Shown here: piece by piece, positions 1-64,000 of the stretch | Layout: the number at the start of each line of letters is the position of its first letter | Numbering within the stretch: position 1 is the stretch's first letter | Origin: Octopus sinensis | Lineage: Eukaryota | Length of the DNA stretch: 64,000 nucleotides | Assembly (NCBI RefSeq): GCF_006345805.1 | Contig: NC_043015.1 | Coordinates: forward strand, 46,376,001 to 46,440,000 | Direction of reading: 5' to 3' | Program-made: the position numbers and the translations under genes | The notes under the pieces: model-generated | Seen by the model: the letters and a program-made list of their open reading frames with translations, nothing else | What the model was told of the DNA's origin: nothing | The model's database searches: none

Positions 1-48
1 TCTAATAAAGGGCCATATAAGCCCTAAACAGAAAAAGACCCATTCGCA

Positions 49-97
<49 letters not shown>

Positions 98-241
98 CAT
101 TATATATAAGGGCTTAGTAAAATAAATTACTTTGCCACATACTGAACTCATTAGAAATAGCAGCTAAAGAAATTTCTTCAGCTATATATATATATATATA
201 TATGGAGAGAGAGAGAGAGAGAGTGAGAGAGAGAGAGGGGG

Positions 242-543
242 TGGAGGCGCAATGGCCCAGTGGTTAGGGCAGCGGACTCGCGGTCGTAGGATCGCGGTTT
301 CGATTTCCAGACCGGGCGTTGTGAGTGTTTATTGAGCGAAAACACCTAAAGCTCCACGAGGCACCGGCAGGGGGTGGTGGCGAACCCTGCTGTACTCTTC
401 GCCACAACTTTCTCCCACTCTTTCTTCTGTTGGCCTGCTCGCTTAGCCAGCGGGGTGGCGTCATTTGACGGCTAAAACAATGTGAAGCGCATTGTGACCA
501 GCGATGTGTAGCAACATCTGATAGCCTGGTCGGTCACGGTGAT
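242..543 (+). mobile_element. tRNA-derived SINE family A, tail type 1
   Basis: A-box tggcccagtgg and B-box ggtttcgattt. The head and body are shared with the other family A copies. Confidence 0.85.
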
Positions 544-725
544 ATATATATAATATATATATATTATATATATATATTACATTATATATAAGGGCTTAGT
601 AAAATAAATTACTTTGCCACATACTGAACTCATTAGAAATAGCAGCTAAAGAAATTTCTTCAGCTATATATATATATATATATATATGGAGAGAGAGAGA
701 GAGAGAGTGAGAGAGAGAGAGGGGG

Positions 726-1023
726 TGGAGGCGCAATGGCCCAGTGGTTAGGGCAGCGGACTCGCGGTCGTAGGATCGCGGTTTCGATTTCCAGACCGGG
801 CGTTGTGAGTGTTTATTGAGCGAAAACACCTAAAGCTCCACGAGGCACCGGCAGGGGGTGGTGGCGAACCCTGCTGTACTCTTTCGCCACAACTTTCTCC
901 CACTCTTTCTTCTGTTGGCCTGCTCGCTTAGCCAGCGGGGTGGCGTCATTTGACGGCTAAAACAATGTGAAGCGCATTGTGACCAGCGATGTGTAGCAAC
1001 ATCTGATAGCCTGGTCGGTCACG

Positions 1024-1028
<5 letters not shown>
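726..1028 (+). mobile_element. SINE family A, tail type 1 (tandem duplicate of 242-543)
   Basis: Near-identical to 242-543, including the upstream flank. Confidence 0.85.
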
Positions 1029-1059
<31 letters not shown>

Positions 1060-4000
1060 GAGAGAGCGAGAGAGAGAGAGAGAGAACGGATTTCTTTCAG
1101 TTTCCTTCTACCAAATTCCATTCACAATTCTTTGGTCAGCCCGGTGGGGGGACTATAGAAGCCACTTGCGTAATGTGCCACGCAGTGGGACTGAAGCCGG
1201 AACTATGTTGTTGGAAAGCAAACTTCTCACCACACATCCACGTCTGCACCTATATATACAATATGTAGGCACTGGCGCTGTAATATTTTGTTTCATAAAT
1301 CCCTGTCAATCGCACTTTGCGTCAAAAACACAAGCCTCTGCTCAGAATGCCAATATATCGCTTATTGCTCAGTTTCAATCTGATGAGTTTCATCAGTGAT
1401 AAACAACCTGAGCGTTCGGAGCTAAACCAAAAATGCTTATTCTGATAAAGAAATTGGTAAACAAAATATTTACTGGTGTCTGTGACAACCAGCCAGGCTG
1501 TGATTAAATTAATATACGCACTTGAAACAACTTTAGATTAAATATACAGGCGTGTATGATATTTGTAATGTGTGAACAAAAATGGAACGGCTCTAGCTAT
1601 AATATTTCTCCCAGAGAATTTTTCAAAGAGACTAGCATAAAAATAGAACCGTTTAAACATATTATAGTACCATGTAAACATAATTTAATATCGCTGGGAC
1701 ATAATATCGTGTCGTTGAAACATGGTAAGCATTTAAACATATTATATTGCAGTTGAATTATAATACAGCATCGTTGAAAGTTAGCGTTAATGAAAAGCAT
1801 TGCCGCGCGTACACTAGTGGCTCTCGCGTTTTTTTTTTTTTGTCTGGTTCTGCAATGTTAAACATAAAGGAGCCATTGTTTGTACTAAAATATGTATATA
1901 AGACAAGATGGCTACCCAAGTGGAAAAGATGCGGCTAGATAGCAAAATCACGAAACGGTAAAGAGATGAAGAGAAACCTAGAACAACAGATGCTACCGTT
2001 GCAACTACGCTGCTTCAACAACAACAACAACAACAACAACTACTACTACTACTACTACTAATACTACTACTATTGCTGCTGCTGCTGCTACTGCTACTAC
2101 TATTAAGAGGAGGAGGTGTGCATTTGACATATCGCTATAATAGTCAAATCCATTTCGTATATTTTTAACTCATTTTTTTACTTATTTCAGTCATTTGACT
2201 GTGGCCATGCTGGAGCACCACCTTTAGTCGACCAAATCGACCCCAGAACAAATTTTTGTAAGACTATTACTTATTCTATCGTGTTTTTTGCCGACCCGCT
2301 AAGTTACGGAGATGTAATCACACCAGCATCGGTTGTCAAACGATGTTGGCGGGACAAACACAAACATAGAAACATATACACATGCCATACATATAAATAT
2401 ATACATATATACGACGGGCTTCTTTCAGTTTCTGTCTACCAAATCTACTCACAAGGCTTTGGTCGGCCCGAGGCTATAGTAGAAGACACTTGGCCAAGGA
2501 GCCACGCAGTGGGACTGAACTCGGAACCATGTGGTTGGTAAGGAAGCTACTTACCACACAGCCGCTCCTTCGCCTATAAATAGATTTGGTAAACTACAAT
2601 GGGTGTATGGTGTTCAATTCCAAGCGGATGTTTGCAGCTTTGCTGAACTGTTTGGAGAAAAGCTCGGCCTGAAAAAGGTGGAAATTAAAACTTATTATGA
2701 AGGTTGGCCGCACATCTTCATAAAAGAAATGAAATAATATGACAATCTTATAACAGCAACCGAAATACGAGGAGTACTGAGTGGCCGTGTGAGGTTCAAA
2801 TACTTTATTGAAAAACGCTGATTCATACGCACGTCTGAAAGCATTTTCGGGTCACTTCTAATTGTGTGAATCGGAAATTGGGGGGTTGATATATTGAGTT
2901 CAAAAATTTGGTACATGGTCAGTAATTCCGTGGGAGGGAGTAAGTCGATTACATCGACCCCAGTACTCAACTGATACTTATTTTTTCGACCCCGAAACGA
3001 TAGAAAGCAAAGTCGACATCGGCGGAATTTGAACTCAGGACGTGAAAGCGGACGAAATACCTATTTCTTTACTGCCCACAAGGGGATAAACATAGAGGAG
3101 ACAAACAAGGACAGACAAACAGATTAAGTCGTTTACATCGACCCCAGTGCGTAACTGGTACTTAATTTATCGACCCCGAAAAGATGAAAGGCAAAGTCGT
3201 CCTCGGCGGAATTTGAACTCAGAACGTAACGGCAGACGAAGTACGGCTACGCATTTCGCCCGGCGTGCTAACGATTCTGCCAGCGCCCCACCTTAAATAG
3301 ATTGACGTATTTATTTTTATTGCCCACAAGGAGCTAAACATAGAGAGGACAAACAAGGACAGACATAGGTATTAAGTCGATTACATCGACCCCAGTGCGT
3401 TAGTGGTACTTAATTTATCGACCCCGAAAGTGTAAAAGGCAAAGTCACCCTCGGCGGAATTTAAACTCAGAACATAAAGATAGACGAAATACCGCTAAGC
3501 ATTTCGCCCGACATGCTAACGTTTTTGCCAACTCGCCGCCTTAAATAGATTGACATATTGTCTTAATAACTCTAATGCTGAGATTTGTCTCTTGTAGTAT
3601 TTCTCTTGACTTGTCCGCAATTTCCTGCCAATGCCAACAGATCAGGAACTGCATGACTTCGCCGTACATTTATCTTATCGGGGCTTGTCACTCATGTACA
3701 ACACTCATGGGAATATTTTTTCTGAGTTACATGAGTAGTAAGTTACTTACGCACAGTTTGAACAGTTACATATACCACAAGAGAAAGTATATAAATCTTA
3801 ACGTAAATGTAACCTTGCTTTTGTATTCAGGTAGATTAATAATATAACATCAGAACATTTGCTAACATATGAACAACAGATGTAGATTTGAGAGTCAAGT
3901 GTATATGTTATATATGTAAGAACATAATGAGCGTTACATAGAAAATAACACTTACCTACTTGGAGTTCAAAGAGCTACTCAAAGTTTAGATAAATATATT

Positions 4001-4113
4001 CGTTCTCATCTGAAGCATACAGCAATAGTTATAATAGATTTACATAATGACAGAAGAGAATTATCCAGGTATGCCTGCTGCATGAAATACATACAGTAAA
4101 GTGAACGTTAACA

Positions 4114-4500
4114 TGGAAGCACTCCGTCGGTTACGACGACGAGGGTTCCGGTTGATCCGAATCAACGGAACAGCCTGCTCGTAAAATTAACGTGTAAGTG
4201 GCTGAGCACTCCACAGACACGTGTACCCCTAACGTATTTCTCGGGGATATTCAGCGTGACACAGAGAGTGACAAGGCCGGCCCTTTGAAATACAGGTACA
4301 ACAGAATCAGGAAGTAAGAGTGAGAGAAAGTTGTGGTGAAAGAGTACAGCAGGGATCACCACCATCCCCTGCCGGAGCCTCGTGGAGCTTTTTAGGTGTT
4401 TTCGCTCAATAAACACTCACAACGCCCGGTCTGGGAATCGAAACCGCGATCCTATGACCGCGAGTCCGCTGCCCTAACCACTGGGCCATTGCGCCTCCAC
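4114..4500 (-). mobile_element. SINE family A, tail type 2, full length
   Basis: TSD aacgttaacat at 4104-14 and 4502-12. Confidence 0.9.
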
Positions 4501-7500
4501 AAACGTTAACATATTTATGTAGTAATCCAAGAAATTTTGATCAATGAAAGTAGCAGCTGTAGTGATGTGGAAAAAATATGGTAATGACTAATCCGGGTAA
4601 AGGAAAACAAGGGAGACCACCCTGGAATGTAAAGTATATAAAAAAAAATTTGAAGCAGGAATTTTAATTTAGAATGAAGGGTGAGAAATTCTCTTTATTC
4701 GTCGAGTTCATATGCTTATCTTGTTCTAAGACACATTTTTAGCCTTCATGCAAGAATGTTAATCAATTCTGATTGTGGTAGAACATTTAACTGGTCAGTG
4801 ATGACATAATCAAAATGTTTGGTAGAAGAAATTTCTCGTCCAGATCGATAGTAAAAAAAAGACATCTGACCAAGTAGCAGCGCTGTGGAGCTCTTTCCGA
4901 ATTCCTTAACCACACAGTTGAAAGGCTTGAAAAGACTTCACCTCAGATGTTCAGCTGCTGTTACATACATACCAGCCTATCCTCTGCTATAGTCCAAAAT
5001 TAAAAACTGTGTGACGAAACCGGATTTAAAACACCAATATATTCAACAGCTTAAGTTCATATATCTTTTCCATTTTTATCTTTTACTTGTTTCATTCATT
5101 TGACTACGGCCATGCTGGGGCACCGCCTTGCGGAATTTTTAGTCGAATGAATCGAGCTCAGTGCTAATTTTTTTCGTTTTTGTAAGCCTGGTAATTATTC
5201 TATCGGACGCTTATGCCGGACTGCTAAGTTATGTGGACGTAAGCACACTAAAATCGGTTGTCAAGCAGTTATAGGGAAAAAATACAGACACGAACACACA
5301 TACATATATATATATAGGAGTAGGAGTGGCTGTGTAGTAAAAAGCTTGCTTCTCGTCCACATGGTTCCGGGTTCAGTCCCACTGCGTGGCACCATGGGCA
5401 AGTGTCTTCTACTATAGCCTTGGGCCGACCAAAGCCTTGTGAGTGGATTTGGTAGACTGAAACGCGGAAACTGAAAGAAGCCCGTCGTATATGTGTGTGT
5501 GTGTATGAGTGTGTGTGCGTGTGTGTATGTGTGTGTGTGTGTGTGTGTGTTTGTGTCAGTGATTGTCCCCCAAACATCGCTAGACAACCGTTGCTGGTAT
5601 ATTTGCATCCCCGTAAGGCTTGCAAAAATACGTCCTGGGGTCGATTTGCTTGACTAAAGGGTTGCTCCAGCATAACCACAGGCAAATGACTGAGAACAGG
5701 TAAAAGAGAGAGTAAAGAGTAAGAGTATATATAACGAGCTTCTTTCAGTTTCCGTCTACCATATTCAGTCACAAGGCTTTGGTAGGGCTGAAGTATGGAA
5801 GAAGAAACATACCCTTTGGTGCCACACAGTGAGACTGAATCCGGAACTCTGTCGTTGGAAACCTAGCTTTTTACCACACAGCCACGCCGACGCCTGTTTC
5901 AAGAAATATATATCACACAAAGCATCAAAAATATAAACGCACACACTCAGACACACATACAAGTACCACCTAATTGTTGAACTTTACATTAAAAGACAAA
6001 GAAAATACCATAATAACAGGTATACTGAATAAATGTTGAATTATTCAACAAACAATGACAATGTTTAAAATAAAGTAATTTTATGCATGAATGACAAGTA
6101 TGGTTTACAGTATAACATTACAGTTATAATGAAGCTAATTTGCATATCGATCCGTTACTATAATGGCTGATAACGATTGTGTTAGAAGACAGTTGTACAT
6201 TAATGTGTCTTCTTTATCATCCGCCATTACCCTCACTCAGGTCTATAACATTTCTCTTTGGTAATAGGTGTTACTTTTGTGTTTTATTTTGTTGTTTTGG
6301 TTTTGATATTTGAAACTGCTTGCTTGATTATTACCTAATTGTTGGTTGTTGTATCTCAGAAGCTATTAAAGTTTTGTTTGGTTATGATATTTGTTTCAAT
6401 TATCATTAAGCAAAGTTGATTTTTTTTTAGGGTGTGGAGCGTCTTTATGTTTTAATGTTTTGTTAATGTTTCCAAATGTCAAAGTGAGTCTTTCAGAATG
6501 TTATTTGAAAGTAGATTATGCATTCAAAAGAAAACCAACGTATGATTTAAGCTTACCAGAGAAGTTTATGTAATGTAGAAAAAGACACGTTAACAAAGTA
6601 CTCTGCGAAGCCTTCCAGCTGGGAAACATCGTGAATATTATACAAGGGTGGGCCAAAAGTCAAACACAAAATAAGTACAGCACGTTCTGGAATTATCAAA
6701 GACATGCTTCAATTTTTAAAAAAATTGAATGAAATAAATAAAATAATAAAAATAAAATATTAATGAATACACACGCACATATACACGGTGAACAAAATTG
6801 ATAATAATAATGATAATAATAATAATATGCAGTGCCAGGCAGTGGCTTTCGTGGCTGCTGATCTTAACTGATTGTCAGTGTTATCATTTACATTGTTTTG
6901 TGTTTGTATAAAAGATGGCCTACAGCATATATTCTGCTCAGTACCACAGCTTTGCTTGTCAGTTGTTTGACCTTAACCAGTTCAGCTTGTCCCTTATTGG
7001 CTGACGAGCAGAAGTAGTGGGAGCATCATCGTCATGAATTGAGAGGAATTCTTTGAGGCTTGGATAATTTACCTCAAGAAACATGGGTGTTTCGTTCAAA
7101 ACCCTTAAATAACTCATTATGCCATGCACCTTCAAATACATGCATGTATTTAACAGAATCGCACTCTAAAGTGGCGAGCTGGCAGAAACGTTAGCACGCC
7201 GAGCGAAATCTTCAGCGTTATTTCATCTGTCTTTGCGCTCTGAGTTCAAATTCCACCGAGGTCGACTTTGCCTTTCATCCTTTCGGTGTCGATAAATTAA
7301 GTACCAGCTGTGTACTAAGGTCGATCTAATCGACTTAATCCCTTTCTCTGTCCATGTTTGTCCCCCCTATCTTTAGTCTCTTGTGGGCAATAAAGAAATA
7401 AGAAACGTTAGGACGACGGACGAAATGTTTTGCGGTTTTTCGCCTGTCTTTACGTTCTGAGTTCAACTTCCACCGAGGTCAACTTTGCATGTCATCCATT

Positions 7501-8409
7501 CGGAGTTGATAAATTAAGTACCAGCTGTGTACTAGGGTCGATATAATCTACTGGCTCCCTCCCCAAAACTTTCGGACCTTGTGTCTAGAGTAGAAAATAA
7601 TGTAGTCCCACTCCGCTTTTTAGACCTACATTCATCCTGTCTGAAGCTTCTCTATAAAGACTTACTTTTGAAAATATCTTAAATGAATTAATGAATTGCA
7701 TGATTTCACTTTGTGGTAATGACCGCAAGATATGGAATAATTTTCTCATGCTGTTCTCTCCGGATTTGCTGACGAAGAAAACGCGTTTACGCATATATTT
7801 TGATAACCATTTACTTGCTAGAAAAAACTTGCAGACGGATACACCCAACACACACAAATACGCATACACTCACTCACTCAATCTCTCACTCACACGTGTG
7901 CACGCACGCATGTATACGTTTTAATATGCCAGCATTCATGTATTCCCCTGTGCTTTTCCGGTCACATCACTTATATTTTATTGAATTATAAGTCTGATTG
8001 TGATGTAATGTAATATGATATTCAAGTTCATTAGCAATAGAAAGCAATGTGCTTGCGCGTGTATGTGTGTGAGTGTGCGTGTGTGTGTATGCATGTGTGT
8101 ATTTTCGTCAATTTATTTTCCCCAGAGGCACCAGCGAATAGCAGTAAAAATAAATTTACAACCAAAACTTTTAACAATTTTCAAGACGTAGAAATCTCCA
8201 GTGTTAGCAAACAAGAGTTTAGTCTCTTTCTAGCGACAGGAAAGTTTTTGTTAAGACTTTTGTTGTTTATTATCCATCGGGGAAAAAAGTGTTTTGTTGA
8301 TATACGGGCAACACACACACACACACACACACACTCGAACATGTATGCGTGCAAAAAACATGCATGCAATAGCTGTACGTACGTACGTGTGTATATGTGT
8401 GTGTGTTGC

Positions 8410-8439
<30 letters not shown>

Positions 8440-8444
<5 letters not shown>

Positions 8445-8560
8445 AATTTCAATGGATTTCGCCCAAAATTGCCGTCGAAGTTAGTTTGTTTTGAAATAAA
8501 GAACTTGATTAGCTTAATAATCCTAACTTAATCCTGGGCAAAGCCGAGTTATACTGCTAG
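8440..8560 (+). mobile_element. Helitron 3' end remnant
   Basis: cctgggcaaagccgagttatactgCTAG|T is similar to the 3' end at 21028-21055. The 5' limit is uncertain. Confidence 0.5.
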
Positions 8561-8579
8561 TATATATTTAAATCTCCAA

Positions 8580-8808
8580 GGCGGCGAGCTGGTAGAAACG
8601 TTAGCACGCCGGGCGAAATTCGTAGCCGTATTTCGTCTGTCGTTACGTTCCGAGTTCAAATTCCGCCGAGGTCGACTTTGCCTTTCATTCTTTCGGGGTC
8701 GATAAATTAAGTACCAGTTACGCACTGGTGTCGATGTAGTCGACTTAATCCCTTTGTCTGTCCTTGTTTGTCCCCTCTGTGTTTAGCCCTTGTGGGTAGT
8801 AAAGAAAT
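8580..8808 (+). mobile_element. SINE family C (Nin/Deu-domain-like), monomer with TSD
   Basis: ggcggcgagctgg...gagttcaaattcc...gcctttcattctttcggggtcgataaattaagtacc. TSD tatatatttaaatctc at 8561-76 and 8808-23. Other monomers at 9661-9888, 13826-14040, 36600-36822 and 43679-43908. Confidence 0.88.
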
Positions 8809-9385
8809 ATATATTTAAATCTCATGATTAGTTGAGTGTTAGACAAACAACGCAACATTATAAAATCAGCTAAACCTGTTAATAGAAGCGCGAGAATGTA
8901 AGAAACTTTCCTCTCGATTTCCCACTGGAATTGGGCAAAACTAGTCAATTTTTTTGTTTTTTTCTTTTAATCCACGAAGGGGATGTTCTGGTTATAATTC
9001 TCAATGAAGTTTATTCCAATAACATATATGCTTACGTCAGTACAAATAACAGCATACAACATAACAAATATAATCGAATTTGGTGCAACAAGACAGTAAC
9101 ATCACGCAACATTGATTTGCAACGCGTATTATATTTTATAGACGTATTTTATTGATGCAAGAGTATTTGAATCGTATATTCGACGTCTTCACCTTTTACA
9201 TCATATTTCTTAAACAGACGTTTCTATTAATTGATCGATAATACGATTTCTACTCGTTAAAATAGAAACAACAGCCGAATCAACCCTGCTCTATTCTGAA
9301 TCATAGGAACCTGTTGCATAACGCTGTCCTAGATACGTAATGTTCGGAAGGGTTTCATGCTCAGAGCTGACTTGGGGATAAACAA

Positions 9386-9467
<82 letters not shown>

Positions 9468-9581
9468 CTTGCTTTCACTGGCCTTACCCACGATCCTTTT
9501 TACAATATATGTGTGTGCGTACGTGTGTGTCCATGTGTGTGTGTATGTATATATATATATATATAATATGTGTGTGTGTGT

Positions 9582-9632
<51 letters not shown>

Positions 9633-10046
9633 TTGTATATATATATATATATATATACGAAGGCGGCGAGCTGGCAGAATCATTAGCACGCCGGCGAAAT
9701 GCGTAGCCGTATTTCGTCTGCCGTTACGGTTCTGGGTTCAAATTCCGCCGAGGTCGACTTTGCCTTTCATCCTTCGAGGTCGATAAATAAGTACCAGTTA
9801 CGTTTGGGGGCGATTAATCGACTTAATCCGTTTGTCTGTCCTTGTTGCCCCCTCTATGTTTAGCTCCTTGTGGGTATGTAAAGAAATATATATATATATA
9901 TATATGTTGTTCTTCGAGATGGTCGTTTTATTTATCCTTATTTCAAAACACGATTTCATATCAGGAATCTTGCAATGCGAATTGATAAATATAACAGTTT
10001 ATATATATACATATATATATATATATTTATACAGACACATATATAT

Positions 10047-10091
<45 letters not shown>

Positions 10092-11037
10092 AGTTATTCA
10101 TTGCTTCTCCCCTCCCAATTAGATGAATAGCGCAAAGTGGACTACGTCGGAATTTCCGGTGATGATTTATAAGTCAAAGCGCTGTATAGAACACGTAGCC
10201 AGAACTAACTACTATTAATACTACTACATTTTATCCACAACTCTTCAGTTTCTTCCGAGCTACCGCTTCATATAAAACATAATTACCTACATACAAACGG
10301 CGATAGTAATTTGTTTAATTTTTACGGCATTAGAAACACCGCCACAAAGTACTTCCGCTTTTGGATGCTTGTGAAGTGACTTGCAGCCTGAATATAAAAT
10401 CCAGTTCGTAAGTGAGTTTCGTTTAGTAGACATCAAATTAGATTACGCTGAAGAGAATATCGTCTACATTTTAGTATATTTATAATGGTACTTGTTTTAC
10501 CGTGGCAAATGTCCAGGTTTAATTCGCTGAAGCGTAAGTTTTATAGTCGGGTGCATGCATGGATTATGTGGTAAAAGATTTCGCAATCACGTAGTTTGAA
10601 ATTCCATGCTACAACGTGTGCATGGTTCCCTGACCAGGAGTCCAAGAATTAGCGAATAACCAATCATATAAATGGAATACAGCGTGCGGAAGCACGACTT
10701 ATATGTTGTGTGTGTGTGTGTGTGTGTGTGTGTGGTGTACGTATGTACGTGTGTGTATGCATGTACATAAATATATATATATGTGTGTGTGTGTTATATA
10801 TATTATATATATATATATATACATACATGTACACACACACACACATATATATATATAGGCGCAGGAGTGGCTATGTGGTAAGTAGCTTGCTTACCAACCA
10901 CATGCTTCCGGATTTAGTCCTACTGCGTGGCATCTTGGGCAAGTGTATCTTCTACTCGGACCGACCAAAGCCTTGTGAGTGGATTTGGTAGACGGAAACT
11001 GAAAGAAGCCCGTCGTATATATATATATATAATGTAT

Positions 11038-11959
11038 TTCAGTCTTGAAGATGAAGATCGAACAGGACGTCCAGTTGAGTTTGATGATAAGCTCCTTGAG
11101 GCATTACTTGAAGAAAATCCTGCATTATCAGTTGAATAATTGGCAATAAAGCTTAGTTCAAACCATACAACTGTTCATCGCCATCTTCAACAACTTGGAA
11201 AGGTTCCTAAACTTGGAAAATGGGTGCCTCATGAATTGTCCGAAAGCAACCGCAAATTCCGAGTTGACATCTGCTCTTCTCTCCATTCTCGCAAACTCAT
11301 TTCACTCTTTTTGGATAGATTTGTGCCTGGTGACGAAAAATGGATCTTCTATTGAAATGTTAAACATCGTAAACAGTGGCTTGGTAAAAGAGAAAAGGCT
11401 CAACCACAATCGAGAAGGGACCTTCATGGAAAAAATGTTCTTGTCTCTGTCTGGTGGGATTACAAAGGAGTAATTCACTTTGAATTGTTACTACCTAATG
11501 CAACAATCAATGCTCAAGTCTACTGTCAGCAATTAGAGCATTTGAACCAAGCTTTGAAGAAAAAAGACCCGCTTTAGTGAATGGAAAAGGAATAATGTTT
11601 CATCATGACAATGTGCGACCCCACACTGCAAAGATCACATCACAGAAGATCGAAGAGCTTGGTTGGGAAAAAATTCCTCATCCACCTTGCTCCTTCAGAC
11701 TACCATTTGTTTCGTAGTTTACAGAATCATTTGGGGGACATAACTTTCGCAAGCCAGGAGGAGGACGAAACTGACATTTGAGATTTCTTTGCTTTGAAAC
11801 CAAAAGAGTTTTACATTGATGGGATTAAAAAGCTTGTAAATAGATTGAAGGAAGTCATCAGGGAAAGTACATTGATGATTAAATTTCAATTAAATATAAC
11901 ATTTGATCACTTGTTTCCTTTATTCAAAATTTGGACAGAACTTATGGGATCACGTGATA
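11038..11959 (+). mobile_element. Decayed mariner (D,D34D-type) transposase pseudogene, 5'-truncated, with 3' TIR
   Basis: Translates to SLEDEDRTGRP..., WVPHEL, GDEKW, VWWDYKG, HDNVRPH, APSDYHLFRSLQNHL, with stops at 11137-39 and 11353-55, a frameshift and loss of YSPDL. A TIR-like ggacagaacttatgggatcacgtga-TA lies at ~11933-11959. Confidence 0.92.
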
Positions 11960-11964
11960 GTATA

Positions 11965-12177
11965 CGAAGCGGTGCTGAAAAGTTCCTGGATTTAAGGGTG
12001 TCGTGAAAGGCTTGCTTGGAGGCCCAACCTTCTGAGTGCTTTTATCGGGTTTAGAAAACCTGAAGGACAGCTGCAATAAGTGTGTGAATCTGAGACGGGA
12101 ATATATTGAATAAAATCATAACTGATCCTCCAGTATTTTCTTTTATCCAAAGCCAGGAACTTTTCAGCATCCCCTCG
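11965..12177. mobile_element. Internally deleted mariner MITE
   Basis: TA-flanked imperfect TIRs cgaagcggtgctgaaaagttcctgg / ccaggaacttttcagcatcccctcg. The internal remnant aataagtgtgtgaatctgagacgggaatatattgaataa resembles the transposase C-terminus (KCVxLxxEYIE*). Confidence 0.8.
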
Positions 12178-12181
12178 TATA

Positions 12182-12592
12182 CTCTTACTCTTTACTCTTT
12201 TACTTGTTTCAGTCATTTGACTTCGGCCATGCTGGAGTACCGCCTTTAGTCGAGCAAATCGCCCCCGGGACTTATTCGTTGTAAGCCCAGTACTTATTCT
12301 AACAGTCTCTTTCGCCGAACCGCTAGGTGACGGGGACAGAAACACTCCAGCATCGGTTGTCAAGTGATGCTAGGGGGACAAACACATACACACAAACACA
12401 CACACACACATACATATATATACATATATACGACAAGCTTCTTTCAGTTTCCGTCTACCAAATCCACTCACAAGTCTTTGGTCGGCCCGAGGCTATAGCA
12501 GAAGACACTTGCCCAAGGTGTCACGCAGTGAGACTGAACCCGGAACCATGTGGTTGGTAAGCAAGCTACTTACAACACAGCCACTCCTGCGT
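12182..12592 (-). mobile_element. SINE family B, full copy
   Basis: Reverse complement of 17300-17730. Confidence 0.88.
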
Positions 12593-12849
12593 GTATTTTA
12601 AATGTTTATTATTTATTAGTAAGCCTCAATGCAATCGCTTCTGTTTGAACATAGGATTTTCAGACAAAATGATCCGACACACAACCATATTGAAACTCCT
12701 ACTACGAATATGAAATCAATATTGATACGTTACTAGTTTAATATCTTATTTCGAAGATATGTTACATCTACGCAATATTAAATTGCAGTGTAAGAATCAA
12801 TTCGAAATCAGGCTAGCGTAAACCATTGCTGATTGAAACAATAACACGA

Positions 12850-13078
12850 TGAAGAAGAAGAAGAAGAAGAAGAAGAAGAAGAAAGAAGAAGAAGAAGGAA
12901 GAAGAAGGAAGAAGAAGAAGGAAGAAGAAGAAAGAAGAAGGAAGAGAAGAAGAGAAGAAGAAGAAGGAAGAAAGAAGGAAGAAGAAGAAGAAGAAGAAGA
13001 AGAAGAAGAAGAAGAAGAAGAAGAAGAAAGAAGAAGAAGAAGAAGGAAGAAGAAGAAGAAGAAGAAGAAGAAGAAGAA
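12850..13078. repeat. (GAA)n purine microsatellite
   Basis: About 230 bp of pure polypurine. Confidence 0.95.
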
Positions 13079-13649
13079 CTCTTGATGTGTTAATATAACA
13101 CATAGGTTCTGTCCATCGTGATCTATGATAAACGAGGGATAACAAGTACATCAGGATACGGCGGTGTGAAAATAAAGGATAAAGTCAGACATATTTTAAT
13201 TTCGTTTAAGCAACTTCTTGTGAATACTAATGTTACAGTTTCAGCAACGCGTGACCCGAATAAATAAGCTAGCATTTCAGGAATAATACTGTTCGGTTAT
13301 GGAATCGATGCCTATTATTTAAGCTGCCAATATTGTTGTTGTTCTCGTTCTTGTTAATGTTACGGCTTCTGCTGTTCCTGTTGTTTTTAGGAAGTAATTT
13401 ATTATCTTCGTGGTTTTATATTACAAAGCGTTGGTTGTAAATGGCTGAAACATATAAACAAATGATTATCACATTGACGCCGAAATATTGCGTCAGGTAC
13501 ATCACTTACACATACATACTATATCGCATACACATACATACATACATAAATATATATTATTTTATTATATATGGATATGTGTATGTATGCGTGTGTGTAA
13601 ATATATATATATATATATACATATGCATAAACAAACACACAAAACACAT

Positions 13650-13685
<36 letters not shown>

Positions 13686-14825
13686 TACATACACACATAC
13701 ATATATATATATGTGTATATATATATATGTGTGTGTGTGTGTGTATGTGTGTGTGTGTGTGTGTGTGTGTTTGATAGAGATAGTAAGACAACAAAAGAAT
13801 GAAAGAGACCTCGATATTATGTAAATGTATTTCTTTACTACCCACAAGGGACTAAACACAGAGGGGACAAACAAGAACAGACAAACGGATTAAGTCAATT
13901 ACATCGACCCCAGTGCGTAACTGGTACTTAATTTATCGACCCCGAAAGGATGAAAGGCAAAGTCGACCTCGGCGGAATTTGAACACAGAACGTAACGGCA
14001 GACGAAATACGGCTACGCATTTCGCCCGGCGTGCTAACGTTATTATGTAAATAACGATATTATGTAAATAGCGAAATGTGTGGGTGAGAATGTGTGTGTT
14101 TCAAGTGAGAGTGGATAAGTGTATACTTATAGGCGCATGTACGTGGGTGTTCGGGCGCGCATGTGTAGGTATGGGCATGCGCGTTTACGCGAAGACTATG
14201 AACATTTTTACCCCCTTACTTTTACTCCCTCACCTTACTTAGCGGTCAATCAAATAGCTAAAATGAAAATCAAAAATCTAAAATGAAAACTGGACTGGAT
14301 TTGCGTGAAATAAAGTGCCGAACTCGAGAAATCATCGGGCCGCTCTGTTCGGGAATCGAACTTACGATGGCCGTGAGCCCAACATTTTAACCATGTAACC
14401 ACTACCTTACGCGCCTTTATACGGCATGCATACACATATACAAATACATTTACATTGGTATAAGGATAAGGATATGATGAAAACGTGATCACTAATACGA
14501 ATACGCCTTACTCATACATGTTATATACATACATATAGATATATATACATACATATATATATACATATATATACATATATATAGATGAGTGTATTTTACC
14601 TTGTTAACAATTAACACGGATAAATGAATGAATAGTTACCAGGGCAGCAAAAATCTCACAAGTAAAGATGTTGTAACTCCTTGTTTATAAAGGTTGAAAC
14701 TTCGTGTTTACATTGAATATTTGAATAATATGAATAAAAAATGGAGTTAACGCAGGTTTAAACAAGTATTTTTACTTTCTACATATTTTTTGCTAAAATG
14801 TCGTATTGACAAGTTTCGTTTTTTC

Positions 14826-14912
14826 ACTTTCCCGAAGAGAAGATTGCATTGTTTATACCTTTTATTCTTTTGAATAAGTATCAGTGGAATTTTCGAAACA
14901 TATGTAGAAAGT
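14826..14912 (+). ncRNA. Type I hammerhead ribozyme motif with long stem II (U4C variant), Penelope-LTR type
   Basis: Stem I actttc/gaaagt; core ccgaaga(14832-38); 13-position stem II gaagattgcattg/cagtggaattttc with one mismatch; GAAA(14895-98); palindromic stem III acatatgt; GUA triplet at 14904-06. Confidence 0.7.
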
Positions 14913-15084
14913 AAAAATACTTGTTTAAACCAGCGTTAACTCCATTTTTTATTCATATACACAACATATATATATATATATATATTACATATATATATAT
15001 ATACATATATATATATGCATATATATATATAATACATATATATATATACATATATATATGTGGTGTGTATGTATATATATATGC

Positions 15085-15122
<38 letters not shown>

Positions 15123-15689
15123 TATATATATATAATATATATAAAATTATATATATATGCGTGTTCACACAATATACATATACATACATATATGTATATA
15201 TACACGCACATTCGCGCGTGCACACAAACATATGCACACACTGAGATGTGTGCCCTGAAGCATACGCAGCGTGTATGATCGTCCATCTTGTCATGCATAA
15301 TATATCTTTATGCATTTGAATTAACTCGATTCCTGCTCCCTTAAAATATTACCCCTTCATTCTGATTTCCTGCATGTGTGTTGCATCATAATTATTTCAT
15401 AATATCCATTACTTGATCACTTCAAAGAAAATATTTAAACTGATTTCAATCATTCTCGCTTTTCTGAAGGAAAATGCCTTATTATGAACGAAAGTATAAG
15501 CAGGGGGAAATAAAACAGGCATACGCATGCGTACACACGTGTTCAAAAACATTAACACTCGCATACTCACGCACAAATACACTCACATATACAGACATAT
15601 GTATATGTCCCACGGACAAAGGAATGGTGTATTGTGACACAATTATTTAGACTCTTGCATTAACAAATTTTACTTTCAAATTTTTGCAA

Positions 15690-16440
15690 AAGGCCGGAAA
15701 TTTGAGGGGAGGTGTAAGCGATTACATCGATTATATCGATTACATCAGTGTTAGACCGATACTTATTTTATCGATTCCGAAAAGATGAAAGGCAAAGTCG
15801 ACCTCGGCGAAATTTGAACTCAGAACGTAACCGTAGACGAAATACCTATTTCTTTACTACCCACAAGGGACTAAACTCAGAGAGGAAAACCAAGGACAGA
15901 CAAACGAATTAAGTCGATTATATCGACCCCAGTGCGTAACTGGTACTTATTTAATCGACCCCGAAAGGATGAAAGGCAAAGTCGACCTCGGTGGAATTTG
16001 AACTCAGAACGTGATGGTGGATGAAATGCCTATTTCTTTACTACCCACAAGGGGCTAAACACAGAGCGGACAAAGAAGGACAGACAAACGGATTAAGTTG
16101 ATTATATCGACCCTAGCGCGTAACTGGTACTTATTTAATCGACCCCGAAAGGATGAAAGGCAAAGTTGACCTCGGCGGAATTTACCGCTAAGTATTTCGC
16201 TCGTCATGCTAACGATTCTGCCAGCTCGCCGCCTAAAACTTTAGCACAAGGACTGCAAATTCTGGACGAAGGATAAGTCGATTACATCGACACCAGTGCA
16301 CTACCAGTACATATTTTATAGACCCCCGAAAGAATAAAAGGCAAAGTTGACCTCGGTGGAATTTGAAACCAGAACGTAAAGACGGACGAAATGCCGCTAA
16401 GCATTTTGGCCGGCGTGCTAACGATTCTACCGGCGCGACG
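15690..16440 (-). mobile_element. SINE family C tandem multimer
   Basis: Repeated ~180-bp internal units. Similar arrays at 2925-3545, 7170-7590, 21280-21605, 32790-33385, 37630-38260, 51452-52260 and 60870-61320. Confidence 0.85.
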
Positions 16441-16664
16441 CCCTGAAAGTAACAAATATTACATTACAAAACAATGACACAGATACGTGTGGTTGTAAGG
16501 CTTGCAAGATACAGCAGCAAAACTTCACTCCAGTCAACCATGTCATCTTAAAACAGACAAGGTACGCATGCCTTCAATATCGTCCATAAAAAGGCAGCTC
16601 AGTCGGGCTTGAATTTGGAATATACAACAATTACTGCTATATTAGATTTACTACAAAACCTAAG

Positions 16665-17030
16665 TGAAGGCACATGGTTCAGTGGTTAGGGCATCGGGCT
16701 CACAATTATGAAGTAGTGAGTTCGATTCCTGTACAGGGCTGTTTGTTGTGTCCTTGAGCAAGACACTTTATTTCAAGTTGCTCCAGTTTACTCAGCTGTA
16801 GAAATGAGTTGCGACATCACTGACGCTAAGCTGTATCGGCCTTTGCCTTTCCCTTGGGTAACATCAGTGGCGTGGAGAGGGAAGGCTGGTATGCATGGGC
16901 GACTGCTGGTCTTCCATAAACAAATTTGTGTCCCGGAGAATTTTCTGGGTCCATTCCCATGGAATTGTTCCCCCGGAGAACTTTGAAGGTGCAATCTCAT
17001 GGTCATTCATAACCGAACGGGGTCTTCTTT
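16665..17030 (+). mobile_element. Older tRNA SINE with CORE-like domain
   Basis: A/B boxes followed by ttgtgtccttgagcaagacactttatttc...ctcagctgtagaaatgag (CORE-SINE-like). Confidence 0.65.
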
Positions 17031-17299
17031 TATCATTCAACACATCCCGCTGCTTATGGTCGATGTAATCGAATTAATCCCTTTGTCTGTCCTTGTTTGT
17101 CCCCTCTATGTTTAGCCCCTTGTGGGCAGCAAAGAAATATATTTATCTACGATGTTCATAAGACGTCTTGAAATAAACTGAATAATGGCGCACATACATA
17201 TACACACGAATATGCATGCAATCATGCTTACGTAAATAATATTATCCAAATGCATATATCTACACCCTTGCATAGAACATTAAACAAAAATTCTGAAAT

Positions 17300-17730
17300 A
17301 GGCGCAGGAGTGGCTGTGTGGTAAGTAGCTTGCTAACCAACCATATGGTTCCGGGTTCAGTCCCACTGCGTGGCATCTTGGGCAAGTGTCTTCTGCTATA
17401 GCCCCGAGCCGACCAATGCCTTGTGAGTGGATTTGGTAGACGGAAACTGAAAGAAGCCTGTCGTATATATGTATATACATATATATGTGTGTGTGTGTGT
17501 GTGTGTGTATATGTTTGTGTGTCTGTGTTTGTCCCCATAGCATTGCTTGACAACCGATGCTGGTGTGTTCACGTCCCCGTCACTTAGCGGTTTGGCAAAA
17601 AGAGACCGATAGAATAAGTACTGGGCTTACAAAAGAATAAGTCCCGGGGGTCGAGTTGCTCGATTAAAGGCGGTGCTCCAGCATGGCCGCAGTCAAATGA
17701 CTGAAACAAGTGAAAGAGAGAGTAAAGAGT
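17300..17730 (+). mobile_element. tRNA-derived SINE family B with internal microsatellite (representative full copy)
   Basis: aggcgcaggagtggctgtgtggtaag...gggttcagtccc...(TA/TG)n...gactgaaacaagt(aagagt)n. Other copies at about 1085-1250, 2170-2575, 5085-5895, 10857-11030, 12182-12592, 21750-22095, 31795-31955, 33800-33960, 40525-40912, 46228-46652, 47417-47615, 50645-51290 and 61380-61640. Confidence 0.9.
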
Positions 17731-18357
17731 AAATATATAAACACATTAGAAAATTTTACACGTTACTAGCCACAATTACATTTATGCACGTCTGGCCCCA
17801 GAGAGTATAATCGAGTGATTATTATAACATTGTATTACTGGTATTCATTTCACCAACTTTTGATATGAATAGTCAAATATGGTGACGATAGAAAGGGAAT
17901 ATTCTATATGATATAATATATATGTATTCTGGTGCTATAAAACATGCATTCAATATGGCTCCTGCTAGTCTGTTCGGAATTCCGTTCTCAGTCCTGGAAT
18001 CAATTAACCTTCAATAAAGAAATCTATGATCAAAGTCTTGTCATACAGAGGGCTTCGATTTTTCCACCGGGAAAATTACTATGCTTATGTATGTATTTAT
18101 TTATTTATTTATGTATGTATGTATGTATGTATGTATGTATGTATGTATGTATGTATGTATGTATGTATGTTATGTATGTAGGTATGCATGTATGTATGTA
18201 TGTTATGTATGTATGTATGAATGTATGTATGTTTGTATGTGTGTATGTATGTATGAATGTATGTATGTTTGTATGTGTGTATGTATGTATGCATATACGT
18301 ATGTATGTGTGTATGCAAGCATAAATGCATGTATATATTATGTATATATACATGTAT

Positions 18358-18438
<81 letters not shown>

Positions 18439-18480
18439 CGCGTGTATGTGCGTGTATATTACATATACGTTTGTATATAT

Positions 18481-18513
<33 letters not shown>

Positions 18514-19045
18514 GGAGATGTGGACCTATATATATATATATATATATACACGCACATATTGGAGGAGAGGGAGAACGAATGGGAAAAAGAGAAGATGGGG
18601 TCTATACACACACACACACACACATATATACGTATATATACGTATGTATTTTGTATGTATGTATAGTTACATTACTACAAGCTAAAGCCAACAATAGCTT
18701 TTAGAATGCCCAACACAAAAGAAGCACTAGAAAACCAAATTGACGGAATGCACAGAACGCAAGTCAATCAACGATCCTCTAATACAAACGCTAACACTTG
18801 ACAACATTCTGAATACGAGTCAATGAAAGAGCTCCTATGAGGTCGGTCAAACTGCTAGATATGACAGCCAAAGATCTCGCAAATCACATGATTCTGTATA
18901 ATAACCGGATACAGATGTACGATAATTATCGAAAGTATATAATGGTAGTTTCATGACTGAAATGGCTTTGACTACGGGTTTCTTTGATCAAGACTGGCAA
19001 ACGTCTAAAAGCATATCTGTGTGCATGGGTGTATATGTGTATGTG

Positions 19046-19098
<53 letters not shown>

Positions 19099-19746
19099 AA
19101 TGGTAAGACTACAAAAGAATGAAAGAGACCTAAATATCATGTAAATAGAAGAATTTACCCGTAGATATTTAATATGTGATAATTATCGGTAGCCATGATA
19201 AAACTCCAAGTTTCGGATGGCGAGTATATATATATATATATATTATATATATATATATATATAATATATATATATTTAAATGGATGAATGAATTATACTT
19301 TGTTTACCGTTAACATGGAAAATTCAATAAGCAGTTACCAGGGTAGCAAAATTCACGCAAGTAATACGGATGAAGCGACCTATTCAAAGGTAGAAACTCC
19401 AGGTTAATGTGCAGTAATTTGTGTTGTATCAGTAAATAAATAGAGTTGAACGAAGATGTTATTAAAATTCTTTCATTTTCGACATATTTTTCGAAGACAA
19501 CATATACATATATATATATGTAAATGTAATATGTGACAATTGATTGAAGAAAAAATTGTGTTTACATCTATACAGCTGTTGAATTCTTTCAATAGAAGAT
19601 GACAAGTTGGTTAATAAAAGTTATTTTTAAAAAACTTTTCTGGATTTATCATCACCCTTGTCCAATGTTTGATTCCTCGTGTTGGTATGGTTAGGAAAAT
19701 CTGGATGTAAGATTGTTTCTATTTATGTATATGTACATATGTATAG

Positions 19747-19799
<53 letters not shown>

Positions 19800-19935
19800 C
19801 GTATGTGTGTGTGTGTTTAATGCAAAATTACAGTTTACTTTACAAAATTGGTCCTTCATCCAGTACAAATCATTACAGGAGTAGTGATATTTCACCAGTC
19901 ACAGCTTTATATATATGCACACAAATATATATATA

Positions 19936-19967
<32 letters not shown>

Positions 19968-20229
19968 GCACATATACACACACAGAGGAGGGACTGCGAA
20001 AGATTCCACTGAGTAACCACTTAGAAATATGTGGAGAAGGAAAATTTAAGATCTCTCCCTTCTATAAGTGACTGGTGAAATATTGAAGTAACGATCTATA
20101 TATAACATTTAAGCATATATACTGATCAAAAGTCATTTAAACTGCAGTATTTTTCTCGAGAAATAGTCTCTTATGGACGTATAGTGTTAAAAATCACATA
20201 AGTTTAATTTTAGTTATTTTCCCCTTTTC

Positions 20230-20410
20230 ATTTGTTTTCCCATTCTCTCATTTATGTTTTCCCATTCTCTCATTTATGTTTTCCCATTCTCTCATTTATG
20301 TTTTCCCATTCTCTCATTTATGTTTTCCCATTCTCTCATTTATGTTTTCCCATTCTCTCATTTATGTTTTCCCATTCTCCTATAGGATTTTCCCATTCTC
20401 CTATTTATGT
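20230..20410. repeat. 22-bp minisatellite (tttatgttttcccattctctca), about 8 units
   Basis: Direct tandem units are visible. Confidence 0.9.
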
Positions 20411-20655
20411 TTTGACTAAAGTTATGAACAATTGTTCAGAAGCTTTCAAAGGCCAGGAATCCTCTTTGTTAATATTGCAAGCCTAAGAGAAAACATGAAC
20501 GTTAGTCAATTCTGTATGAAGAAAGGAATTGTGAGAGAGTTACGTCATGAAAATTCTGTTCCCACGCTTGATGATCTTACTGAAGAGATTGCAACGAGAA
20601 AAATTAATTGAAGCTTTCGGGGTTCTCTCAAAAGTATATTTAAGGGAAGTTCTAA

Positions 20656-21055
20656 TCTTTATATATAAAAGTGAAGTTGTGTGTCTGTCTCCTACGATTT
20701 AGATTCCCCCACTACTCCCACATTTTGCGGTGCAGTTTAACCAAAACCGGGTATCTTATAGTCGTGATTCATATCGAGCCCTTCTGGGTATTAGCGAGCG
20801 TCTACGATGAGTCTACGATTTAAAAAAAATTTACCATCATTTTTTTCCATTTTAATGCATTTTTTCGCTATTATATAAGGGAAGTAACTCTCTAAAAATG
20901 TCAACGATGAGTCAACGATTTTTAAAAAATTTACCATCATTTTTTTTCCATTTTTAATGCATTTTTTTTTTGCTATTTTTTGGCTATAACTCTCTAAAAA
21001 TGCTTATATAGTTATTTCCCTTACAAACCCGAGCAACGCCGGGCGATACTGCTAG
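20656..21055 (+). mobile_element. Non-autonomous Helitron
   Basis: Starts A|TCtttatatataaaag. Ends with hairpin cccgagcaacgccggg followed by CTAG|T. Has an internal ~100-bp tandem duplication (about 20800-21000). Confidence 0.8.
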
Positions 21056-22701
21056 TGATGTATAAAATAAAATGATGTATTTTTCATTTACAGTGATAAG
21101 GCATATATGAGTTTGTGCAGGACCTTCAAGATAGGTGACGAGGCGAAATTAAATACTAAATGGGAATGTCATACACCATACACCTACCCACGGGCTCGCT
21201 CCGCGATGTATGGAACGGAGGAACACAAGCGTCACAACACAAAATAAGGAGGGATATTAGAGAGCCATTTGTAGTGACATTGTCGACTTTGCCTTTCATC
21301 CTTTCGGAGTCGATAAATTAAGTAGCAGTTATGCACTGGGATTGATATAATCGACTTAATCCGTTTATCTATCCTTGTTTGTCCTCTCTGTGTTTAGCCC
21401 CTTGTGGGTAGTAAAGAAATAGGTATTTCGTCTGCCGTTATGTTCTGAGTTCAAATTCCGCCGAGGTCGACTTTGCCTTTCATCCTTTCGGTGTCGATAG
21501 ATTTAGTACCAGTTACGCACTGGGGTCGATGTAACCGACTTAAGCCCTTTGTCTGCCCTAGTTTGTCCCCTCTGTGTTTAGCCACCTGTGGGCAATAAAG
21601 AAATATATTGGCATATAGCTCCTGCCCGTCTTTGTGGCGTAATACGGACAATTTTAAAACGCAGGTGCTTACAATCTTAAAACAGTAAGTAAGAAAATGA
21701 TATTTATCCCCACCTAAACGCAGATGTTTTGTTAGGACAAACTATACTTACCTTGGGTAAGTGTCTTCTGCCATAGCCTCGGACCGACCAGAGCCTTTTG
21801 AGTGGATTTAGTAGACGGAAACTGAAAGAAGCCCGTCGTATATATGTATATATATATATATATGTTTGTATGTTTGTGTGTTGTATTTGCCCCCTCCCCT
21901 CCCCAACATCGCTTGATAACCGATGCTGGTGTGTTTACGTCCCCGTAACTTAGCGGTTCGGCAAAAGAAACCGTTAGAATAAGTACTAGGCTTACAAAGA
22001 ATAAGTCCTGGCTGGGGTCGATTTCCTCGACTAAAGGCGGTGCTCCAGCATGGCCGCTGTGAAATGACTGAAACAAGTAAAAGAGTAAAAGAGTAAAGAT
22101 TAAAGAGTATACATATATAGCGAATATATACATGTATAAACACATACGTGTATGTATATATATATTTATATATTTGCTCCAGCATGGCCGCAGTCAAATG
22201 ACTGAAACAAGTAAATGAAATAAATAAAAAAAAAATGAATGAATAAATATATCAGCGACAGAGGTTGTATTAATAGCGTGGATTCCTTTTATCAAGGAAC
22301 TACTCTCAAAGAAAACCAGCGAATCCATTTTTTTTTCTAAAATAAAGTAATTGCAGTGTATCCTGCTTTAAATGCAACAGTCTTGTGTGGATCTTGAAAT
22401 ACCACGTGAGCAATTTTATTTAGACACACACACACATATACAGACATATATACCTACCTACATACATACATACATACACAAACATATACACGTACGTCAG
22501 TATATACAGGCATATGCAGACATGTCTGTGTATTTGATACTGTCCATGTGTATGTGCATCTCTGCTTCTCTGTTGGCTTGTGTATAGACTCATACATATA
22601 TTCACGCGCATATTATACGTGTACATATATATACATAATATACACATATATATATATATAAATATTTATATTATACATATATATATACATATATTTATAT
22701 T

Positions 22702-22735
<34 letters not shown>

Positions 22736-22755
22736 ATACATATATTTATATTATA

Positions 22756-22787
<32 letters not shown>

Positions 22788-22825
22788 TAATATATAACAT
22801 ATATATATATATATATATAAAAATA

Positions 22826-22856
<31 letters not shown>

Positions 22857-22882
22857 TATATAATATATATATATATAATATT

Positions 22883-22964
<82 letters not shown>

Positions 22965-23232
22965 TGCGTATCTGTATCTATTTATACGTATGATTGGGGG
23001 AAAAAATATAATGAATATTCTATACATGGCCCCCAGAATGTACAATATAATAGGAAATTCTTGAAAGATGCCGCGAGATACTAAAATAGGAAATAAAAAA
23101 GCAGAAGATTTTGATTTTTATCTTTGTTAAAGAAAAGACTCGGCGTTAAGGATCTCTCGTCTGTTATCTTGTGTAATAAGTATTTCCGTCAAGGAAAGCT
23201 GCTCGGGGTATTTCGTTGTAATTACACGAAAA

Positions 23233-23271
<39 letters not shown>

Positions 23272-23650
23272 CAGCAAAAGTCGGTATAGTGTTTGCTTTG
23301 ACATTTTCAAGTTTGCCAAAGAAAGACAGGCCTTTATCGTATTTACACAATAGATGGACTAGTTGGGAAATGGCGGGTGAGAGGGGGGAATATATAAAGT
23401 AAGACGGATTAGATGACAAAATAGAAAAGGACAGAAAGAAAGAAAGAAAGAAAGATAGAAGGAAAGAAAGGAAGAAAGAAAGAAGGAAGGCAATGAGAAT
23501 ACGCACATGCATTCATTAAGACATAGACATACAGATATGAGAATACTTATAGATAAATATATATATAATTATGTATCTGTGTATGTATGCTTGTGTACAT
23601 GCGCACGCGCATACACACATACATATATATGCATATATGTGTATGCATGT

Positions 23651-23692
<42 letters not shown>

Positions 23693-23941
23693 TAAATATG
23701 TTACAAAAAGAAAATATAAAATACCACGTGGAAATGTAAGGGTAAAATATGAAAAATCAACGAAAATGCACATTGCAAATAATAAAAAAAGACTTTTTAT
23801 GACGGGTAACGACAAATATATACATTTAGATGGACTGAGGGAGTAATAAGAGTCATAAAAGTCATTATTATGAGATGATTATAAGATGATAATAAAGTAA
23901 GAGAACAAAGCGAACCATGGTCTCGGCAAAAAGTATTCATC

Positions 23942-23976
<35 letters not shown>

Positions 23977-24959
23977 ATATACAAACATATACATATATGC
24001 ACAGGCATGCAGGAAGTAAATAGACACGTTTAATTTTCAAAATTTCTGATCTAAGCGTCTTAATATGTTTTCAGTGGTGTAGAATTTACAATGTAATTAT
24101 TCTTTTTCATTCTAGGTGCCATTATATTAAGCCTTTGCGAAGAGTACCGATGCTATGCACAAAAAATTCAGCAGAACTTTTAGAGTGAGAGAGGATATTT
24201 TAAAAGAGGAATTTATTAATCATCACCAACCCGAAACATCATTTGAATGTGTACCTTTGAATATACAGAGTCTCAAATGTAGAGCGACATTTTAGAAGAG
24301 ATCTAACAATCGGTCGCACAAATATTGACCAAAATAAAATATACCATTATCCCCACTGGTATTTAAACTATTTAAACTATTGAGTATTTGGAAACGAGAT
24401 CAGCGCGTTAAAACACTAAGTTTTTTAGAGAAACACCTATTGCTTGCTCTGAAACGAAGCCAATAATCTTCGCCAAAATTTAAATCTCTAAAAGATTTAA
24501 CTTTTATTTTTTGAAAGATGATATTAAAATTTAGAAATATAAAAATAAACTACAGTGAAACAGAATTGTATCAAGTTATTTGCAAGCTGGAATACCGCCG
24601 CAAATTATATTCTAGTTCTTACCGGATTTAAAAAGAGCAGTCAATGTTTATAGCGTAAATTTTTTTATATGGTATGGTAGCTATTTGAAGTTATGGTCTC
24701 ACAATTTTGTAGCACATGTTATGAACAGAACTGAGAGCTACTCTGCTGAAAACTGTTGTTCTAAATCCCTTTAAATTAATAAAGCACTCCACCCACCCCC
24801 AGCAATCAAATAGAATTGATATAGTAACCCAAATATCTATTACTCAGTAATATTTTAACAGGAAATCAATCTTTATACTACTTAATAGAGCGAGTCCTCT
24901 TTACTTCAAAGTTATTCAATAAATGTCTTGCAAACAACTTGCACATGCAAGTGCTACCA

Positions 24960-25403
24960 GTCAAGAACTCCGCATACCGGAAGCCAGCAAGTGTATGGGG
25001 TCATCAGGAGAGAATACGCGCTGTTTCGGGGCCTACTTCTCGACGGCATCAATGCGCACCAGCCCTCCTCACTGATATGAGGCCTCGTTTACTAGATCAA
25101 CTGGTTATTAAATAAAGCTCACTATTTCTCTAGCCATTGCTCATCGTCTCCTTTTAACCCAATCCAGTGGCTAGCCTTCTCCACTATAGTTTGGATATCG
25201 GTCATGGTGGTATTGACTTTACGATGAGTTAGGCCTAACGGTAACAACAGTCGTCCCACACTGTGTCCAACAAACCCTCTACATCCAACTTCGATTGGAA
25301 AATGCTCCACTTACCATCCTGCGTCTTCACATTCCTCGAGGAGGTTTACATAACGGTCAATCTTTCGAGCCCGAGCGGCGTCCATGTTATCTTCATGGGG
25401 AAC
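24960..25403 (-). mobile_element. HERO-like (RLE-type non-LTR retrotransposon) 3' fragment
   Basis: Minus frame VPHEDNMDAARARKIDRYVNLLEECEDAGW*VEHFPIEVGCRGFVGHS...VEKASHWIGLK matches the restriction-like endonuclease C-terminus (TVPxE...RKxxKY...GW...PIEVGCRGF). A GC-rich 3' UTR follows. Confidence 0.8.
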
Positions 25404-26747
25404 CAATCTTTATACAACTTAGAAAAAGAGTGCTCTTTGCTTCAAAATGAAAGTTATGCCTGGAGATTCAATAATGAGTTAAGAATATATTAAAACTTCC
25501 ATTTGCGAAACTACCAAGTGCATGATTTTGTCTAAGAGTTGACTGGCTTCATATTCCATGAATATCAGTTCAGAATTGCTACGCCAATTTTCATTATCTC
25601 ACGACATTGATGGTTACATTACAGGGATGTAGGGGTATGGTTTACAGATGTAACCCCACTTTTTACAAATATATATTATGGCTTACAAGAAAGAAAGAAA
25701 GAAAGAAAGAAAAGAAACGTTGTAATTACTGCTTGATAGAAAATAAATTCGTTCGCCTGTTCGCCAAATATAAAGAAATGTTTATATGGAGAATTAGTGT
25801 TTCTTTAGAAACTTTAGCACTGAGCCAATAATCACGTTACCACGTGACCGACTAGCCTATCAGGTGACCGATTAGACTATCAGGTGTGGTTACACTGGTC
25901 ACAATGCGCTTTGCATTGTTTTACCCTTTGAATGACGCCAGCCCGCTGCCTAGGCGAACAAGCCATATTCCTCCCTGATGGAAACCGGGACTGGAACAAT
26001 GTGAAATGAAGTGTTTTGCTCAAGAACACAACACAACAATTAGTCCGGGAATATAACCCACAGTCGCTAGATTGTGAGTGCAATAGCCTAGCCACTAGGC
26101 CATGCTCCTTCAATAATAGTCTGTACAAATTAGAATTTTAAAAGCTGTCGATTACATTTTATCTTGTAATTGGTTTGCGAGATACTTGCCGTGAAATCAA
26201 GTGTTGAATCAAATTTTGTTGTATGGCGGCAGGGTCATTATGACATTTACAACACGGCATTCTACTAGTTAATTGGTTAAACGTTAAGGAATGTGCTACT
26301 AATAATAACGATAAAAGAAGTGAAACATTGCCAGTGCGTGCGTTTATTATTGACATAATGACCCTCCGGAAATACAACAAAATAACATTCTTATTGCATG
26401 TCTCTAGGTGCTAGCCCTAGCTGGTGGGGGTGCTTGCCTCCCCTTCGCAAATATAAGGACACAGTAAATGTGTCAAAGCCGACAGGAAGCGTCGATGCTT
26501 CCTAGGGCTAAATAGCGGTGGTGTAATTCCCTTTACGGGACTCTCACGTTATGTTGACAGTATACAACTACTCTATCGCTGCACCACCGCTCATGTCTCT
26601 CTGAGACATTTAGAAATTCAATATTTCTAACATTCTTATTACTCGCGATAAATTAGTACACCATCTTTCCGCGCATGCAATTCGAACTCACGAGACTAAT
26701 ACACCGGACCACTGAGCTTGTAGAGGGATAGGTTATGAAGTTAGTTA

Positions 26748-27042
26748 ATTTGTTCCTTCTCGGGCCATGCCTGGCTCATAAGGGCCGGTTTCCCGGTTTC
26801 TTGGCGTGTAGGTTCCCCACCTGGACGGGACGCTGGTCCATCGCAGGTGAGCTGCAAGATGAAAGAGTGAGAGAAAGTTGTGGCGAAAGATGGGGCAGAA
26901 GTTTCGCCATTACCTTCTGCCGGAGCTACGTGGAGCTTAGGTGTTTCGCTCATAAACACACATATCGTCCGGTCTGAGATTCGAACCCGCGATCTCTCGA
27001 CCGCGAGTCCGCTGCTCTAACCACTAGGCCATGTGCCTCCAC
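26748..27042 (-). mobile_element. SINE family A variant with Meta-like domain
   Basis: TSD aggttatgaagtt. Contains ctgcgatggaccagcgtcccgtccagg. Confidence 0.8.
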
Positions 27043-27103
27043 AGGTTATGAAGTTGGCTATTCAATGTATTTGTTGCCATGAATTACCGTTGAAATGTCT
27101 TCT

Positions 27104-27487
27104 TGAAGCACTCCGTCGGTTACGACGATGAGGGTTCCGGTTGATCCGATCAACGGAACAGCCTGCTCGTGAAATTAACATCTAAGTGGCTGAGCACTCC
27201 ACAGACACGTGGACCCTTAACGTAGTTCTCGGGGATATTCAGCGTGACACATAGAGTGACAAGGCTGGCCCTTTGAAATACAGGTACAACAGAAACAGGA
27301 AGTAAGAGTGAGAGAAAGTTGTGGTGAAAGAGTACAGCAGGGATCACCACCATCCCCTGCCGGAGCCTCGTGGAGCTTTAGGTGTTTTCGCTCAATAAAC
27401 ACTCACAACGCCCGGTCTGGGAATCGAAACCGCGATCCTACGACCGCGAGTCCGCTGCCCTAACCACTGGGCCATTTCGCCTCCACC
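27104..27487 (-). mobile_element. SINE family A, tail type 2
   Basis: TSD ccgttgaaatgt. Near-identical to 4114-4500. Confidence 0.9.
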
Positions 27488-28340
27488 GTTGAAATGTAAG
27501 AAATTTGAGTCAACAGAAACATTTTGTTAGCATCAGGCAGACACGTGAATGTGTAGCAGACTGTGGAGCTGGTGTATTGACTCATTGAACAGCACATGAA
27601 GGTCAAGCTGCGATGATTCATTCCGAAAAAGCTGTGGAATTAATTATCATAATTGATTACCTACGCTACAAGATAATATTGGTTAAACCAAATCTTCTTA
27701 TGATATCTTGCAAAATTTAGAATTTAGAATTAAAATACACGTAATACTAAAAATGATGGCAAGTTGCCGACCAGCCAAATCACAAAATCAGTTTCCATTT
27801 CCGAGTGGGTCGGCTTTGGTGTACTTACACTAAAATGGCCAGTTTTCAGAGAATTTTGAAACTATTTATAGTATATTTAAAGCAATATAGTATATTTTGA
27901 AGTTATTTTCCTAGATTATCGTGTCTCATATTTCGCAATTATCTGTCTTTGCCAAAAGTGATGCTATGAAGCAATGCACACTATGTTTGTTTTCTGAGCA
28001 TCTCTGGAATCATTAAAACAACAAATGAAACCAGATATGTGGACGTAATTATTTATGTGTCCATTATTCAATAAAGATGCCGAAACCACAAAGAAAAGAA
28101 AATTGAAATTAATACAATCAGAATTCTCAACTGGATTCTGAAATGATTGCTATCTGTTAATAAACTAGGAGGAAATACACTACCGGGGAGATAATAATAA
28201 TAACCATTGATTCACGGGTTAACTGTTTTCATTGTTGTTGTCGATGTTAGTGGTTGTTGTTGTTGTTGTTGTTAAGCAACAAGACGGGTAAGGGTGATTA
28301 GGTGATGGTCTAGGGATTAGGGACGGGAGACTCCAAACCT

Positions 28341-28537
28341 TCAAAACAAAAACTTTGGTCGTCTTGTTGTAGTCGAGGGCTCTTCGTTGACGCCCGACAC
28401 CACTGGGAGGTGGCCCTCGAAGTCGCTGGAAATGGAGATCTCCAGGTCCAAATTCTTGGACGGCCGATGTTGGTGGTGGTAGTGGTGGTAGTGGTGGTAG
28501 AGATGTGTGGATCCAGCTCGACCTTGAACGAGCAGAC
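28341..28537 (-). CDS. Candidate terminal exon of an unidentified - strand gene
   Basis: GC-rich island with no other copy seen in this window. The frame GLLVQGRAGSTHLYHHYHHYHHQHRPSKNLDLEISISSDFEGHLPVVSGVNEEPSTTTRRPKFLF* has marked third-position GC bias. There is a possible ccatag|GT phase-1 acceptor with a weak pyrimidine tract. No family recognised. Confidence 0.35.
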
Positions 28538-28756
28538 CTATGGCACACATTGAACGGTTCGAATATTCATGTGCAATTTTGTATTCACCTTTGTGGATAT
28601 ATAACATTTTCCTCAAGTGAAAAACTACATTACACATTTTATCATATAACGAACATTTTTAGACGCCGCCGTCTAAGATGTTTACCTCTCTCCTGTCTCA
28701 AAATGCTAAAGTACGTACAATATATTCCATAATTTTCTCGATATTTTGGTTAGAGA

Positions 28757-29002
28757 TTGTGTTTTTTCACGCTGAGAGCTGCTGAAGCATGGAACAAACT
28801 GCCGGCATCAGTTGTTAGTTGTCGGAGCAATGCATCCTTCAAAACTTCCATGCTTTCTGAGATTCGCCAACCTACAACACCTGATTTTCTCTCCCTCCAT
28901 ACCACACAAGCATGTATCTGACTCATATATTGTTCGCTTTCCAGACTTTAAATACGCACTTTCTGACAAGTTGTGGTGCACCTGAGCACTGTATACATAA
29001 TT

Positions 29003-29040
<38 letters not shown>

Positions 29041-29060
29041 ATTATTATTATTATTATTAT
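28757..29060 (+). mobile_element. CR1-type LINE 3' end with (ATT)n tail
   Basis: FFTLRAAEAWNKLPASVVSCRSNASFKTSM is typical of a CR1 ORF2 C-terminus (FFxxRVxxxWNxLP). A UTR and (ATT)n follow. Confidence 0.75.
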
Positions 29061-29909
29061 TATTATATTATTATTATATCATCATCATTATTATTTATTA
29101 TTATTATTATTATTATTAAATGTTAGTTTATCTCAAGAAGAAATCTGTTTTTGTTTTAGATTTTATGAAAAACTGTCTTATCTGATTATAGTAAAGCCAG
29201 GAACTAGGATGCGTCCGGTTACTTGTATGATTTGGAACTGTTTACTCAGACTGTTTAGCCATATTGCTCAATTTTCCAACTTAGACCCTTCGCATCGTGT
29301 TCTCTTTTCTGTGTTCTTTACCGACTAAATTTCTTCCTTTCAAAATTTCTGGGGTTTTTTTGCCTAAATAAACTATTACCGCTTCTGTTGGTTTTAGTGT
29401 GCCTAGCTGAGTTGCGTTTGTACAGTCAGGGGTTGGTCCTATACTGTCGGTAGCTATTTGAAGTTATTGTCTAACAGAATCGGGGCTAATCTTTCAGAAT
29501 TAAGTAAGGTACCAAGGTGGCAGAATCGTTAGCATGAAGGGCAAAATGCTTAGCGGCATTTCATTTGTCTTTGCATTTTAGGTTCAAATTCCGCCGAGGT
29601 CAACTTTGCCTTTCATCCTTTCAGGGTCGATAAAATAAGTACAGAGTTGAGCACTGGGGTTGATGTAATTGACTTACTCCGTCCCACAAACTTGCTAGCC
29701 TTGTGACAAAAATTGAAACAAATATTTTAGAATTAAGTAAGACGGTGAGCTGGCGAAATCGTGAACACCCCGGACAGGATGTTTAGCGGCATTACATCCG
29801 TCTTTATATTCCAGCATCACTGATCATGCATCTCACAGCATCCGCGAGATATATCTTGGAACTAAACAATTTCTGGAAACACGAGTTAATAACCTGTATA
29901 TGTGTAGCG

Positions 29910-30230
29910 TGGAGGCGCAATGACCCAGTGGTTAAGGCAGTGGAATCGCGGTCGGAGGATCGCGGTTTCGATTCCCAGACCGGGCGTTGTGTGTGTTTAT
30001 TGAGCGAAAACACCTAAAAGCTCCACGAGGCACCGACAGGGGGTGGAGGCGACCCCTGTTGTACTTTTTCGCCCCAATTCTCTCTCACTCTCTCTCTCTC
30101 TTCTTGTTTCTTGAGTAACGCTGCGATGGACTGGCGTCCCGTCCAGTTGTGGGGAACACATACACCACAGAAACCGGGAAACCGGGCCCATGAGCCTGGC
30201 TAGGCTTGAAAAGGGCGAAAAGAAAGAAAG
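29910..30230 (+). mobile_element. SINE family A, tail type 3 (Meta-like)
   Basis: TSD atgtgtagc. Contains gctgcgatggactggcgtcccgtccag...agaaaccggg. Confidence 0.85.
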
Positions 30231-30624
30231 ATGTGTAGCACAGTGATAAACAAACTGTAAGTTAGTTCAAATGTTTGTGAGATCTTTTAACATCAGCTTG
30301 TCAAATTCACTGCGGTTTACTGCGGAGAAGATATTGCGTATGCTAAAAAGTGTAAATACAATATTATCAGCTCAGTTGCCCCTCAGTTGCCAACAAAGGG
30401 TGTTCCAAAGGATGTTTAGCGTTGGTGCACGCTAAAACTTTCTGTTACCTAAATTAATTCTAAACTTTAGAATAATTCAAGATAATTTTTTAACACAGCC
30501 TATCTTCCATGGTTGATGAAACTATATTGTAATGGAAACTTGATAAAACGATTACTGACAAAACCCCAAGCTCTTGCAAAAAATGATTTTAAAAGAAACA
30601 TGTTAAATTAAAGGACCTCTTATG

Positions 30625-30984
30625 ATAATTAACGCATTCGAGCTTTGGTGTTGGAGAAGACTTTTACGGATTCCATGGACAGCGAGGCTCACCAATGGAG
30701 AAGTTCTTAAGCAGATCAGGCCGAAAATGTCGCTAGACGCTAGGATCACCGAGCATAGATTGGTATATTTTGGTCATATTGTGCGGAGAAAATCCCTGGA
30801 GAAGGACATTATGCTCGGAATGGTCAGTGGCAAGAGAGGAAGAGGCCGACCAAGAACCCGCTGGCTTGATACCATCAAGAGTGATACAGGAATGGACATA
30901 GCCAATCTGAAAGAAGCGCCCAGGATAGAACTGACTGGAGACACTGATCCAACGAGTAACCGAGACTCGACTTCGACTGAGCGG

Positions 30985-30985
<1 letters not shown>
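30625..30985 (+). mobile_element. RTE (BovB-like) LINE 3' fragment
   Basis: INAFELWCWRRLLRIPWTARLTN...YFGHIVRRKSLEKDIMLGMVSGKRGRGRPRTRWLDTI, ending in a microsatellite tail. Confidence 0.9.
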
Positions 30986-31027
<42 letters not shown>

Positions 31028-31036
31028 ATATATATT

Positions 31037-31238
31037 ATGCGGAGAAAATCCCGGGAGAAGGACATCACTTGGAATGGTCAGTGGCAAGAAAGGAAGAGGC
31101 CGACCAAGACCCGCTGGCTTGATACCATCAGAGTGATACCGGAATGGACATAGCCAATCTGAAGAAGCGACCCAGGATAGAACTGACTGGAGGACACTGA
31201 TCCAACGAGTATAACCGAGAGTCGACTTCGACTGAGCG

Positions 31239-31290
<52 letters not shown>
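31037..31290 (+). mobile_element. Second, indel-riddled copy of the same RTE 3' end with (GATA)n tail
   Basis: Near-duplicate of 30782-30985 with many small indels. Confidence 0.8.
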
Positions 31291-32559
31291 TATACCCTCT
31301 AGCGGTTCTCTCCCCTTAAGGAGAATATTCACCCTCTCTCTAATCTCTCTTTCTTCTCCTCATCCTCCTCCTCCTCCTCCTCCTCCTCCTCCTCTTACTC
31401 CGTAGGCGACTATAAGCTGCAACAGCAACAGGTTCCAGTCAAATTCCCACGTGCATATTAAATTCATTTTTAGGAATTTTAATAAAATCTTTCTTATCAA
31501 ACTGCTTCCGGCTAATAGATGTTCATGTTACTGAATTTTAATAAAAAGAATAAAAATAGGGGAAAATATTTTACAAATTCAATATTTTTTACTTGAATAA
31601 GCTTTCTCGAAATATTTTAATATATCTTCATTAAAAAATATGTTGTGAATGAGAAAATTTTATGTGCAGATTTCGTCATCTCCTTGCTTTAATACAATTA
31701 CTTCTAATTTTGGTATAAGGGACAGGGACTAGTCGATGCTATCGCTCCCAGTGTTCATTTGGTAGTTTATCTTATCGTCGCCAGGGGTGGGGATGAGAGC
31801 TTCTTTCAGTTTCCGTCTACCAAATCCACTCACAAGGCTTTGGTCGGCCCGAGGCTATAGTAGAAGACACTTACTGAAGGTGCCACGCAGTAGGACTGAA
31901 CTCGGAACCATGTGTTTGGTAAGCAAACTACTTACCACACAGCCACAACTGCGCATATATACTCAGTTATAAAATATTAATCTGTTTGTCTTTGTATTAA
32001 ATATGAAAGTGATGCAATGTCAAACTAAATTAATAGCCATAACACATCAGTGTACAGGTTATTGCTAGCGCATCGGACAAAATATTTAGTGGCGTTTCGT
32101 CCGGTTATTTACGTTCTAAGTTCAAAACTTTACCGAGGCCGACTTTAGCTTTCATCTTTTCGGGGTCGATGAAATAAATACCAGTGAGCCCTGGGGTCGA
32201 TGTAATGAATGTACTCTCTCCCCCTAAAACTTTCTAACCGTGAGTCAAAATCTGAAAATGTTCATATCATTTCGATAAAATAAAATACCAGCCAACTACT
32301 GGGGTCGATGCAATGAGCATGCTTACCACTCCTCCTAAAATTGCTGGCGTTGTGCCAAATTTTCAAGCCATTACTGTTAATAAAATTGTTTGGAAATGGT
32401 GGAATCTAGAATCATTTAATTACAAAACCTGCTGACGAATTATCCATTATCTTTTATGAGAATCTCTTTATATGTAAGCCTTACAAAATATTTCATATCA
32501 AACAGCACAGAATTACGCTCATATTAAATCAGATAGTTTTTCCATTGCTTTTAATTCAT

Positions 32560-32735
32560 TCTTTGTAAGATATATCTAGGCTGATAGACTTTCATCCAAT
32601 TAGTAGCATTTGAAGCACACCAACATATCCAAACGGAATTTACCTTAATGGTTTCCTTACTAGTTTTGAGTTGATTCATTATTCTAAAGCCGCGCTCACA
32701 ATCTGTACAAAGCAAATAAAAGGATTCCTTTTCAG
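32560..32735 (-). mobile_element. hAT transposase C-terminal dimerisation domain remnant
   Basis: CTDCERGFRIMNQLKTSK resembles the hAT motif SxAxCERGFSxMNxIKTxxRNRL. Confidence 0.55.
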
Positions 32736-35244
32736 TGTTTTCTATAATTAGCAAGTTTGCAAAATTTGCTCAAAGAATATTCTTTTCTACTCTAAGCACA
32801 AGGTCCGAAATTTTGGGGGAGAGTGGGGGGAGACAGTCGATTAGATCGACCCCAGTACGCAACTGGTACTTAATTTATCGACCCCGAAAGGATGAAAGGC
32901 AAAGTCGGCCAAAACGTAAAGACAGACGAAATACCACTAAGCGTTTCGCCCGGTGTGCTAACGATTCTTATTTTTTTATTGCCCACAAAGGAGCTAAACA
33001 TAGAGGGGACAAACAAGGACAGACAAAGGGAAAAAGTTGATTACATCGACCCCAATGCGTAACTGGTACTTAATATATCGACCCGAAAGGATGAAAGGCA
33101 AAGTCGATGTCGGCGGAATTTGAACTCAGAACGTAGTTGCAGACGAAATACCCATTTCTTTACTATCCACAAGGGGCTAAATACAGAGAGGACAAACAAG
33201 GACAGACAAACGGATTAAGTCGATTACTCGACCCCAGTGCGTAACTGGTACTTATTTAATCGACGCCGAAAGGATGAAAGGCAAAGTCGACCTCGGCGGA
33301 ATTTGAACTCAGAACGTAACGGCAGACGAAATACTGCTAAGCATTTCGTCCAGCGTGTTAACGTTTCTGCCAGCTCGCCGCCTTATTGCTCAAAGAATAT
33401 TACCTAAGCTAAGTTTGATATCATTTTCTGTTTAATTCTTTCTTTGAATGGAAAATCTGAAATCACTAAAATGCATAAGTCTTACTTATTTTTTTTTCTG
33501 GTTTGGTAGAATGCAAGTTTCCAGAATCGATTGCGCGACCGACAAAATGCTTAGCGGCATTTCTTCCGGTTCTGTACGTTATAAGTTCAAATCTCGGGTA
33601 TGTCAACTTTGCCTTTCACCTTTCCGGATTGATAATATAAAGTACTAATCAAATACTGGAGTCGTTGCGATCGACTTCATCCCGCCCTTCAAAACAGCCC
33701 CCTTCGAAACTCGCAGTGATCTCGGCCACTTAGACGCCACAGACACCGTGTGACCGGCCTTATGAGTGCTTGAACCCGAGAAAAGAAAATGCTTATCACA
33801 GGCGTGGCTGAGCGGATTAGAAGTTTGCTCCTCCCCGATCATGTGGTTGCAGGTTCAGTCCCACTCTATGGCACCTTGGTGAGGTGTCTTTTACTACAGC
33901 ACCGTGTCGACTAATGTCTTCAGAGTAGATTTAGTAGATGGAAACTGAAAGAAGCCGGTCCTGTAGATGTACATATGCGTGATTGTGTATGTGTGTTTTT
34001 GTATCTGTCAATCTGTATGTGTGTGTGTGTGTATGTATGTGTGTATGTGTGTGTGTGTGTGTGGTGTGTGTGTGTATCTGTGTGCATAGAGAGCCATACA
34101 GACAGAGAGAAAGTGATGGTTATAGTTTCACGCTGGCGTGCAGTACAATGCTGCTGGAAGATGTTCTTAGATATACTGTTGTGTGACAGGTACAAGACCT
34201 CTTCAAAGTTGTGTCGGAGTTAAGTCACTACTCGGAGTTACTAATTCATGAGGATCAGAAACAAGAAGCTAACGCAAACCCAGCCTGTACACACACACAC
34301 ATATAACTTTCCTTTCATTCATACATTTATGTGAACATAAAATACATTCTTTCATTATGTTTGCGAGTCTAATCTACAGTAGCAAAGGAATATATATATA
34401 TATACATGTACATATATATATATAAACATATATAAACAAGAGAGACAGAGAAAGGCAGAAACAAGAAAAATGCCACTTATATTTGAACACTATACAAATA
34501 CTCCTTTAAAAAAACTTTTCTTTTAATTTTTCTAAATTTAATTATTTAATCGTTACAGTTGAAAAGGTCCCAAATGACTGAAACCGGTACTGAGATGTTC
34601 TTTATAAAATTATTTTAGCATTTTCTATCTTGACTTGTTTTTTCATATATATATATATATATATATGTTTATATATATTTTCACTCCCAAGGAGGTATAA
34701 TGGCAAAGCTTGCATGGTAACCGATGAGATAGAGTGGGGGTAAAGCAAGGAGACAGGCGGTGGGGATGGAAAGAGGAAAAGCAACTGCGTTTTATTAATA
34801 AATTGATATAGAAATTCTTTAAACCGAGTAAACTTTGAAGTTCACTAATTCAAAAATTACTTATGTATAACTCCATTCCTTTGAAAGTTACATAATTGAT
34901 AACGGCAAAGCAAATCGCAAAAGTCGGCCGCCATATTGAAAGCAAGCTGAAGGGGAAAAAAAATAAACATGACGCAACAACGAACTAAGATGTCAATGAT
35001 TTCATGTGACGCAAGAATTAAATGAAATAGGTTTTAGAATAAGATCCATAAGACTAATAAAGCATGTTCATCTTCAGCAGAGGAATATTTCAACAGATTA
35101 CATGATCTTTACAGATTCTATTACAACATGGCGCCAGTTGGATAATTAAAGCAGCAAACTGTGAATTGTTATCCTCGCTGTCAGTGTTTCACTTTTTTAG
35201 TTAGTCCAGCCCATCTCTATGCCGTTGTCTTTATTTTCCCCTTA

Positions 35245-35306
<62 letters not shown>

Positions 35307-35429
35307 CGCCATGATACTTCTCTCAAATAATTATTTCATATGTCATCTTGTCTTTCTACTTTTCAATTATTCCTTGTTATTTTAATGCCTGTATCATTCC
35401 GCGTACTTCTATACGTGTGTGCATCGGTA

Positions 35430-35466
<37 letters not shown>

Positions 35467-35664
35467 ATCGGTACGTTTGTGTGTGTGTGCGTGTGTTTGT
35501 GCAATTTGTAGTCTGTAAGCGATTTTACGCAGTAACTAAGAGTTTCATATCTGATTAATAGTCAATATGAATGAATATATAATCATCAATAATTTTTTTT
35601 ATTTGGTTTGAATATTAATCAGTCATTGATCTTTAAGTGACTGCACATTATGTACATATACATA

Positions 35665-36365
<701 letters not shown>

Positions 36366-37629
36366 ATACATATATATGTATGTACAATTGTAATACCTGT
36401 GTTAAGAGTTCTATTTTCGTTTGTGTAAACAGCCTTAATATACACATATATGTATATACATTTGCACACGATACATTCTACTCCACTCTAAGCAACTCAT
36501 TTTTGGCGAATTTCTCTAGCCTGACATTAGTTGACGCGAACACAACCCGATTAATTAAATATATATCTCAAAGAATCCAAATTTGAAAATGAATATATAT
36601 TTGTTTACTGCCCACAAGGGGATAAACATAGAGGGGACAAACAAGGACAGACAAAGGAATTAAGTCGATTACAACGACCCCAGTTGCGAAACTGGTACTT
36701 TATTTATCGACCCCGAAAGGATGAAAGGCAAAGTCGACCTCGGCGGAATTTGAACTCAGAACGTAACGACAGACGAAATACCGCTGAGCATTTCGCCCGG
36801 CGCGCTAACGTTTCTGCCAGCTCAGAGCTCTAAGAATCTAATTCTTCACTTATAACAGTAGAACCTGTTGTCAATCGCTGCAAAGTCCGGATTGGTCATC
36901 TCCGATTATTGTTTTAGTTGCTTATATAGCCATGAGAAGACATAGAACACTCCACTCGATCCCCTACTCCCACCTCGGTGTGACCTTGTGGTACCCCCAT
37001 TCTGTGAGGCTCCTAGGAAAGAGGGTTGCACCAGCATGCGGTTGATACTTCTTACAGCCGAATAAACTGACGCCATATGAAATGAAGAATCATTTAAGAA
37101 CGAAACGGGCCGCCAGTTCAGGAATTGAACCGACGAACTCATGATCGTGAGCCAGACACTCTAACCATTACCCACATCAGCGCTTTTAAAATGAAATCGT
37201 GGAAAATTCTACGGGTTAGGGATCGCCTTTTGTCGGTACGAGACCATGTAAGACATTAGAGAAAGAAGCTGAGCTGTTTCTTGCAATGATTACACCTGAA
37301 GCCAAATTTTTCCACAGACCTTTAATATACAACTAGGGATCTCCAATTTACTATATGGACCCTTAGATGTCATATGGTCCTTGAGAGATTACACGGACCC
37401 CGGTTCTGAATCACTGGTTTAGATCATGGTATTTATACACTTAAATATTTAAACATAATTGCTATGAATACGTTTAAATATTTAAATATAATTTCTGTTT
37501 ATAGATTTAAATATTTCAATATGCAGAATTGTAACGATATGGCAGATCATAAGAAATAAGGAAATAAGAAGGCTTGCATGTCTGCAGGTTTGTACACCTT
37601 ATTTCCTCATTTTATATGAATGCTATTAA

Positions 37630-38260
37630 AGGCGGCGAGCTGGCGGAATCGTTAGCACGCCGGGCGAAATGCGTAGCCGTATTTCGTCTGCCGTTACGTT
37701 CTGAGTTCAAATTCCGCCGAAGTCGACTTTGCCTTTCATCCTTTCGGGATCGATTAAATAAGTACCAGTTACGCACCGGGGTCGATATAATTGACTTAAT
37801 CCGTGTGTCTGTCCTTGTTTGTCCTCTTTGTGTTTAGCCCCTTGTGGGTTGTAAAGAAATAGGTATTTCGCCCATCGCTAAGTTCGGAGTTCAAATTCCG
37901 CCGAGGTCGACTTTGCTTTTCATCCTTTCGGGGTCAATTAAATAAGTACCAGTGACGCACTGGGGTCGATATAATTGACTTACTCCGTGGGTCTGTCCTT
38001 GTCTGTCCCCCTCTGTGTTTAGCCCCTTGTGGGTAGTAAAGAAATAGGTATTTCGTCTGCCACTACGTTCTGAGTTGAAATTCCGCCGAAGTCGACTTTG
38101 CCTTTCATCCTTTTGGGGGTTCGATTAAATAAGTACCAGTTATGCACTGGGGTCGATACAATCGACTTAATCTGTTTGTCTGTCCTTGTTTGTCCCCTCT
38201 GTGTGTAGCTCCTTGTTTGTCCACTCTGTGTGTAGCTCCTTGTGGGCAATAAAGAAATAA
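37630..38260 (+). mobile_element. SINE family C trimer (one head plus three body units)
   Basis: Head ggcggcgagctgg, then body units re-starting at ggtatttcg (37862, 38047). Confidence 0.85.
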
Positions 38261-38589
38261 GAATCAGTTAATTATAATTTCATTCAATGTATTCCACTCT
38301 CAGAGTCACAGACTTATTGTAGCTGTCCATCAGTTTTTCTAAGTCCTCTTAAAGAACTCGGAACGTTGGGCCTCCAACGAGGTTTTACACGACACCCTTA
38401 AAGCCAAGAACTTTTCAAAACCTCCTCGTATAATCGTACATCTATGCGTCTATAGAGCTCTGTCAGCAGGGGCCTTGGAACGTGCACGAGTGCCTGTGTA
38501 TGCATCTGTGCGTGTATTGTGCGCAGGCACCTATTCACATCCAAACTGTGGAAATTATAGACGCGAGCCACTGGCAGCAGATAATTCTT

Positions 38590-38689
38590 NNNNNNNNNNN
38601 NNNNNNNNNNNNNNNNNNNNNNNNNNNNNNNNNNNNNNNNNNNNNNNNNNNNNNNNNNNNNNNNNNNNNNNNNNNNNNNNNNNNNNNNN
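38590..38689. other. Assembly gap (100 N)
   Basis: Run of 100 N; the true size is unknown. Confidence 0.99.
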
Positions 38690-39189
38690 CTATCCGATCC
38701 GCTAACACTTACAACTAATTGCTGCTTTAATTATTCAATGACCTCTGCTTACAGCAATCGATATAATTAATATAATACCTATTTACAACTAATTGCGGTC
38801 ATATAATACCTATTAACAAGTAATTACCAGCAAACACTACCTATTTACAACTAATTGAACTGAAGCATTAAGAACATTGATCGTTCTTTGGAAATAGGAC
38901 CCGGTCCAAAATGTTAACGCTCTCTTCTCTCTCGGCACATTTTCCATTTTCTAAAGTTAACGGAATTTATCTTAGTTTCCAGACACAGACCACTACTAAC
39001 CTCTTTGAATTTGAGTGGCTGTTTACCTTTGGATCCATATCATTGGATTCGATCCCAAGTTTTGCTACATAGAAACCACAATTTGATCATGTACGCAAAC
39101 CCAATTTTTATCCAATGAACGGCTGTTATTCATGTGGTAAGTCATGTAGACTTCCCGTGAACACAGCTTATAAGTACAGTCAAATTTAC

Positions 39190-39348
39190 CGCCAATTTCG
39201 CAGAGTGTCGCAGATGTCAGAGTCGCCATGACGTTCTCCACTCTCGCCGGATTCAGAGTGTCTCGAGTCGAGTTGGTGTACACTCTCCTAATAGCTGTTT
39301 TTACTACTGCGTACTCAACCTGGAATGATCGAAGACACAACACGACAC
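39190..39348 (-). CDS. Candidate internal exon of an unidentified - strand gene
   Basis: Acceptors tattcag| (39348) or cattccag| (39319), and donor G|gtaaat after 39190 (phase 1). Open frame VVLCLRSFQVEYAVVKTAIRRVYTNSTRDTLNPARVENVMATLTSATLCEIGG. A short + strand ORF also overlaps, so the strand is ambiguous. Confidence 0.25.
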
Positions 39349-39575
39349 CTGAATATGTATTTGATATGTAAAAAAATTAACCCAAATGTGAAGTTTCTAA
39401 CAAAGACTTTCTGTACGTGTTATATTACACTATTACGGAGATGTTCTTGCATAGCAAGTGGCCTGATCTGAGATCGTGTGCTGGAACGAAAACAATTGCA
39501 GCGTGGAAGGTGTTTATAAGCTATTTAAGAAACACACAAAAAAACCGTTAGATTCACTTCAACATTTAAATTTAA

Positions 39576-39626
39576 TTTGCCAAAATATTTTCGTCGCTTT
39601 GAGACCGCGACCTGTTCACTGACAAA
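39576..39626 (-). ncRNA. Atypical hammerhead-like motif (G3-C8 swap, extra nucleotide after A9)
   Basis: Minus strand reads tttgtca|gtgaaca|g|gtcgc-ggtctcaaa-gcgac|gaa|aatatt|t|tggcaaa. It lies in a ~220-bp insert flanked by the direct repeat atattacact (39422-31, 39652-61). Confidence 0.45.
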
Positions 39627-40470
39627 ATTCCGTGCTGCATCTCTTTGGCTCATATTACACTGTTTTATCTCAATAATTGTGTCGCATGAACACCTTTCCT
39701 AATAATGCAGCAAATAAATTATTTTCTCATACATAAAGAAGCCTTTTTTGTTACAGATCTTTTAGAACTATATTTAGGAAGGACATGTGGAGAGTTGTGC
39801 TGATCTGGTGATAGTGTATGGACAGTTGACTCTCGAGGCAGGGAATACACTTTTAAACTCATTAAAAACCCATAGAAATAGATAGCAACTTCTTACAGAA
39901 GAAAAACATTTCGGGTTTATACAACAAAGAAAACGAGGCAGACTTAGTGTGGGCGAATAACCTGCTAGAAATAGGAACCAAGTCTCCCTAAATTACATCC
40001 TGCTATCTTATAAAAGAACACATTGGATGATATGATCATAGCTATTCTGCACCAAAATAACATTTTTAAAAAGGGATAATTACATTTGAAATATCTTTGG
40101 ATGTGGCTAAACTGGGTTTATACAATAATATAGGAATATAAGGAGGATTGCTAAAATAAGCAATAGAGGTGCTAGTTTTATTGGCTACAATATCTTCTGT
40201 ATAAAACTTGGTCAACAATTCAAAGGAATTTTTTTTTTTTTTTTTCTTTTAAACTAAAGCTAACAGATAAATTCAGTTGACGTATTACTTATGTGGCTTT
40301 GAACAATATTTTCTTGGCGTTGCAGTGACAGCGTAAGGTGAATCTGGCCAGAATTCATGAATCGAAATATTAGAGGCAGTTCGGTATCTGTATCTTGGTG
40401 TCGGAAATTAGTGTATATTTCCTACTTTCTTTGCACTTCAACACTATATAGCTTAAATTATAATATAAGG

Positions 40471-40505
<35 letters not shown>

Positions 40506-40709
40506 ATATATATTATATACCTTTTACGCTCTTTTAATATTCAGTCATTTGACTGTGGCCATGCTGGAACACCGCCTTTAGTCGAGCAAATCGACCCAGG
40601 ACTTATTCTTTGTAAGCCTAGTACTTATTCTATCGGTCTCTTTTTGCCGAACCGCTAAGTTACGGGGACGTAAACACACCAGCATGTTGGGGGACAAACA
40701 CAGACACAC

Positions 40710-40749
<40 letters not shown>

Positions 40750-41183
40750 TCGACGGGCTTCTTTCAGTTTCCATCTACCAAATCCACTCACAAGGCTTTG
40801 GTCGGCCCGAGGCTTTAGTAAGACACTTGCCCAAGGTGCCACACAGAGGGACTGAACCCGTAACCATGTGGTTGGTAAGCAAGTTACTTACCACACAGCC
40901 ACTCCTCCGCCTATAGATATATATTCCGACGAAGCTACAGGGTTATACACAAGCACTCAGCTATGAATGCATTGCATTTTAGAGCAGAAACAGCTATGAG
41001 CTAAAGACGTTCACTACATCATTTCTCGTCCCCTTGTCATTTATTTAATTCCATATTACACTCTGTACTCGACTAATTCTTCTTTTTTTTTTCTGAAGTA
41101 TTTGTATACTGAATTCTTACACCAGGTTATTAGTATCGCTATGCCAAAGCGAAATATCAATAAATAAATAATAATAATATTAT

Positions 41184-41252
<69 letters not shown>

Positions 41253-41401
41253 CTTTTCTACTAAAGGCACAAGGCCTGAAATTTGAGGGGAGGGGACTTG
41301 TCAGTTACATTCCCCCCACCCACACCCACCCCAGTGTTTCACTGGTACTTAATTTATCGAACCCGAAAGGCGTGCTAACGATCCTGCCAGCTCGTCGCCT
41401 A

Positions 41402-41467
<66 letters not shown>

Positions 41468-41529
41468 TAGAATAATAATAATAATAATTAGAATAATAAT
41501 AATAATAAGAAGAAGAAGAAGAAGAAAAT

Positions 41530-41717
41530 TCTAACTGGGCCCCACCTGCAAGGTCATGTGCAGTTTATCTTGATATGAGATCACCATGTCGCGCACATAT
41601 GGTTGTGATGCATGTGCCTGGTATGCCCTTATCAGACGGGTAGTCATGATGGGTATATTGGGCTTCGTATATTTGTACCCCAGTGTCACTTTGATGGCAT
41701 GAACTGCTCTCTCACTC

Positions 41718-41750
<33 letters not shown>
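41530..41750 (+). mobile_element. Probable LINE 3' UTR with (TAA)n tail
   Basis: Non-coding segment ending ...ctctctcactcaataataa within AAT/GAT tracts. The family cannot be assigned from the sequence alone. Confidence 0.4.
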
Positions 41751-41800
<50 letters not shown>

Positions 41801-41807
41801 GGATGAA

Positions 41808-41841
<34 letters not shown>

Positions 41842-41948
41842 CTTTTCAGAAATTCAGACAAAAATTAGACATTTTTCTTTTTTAATACTATTTTTTTTTT
41901 CTTTTGCCCGTTTAACTGACGTATGTCTTCCTTTCTATTATATTTCAG

Positions 41949-42282
41949 CTCGCGTCGGAAGCGCTGGTCTTAGCGTGACGTTGCTCGTGTGCCCCATCTT
42001 CACAGTGATCTGCCGACGGAAATCTCCTCGCATGTGTGCCATTATTGGGGGCATGATTTCGTCTCTTGGTTGCCTCTTTATGGCCTTTTCAAACCAAATG
42101 CAACACATGTACATCAGTCACAGCCTAGTGTTTTCCGTCGGGTGCGGAATTACGTCTACAACGGCCAATATCATGCTCGGTCGATACTTCTGCCGACGAC
42201 GAGAGATTGCTGAATTGATAGCCATGACAGCAATAGGTGTAGGAGCAACCATTATGTCCGTCCTATTCCGGCTGCTCATAAG
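41949..42282 (+). CDS. SLC16/monocarboxylate transporter-like MFS gene, first visible internal exon (about TM2-TM5)
   Basis: Acceptor tatttcag|CT at 41948/41949 and donor AG|gtcagt at 42282/42283. Peptide [47 protein letters not shown]...[37 protein letters not shown] matches MCT motifs (xVGS, IIGG, YFxRRR). It begins in phase 1 and ends in phase 2. Confidence 0.92.
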
Positions 42283-42587
42283 GTCAGTATGTATATGATT
42301 AGTGAAGTGTAGAAGCAAACCATTCCTTTCCGCTTTCTCTTCTTCATTTCTTTTCTCCATTTTTTCCTTTCTTCTCTATTTTTCTTTTCTTCTCTCTTTT
42401 TTTCTTTTTTTACTTCATCTTCCCTCTTTGTTGTGAGATGAGTGAGATGCTGTGCGTTGAGTGAACTTTATCTGAGAACGGTTTCAGTTATCATTGCAAC
42501 GGTGTCATCACGCCTGCAGCTGTTACTAATGCCTCTGAAGTAGACATAGACGTAACACAGGTATGTATCCTGCAGGATAACCAAATC

Positions 42588-43060
42588 ATGATCATCATCG
42601 TTGTTCGACCGTGGTCGAGACAATGGAATTTACCATGCTACGCCAGACTTCACGGTCCATCATAGCATTACGGAGGTCCTGTTGCTGGATGCCTGTATCC
42701 CTGGAGATTGCATCAGGGTAGGAGAGTGTGCGCCCTCTGGTATTGCGAGTAGATGGCTTCCAGAGGAGAAGAGTAGAAATTACCTCTTTTTCAGCTCTAC
42801 AACAATGTCCGGCAAACTGGACTCTCCTACCTTTCACAAGAGATGACACAGGTGGTAGTTTCCCATATATTTGCATTTTGGCTGGATGACGCTTCAACGA
42901 GAGATTTTGAGCTCTCATAAGGAGGCGAGTGTAGGTTCCATCCAACTGCCTCTCAAGCTTCTTTGATAACGTCCAGGTTTCTGAGCCATATAGTAGAATT
43001 GGTTCGACTGTGGCTTTGAAGATTTCAAGTTTGAAGTCTCTATCACCAAATACTAAGATC
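42588..43060 (-). mobile_element. RTE-clade LINE 3' fragment (intronic, antisense)
   Basis: Stop-free DRDFKLEIFKATVEPILLYGSETWTLSKKLERQLDGTYTRLLMRA...RRVQFAGHCCR...MMDREVWR...*, followed by a (GAT)n-like tail. Confidence 0.9.
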
Positions 43061-44769
43061 TGTGTTTGCATAAAAGTTGTGAGACAAGATGTAGAGGCTG
43101 GACAGTCCGTCGGTTACGACGAGGACGAGTGTTCCAGTCAATTTGATCGTGAAGTTGATGTTGAAGTGAGTGGGTACTCCACAAACACCCGTACCCTTAA
43201 CTGTAGTTCTCAGGGAGATTCAGTTTGATGCACAGAATGTGACAAGGTTGGCCCATTGAAGTACAGGTACAACACTTTTTTTGCCAGATGAGTGGACTGG
43301 AGTAACATAAAATAAAGTGTCTTGCTAACGCGTCGCTGAGAACCGAACTCACAACCTTTCGATCGTAAGCCAAATACACTAACCACTAAGCAACGTGCCT
43401 TCGCTGACAAGATATGTTAAATAATTAAAACTTCACCAGTGGAGAAGAGGAATAATCATTCGATTAACTGGGATGACTGTGTTTCTTCTAGTTTATAGGA
43501 AGCAGGTTGAAAAGGATCGCAATGAACAGGAAACATAGAGAGAGGCATGGGTTGTGAAGAGAGCCGAGAGAGAGAGGGAGAGAGAGGGGGGCAGACAGAC
43601 AGACAGACAAACAGAGAATTTAGTGTGGAGGTGGCATGAGGTATGGGCTACTTGGGGAGAATGGTAGTTGGTATGATAGGCGGCGAGCTGGCAGAAACGT
43701 TAGCACGCCGGGCGAAATGCGTAGCCGTATTTCGTCTGCCGCTACGTTCTGAGTTCAAATTCCGCCGAGGTCGACTTTGCCTTTCATCCTTTCGGGGTCG
43801 ATTAAATAAGTACCAGATACGCACTGGGGTCGATATAATCGACTTAATCCGTTTGTCTGTCCTTGTTTGTCCTCTCTGTGTTTAGCCCCTTTTGGGTAAT
43901 AAAGAAATGGGTATGATAGGTGTGACAGGTGGTAGTGTAGTGTGAGTTGCCCAATTATTTGCAAGACAGGAGTTTCAAATGATGTGTGTGTGTGTGTCTG
44001 TCTGTCTGCCTGCCTGTCTGTCTGTCTGTGCGCGCGTGAGTATGTGTAACCAACATGGGTGTACTAAAGACCCTGTACGATAAGTTCTTAATTTTTTTTT
44101 TTTTAAATCTCCTTCGTGAACAGAAAAGATAAACAAAAGCCAAATGATGACGGTATGATGTTGTTTGACGGAACATTTCGGTTATGTAGTGAGAGAGAGA
44201 TGATTTTTTTTTCTCTCTCACGCAAGTTTTTTTAACGAACTTCTTCCTATATACCTGATCTCAGACTTACAGAAAATCCATCGCCGGATTTTCAACCCTT
44301 TTGGTTGAAAAATTGGAAGCATTGAGATCCAACTTTTCTTTTTCGTCTTTCTACGGGAGAATTTGAACGAAGTAAAAAAAAATCCTCATGGATTTCGTAA
44401 TGTAATCACTGTCAAATCACAGCAGAGACACTATCCTAGCCTCCACTGTGCTACCTTACTTGAGTGGTTGGCACAAACACTTCAACAAGGTTGCTGGTGA
44501 AACAAGAACTACGAACACATCAGCAAATAGTCCAGTTTATTGATTTGGACATTGATGTGCTGGTACAAGGGTTCGAAGATCCGTTTCAAATTGGACGCCA
44601 TTAGATGATTAAAGTTGTACTTCGTTTTTGTATCTGGTTTGCAAGATTCTTTATGTGAATTCGTGTGTTGAAACATATTTTGTTGTGTCTAGCAAGAGTC
44701 ATTACACCATAATAAATTAAATTTATTTATAAATAAGTGGAATTGAATCCAGTGTGTGTGTTAATTATG

Positions 44770-45394
44770 TGGAAGCACTCCGTCGGTTACGACGACGAGG
44801 GTTCCGGTTGATCCGAATCAACGGAACAGCCTGCTCGTGAAATTAACGTGTAAATGGCTGAGCACTCCACAGACACGTGAACCCTTAACGTAGTTCCCGG
44901 GGATATTCAGCGTGACACAGAGAGTGACAAGGCCGGCCCCTTGAAATACAGGTACAACAGAAACAGGAAGTAAGAGTGAGAGAAAGTTGTGGTGAAAGAG
45001 TACAGCAGGGATCACCACCATCCCCTGCCGGAGCCTCGTGGAGCTTTTAGGTGTTTTCGCTCAATAAACACTCACAACGCCCGGTCTGGGAATCGAAACC
45101 GCGATCCTACGACCGCGAGTCCGCTGCCCTAACCACTGGGCCATTGCGCCTCCACTGTGTTAATTTCAAGGCCGGCCCCTTGAAATACAGGTACGACAGA
45201 AACAGGAAGTAAGAGTGAGAGAAAGTTGTGGTGAAAGAGTACAGCAGGGATCACCACCATCCCCTGCCGGAGCCTCGTGGAGCTTTTAGGTGTTTTCGCT
45301 CAATAAACACTCACAACGCCCGGTCTGGGAATCGAAACCGCGATCCTACGACCGCGAGTCCGCTGCCCTAACCACTGGGCCATTGCGCCTCCAC
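44770..45394 (-). mobile_element. SINE family A, tail type 2, plus a partial tandem duplicate
   Basis: Full copy at 44770-45155, duplicated head and body at 45167-45394. The flank tgtgttaatt is repeated. Confidence 0.85.
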
Positions 45395-45544
45395 TGTGTT
45401 AATTATATCGGCATGATGACTCTCCCTAGATACAACAAAATGATAAAGTATTATTGCTGTCGAACAGCTACATCAGTAAATGTATTTACTGTGAAAATCT
45501 TTATATAGATAGCCTGCACAGAGAGTCGTTCGTCGAGGGGCGGT

Positions 45545-45600
45545 GCCTGCCATACGTTGACGAGAGGCAAACACCTTGAAACCTGGGTCCGTATGTGGCA
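45545..45600 (+). ncRNA. Type I hammerhead ribozyme motif (Sm-alpha-like, C3U core variant)
   Basis: Stem I catacg(45551-56)/cgtatg(45590-95); core ttgacga(45557-63); stem II gagg-caaaca-cctt; GAAA(45578-81); stem III cc-tg-gg; GUC triplet at 45587-89. Stem I continues through tgcc/ggca. Confidence 0.75.
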
Positions 45601-45865
45601 TCCGCTTCTTCGGGGAATGATCTCCCTTTGCAGGCTAGAGGACGCCGTGATGGCGTCAGCCCTTCTGGTGACGTTGATGATCGCCTGGGGCTAAATGCAT
45701 CAGTAACACCCCCACCGCCCTGCCCTGTCCCTAGCCATATTCGGATGGCTAACGTCCCTTATGTGATAAAGTTGTGTCTTCCAGAAAAAAAAAGGAACAT
45801 TTGATGTTATTGCTTTTTGTAACTGTTGCTCGGTTTCTCAAGACTTTTGATTGGTTTATTTGCAG

Positions 45866-46136
45866 GCAATTGACATGGACCCGCGCATTACAAAGCATAG
45901 CTGGTATGCAAGTACTGACAATATTTGCTGGGTTTCTATACCGATCTGCTTCTTTATATCATCCTCGTCGGAAGATGCTTTTACACATCAAAAACCAAAT
46001 GAAGACCAGACGCGATCGAGAGGCACAAAAGCCTCCTTATTTTGACTTTCAAGCATTACGAATGCGTGCTCTACTAATGATGTTAATCATCGTGGCTCTC
46101 GTTGGTCTTGGTATCCACGTTCCATTTATATTACTG
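45866..46136 (+). CDS. SLC16/MCT-like gene exon (TM6, short central loop, TM7)
   Basis: tttatttgcag|G completes an AG/G Arg codon with the previous exon (phase 2 match). Donor CTG|gtaagt is phase 0. Peptide [44 protein letters not shown]...[35 protein letters not shown]. Confidence 0.92.
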
Positions 46137-46227
46137 GTAAGTTCTTTGTGAATATACAAAAAATGCGTTTGCTTGCTTGCTTCAGAACCCATCTCACATC
46201 CATTAACAAACAAGTCGAATAGATTAC

Positions 46228-46652
46228 TCTTTTTACTCTCTTTACTCTTTTACTTGTTTCAGTCATTTGACTGCGGCCATGCTGGAGCACCGCCTTTAGT
46301 CGAGCAAATCGATCCCGGGACTTTATTCTTTTTGTAATCCCAGTACTTATTCTATCAGTCTCTTTTGCCGAACCGCTAAGTTACGGGGACGTAAACACAC
46401 CAGCATTGGTTGTCAAGCAATGCTAGGGAGACAAACACAGACACACAAACACATACACACACACATACATATATATATATACATATATACGACAGGCGTC
46501 TTTCAGTTTCCGTCTACCAAATCTACTCACAAGGCATTGGTCGGCCTGGTGCTATAGCAGAAGACACTTGCCCAAGATGCCACGCAGTGGGACTGAACCC
46601 GGAACCTTGTGGTTGGTAAGCAAGCTACTTACCACACAGCCACTCCTGCGCC
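46228..46652 (-). mobile_element. SINE family B, full copy in an MCT intron
   Basis: Reverse complement of 17300-17730. Confidence 0.88.
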
Positions 46653-47032
46653 TGTGTATAAACAAATTTACAAAATCATGTATTATCGTAATATCTTGAT
46701 ATAAATGTACACATTTCTCTTTAATCACACACATACAAGCAAATAACTAAATTTTCTTTCAAGCGAAATAACGGGCATTCATAAATTTTGTTATAAGCTA
46801 TAGCGTTTAAGCATTCAGTTGTGGCCTCAGGTCTCTTTACAAACGTAGCTTCCCTAGTAAATGTATGCAATTATCTATATAGTAACGGCGCATTTTATAT
46901 TTATCATCATTTTCTATAACAATATTAGAATCACACACTAAGTATCACAACTTATTTTCATTTGTAAACTACAACTTATTACGAATTGAGTTCCTGGAAC
47001 GTATAATATATTTTGTTATATTATTTGATATA

Positions 47033-47285
47033 CCGTAAATCCTCGAGTATAATCCGCATTTTCCCCAAAAAATTTAACAGTCAAATTCCCTAGTGCATAC
47101 TATATACGAGGTTAAAAATGAAAAACATTTTCTAAGCAATGTCCGAGTCTTTATTTGCTGTCCGGCAATGTTTATTCAGACGCATTTTGTGATGTCGGGC
47201 GCGAAAATACCTTAAGTTAAGCCTGAAAGCAATGAATTCATACAAGAATCATCCATAACTTGTAGTAAGCAACATTTATTAAAAT
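47033..47285. mobile_element. Truncated copy of the same MITE (one TIR)
   Basis: TA|ccgtaaatcctcgagtataatccgc..., colinear with 59215-59460. Confidence 0.8.
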
Positions 47286-48238
47286 GAAAGTATTCAGAAC
47301 ACAGAATAACATGTAACAAAAACAATTTGCAAACATTTTACATTCTCATATAACAGTTAAGAACATCACCATTATTGTATTACGCATGCGCGGAAGTGTT
47401 TGTTCGACTAGGTACTGCTAAGTTACGGGAACGTAACACACCAGCATCATTTGACAACCGATGCTGGTGTGTTACGTTCCCATAACTTAGCGGTTCGGCA
47501 AAAGAGACCGATAGAAAAAGTACTAGGCTTACAAAGAATAAGTCCTGGGGTCGATTTGCTCGACTAAAGGTGGTGCTCCAGCATGGCCACAGTCAAATGA
47601 CTGAAACAAGTAAAAGAAAATTACATTTAGACCCATTGTGTATTTTCCTGAAACAAATCTAAAAGGAATTTAGCGTCCCTTCTAAGATCTCAAGACTTCA
47701 GAAAACTGTGCAACGAAGTCTGAAACCATAATTATAATTTCAATTATTAATCTTTACAATATTGTATTGGGTGAATCTACCAAGCATAGTGATAGTTTTC
47801 ACACTTATCATTGTCGTAAGATGTGCTTTTTAAATATCCTTGTATGTTCATTTCTGCAACTACATACTAGACACCAGAAAAGTACTGAAATGCAGAAATA
47901 TGAGACATAACGAAAAGTAATGATTTCAAATTTTGGCACAAGGCCAGCAATTGTAGGGGTGGAGGTAAATCACTTACATCAACCCAGTGATCAACTTATA
48001 CTTAATTTTTCGACCCCGAATGGATGAAAGGCAAAGTCGACCTCAGCGGCATTCGAACTCAGAACATTGCTCTTCATGTTAATGGTTCTGCTAGCTCTCT
48101 GCCTAATATAACGAAAAGTAAAAGCAATTTAAATGACAGATGTGCATGAATTGTTTCACAACATAAAACACTAGTCATAGTCTTTAGTATAATATAATCA
48201 TAGTTTACTGAATATCGGATATGTTATGATGTCATGCG

Positions 48239-48545
48239 TGGAGGCGCAATGGCCCAGTGGTTAGGGCAGCGGACTCGCGGTTGGAGGATCGCGGTTTCGA
48301 TTCCCAGACTGAGCGTTGTGTGTGTTTATTGAGCGAAAACACCCAAAACTCCACGAGCCTGCAGCAGGGGGTGGTGGCGACCCCTGTTGTACTCTTTCGC
48401 CCCAACTTTCTCTCACTCTTTCTTCCTGTTTCTTGAGTAACGCTGCAATGGACTGGCGTCCCGTCCAGCTGGGGGGGGGGGACGCATACGCCATATATAC
48501 CGGAAAACCGGGCCCATGAGCCTGGCTAGGCTTGAAAAGGGCGCA
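48239..48545 (+). mobile_element. SINE family A, tail type 3 (Meta-like)
   Basis: Colinear with 29910-30230. Confidence 0.85.
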
Positions 48546-48680
48546 TAAATGAATAAATGATGCCATTCGTTGATTAAGTTTTTAATTTTTTTCCCTAATT
48601 TTAAAAGAATTTTAATATTTTTTATCTGTTACTATGGTATATTATATATTTATATATATATTTTTTCGTTTTTTTTTCAG

Positions 48681-49062
48681 CTACTTACAGCATCCCAACA
48701 CAACGTTAGCGACCACAATCTTTTACTGTTGAATATCTACCTGTGCACGGGTTTCGTTGCCGGATGTTTCGGCTTCGGTTATGTAATTATACGTCAAAGT
48801 AAAGAGTGTTTAATCTCGAGGCGTCACCTATGTCAAACAGCTGCTCTTTCTGCCGGTTTACTCACTGTCCTTCTGCAGTTGGCCGATCATCTCACAGTTC
48901 ATGCCCTTTATGCCTGTGGGTATGGAATTGCTTGTGGAGGTTACTATTACAGCCTGAAGATGTATATCTATCAGTTGGTTAAGGTGAAAATAATGGAGCG
49001 AGCCTGGGGTTTTACTTGTGCAGCCCAATCTATTTCCACTTTGGCTGGAACTTTTACAGCTA
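48681..49062 (+). CDS. SLC16/MCT-like gene exon (about TM8-TM11)
   Basis: Poly-T tract then cag|CTA at phase 0, and donor A|gtaagt at phase 1. Hydrophobic peptide LLTASQHNV...[24 protein letters not shown]...[47 protein letters not shown]. Confidence 0.92.
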
Positions 49063-49449
49063 GTAAGTCAAGTTTTTATTCTTACCTCATCAATTAAAAT
49101 CAGTAAAGAGAATACACACAGCATACAACAGTCAAACATTAAAAAAAAATTGTTGAGTGTATAATGATAAAATTCGGATAAAAGACATGCAAAATAGAAC
49201 ACCCTGTATCGAATTATTTAAAAATTAAACTATTAAATAGGTTTATAAAATACAATAAAATGAAATAAAATAAAACAAAAGTAGAATCGTATACATATGC
49301 ATATAACAGTCGAAGGTTTTCTCAAGCAATATGTCGAAATATATACAATATCTTTGCGATGCGAAATAAATCATGTATTATAAGAAACAAATCCAACAGT
49401 GTGATTAAAAACTAGTCAAGAATCAAAAAATATAAACTATCCATCTAGT

Positions 49450-50434
49450 ATATTGCTAGCCGACATTTTAAATTTAGCTGCGTGTCTGCAGGAATTCAAG
49501 AGTTCGCGTCTTTGATTTAAAGTACTATTGTCCTGGAATAAGATATGATATTTTTCCAGTAGGCTAACTCACGTTTGATGGGTCTTTTATGCGCACCGTG
49601 CCTGTAAGGTGAAGCGCTATCTAAAATTCTCCATGTCACGTTGAAAGGTTGGGCTTCCTTCTCTTTTAATTCGCAGATATATTTTGCCAGGCTGGTCTTC
49701 GTCCTATTTTTGGGGTATCGAAAGGAATTTTTACTAGAATAAAATCGGGTTTTGAAAGAATTTTCAGAAGGCTCTGTATAGGTTCTATATTCGTGTGCGC
49801 CTTCTATCTGCACCTTGGCTCTATACACGATTCCTTTCTCCAGACATTTTCCTTCCAACGGACAGGAGGTCCCATCTTGGCAGTTGCAATTTTTTAAAAA
49901 GAATCGGCACTATGATTATTTGCAATTATCTTATTGTTGTGTTGGTTAATGAAAGAGGCGAAGTTTTTGCAGCAAGAATAGCTGATCTTAAGCGTTCTTC
50001 TATTAAATATTCTATAAAACTTATGGTCAGGTTGAAAATGTCTAGAGACTAATTTTAAGAATCCCTTACCTATATTTGTTTCACAGCCATATTGAAAGCT
50101 GGGTTAAACCACAAAACCTTCCTAGTCCTAATTCTACGCGTAACACTACTGCTAACATTAAGTTGGTTATACTGGATCTTCTCAGAGAATCCATTATTCC
50201 TTAATGCGTATTATAATAAGGAGCGGCATTTTGGAATGCTGCCTCATCCGAAGAAATTGACGATATTCGTCTACCTACATTACTGACTAAGTTCCTAAGA
50301 ATAACTGGCGAATAATTGGATTCTTTGCTAATATAAGATAATTTATCATTAGGCTTACGGTAAGGTTTGTATTTATCCGACACTAAATCTAAATTTACAT
50401 CTATGAATTCATTTATTTTGCTTTTTTTGTTCAT
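49450..50434 (-). mobile_element. Penelope-like element (Naiad-type): RT thumb and GIY-YIG endonuclease fragment
   Basis: FIDVNLDLVSDKYKPYRKPNDKLSYISKESN...RRISSISSDEAAFQNAAPYY, then CNCQDGTSCPLEGKCLEKGIVYRAKV...FKTRFY...TSLAKYICELK (CxCx5C motif and a GIY-YIG-like domain). Frameshifted. Confidence 0.85.
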
Positions 50435-50541
50435 TGCATGCTTAAGACCGTTAATTGAAAGGACAAATGAAACAAATCCATTTTTAAAGGTGTATCCTTT
50501 AACTAGTTTTGAGCATATCGTTATTTCGGTTCTATTTTAAC

Positions 50542-50588
50542 AAAACTGTCCGATGAACGGGAACGTGAAACTCTGAGTAACAGCTTTT
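50542..50588 (+). ncRNA. Minimal type I hammerhead ribozyme motif (U4C variant) next to a Penelope-like ORF
   Basis: ctgt|ccgatga|acg-ggaa-cgt|gaaa|ctc-t-gag|ta|acag. All three stems pair and the cleavage triplet is GUA. Confidence 0.7.
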
Positions 50589-50854
50589 GTTATATTTTCT
50601 GTTATATTTTTAAATAAAGTATATATATATATATATATATACACTCCTTTACTCTTTTACTTGCTTCAGTCATTTGACTGCGGTCATACTGGAGCACTGC
50701 CTTTAGTCGAGCAAATCGACCCCCAGGACGTATTCTTTGTAAGCCTAGTACTTATTCTATCGGTCTCTGTTGCCGAACCGCTAAGTTACGGGGACGTAAA
50801 CACACCAGCATCGGTTGTCAAGCGATGTTGGGGAGACAAACACAGATACACGCG

Positions 50855-50957
<103 letters not shown>

Positions 50958-52075
50958 TATATACGACGGGCTTCTTTCAGTTTCCGTCTACCAAATCCAC
51001 TCACAGGGCTTTGGTCGGCCCGAGGCTATAGTAGAAGACACTTGCCCAAGATTCCACGCAGTGGGACTGAACCCGGAACCATGCGGTTGGCAAGCAAGCT
51101 ACTTACCACACAGCCACTCCTGCGCCTATGACGGACTTCTTTCAGTTTCCGTCTACCAAATCCACTCACAAGGCTTTGGTCTGCCCGAGGTTACAGTAGA
51201 AGACACTTTCCCAAGGTGCTATGCAGTGGGACTGAACCAGGAACCATATGGTTGAGAAGCAAGCCTTTTACTACACAGCTACGCCTGCACTTATGTTAAA
51301 AATTAGTATAAATCAAGGGTTTCAAGTGCATATGTAAATGTTTTTATAGATTATAATAACTGAAGCTAAAAAGAATGAAAAAAGATATTCTCTTTCTTTC
51401 AATAAGTAATCCGTATGTTAATTACTTGTGTACCAATATAGTATCGAATAAGGGCGGCGAGCTGGCGGAACCGTTAGCACGCCGGGCGAAATATGTAGAC
51501 GTATTTCGTCTGCCGTTACGTTCTGAGTTCAAATTCCGCCGAGGTCGACTTTGCCGTTCATCCTTTCGGGGTCGATAAATAAAGTACCAGTTACGCACTG
51601 GGGTCGATGTAATCGACATAATCCGTTTGTCTGTCCTTGTTTGTCCCCTCTATGTTTAACCCCTTGTGGGTAGTAAAGAAATAGGTATTTCGTCTGCTAC
51701 GTTCTGAGTTCAAATTCCGCCGAGAGACTACATCAACCCCAGTACACAACTTGTACTTAATTTATCGACCCCGAAAGGATGAAAGGCAAAAGTCGACCTC
51801 GGCGGAATTTGAACTCAAAGCGTAAAGACGACGAAATACCTATTTCTTTACTACCCACAAGGACAAACAAGGACAGACAAACGGGTTAAGTCGATTATAT
51901 CGATCCCAGTGCGTAACTGGTACTTATTTAATCGACTCCGAAAGGATGAACGGCAAAGTCGACCTCGGCGGAATTTGAACTCAGAACGTAGCGGCAGACG
52001 AAATACTGCTAAGCATTTCGCCCGGCGTGCTAACAGTGCTGCCAGCTCGCCGCCTTAATAATAATAATAATAATA

Positions 52076-52145
<70 letters not shown>

Positions 52146-52760
52146 CCTTTCTACTAAAGGCGCAAGGCCTGAAATTTGGAGGGAAGGGACTAGTCGATTA
52201 CATCGATTCCAGGATTTCACTGGTATTTAATTTATCGACCCTGAAAGGATAAAAAGCAAGATCGACTTCCTTCAGGGCTATGGACAGGCAGACTCATCCG
52301 ACGACCATCGGCAATAATCTGTGCGATATCTCTTCCCGTCCTTTACGTTTTGAGTTTTATTTCCACTGAATTCTATTTCCTCTTCCTTCCGTCCGTCCAC
52401 TGTCGATAAAGCGATTTAATTGTCAAAACCGCTTCTTCAAAATTATAAGGCCTTGAGTCGCTGTTAAAAACAATTCTCATTTAGTTGTTTATTTTCACGA
52501 GAAAAATTGGTAGTTTCAAGGGAGATAACTCTAATTTTACTCTTGCAACGAAGGATTAAGTTCCTTGATTTATTTGTTTATTTATTTATTTATTTATTTA
52601 TTTATCTATTTATTTATTTATTTATCTATTTATTTATTTATTTATTTATCTATTTATTTATTTATCTATTTATTTATTTATCTATTTATTCATTTATTTA
52701 TTTATTTATTAAACTGTCAAGTATATATGATTTCTCTATCTCTCTCTCTCTTTTTTTCAG

Positions 52761-53458
52761 TGTATTTGAATGAATCGTACGAGTCTACATCGGCCGGTTA
52801 TATTTTTGCTGGATCCGCTATGATTCTAGGAGGATTCTGCATGTTTTTTATGCCGATCTTCGAACGACATCCCAGCAACCAAGAAGTAATCGACAGTTAT
52901 CCGAGCACTGTTAGTCAGAATGTTTCTGAAGCTGTAGCTTTGTTGGATATCGATGTTGGTGATGGCATGATGGACAAACCTCTGGAAAACATCCAGTACG
53001 TTGTCTGTCCTGTACATTTAAAAAGCTCCGAAAAAGACGGCAACAAAACACAACTGCAATGTTTAATTCAACAGAAAAACAAACAAAAACAAATAATTCT
53101 CTCCAGGATAAACGAGGAGAAAGATGGCTTCCATTTGGACTTGAAACAATTATCGCCGGTTTCGGCTATCACTAAAATATCTGAATTCCTTAACAGCCGC
53201 AAAGAAGGGTCGAAAAAGGATACCAGTAGCATGTGTGGTGTGTTGCACGAGATCGGTTCGGACAGCATCGTGTCGAATCGATCGGAGCGGTCGAGTAAAG
53301 ACCAATCACGGCGTAGCAGTGAGAAGAGGTTTAGAAGTAAAGGATCGGATGTGGGTCGGGATGATGGGAGTGATCCTCCGAGTGTCGAGAAGGAATCAAC
53401 GGCCACTGTGTCATACGATAGTGATCTTTATGTTAACCTTTGTGAAGCTCAAGTTTAA
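52761..53458 (+). CDS. SLC16/MCT-like gene terminal exon (TM12 and ~200-aa cytoplasmic tail)
   Basis: tttttttcag|TG completes ATG with the phase-1 donor upstream. [31 protein letters not shown] (TM12) is followed by a hydrophilic Ser/charged tail ending ...LCEAQV-TAA at 53456-53458. Confidence 0.9.
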
Positions 53459-53749
53459 AACCCACCAACCCCCACAATCCCCTCCTAACTCCAAATATTC
53501 GCACATTAGCCGGCCCCCATTCCCCCCACCGCACCGGAGGTCCTTTTGCACACCTACCTTATTATTATTATTATTATTATTATTATATTATTATTATTAT
53601 TATTTGTTATGTAACCTGCAGAAAGAAAACACAATTTCGTTTATTTGGTTTAATTAAATATTTCCTAATTATTTATTTACCTACTCATTTCTTCAACAAT
53701 TGAGCGGGGCAAGATTGCATTGAACCGAGGTTTTTTTGAAAAGTAAAGG

Positions 53750-53806
53750 CATGTATGTGTGTATATATATATATTATATATATATATATATTATATATAT
53801 TATATA

Positions 53807-53858
<52 letters not shown>

Positions 53859-53897
53859 ATGTATGTATATATATATATATATAAGTATATATATATA

Positions 53898-53937
<40 letters not shown>

Positions 53938-54049
53938 ATATATATATATATGTATATATAGTATATTATATATATATGTATATATATTATATATATATAT
54001 ATATGATATATATATATATATAGTATATATATATACATACATATATGTA

Positions 54050-54122
<73 letters not shown>

Positions 54123-54135
54123 TATACATATATAT

Positions 54136-54172
<37 letters not shown>

Positions 54173-54175
54173 GTA

Positions 54176-54209
<34 letters not shown>

Positions 54210-54519
54210 CTGATCTATATATATATATATACAATACACACACATATAAATATGTATGTGCACATGTGTGTGTGTGTGTGTAATATTTTTAAGAATTGTT
54301 TCATTTATAAATACACAAACATGGTGAGCACCATAGAACAAAACATGATTGTTGGTGTGTGTGATGTCACCAAAATTCTTATGTGAATTGCCCAATATAT
54401 ATATTTTCTGCAGGATAGTCGCCTATATGCACATGCATGGACATACATATCGCATACATGCCATGTATGTATGCTTATATAGATATATATATGTGTGTGT
54501 GGGTATGCATATATGTATA

Positions 54520-54595
<76 letters not shown>

Positions 54596-54793
54596 ATTTG
54601 TATAATATATATATATATATATTATATATACATATATGTATATATATAATTTATGCATGTGTGTGTATATATATGTATATATATATATACATACATATAT
54701 ATATCTGTATGTATATATATAAATATGTGTATGTGTAGTATGTATATATAATATATATATATATGATATATATATATATATATATATCTATCA

Positions 54794-54829
<36 letters not shown>

Positions 54830-54830
54830 T
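53750..54830. repeat. (TA)n/(TG)n low-complexity tract downstream of the MCT stop codon
   Basis: Seen directly. Similar tracts at 14960-15200, 18090-18660, 22600-22960, 56860-57185 and 62100-62765. Confidence 0.95.
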
Positions 54831-55679
54831 ATAGGAAGAAACTTCACTAACATGTAAGCAATGATACAATTGCGTCGTCAGGATTTACTATTTGATCAAT
54901 GCTGGTTGCTTACCTTCTCAACACTTTTAACTCCCATCAGCCAAAACTACATCCTGTGATTCTTAGTCGAAAAATTCCATAAACATTCATTTATTGGCTT
55001 TCCAGCTGAATTCAGAGTTCACTGAGGTTTTAATTATATACAATAGTGATAAATCAACTCTTTTATAAAGGGGACGAAATCTTAGAATCTTCACTTTTAT
55101 CCAATTCCGAGCAAACCATAATATGTGTGTGTGGGGACATCTGATATATATATATATATATATCTTACGTTTCAATATAGGGTTATATTTGCTCTCCCAT
55201 AACTTGATTTAAATAACTATTTCAATAAACAAACACACACACTCTATAGCATCGTCATATAATTATGTATGTGTGACATTTATGTAGCATGCATGTATGT
55301 ATGCTTGTGTGTGTGTGTATGTGTGTGTGTGTGTATGTGTGTGTGTGTGTGTGACATAATACAACAAAATGTAATAAAGATAATATCACACTGGTTATTG
55401 CATTAACATCATTCTGATATATTTTTTTATATCAAATCCTTCTATTATAACTTTCTTGCTCTCCCACTTTCACTTCGCTTCCCTCTTTCCCGACCTTTCT
55501 TTCTCCCTCCTCCTTTCCATCTACATATTATCAACAGGTAATTATTTTCTGTATTGTATTCCTTATTAATATAAACAGATTATTACCTCAACATAACTAA
55601 GATTTCATCAAATGGCTCTTAATTAAGCATCAGACATTATAATGCTCTGATTAAAGTCACAACATGTTTATAGAACCAG

Positions 55680-56200
55680 AGGACAAGGGTTATTGCCTCA
55701 AGACTTTGACAGATCCTCCAGGACTGGTAAAATTGAGGCTGTTGATGTGCAGCATGGCTCTCTATAAGTCAATGGTTATAAAGTATGTAAAACATGGATA
55801 GCAGGGAGATAATTCTAAGGATGGGAGCCACAATACTGGGAGAAGAAGGATTACAGATAATGCTTTGTGAGGGAAAAGGCTCTAAAGCTTAGACACAATA
55901 GAAGTGATGGAACAAATAAGACTTGGGTGAATAGGGCATACAGATCAAGTTCAGAAGAGAAGAGATCATTCTAGAAAAGATAGAAGGGCTAGTATATCTA
56001 TGAAGTATTGGTTGAAGCCTGTTGATGACTGAATTGTTTTCAAATCAGCCAAATGGCTGTTTTCAGATTTACTTTTAGATATTGTTACATGAAATAGTAG
56101 CAGCATTCTATAGATGTGAGAAGTATTCTAATGTGAGTATTGAGCTTATGATGTACAGAAACTAAGGATTCTCCTTTGGCCAACTTCATGTTCACAGAAT
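55680..56200 (-). mobile_element. Highly decayed CR1/L2-like RT remnant
   Basis: Minus strand gives ...SITSIVSKL (cf. YRPISLTSxxSKLLE) in otherwise degraded sequence. Confidence 0.3.
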
Positions 56201-57880
56201 GTCAAATGAGGCATTTAAATGCTGTGGTATTTAAAATCAAACAGAAGCAACAAGATTACAGTTCCTTGTTTTGGTAGTCATCAAAGCTAGTAGGGCAAGT
56301 AGATTGGCAGAATCATAATAATATTGGACAAAATGTCTTGAAGAATTTAGTTATGGCTCTATTATTTTCTGTGTTCAAATCACACAGAGTTTCAACTTTG
56401 CCTTCCATGGTTCCTTGAGGGGTTTGTAAAACAGGTAACAATTGAGTTCTAGGACTTATATAATTGACTGTTAATTCCTCCTTCATAACCCCAAAAATTC
56501 AATATGGCTGATAACTTTTTAATGGGTCATGGATAATGGATAGTATTGGCAGTGGTCAGACCTGCAGATAGATGGGCTCTTTCAGGTCCATAAAAAGTAC
56601 TCAAGGCACACCTTGTGTCACAACAGAGCCCCTACAATTCTTCTGGTTTGCCAGCCCCTGTCAAACCATCCAACCCATGCCAGCATGGAAAGCAGATGTT
56701 AGATTATGATGATGTGTGTATGTATTATGTATGTATGTGTCTAGTTTGTTTTTATTTTTAAATTTTTCACCATTATTGAAAGAGCCAGTTTCTAACCCAG
56801 AAACAAGCCTCTTTCACTGGAAACTGAACAACATTAACCAAATTGTCACATATGTATTTACATATTTATGACTTATGAATGCATGTATGTGCATGTGGGA
56901 ATGCATGCACTTGTGTATGTATGCATTTATGTATGTATGTATGCGTATGTATGTATGCATTTATGTATATATGTATGTATGTATGAATGTATGTATGTAT
57001 GCATATGTATGTATGCATTTATGTATGTGTGTGTGTATATGTATGTATGCATGCATATGTATGTATGCATTTATGTATGTATGTGTGTGTGTATGTATGT
57101 ATGTTTGCATATGTATGTATGCATTTATGTATGTATGTATGTATGTATGCGTATGTATGTTTGTATGTATGTATGTATGAATGTATGACTCAATGTCGAA
57201 TGACTAAAATTTAGTGCACACAAATGAGTGGAGTAAACCAAAGTTAGATCAATGTTATACATTCAGCCTTTATAACACTGCAACCAGGAATTACTTAAGA
57301 GAACTTTAATGTACTAATTTTCTGAAGTTAGAGAATGAGAGAGGAAATTTTTCTTTGCAATGATTAATGATCTGTTGTTAAGCAAGCAATGAAATGCTAA
57401 CTCTATGTTTTACTAAATTCATTTGCTAATGCATTATTGTGTATATCCCTAATTGGTTGCAACAGAAATATATCAATTTCATAATATTTCTTACTTGAAA
57501 ACAGATATTATTTACACTATTTACATTGTTTACATTCAACGGATATTTGGTCCTCATCTTGTTAGGATATTTGTCCTCATCTTGTTTGGATATTTGTCCT
57601 CATCTTGTTTGGATATTTGACCTCATCTTGTATGGTTATTTGTCCTCCAGAGGCGGCTGAAGAAGGGGAATTTTCCTTGTGTTGTATGTCTTGTACTATA
57701 TTTTTTCGTTGTTTAAGAAAAATGTCCATTTCCTTGGTTTTGTGTTTATGTTTTCATTTCTCATTGAGTTCGACGTTTTTTTTGGTGTCCTGTACCCATA
57801 TATGCATGTATATATACTTATAGATGTAGGTACGTACATATATGTATGTATATATGCATATGTTTTATTTATTAATTTGT

Positions 57881-57933
<53 letters not shown>

Positions 57934-58349
57934 GTGAATGAGTGTATGCAAATGTATGAATATATCTACATATGTATGTATGCATGATAAAAGAATTGAG
58001 AAATTCCAATTATTGTATCGTTAGAAGTGTTTGTATTTATTTCTGTTTTTACTTCTTTCATAAATTGAAGAAAATTTATGGATATTTAAGTAAAAAGGTA
58101 ATACTTAGCAAGTTTGTAAAGCAAATAGTTAAGTTTCCGGCATAGGATTTTTTTTCCTTAGTGCTAATCTTAACAATATTGGCAAATGCTTAATTTATAA
58201 ATATACATATTGTTTCTAAACTTATCATGTGGACATGTATAAAAATTTCAAGTGCTGTTTAGTACTTTCAAACAGAACCAAACAGAACTAAAGAATATTA
58301 TAAAATAGTTCCTTGACATCTGTTTATTAAAGATAGAGTATGAAATTAA

Positions 58350-58478
58350 CTTTTAGCACACGATAGGTGCATCATGTCACCATACAAGGTTTTTCTCCTC
58401 TCAATGTAGCAAAATGCTCCTGCAGCTACAAGGGAGAAAACTCATATGGTGACATGGTGTGCCTAAGTGTGCTAAAGG
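58350..58478. mobile_element. Palindromic piggyBac-like MITE
   Basis: TTAA on both sides (58346-49, 58479-82). The arms cttttagcacac..taggtgcatcatgtcaccata..gttttctcc / ggagaaaac..tatggtgacatggtgtgccta.gtgtgctaaagg form an almost full-length hairpin. Confidence 0.7.
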
Positions 58479-59214
58479 TTAATTTCAGCTAAAGAATGAT
58501 GCTTCTCCTTTAATCACCTTTGATGACTGTAGTCTTATCCAAGAAAACACAGTCAACAGACAGGTAAAGGTTTGATGACCATTGGATGTTTTGACCCTGA
58601 ACTGTATCCCCCTGCCATAAGTGGGTCTGCAGTTGTGGCTAAATCACTGCTCATCATTTCCTCCTGACTTCCAGCTTAACTCCTCTCTCTTCTCTCTTGT
58701 TCCTTAACCAACAAGATGATCTGTCTGCCATATAGTATATCTAACTGTGCATAGAAATATAAAATTTAGGTAAATACTTATTTGTACACAAAGATTTATA
58801 TGGAGATATTTGCAAAATTTTGTGGTGATATTTGTGGAATTTAGTGGTTAGCAAAATCTGAGGTTCCATGGTGCCAAGTCTGCAACTTAGTTTTTATGAT
58901 TTGTTTTCTGGCTATTATTATTTTCCCATTTCTTCATCACTAATGCCATGGGAAAGGCATAAACATCACAACTTTAATCTTTACCCTCTAAAAGCTTGCT
59001 ATTCAGCTGCTAACAAATAACTTTCTTTATAAAATATCGTATTATAGATTTTCATTGTCACACATTACACTTGATAAGTAAAATATTGATTGATTGATTG
59101 GTTGGTTGTTCGATTGATTGATGTAGCTATATGTGAATACATTTTCAGTCATGATCTGTAGATCTTTGCTTGCAATATTATGTTTAAAGAGTATGAAAGT
59201 AAAAGATGTATGTA

Positions 59215-59722
59215 CTGTAAATCCTCGAGTATAATCCGCATTTTTTTCCAAAAATTTAATGGTTAAAATCCCTAGTGCATACTATATACGAGGTTAAAAA
59301 TGAAAATTATTTTCTAAGCAATGTCCGAGTCTCTATTTGCTGTCCGGCAATGTTTATTCAGGCGCATTTTGTGATGTCGGGCATGAAAATACCTTAAGCT
59401 AAGCCAGAAAGCAATGAAGTCATAAAAGAATCATTCATAACTTGCAGTAAGCAACTTTATTAAACGTTATTACTGTTATTTCTTTATTTTCTGCAAACAA
59501 AATGCACAAAAAAGCTACACATTTGCATTATGTTATTACAATAATAATAAAGGACATTACCGTATACATTTTTACAAACCAAGGACGTTATATAGACCTC
59601 CTTGACTGAAGTTAGAGAAGGGGTGAATATTATACACAAGGTTTAGGATTTTCAGAGGTACAGCCCCCTAAAAATCCCCTGCATATTATACTCAAGGGCA
59701 GACTATACTCGAGGATTTACGG
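59215..59722. mobile_element. Tc1/mariner superfamily (Tc2/pogo-like) MITE, complete
   Basis: TA|ctgtaaatcctcgagtataatc ... gactatactcgaggatttacgg|TA terminal inverted repeats. Confidence 0.85.
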
Positions 59723-59899
59723 TAAATAAAAATAGGACAATTTTCAACAATCCATCATTAATAACCTCCTATTAAAAACACACACACACACACACACACA
59801 GATGCTTCATGTCTATCATAAACCAAAATGTTATGGATCTTATAAAAAGCTCAGCTGATGTATTACTTAAAATAAATCACTATGAGATTCTTTATAGTG

Positions 59900-60460
59900 T
59901 TCTCTATGAAAATGTCTAAAATGCATTATCTTTTAGAAAAATTATTTTTATGTCAGAGATCCACAAACAGCCAGAGACCCAAAGGTTTCCTCAGGGGATG
60001 CAATGTGTGTCTAAAGAGCTTATTAAAAAAATAGTTCATTGAAAGAACACACATTTAACAGAAAATGATGTTTTAAAGCTTCTCATTTTTAGATACACCA
60101 TATTACAATGTTTGATTGTATATGATTTATCAAATAAATACTGGTGATTCTATTCATATATCACCATTCATACTGCTTGACAATATAAAATATTGGTGAA
60201 TATTTAGGAATATTTAAGTATCATTAAGATAGTTTAGCATTCATGAGTGTCGGAGTTTTAGTTACTAAAAGTTCTGTGAAATTTACGCAAAATAATTTTG
60301 AAAAGTGGGAGAATCCACAACAATAGCAAAACGGTGTTCCCTTCCAAGACCTTGCAGAACACCAATGTATGTAATCTACTATAGGGACGATCTACATGTT
60401 GTAGTGTGGATTTTCATGTATTTTACAAATAAAAGATATATAGTCTTCCTTTTTAGAAGT
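59900..60460 (-). mobile_element. Highly decayed Penelope-like RT remnant
   Basis: Broken minus-strand translation gives KIHENP...IVPIV (cf. PKIHK..PLRPIV) and a segment resembling the G.PMG.P motif. Many stops and indels. Confidence 0.35.
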
Positions 60461-62337
60461 ATTTCATAAATCAACACTTATAACAAGGAACTATAGAAAT
60501 ATAATTTATTTGATTTTTGCCTGTCCTGTGAAGCTCATATAAAACAAAGAAACATGTCCCTGTATATCACATGAGATACAAAGAAACATGTTTCTTTAGT
60601 GTCCATACATCATAAATGATATGCATTCCTGATTTTTTTTTTTTTTTTTTTTTTTATCAATTATGAGAGTATCTTGAGACTTATGAAAGGAAAGCTTTAT
60701 TATTACTCAGAACATATGAAACGAGGGCTAATTATAAGTCTAAAAAACAAATGTGGACGTTTAGGACAAACTTATGAAAATGCTTTGGGACTGGCAAAGG
60801 TTTTAAATAGGTTAACTGGAACTAAAGGCAAATAATTCAACAAATTTTCTCTTGATATTGTAAGGTTGCCTGGGGGCAGCAAGCTGGCAGAATCCTCAGT
60901 GTGCCAGGAAAAATGCTTAGCAGCATTTCGTCCATCTGTACATTCTGTGTTCAAATTCTGCCAGTGTTGGCTTTGCCTCTCATCCTTTTGGTGGGGTCAA
61001 TAAAATAAGTACCAGTTGAGCACTGGGGTCAATATAATCGACTAGTCCCCACCCCAACAAAAAAAAAATTCAGGCTTTGTGCCTATAGTAGAAAGGATAT
61101 TATATGATTGTCTAAGGCGGTGAACTGGCAGAATCATTAGCACACTGGGCAAAATGCTTAACAGCATATTATCTGTCTTAACGTTCTGAGTTCAAATTCT
61201 GCCAACGTCGACTTTGCCTTTCATCCTTTTCGGAGTTGATAAAACAAATACAACATGAAAACCGGGGTCGATGTAATCGTCTTAGCCCCTTCCCTGAAAT
61301 TACTGACCTTTTACTAAAATATGAACCTGATTTTACAAGATTGTCTTACAGAGATTCTAAGCTAAAAGTAAAAAAAAACGGAAACTGAAAGAAGCCCGTC
61401 GTATATATGTATATATATGCGTGTGTGCGTTTGTGTGTCTGTGTTTGTCCCCCTAGCATTGCTTGACAACCGATGCTGGTGTGTTCATGACCCCGTTACT
61501 TAGCGGTTCGGCAAAAGAGACCGATAGATTAAGTACTAGGCTTACAAAAAAGAATAAGTCCCGGGGTCGAGTTGCTCGATTAAAGGCGGTGCTCCAGCAT
61601 GGCCACAGTCAAATGACTGAAACAAGTAAAAGAGTAAAGAGTTATAGCTTATATGTTAGTGATACGTAAGAATAAAAGCAACTTGAGTTTAAATACTTGC
61701 CATTATCATAAAACAAAATTAAAAGCAATTGCCGTGATTTTTACTTTGCTCATTAGATTTTATGTTTTAATGAATTGTTTATTTTTTTTTTTCCTTCTCC
61801 TAATTGAAGTCAAAGCACAAATGGTATTTTGGTCAAAAATTATAAACAGAAAAAAAAAAAAAAACCCCACACAAAACATACAAAATATCATTATTTATGA
61901 TAAATATTGTCTGTGTATATATCCCATAATGTATACCATCATCATACAAAAGAGTGTATCATATATGTATTCATATTATATATATATATAAAAACTATAT
62001 AGATTAGCCACAAACATATATATATACACAGAAATATAAATACATACATACATATATATATGTGTGTATGTGCGCGTGTGTATGTGTGTATTAAATATAA
62101 AATTTACACACATACACACACACATATATATATATATATTATATAAATATATATATATATTATCTATATATATATATATCTATATATATGTATATATATT
62201 AATATATATATATATATATTATATTATTATATTATATATTATATAATATTATATATTATATATAATATAATATATATATATAATATTATATATATATATA
62301 TAGATATTTATATTATATATATATATTATATATATAT

Positions 62338-62385
<48 letters not shown>

Positions 62386-62460
62386 TTAATATATATATAA
62401 TATATATATATATTATATAATGTATATATTATATATATATATACATATATACATATAACA

Positions 62461-62493
<33 letters not shown>

Positions 62494-62500
62494 ATATATA

Positions 62501-62543
<43 letters not shown>

Positions 62544-62703
62544 ATATATATATAATATATATAAAATATTATATATATAGATATATATTATATAATGTAT
62601 TATATATATATATTATATATATATATATATAATACATATATATATAATATATACATATAATATATATATATATATACATATATATATAGATATATCTATA
62701 TAT

Positions 62704-62758
<55 letters not shown>

Positions 62759-63012
62759 ATATATAGTCTCTGTATATAATTCCCTGCATACCACTATATA
62801 TTGTATTTGTAAATAAGAGTTATCAAAAGAACTAAAACTTTACAGATTTATCTCCCTTTCCCTTTGCACTGTGGTCTGATCATTGATAGTGTTCTTTTTG
62901 TTTTATTTATTGATTTTTTTTTTTAAACTTGACATAAACATTCTCCCTTGAATTTCAGACAGGACCAAATAAAATGCTTAACTCTGAAGCCAATACAAAT
63001 ACTGCTAGAGGG

Positions 63013-63085
<73 letters not shown>

Positions 63086-63219
63086 TGAGTGAGAGACAGA
63101 CAGACAGACAGACAGAAAGACAGATGGACAGAGAGAAAATATCATATATGTATATACGTATAGGTGGATGTATATGTTAGTTTGTACATGAGCGTGCATG
63201 CAAATCTGGATAATTATGT

Positions 63220-63520
63220 ATGGATAGGTAGGTGGGTGGATGGTTTGATGGATCGGTGGTTGGATGGATGGATGAATGGGTGGGTAGATGGATGGATGGA
63301 TGGATCGGTGAGTGAATTGATGGATCGATGGTTGGACGGATGGATGAATGGGTGGGTGGATGGATGGATGGGTGGCTGGATGGGTGAATGGATGGATGGA
63401 TAGACGAATGAGTGGGTGAATGGATTGGTGGATGGATAGATCGGTGGGTGTATGAATGGATCAGTGGGTGGATGGATGATGGGTGGATGGGTGGATGATT
63501 GGTTGGATGGATGGATGTGT
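63220..63520. repeat. (GGAT)n-type microsatellite
   Basis: Seen directly in the sequence. Confidence 0.9.
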
Positions 63521-63677
63521 TTGTATCTATGCATGACTGTATAAATGCATGTCGGTATGTGTGAATGTATGTGTGTGTATGTATGTGTGCATGTGTGTCT
63601 GTGTCTGTATGTATATATGTGTGTGTGTATATATACAATATATATATATTGTATATGCTTGTATGAAAGAATCTACA

Positions 63678-63718
<41 letters not shown>

Positions 63719-63890
63719 TGTGCGTGTATAACAAGTCTTTCTGTTAAGACAACCTTTTCCCTGCAAATTCCACACTTCTGTAACGCACAATTAATTCAGT
63801 CATTATTGATTCAAAGATTTTGAATTTCAATACCTGCCCCACCTCTTGAACCCACATTATTTACGGTTGAAGCCAAAAGCAGTTCCTTTC

Positions 63891-63921
<31 letters not shown>

Positions 63922-64000
63922 AAAAACCTTGGCTGTAGACAGACGCGTTTGAATTATGTACTTTATATAGGACAGAACAAATATTTTCAAACTGGTATAT

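What the first reader, a model, noticed from the sequence alone, without database searches (positions are those of the whole stretch)
45510..45770. Retrozyme-like structured element with an Sm-alpha-type hammerhead ribozyme, sense in an intron ~100 nt before an MCT exon
Seen: a ~260-bp GC-rich island in AT-rich intron DNA that folds almost entirely. A ~125-nt rod (agcctgca/tgcaggct, gagagtcgttc/gaatgatctc, gaggggcgg/ccgcttcttc, tgcc/ggca, catacg/cgtatg) is capped by a hammerhead core: UUGACGA - stem II GAGG-CAAACA-CCUU - GAAA - stem III CC-UG-GG - UC. Three more hairpins follow (gacgcc/ggcgtc, agccc/gggct, tagccat/atggcta). Known: type I hammerheads with a CAAAUA-like loop II, a stem I internal loop and a tiny palindromic stem III (Schistosoma Sm-alpha type) define metazoan non-LTR retrozymes, which form small circular RNAs. 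Inference: three C-to-T changes (45557, plus CpG sites 45577 and 45584) separate this copy from a canonical CUGACGA...CCUC GAAA CCCGGG UC ribozyme. That suggests an octopus retrozyme family, with this copy attenuated inside a host pre-mRNA.
Basis: partly seen in the sequence, partly recalled or inferred. Interest (0 to 1): 0.82.

Follow-up and report, generated by a model that had tools for sequence, protein, structure and literature searches.

The report
Octopus retrozyme with non-standard hammerhead core
This is a young copy of a ~358-base, non-coding, ribozyme-bearing jumping repeat of octopus whose odd catalytic core is shared by its whole branch, and one sister copy is fused to a Penelope-type retrotransposon exactly at both predicted ribozyme cut sites, which likely marks both cutting in the animal and the helper that moves it.

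Summary
The element is real. It spans 45450-45763 between 9-bp target duplications. It is a 5'-clipped monomer of a ~358-nt tandem repeat with a type I hammerhead (45551-45595; Rfam Hammerhead_1 21.8 bits, under the cut-off of 34), i.e. an octopus non-LTR retrozyme. The superfamily has thousands of copies and the window's branch hundreds. Insertions carry Penelope-like (PLE) signatures: two fixed 3' ends 44 nt apart, inverted arms, (TA)n targets. Stems covary, and the core is conserved even in copies chosen without the ribozyme.

U3 is fixed in this branch (63 of 63 closest cores), mostly as U3-A8. The window's subfamily is U3·G8; the older families are canonical C3-G8.

Unexpected: one sister locus joins the retrozyme, exactly at its predicted cut site, to the predicted 3' cut product of a young, intact Neptune-type PLE. 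This likely records in-vivo cleavage and points to the helper.

Circular RNA, expression and activity of the U3·G8 core are untested. The scan noted similar PLE/retrozyme elements in other genomes; none was returned with the word octopus.

The parts
45450..45763 (+). Retrozyme insertion: 5'-truncated monomer (about positions 37-358 of the 358-nt unit, with a 5-nt deletion behind 45467), ending at the family's main fixed 3' end
45441..45449 (+). Left 9-bp target-site duplication
45764..45772 (+). Right 9-bp target-site duplication
45511..45636 (+). Rod (extended stem I) carrying the hammerhead
   Evidence: z -5.5, 0 of 200 shuffles; covariation of the proximal helices
45551..45595 (+). Type I hammerhead: U3 45557, G8 45562, G10.1·U11.1 45564/45577, loop 2 45568-73, GAAA 45578-81, predicted cut after C17 45589
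   Evidence: RF00163 21.8 bits, below gathering
45582..45587 (+). Self-complementary helix III/loop 3 (with two U·G pairs), predicted dimer interface
   Evidence: self-complementary in 106 of 126 monomers
45641..45657 (+). Hairpin with compensatory changes (3 of 6 pairs)
45658..45692 (+). Second hairpin (predicted; covariation not counted)
45732..45751 (+). Conserved hairpin just 5' of the main 3' end (likely near the reverse-transcription start; inferred)
42283..45865 (+). Host intron of the MCT12-like gene that holds the insertion (sense)
45866..46136 (+). Next host exon (MCT12-like)
   Evidence: a contig of run X4 matches 45864-46136 and runs on, on both sides, in other sequence

Best explanation
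The stretch is a young, 5'-truncated copy of a multi-copy octopus non-LTR retrozyme (a ~358-nt non-coding tandem unit with a type I hammerhead) that is likely copied into the genome by the reverse transcriptase/endonuclease of a Neptune-type Penelope-like element, probably from circular or multimeric RNA that the hammerheads would cut only as dimers. SHOWN: unit length, copy number, two fixed 3' ends 44 nt apart, inverted arms, (TA)n targets, arms longer than one unit, core conservation, stem covariation, self-complementary loop 3, and a fusion with an intact-ORF PLE family at both predicted cut sites. INFERRED: tandem loci are transcribed; two hammerheads pair through loop 3 and cleave after C17; the ends are ligated to circles by a host RtcB-type ligase; the PLE protein nicks AT-rich DNA and starts cDNA inside the RNA at either of two sites, runs through the cut site and around the unit, and often builds a second, inverted arm. 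The window's subfamily (U3·G8, G10.1·U11.1) likely cleaves weakly. The lone intronic monomer is likely near-inert for the host pre-mRNA because it has no partner hammerhead in cis.
For: Family: 94 matches from 40 scored of 1,482 candidates at 92-100% identity; tail pattern 713 matches, core pattern 305, older-family motif 4,569, all with 0 control matches. Anatomy in 102 loci/173 arms: 81 arms end at the main end, 67 at the tail end, 25 elsewhere; (TA)n follows 117 of 148 fixed ends; 32 of 48 two-arm inverted insertions have one main and one tail end; 101 of 148 arms cross the cut site; 69 of 173 exceed one unit, longest 1,375 nt. These are the PLE hallmarks in PMC8557442 (passages) and PMC11167929. 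Tandem units within an insertion differ at 0.6% of sites for subfamily-diagnostic changes, against 6.4% between insertions. Structure: 94.9% of cells paired, 13 of 31 pairs with two-sided changes, covariation 0 of 500 shuffles, slid controls 24-39%. Ten core positions show 1.1 tree steps against 2.84 background in 75 monomers not picked by the ribozyme pattern, P 0.0012. Loop 3 is self-complementary in 106 of 126 monomers, with five different perfect palindromes. Canonical relatives score 30.9-32.2 bits on RF00163. Chimera L044: 58 of 59 nt retrozyme up to C17, then 98 of 100 nt of the PLE from the first base after its own predicted cut. That PLE family is young (99-100% identity), has a CX4CxxC linker, RT and GIY-YIG, 784-aa ORFs in 5 of 5 fetched copies, and (TA)n targets.
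Against: No circular RNA, cleavage or strand-specific expression could be shown. The cut-site chimera is a single locus (1 match; 1 of 3, the other two are 1-2 nt indels). It used the PLE's own 3' ends, so it shows contact of the two RNAs, not trans-mobilisation. The second junction (L109) could be a nested insertion. No homology between retrozyme and this PLE's 3' region, and at least five other PLE families occur in the genome, several of them ending in (TA)n. 5' truncation points do not pile up at the cut site (1 of 148 exactly, 7 within 7 nt). In a type III hammerhead all single and double mutants of the 3/8 region except the G:C swap had low activity (PMC9901934 passage). In a lizard PLE, ribozyme mutants did not impair insertion in vitro (PMC11167929). 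The window's Rfam score is below gathering.
Confidence: 0.8

Rival explanations
1. Same element, but in the U3 branch the hammerhead is dead or dispensable: copies are made from uncut multimeric transcripts, and the core looks conserved only by recent descent.
For: U3·G8 and C3·A8 subfamilies amplified (38 and 6 of the first 100 of 305 cores listed). U10.1·U11.1 in 52-type majority copies weakens stem II (pair probability 0-0.01 in three such monomers). Core mutants are low-activity in PMC9901934. Cleavage is not needed for PLE insertion in vitro. No pile-up of 5' ends at the cut site.
Against: L044 breaks exactly at C17 of a U3-A8/U·U copy of this branch. The branch uses mostly pair-keeping states (92 of those 100 are U-A or U·G) and keeps a self-complementary loop 3 through CCGG, CCTAGG and CCTGGG. 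U3-A8 and U10.1·U11.1 are reported as tolerated (PMC3088659), and a U·U axolotl retrozyme cleaves better as a dimer (PMC7229834).
Confidence: 0.35
2. One reading: a canonical family of which this copy was individually attenuated by three C-to-T changes inside the host intron.
For: Older relatives are canonical (48 of 126 monomers C3-G8; 69 matches to a canonical pattern), so the lineage did start from C3-G8.
Against: All three T's are shared with sister copies; the copy is 99.4% identical to its nearest sisters; U3 marks a 77-row clade.
Confidence: 0.03
3. The copies are truncated pLTR ends of an autonomous PLE that I did not find, not a self-standing retrozyme.
For: PLE-type ends; 5'-truncated PLE stumps are common; a 2026 preprint derives vertebrate retrozymes from pLTRs (10.64898/2026.07.22.740005).
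Against: In the loci inspected, what lies 5' of a monomer is another monomer, an inverted arm or flank. Up to about four units stand in tandem (L073). None of six PLE reference copies shares the monomer. Only 221 loci with hits were examined, out of thousands.
Confidence: 0.07

Closest known systems
Metazoan non-LTR retrozymes (Cervera & de la Peña 2020, PMC7229834): mussel 350-390 bp units, axolotl HHR_Amex2 353-nt unit
   Same: Tandem non-coding unit of 150-450 bp with one type I hammerhead, short helix III, GC 43-50%, large TSD where present, stable predicted circle (z -2.6 to -4.3 in 8 monomers); U·U at the base of stem II as in HHR_Amex2.
   Different: The currently youngest branch has U3 (U3-A8, U3·G8) and a C3·A8 offshoot; copies are dispersed 1-4-mers with PLE tail and inverted arms rather than long arrays; circRNA not tested here; no cephalopod example found in my searches.
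Penelope-like elements, Neptune/Nematis type, and their pLTR hammerheads (PMC8557442, PMC11167929, PMC4209133)
   Same: Partial tandems, inverted 5'-truncated arm, tail on one arm only, (TA)n targets, palindromic loop 3; a U3-A8 core is known from Schistosoma Cercyon PLE minimal hammerheads.
   Different: No ORF; hammerhead is of the canonical Sm-alpha size (6-bp stem I, internal loop, 4-bp stem II, CAAAYA loop), not minimal; no sequence homology to the pLTRs tested.
Vertebrate retrozymes as non-autonomous PLE derivatives (Li, Clavereau & Pollet 2026, 10.64898/2026.07.22.740005)
   Same: Same proposed dependence on PLEs.
   Different: Their evidence is co-occurrence and pLTR homology in Xenopus. 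Here homology is absent and the link is insertion anatomy plus a cut-site chimera. Their canonical/minimal descriptors would likely miss U3 cores (inference).
Rfam RF00163 Hammerhead_1 (Schistosoma Sm-alpha type)
   Same: Full-length match, all stems paired, loop 2 CAAA-Y-A.
   Different: C3U and a G·U closing pair; 21.8 bits against a cut-off of 34 (canonical relatives 30.9-32.2).

Membership tests
Non-LTR retrozyme | Tandem repeat unit of 150-450 bp | tested here: met
   356-360 nt units, 1 to about 4 in tandem
Non-LTR retrozyme | One type I hammerhead per unit | tested here: met
   the core is non-canonical at position 3 in this branch
Non-LTR retrozyme | Non-coding; no LTR/PBS/PPT | tested here: inconclusive
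   Longest frames over the window copy are 74-85 codons stop to stop; no ORF between units in the loci viewed; PBS/PPT not searched explicitly
Non-LTR retrozyme | Mobile, TSD larger than 4 bp when present | tested here: met
   9-bp TSD in the window and 11-bp in L072; most copies sit in (TA)n where a TSD cannot be read
Non-LTR retrozyme | Expressed as small circular RNA | not testable with these tools
   Only assembled contigs were available; contigs cannot tell a circle from a tandem
Type I hammerhead (RF00163) | Core CUGANGA...GAAA...UH | tested here: not met
   U at position 3 (45557); the other ten core positions are intact
Type I hammerhead (RF00163) | Rfam gathering score 34 | tested here: not met
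   21.8 bits; canonical relatives also fall short, at 30.9-32.2
Type I hammerhead (RF00163) | Three helices with covariation; palindromic loop 3 for dimer cleavage | tested here: met
   helix III forms only between molecules
Type I hammerhead (RF00163) | Self-cleavage after H17 | not testable with these tools
   Indirect only: chimera L044 breaks at C17 of a sister subfamily
PLE-mobilised element | Two internal 3' ends (tail), inverted 5' arm, microsatellite targets | tested here: met
Autonomous PLE | RT plus GIY-YIG ORF between pLTRs | tested here: not met
   none in the retrozyme loci examined; present in the separate partner family
Neptune-type PLE (partner) | C-terminal GIY-YIG preceded by CX2-5CxxC linker; RT clade | tested here: inconclusive
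   Linker and domain order met; no RT tree against named clades, so Neptune versus Nematis is not settled

The most novel reading that the evidence does not exclude
The octopus genome holds a fossil record of retrozyme biology: the L044 fusion is a reverse-transcribed product of two different hammerheads cutting in the germ line and being joined, which names the Neptune-type helper; and one lineage has walked the catalytic 3-8 tertiary pair through C-G, U·G, U-A and C·A while staying mobile, so these 'low-activity' cores work in vivo as dimers or with protein help.
Probability: 0.45. Interest if true: 0.7.

Novelty: new variant of a known kind. Interest (0 to 1): 0.52.

Why it matters
Two questions are open in the papers read: which retrotransposon moves animal retrozymes, and whether PLE-type hammerheads cut in vivo. 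This family gives PLE-type insertion scars on a non-coding retrozyme, a named candidate helper with intact 784-aa ORFs, and a junction at both predicted cut sites. The in-vitro PLE assay of PMC11167929 could be applied directly. It also gives a natural series of all four C/U by G/A states of the 3-8 pair in one RNA scaffold. Searches that demand CUGANGA miss the young branch. For the host MCT gene the copy is probably a neutral passenger.

Tried and rejected
Rfam scan of 2.3 kb around the element: no hammerhead; it appears only in a 151-nt scan. In 10 loci scanned together, only L240 (2 hits) gave Hammerhead_1. Suspected autonomous copy at L031: not one; the arm is interrupted by unrelated DNA. 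Partner search by homology: 20+20 loci from a GIY-YIG-like fragment and 30+20 from PF01541 gave several PLE families, none sharing the monomer or tail; retrozyme hits there (L148, L161, L207, L218) are separate insertions. More cut-site chimeras: none beyond L044; the reciprocal junction was not searched genome-wide. Two separate origins of U3·G8 inside the young group: suggested by the tree but a single origin is not rejected (AU p 0.125). Expression: no RNA holder listed. Contigs of three guessed-RNA runs and one run of unknown kind cover parts of the family; they cannot show strand, level or circles, and no C at 45557 was among the rows shown, with 23 rows not shown. Pfam on single MCT exons: only a weak MFS_1 hit. 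Measured rates for C3U or U3·G8 hammerheads: not found; four papers wanted for this were not held. Supplement of PMC7229834 could not be read, one of the PMC4209133 files was not searched, and the preprint's supplements are closed; they could list cephalopod examples.

Full report
Observation. The rod 45511-45636 folds far better than shuffles (z -5.5, 0 of 200); the whole 281 nt only modestly (z -2.3). Rfam Hammerhead_1 matches 45551-45595 over its full length at 21.8 bits, E 0.0027, below the cut-off of 34. The insertion is 45450-45763, flanked by a 9-bp duplication. It is sense in intron 42283-45865 of a gene whose closest named protein is an Octopus monocarboxylate transporter 12, 102 nt before exon 45866-46136. 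A contig of run X4 matches just this exon and continues in other sequence on both sides; a contig of run X16 spans the element's 3' junction with one difference.

Family. A DNA search of the own genome gave 94 matches from 40 scored of 1,482 candidates. The unit is 356-360 nt. Patterns gave 713 matches for the tail, 305 for the young core and 4,569 for a motif of older families, with 0 in each reversed control. In 102 loci with 173 arms (overlapping duplicates left out), 81 arms end at one fixed point, 67 at a second point 44 nt further on, and 25 elsewhere. (TA)n follows 117 of the 148 fixed ends. Of 48 two-arm inverted insertions, 32 pair a main end with a tail end. 101 of 148 arms cross the predicted cut site, and 69 of 173 exceed one unit (longest 1,375 nt). 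Some arms were split or cut by my merging and fetch limits, so these counts are approximate. PMC8557442 (passages) describes partial tandems, an inverted 5' copy, a 30-40 bp tail at one end and microsatellite bias as PLE features; PMC11167929 (parts 1-2 of 4) shows that the tail is the distance between two internal RT starts. Tandem units in one insertion share subfamily-diagnostic sites (0.6% against 6.4% between insertions). This fits a circular or homogeneous multimeric template and does not separate the two.

Ribozyme. On 26 chosen copies across subfamilies, 94.9% of cells pair and 13 of 31 pairs change on both sides (0 of 500 shuffles for covariation; slid controls 24-39% paired). Related sequences inflate this test, so the tree-based count matters more: in 75 of 126 monomers not picked by a ribozyme pattern, the ten core positions other than 3, 7 and 8 show 1.1 steps against 2.84 background (P 0.0012). 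Loop 3 is self-complementary in 106 of 126 monomers (65 strictly Watson-Crick, five different palindromes). Helix III has pair probability 0 in monomers, the hammerhead fold costs about 5 kcal/mol in the window copy, and two loops pair at -9.8 kcal/mol. Dimer cleavage is therefore predicted, as for the motifs in PMC4209133 (parts 1-2 of 4) and PMC7229834 (parts 2-4 of 6).

The odd core is a branch trait. All 63 matches of the closest pattern have U3; 47 have A8 and 16 have G8. Among the first 100 of 305 listed cores I counted by hand 54 U3-A8, 38 U3·G8, 6 C3·A8, 1 C3-G8 and 1 A3·A8. A tree of 126 monomers with the core masked, rooted on the most distant family, puts canonical C3-G8 families basal and the U3 group as one clade (support 99). 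Inside it a U·G copy (L110) branches first, U-A follows, C·A is derived from U-A (bootstrap 100), and U·G reappears, including the window's subfamily; a single U·G origin is not rejected (AU p 0.125). The one C3-G8 copy in the group is a single arm of L131. The window copy differs from its nearest sisters by 2 of 314 nt. So it did not decay on its own. Whether U3·G8 cuts is unknown. U3-A8 and U10.1·U11.1 are reported as tolerated (PMC3088659). In a type III hammerhead only the G:C swap rescued this region (PMC9901934 passage). I found no rate for U3·G8.

The chimera. Locus L044 (G000:C15, junction at 10706300) lies in (TA)n. It reads 58 of 59 nt like the retrozyme up to C17, then 98 of 100 nt like the 3' end and tail of another element, starting at the first base after that element's own predicted hammerhead cut. 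The overlap is one base, and the inverted arm repeats the junction. The other element is a young PLE family: 1,032 candidates, the 40 scored at 99-100%; CX4CxxC linker, RT (RVT_1 E 1.8e-7), GIY-YIG (E 0.002, below cut-off); 784-aa open frames at 7 of 150 places listed and in 5 of 5 fetched. Its hammerhead is also U3-A8 with a palindromic loop 3 in 33 of 34 copies shown alike. A rough estimate of my own for hitting both sites by chance is about 1 in 100,000 per fusion, noticed after the fact. The simplest reading is that both RNAs had been cut and were then ligated (RtcB ligates retrozyme ends in vitro, PMC7229834) or bridged by an RT jump. Limits: it is one locus; it may be an assembly artefact; the retrozyme part is the U3-A8/U·U sister subfamily, not the window's; and it used the PLE's own ends. 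Among 221 loci screened against six PLE reference copies, direct junctions were L044, L109 (same PLE, could be nested) and L148 (another family, next to a tail end). The retrozyme shares no significant homology with that PLE's 3' region.

Mechanism (about 0.8 for identity and PLE mobilisation; about 0.55 for this particular helper; about 0.4 that U3·G8 dimers cut at a useful rate). Tandem loci are likely transcribed, cut as double hammerheads and circularised. A Neptune-type protein likely primes cDNA on nicked AT-rich DNA from one of two internal sites and reads around the unit. The window copy is such a product that stopped about 36 nt short of one unit. Alone in an intron it lacks a partner hammerhead and is probably harmless.

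Against this reading: no expression or circle data; no pile-up of 5' ends at the cut site (1 of 148 exact); ribozyme mutants did not block insertion of a lizard PLE in vitro; mismatched C3·A8 cores also amplified.

Novelty. Retrozymes of this size are known from mussel, coral and axolotl; U3-A8 is known from Schistosoma PLEs; a PLE link is proposed in PMC7229834, PMC7761336 (passages) and the 2026 preprint (parts 1-3 of 5). I found no cephalopod retrozyme in searches (4 listed; 30 of 49 listed; 25 of 2,558 listed; 20 of 87 listed), nor a cut-site fusion or amplifying U3·G8/C3·A8 lineages; unread supplements could change this. Verdict: a new variant of a known kind, interest 0.52.

Noticed in passing
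L044 = G000:C15:10706200-10706430: Retrozyme-PLE fusion joined at both predicted hammerhead cut sites; the inverted arm repeats the junction.
   Followed up: yes
L337-L341 (e.g. G000:C8:31702000-31711900): Young Neptune-type PLE family with intact 784-aa RT-EN ORF, an upstream ORF of about 430 codons, a U3-A8 hammerhead in the 3' region and a ~38-nt tail.
   Followed up: partly
L161-L180, L211-L230: At least five further PLE families with C-terminal GIY-YIG, some with intact 720-780 codon ORFs; clades not tested.
   Followed up: partly
window 26360-26531 (+): A second, degenerate member of the retrozyme superfamily in the window (32.5 bits, E 1.2e-9 with the family model); no hammerhead core seen by eye.
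   Followed up: partly
window 49517-49909 (-): Degenerate PLE endonuclease fragment in a later intron of the MCT gene.
   Followed up: partly
window about 44926-45403: Tandem duplication (about 240 bp) of a very abundant SINE-like repeat just upstream of the element.
   Followed up: no
window 45620-45633: Pyrimidine run ending in CAG inside the element, sense to the host intron: a possible cryptic splice acceptor about 230 nt before the true one; no evidence of use.
   Followed up: no
L358:1519-1524, L359:1520-1524: Two copies with 1-2 nt indels right at the predicted cut site; could be ligation scars or sequencing errors (L358 is noisy).
   Followed up: partly
L031 = G000:C3:30475500-30481500: Retrozyme arm interrupted by about 2.8 kb that includes what looks like a decayed PLE fragment (recognised from memory, not tested).
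   Followed up: partly
L233, L249, L207, L270: Independent U3-A8 and C3·A8 cores in the older families; U4C in 6 of 126 monomers.
   Followed up: partly
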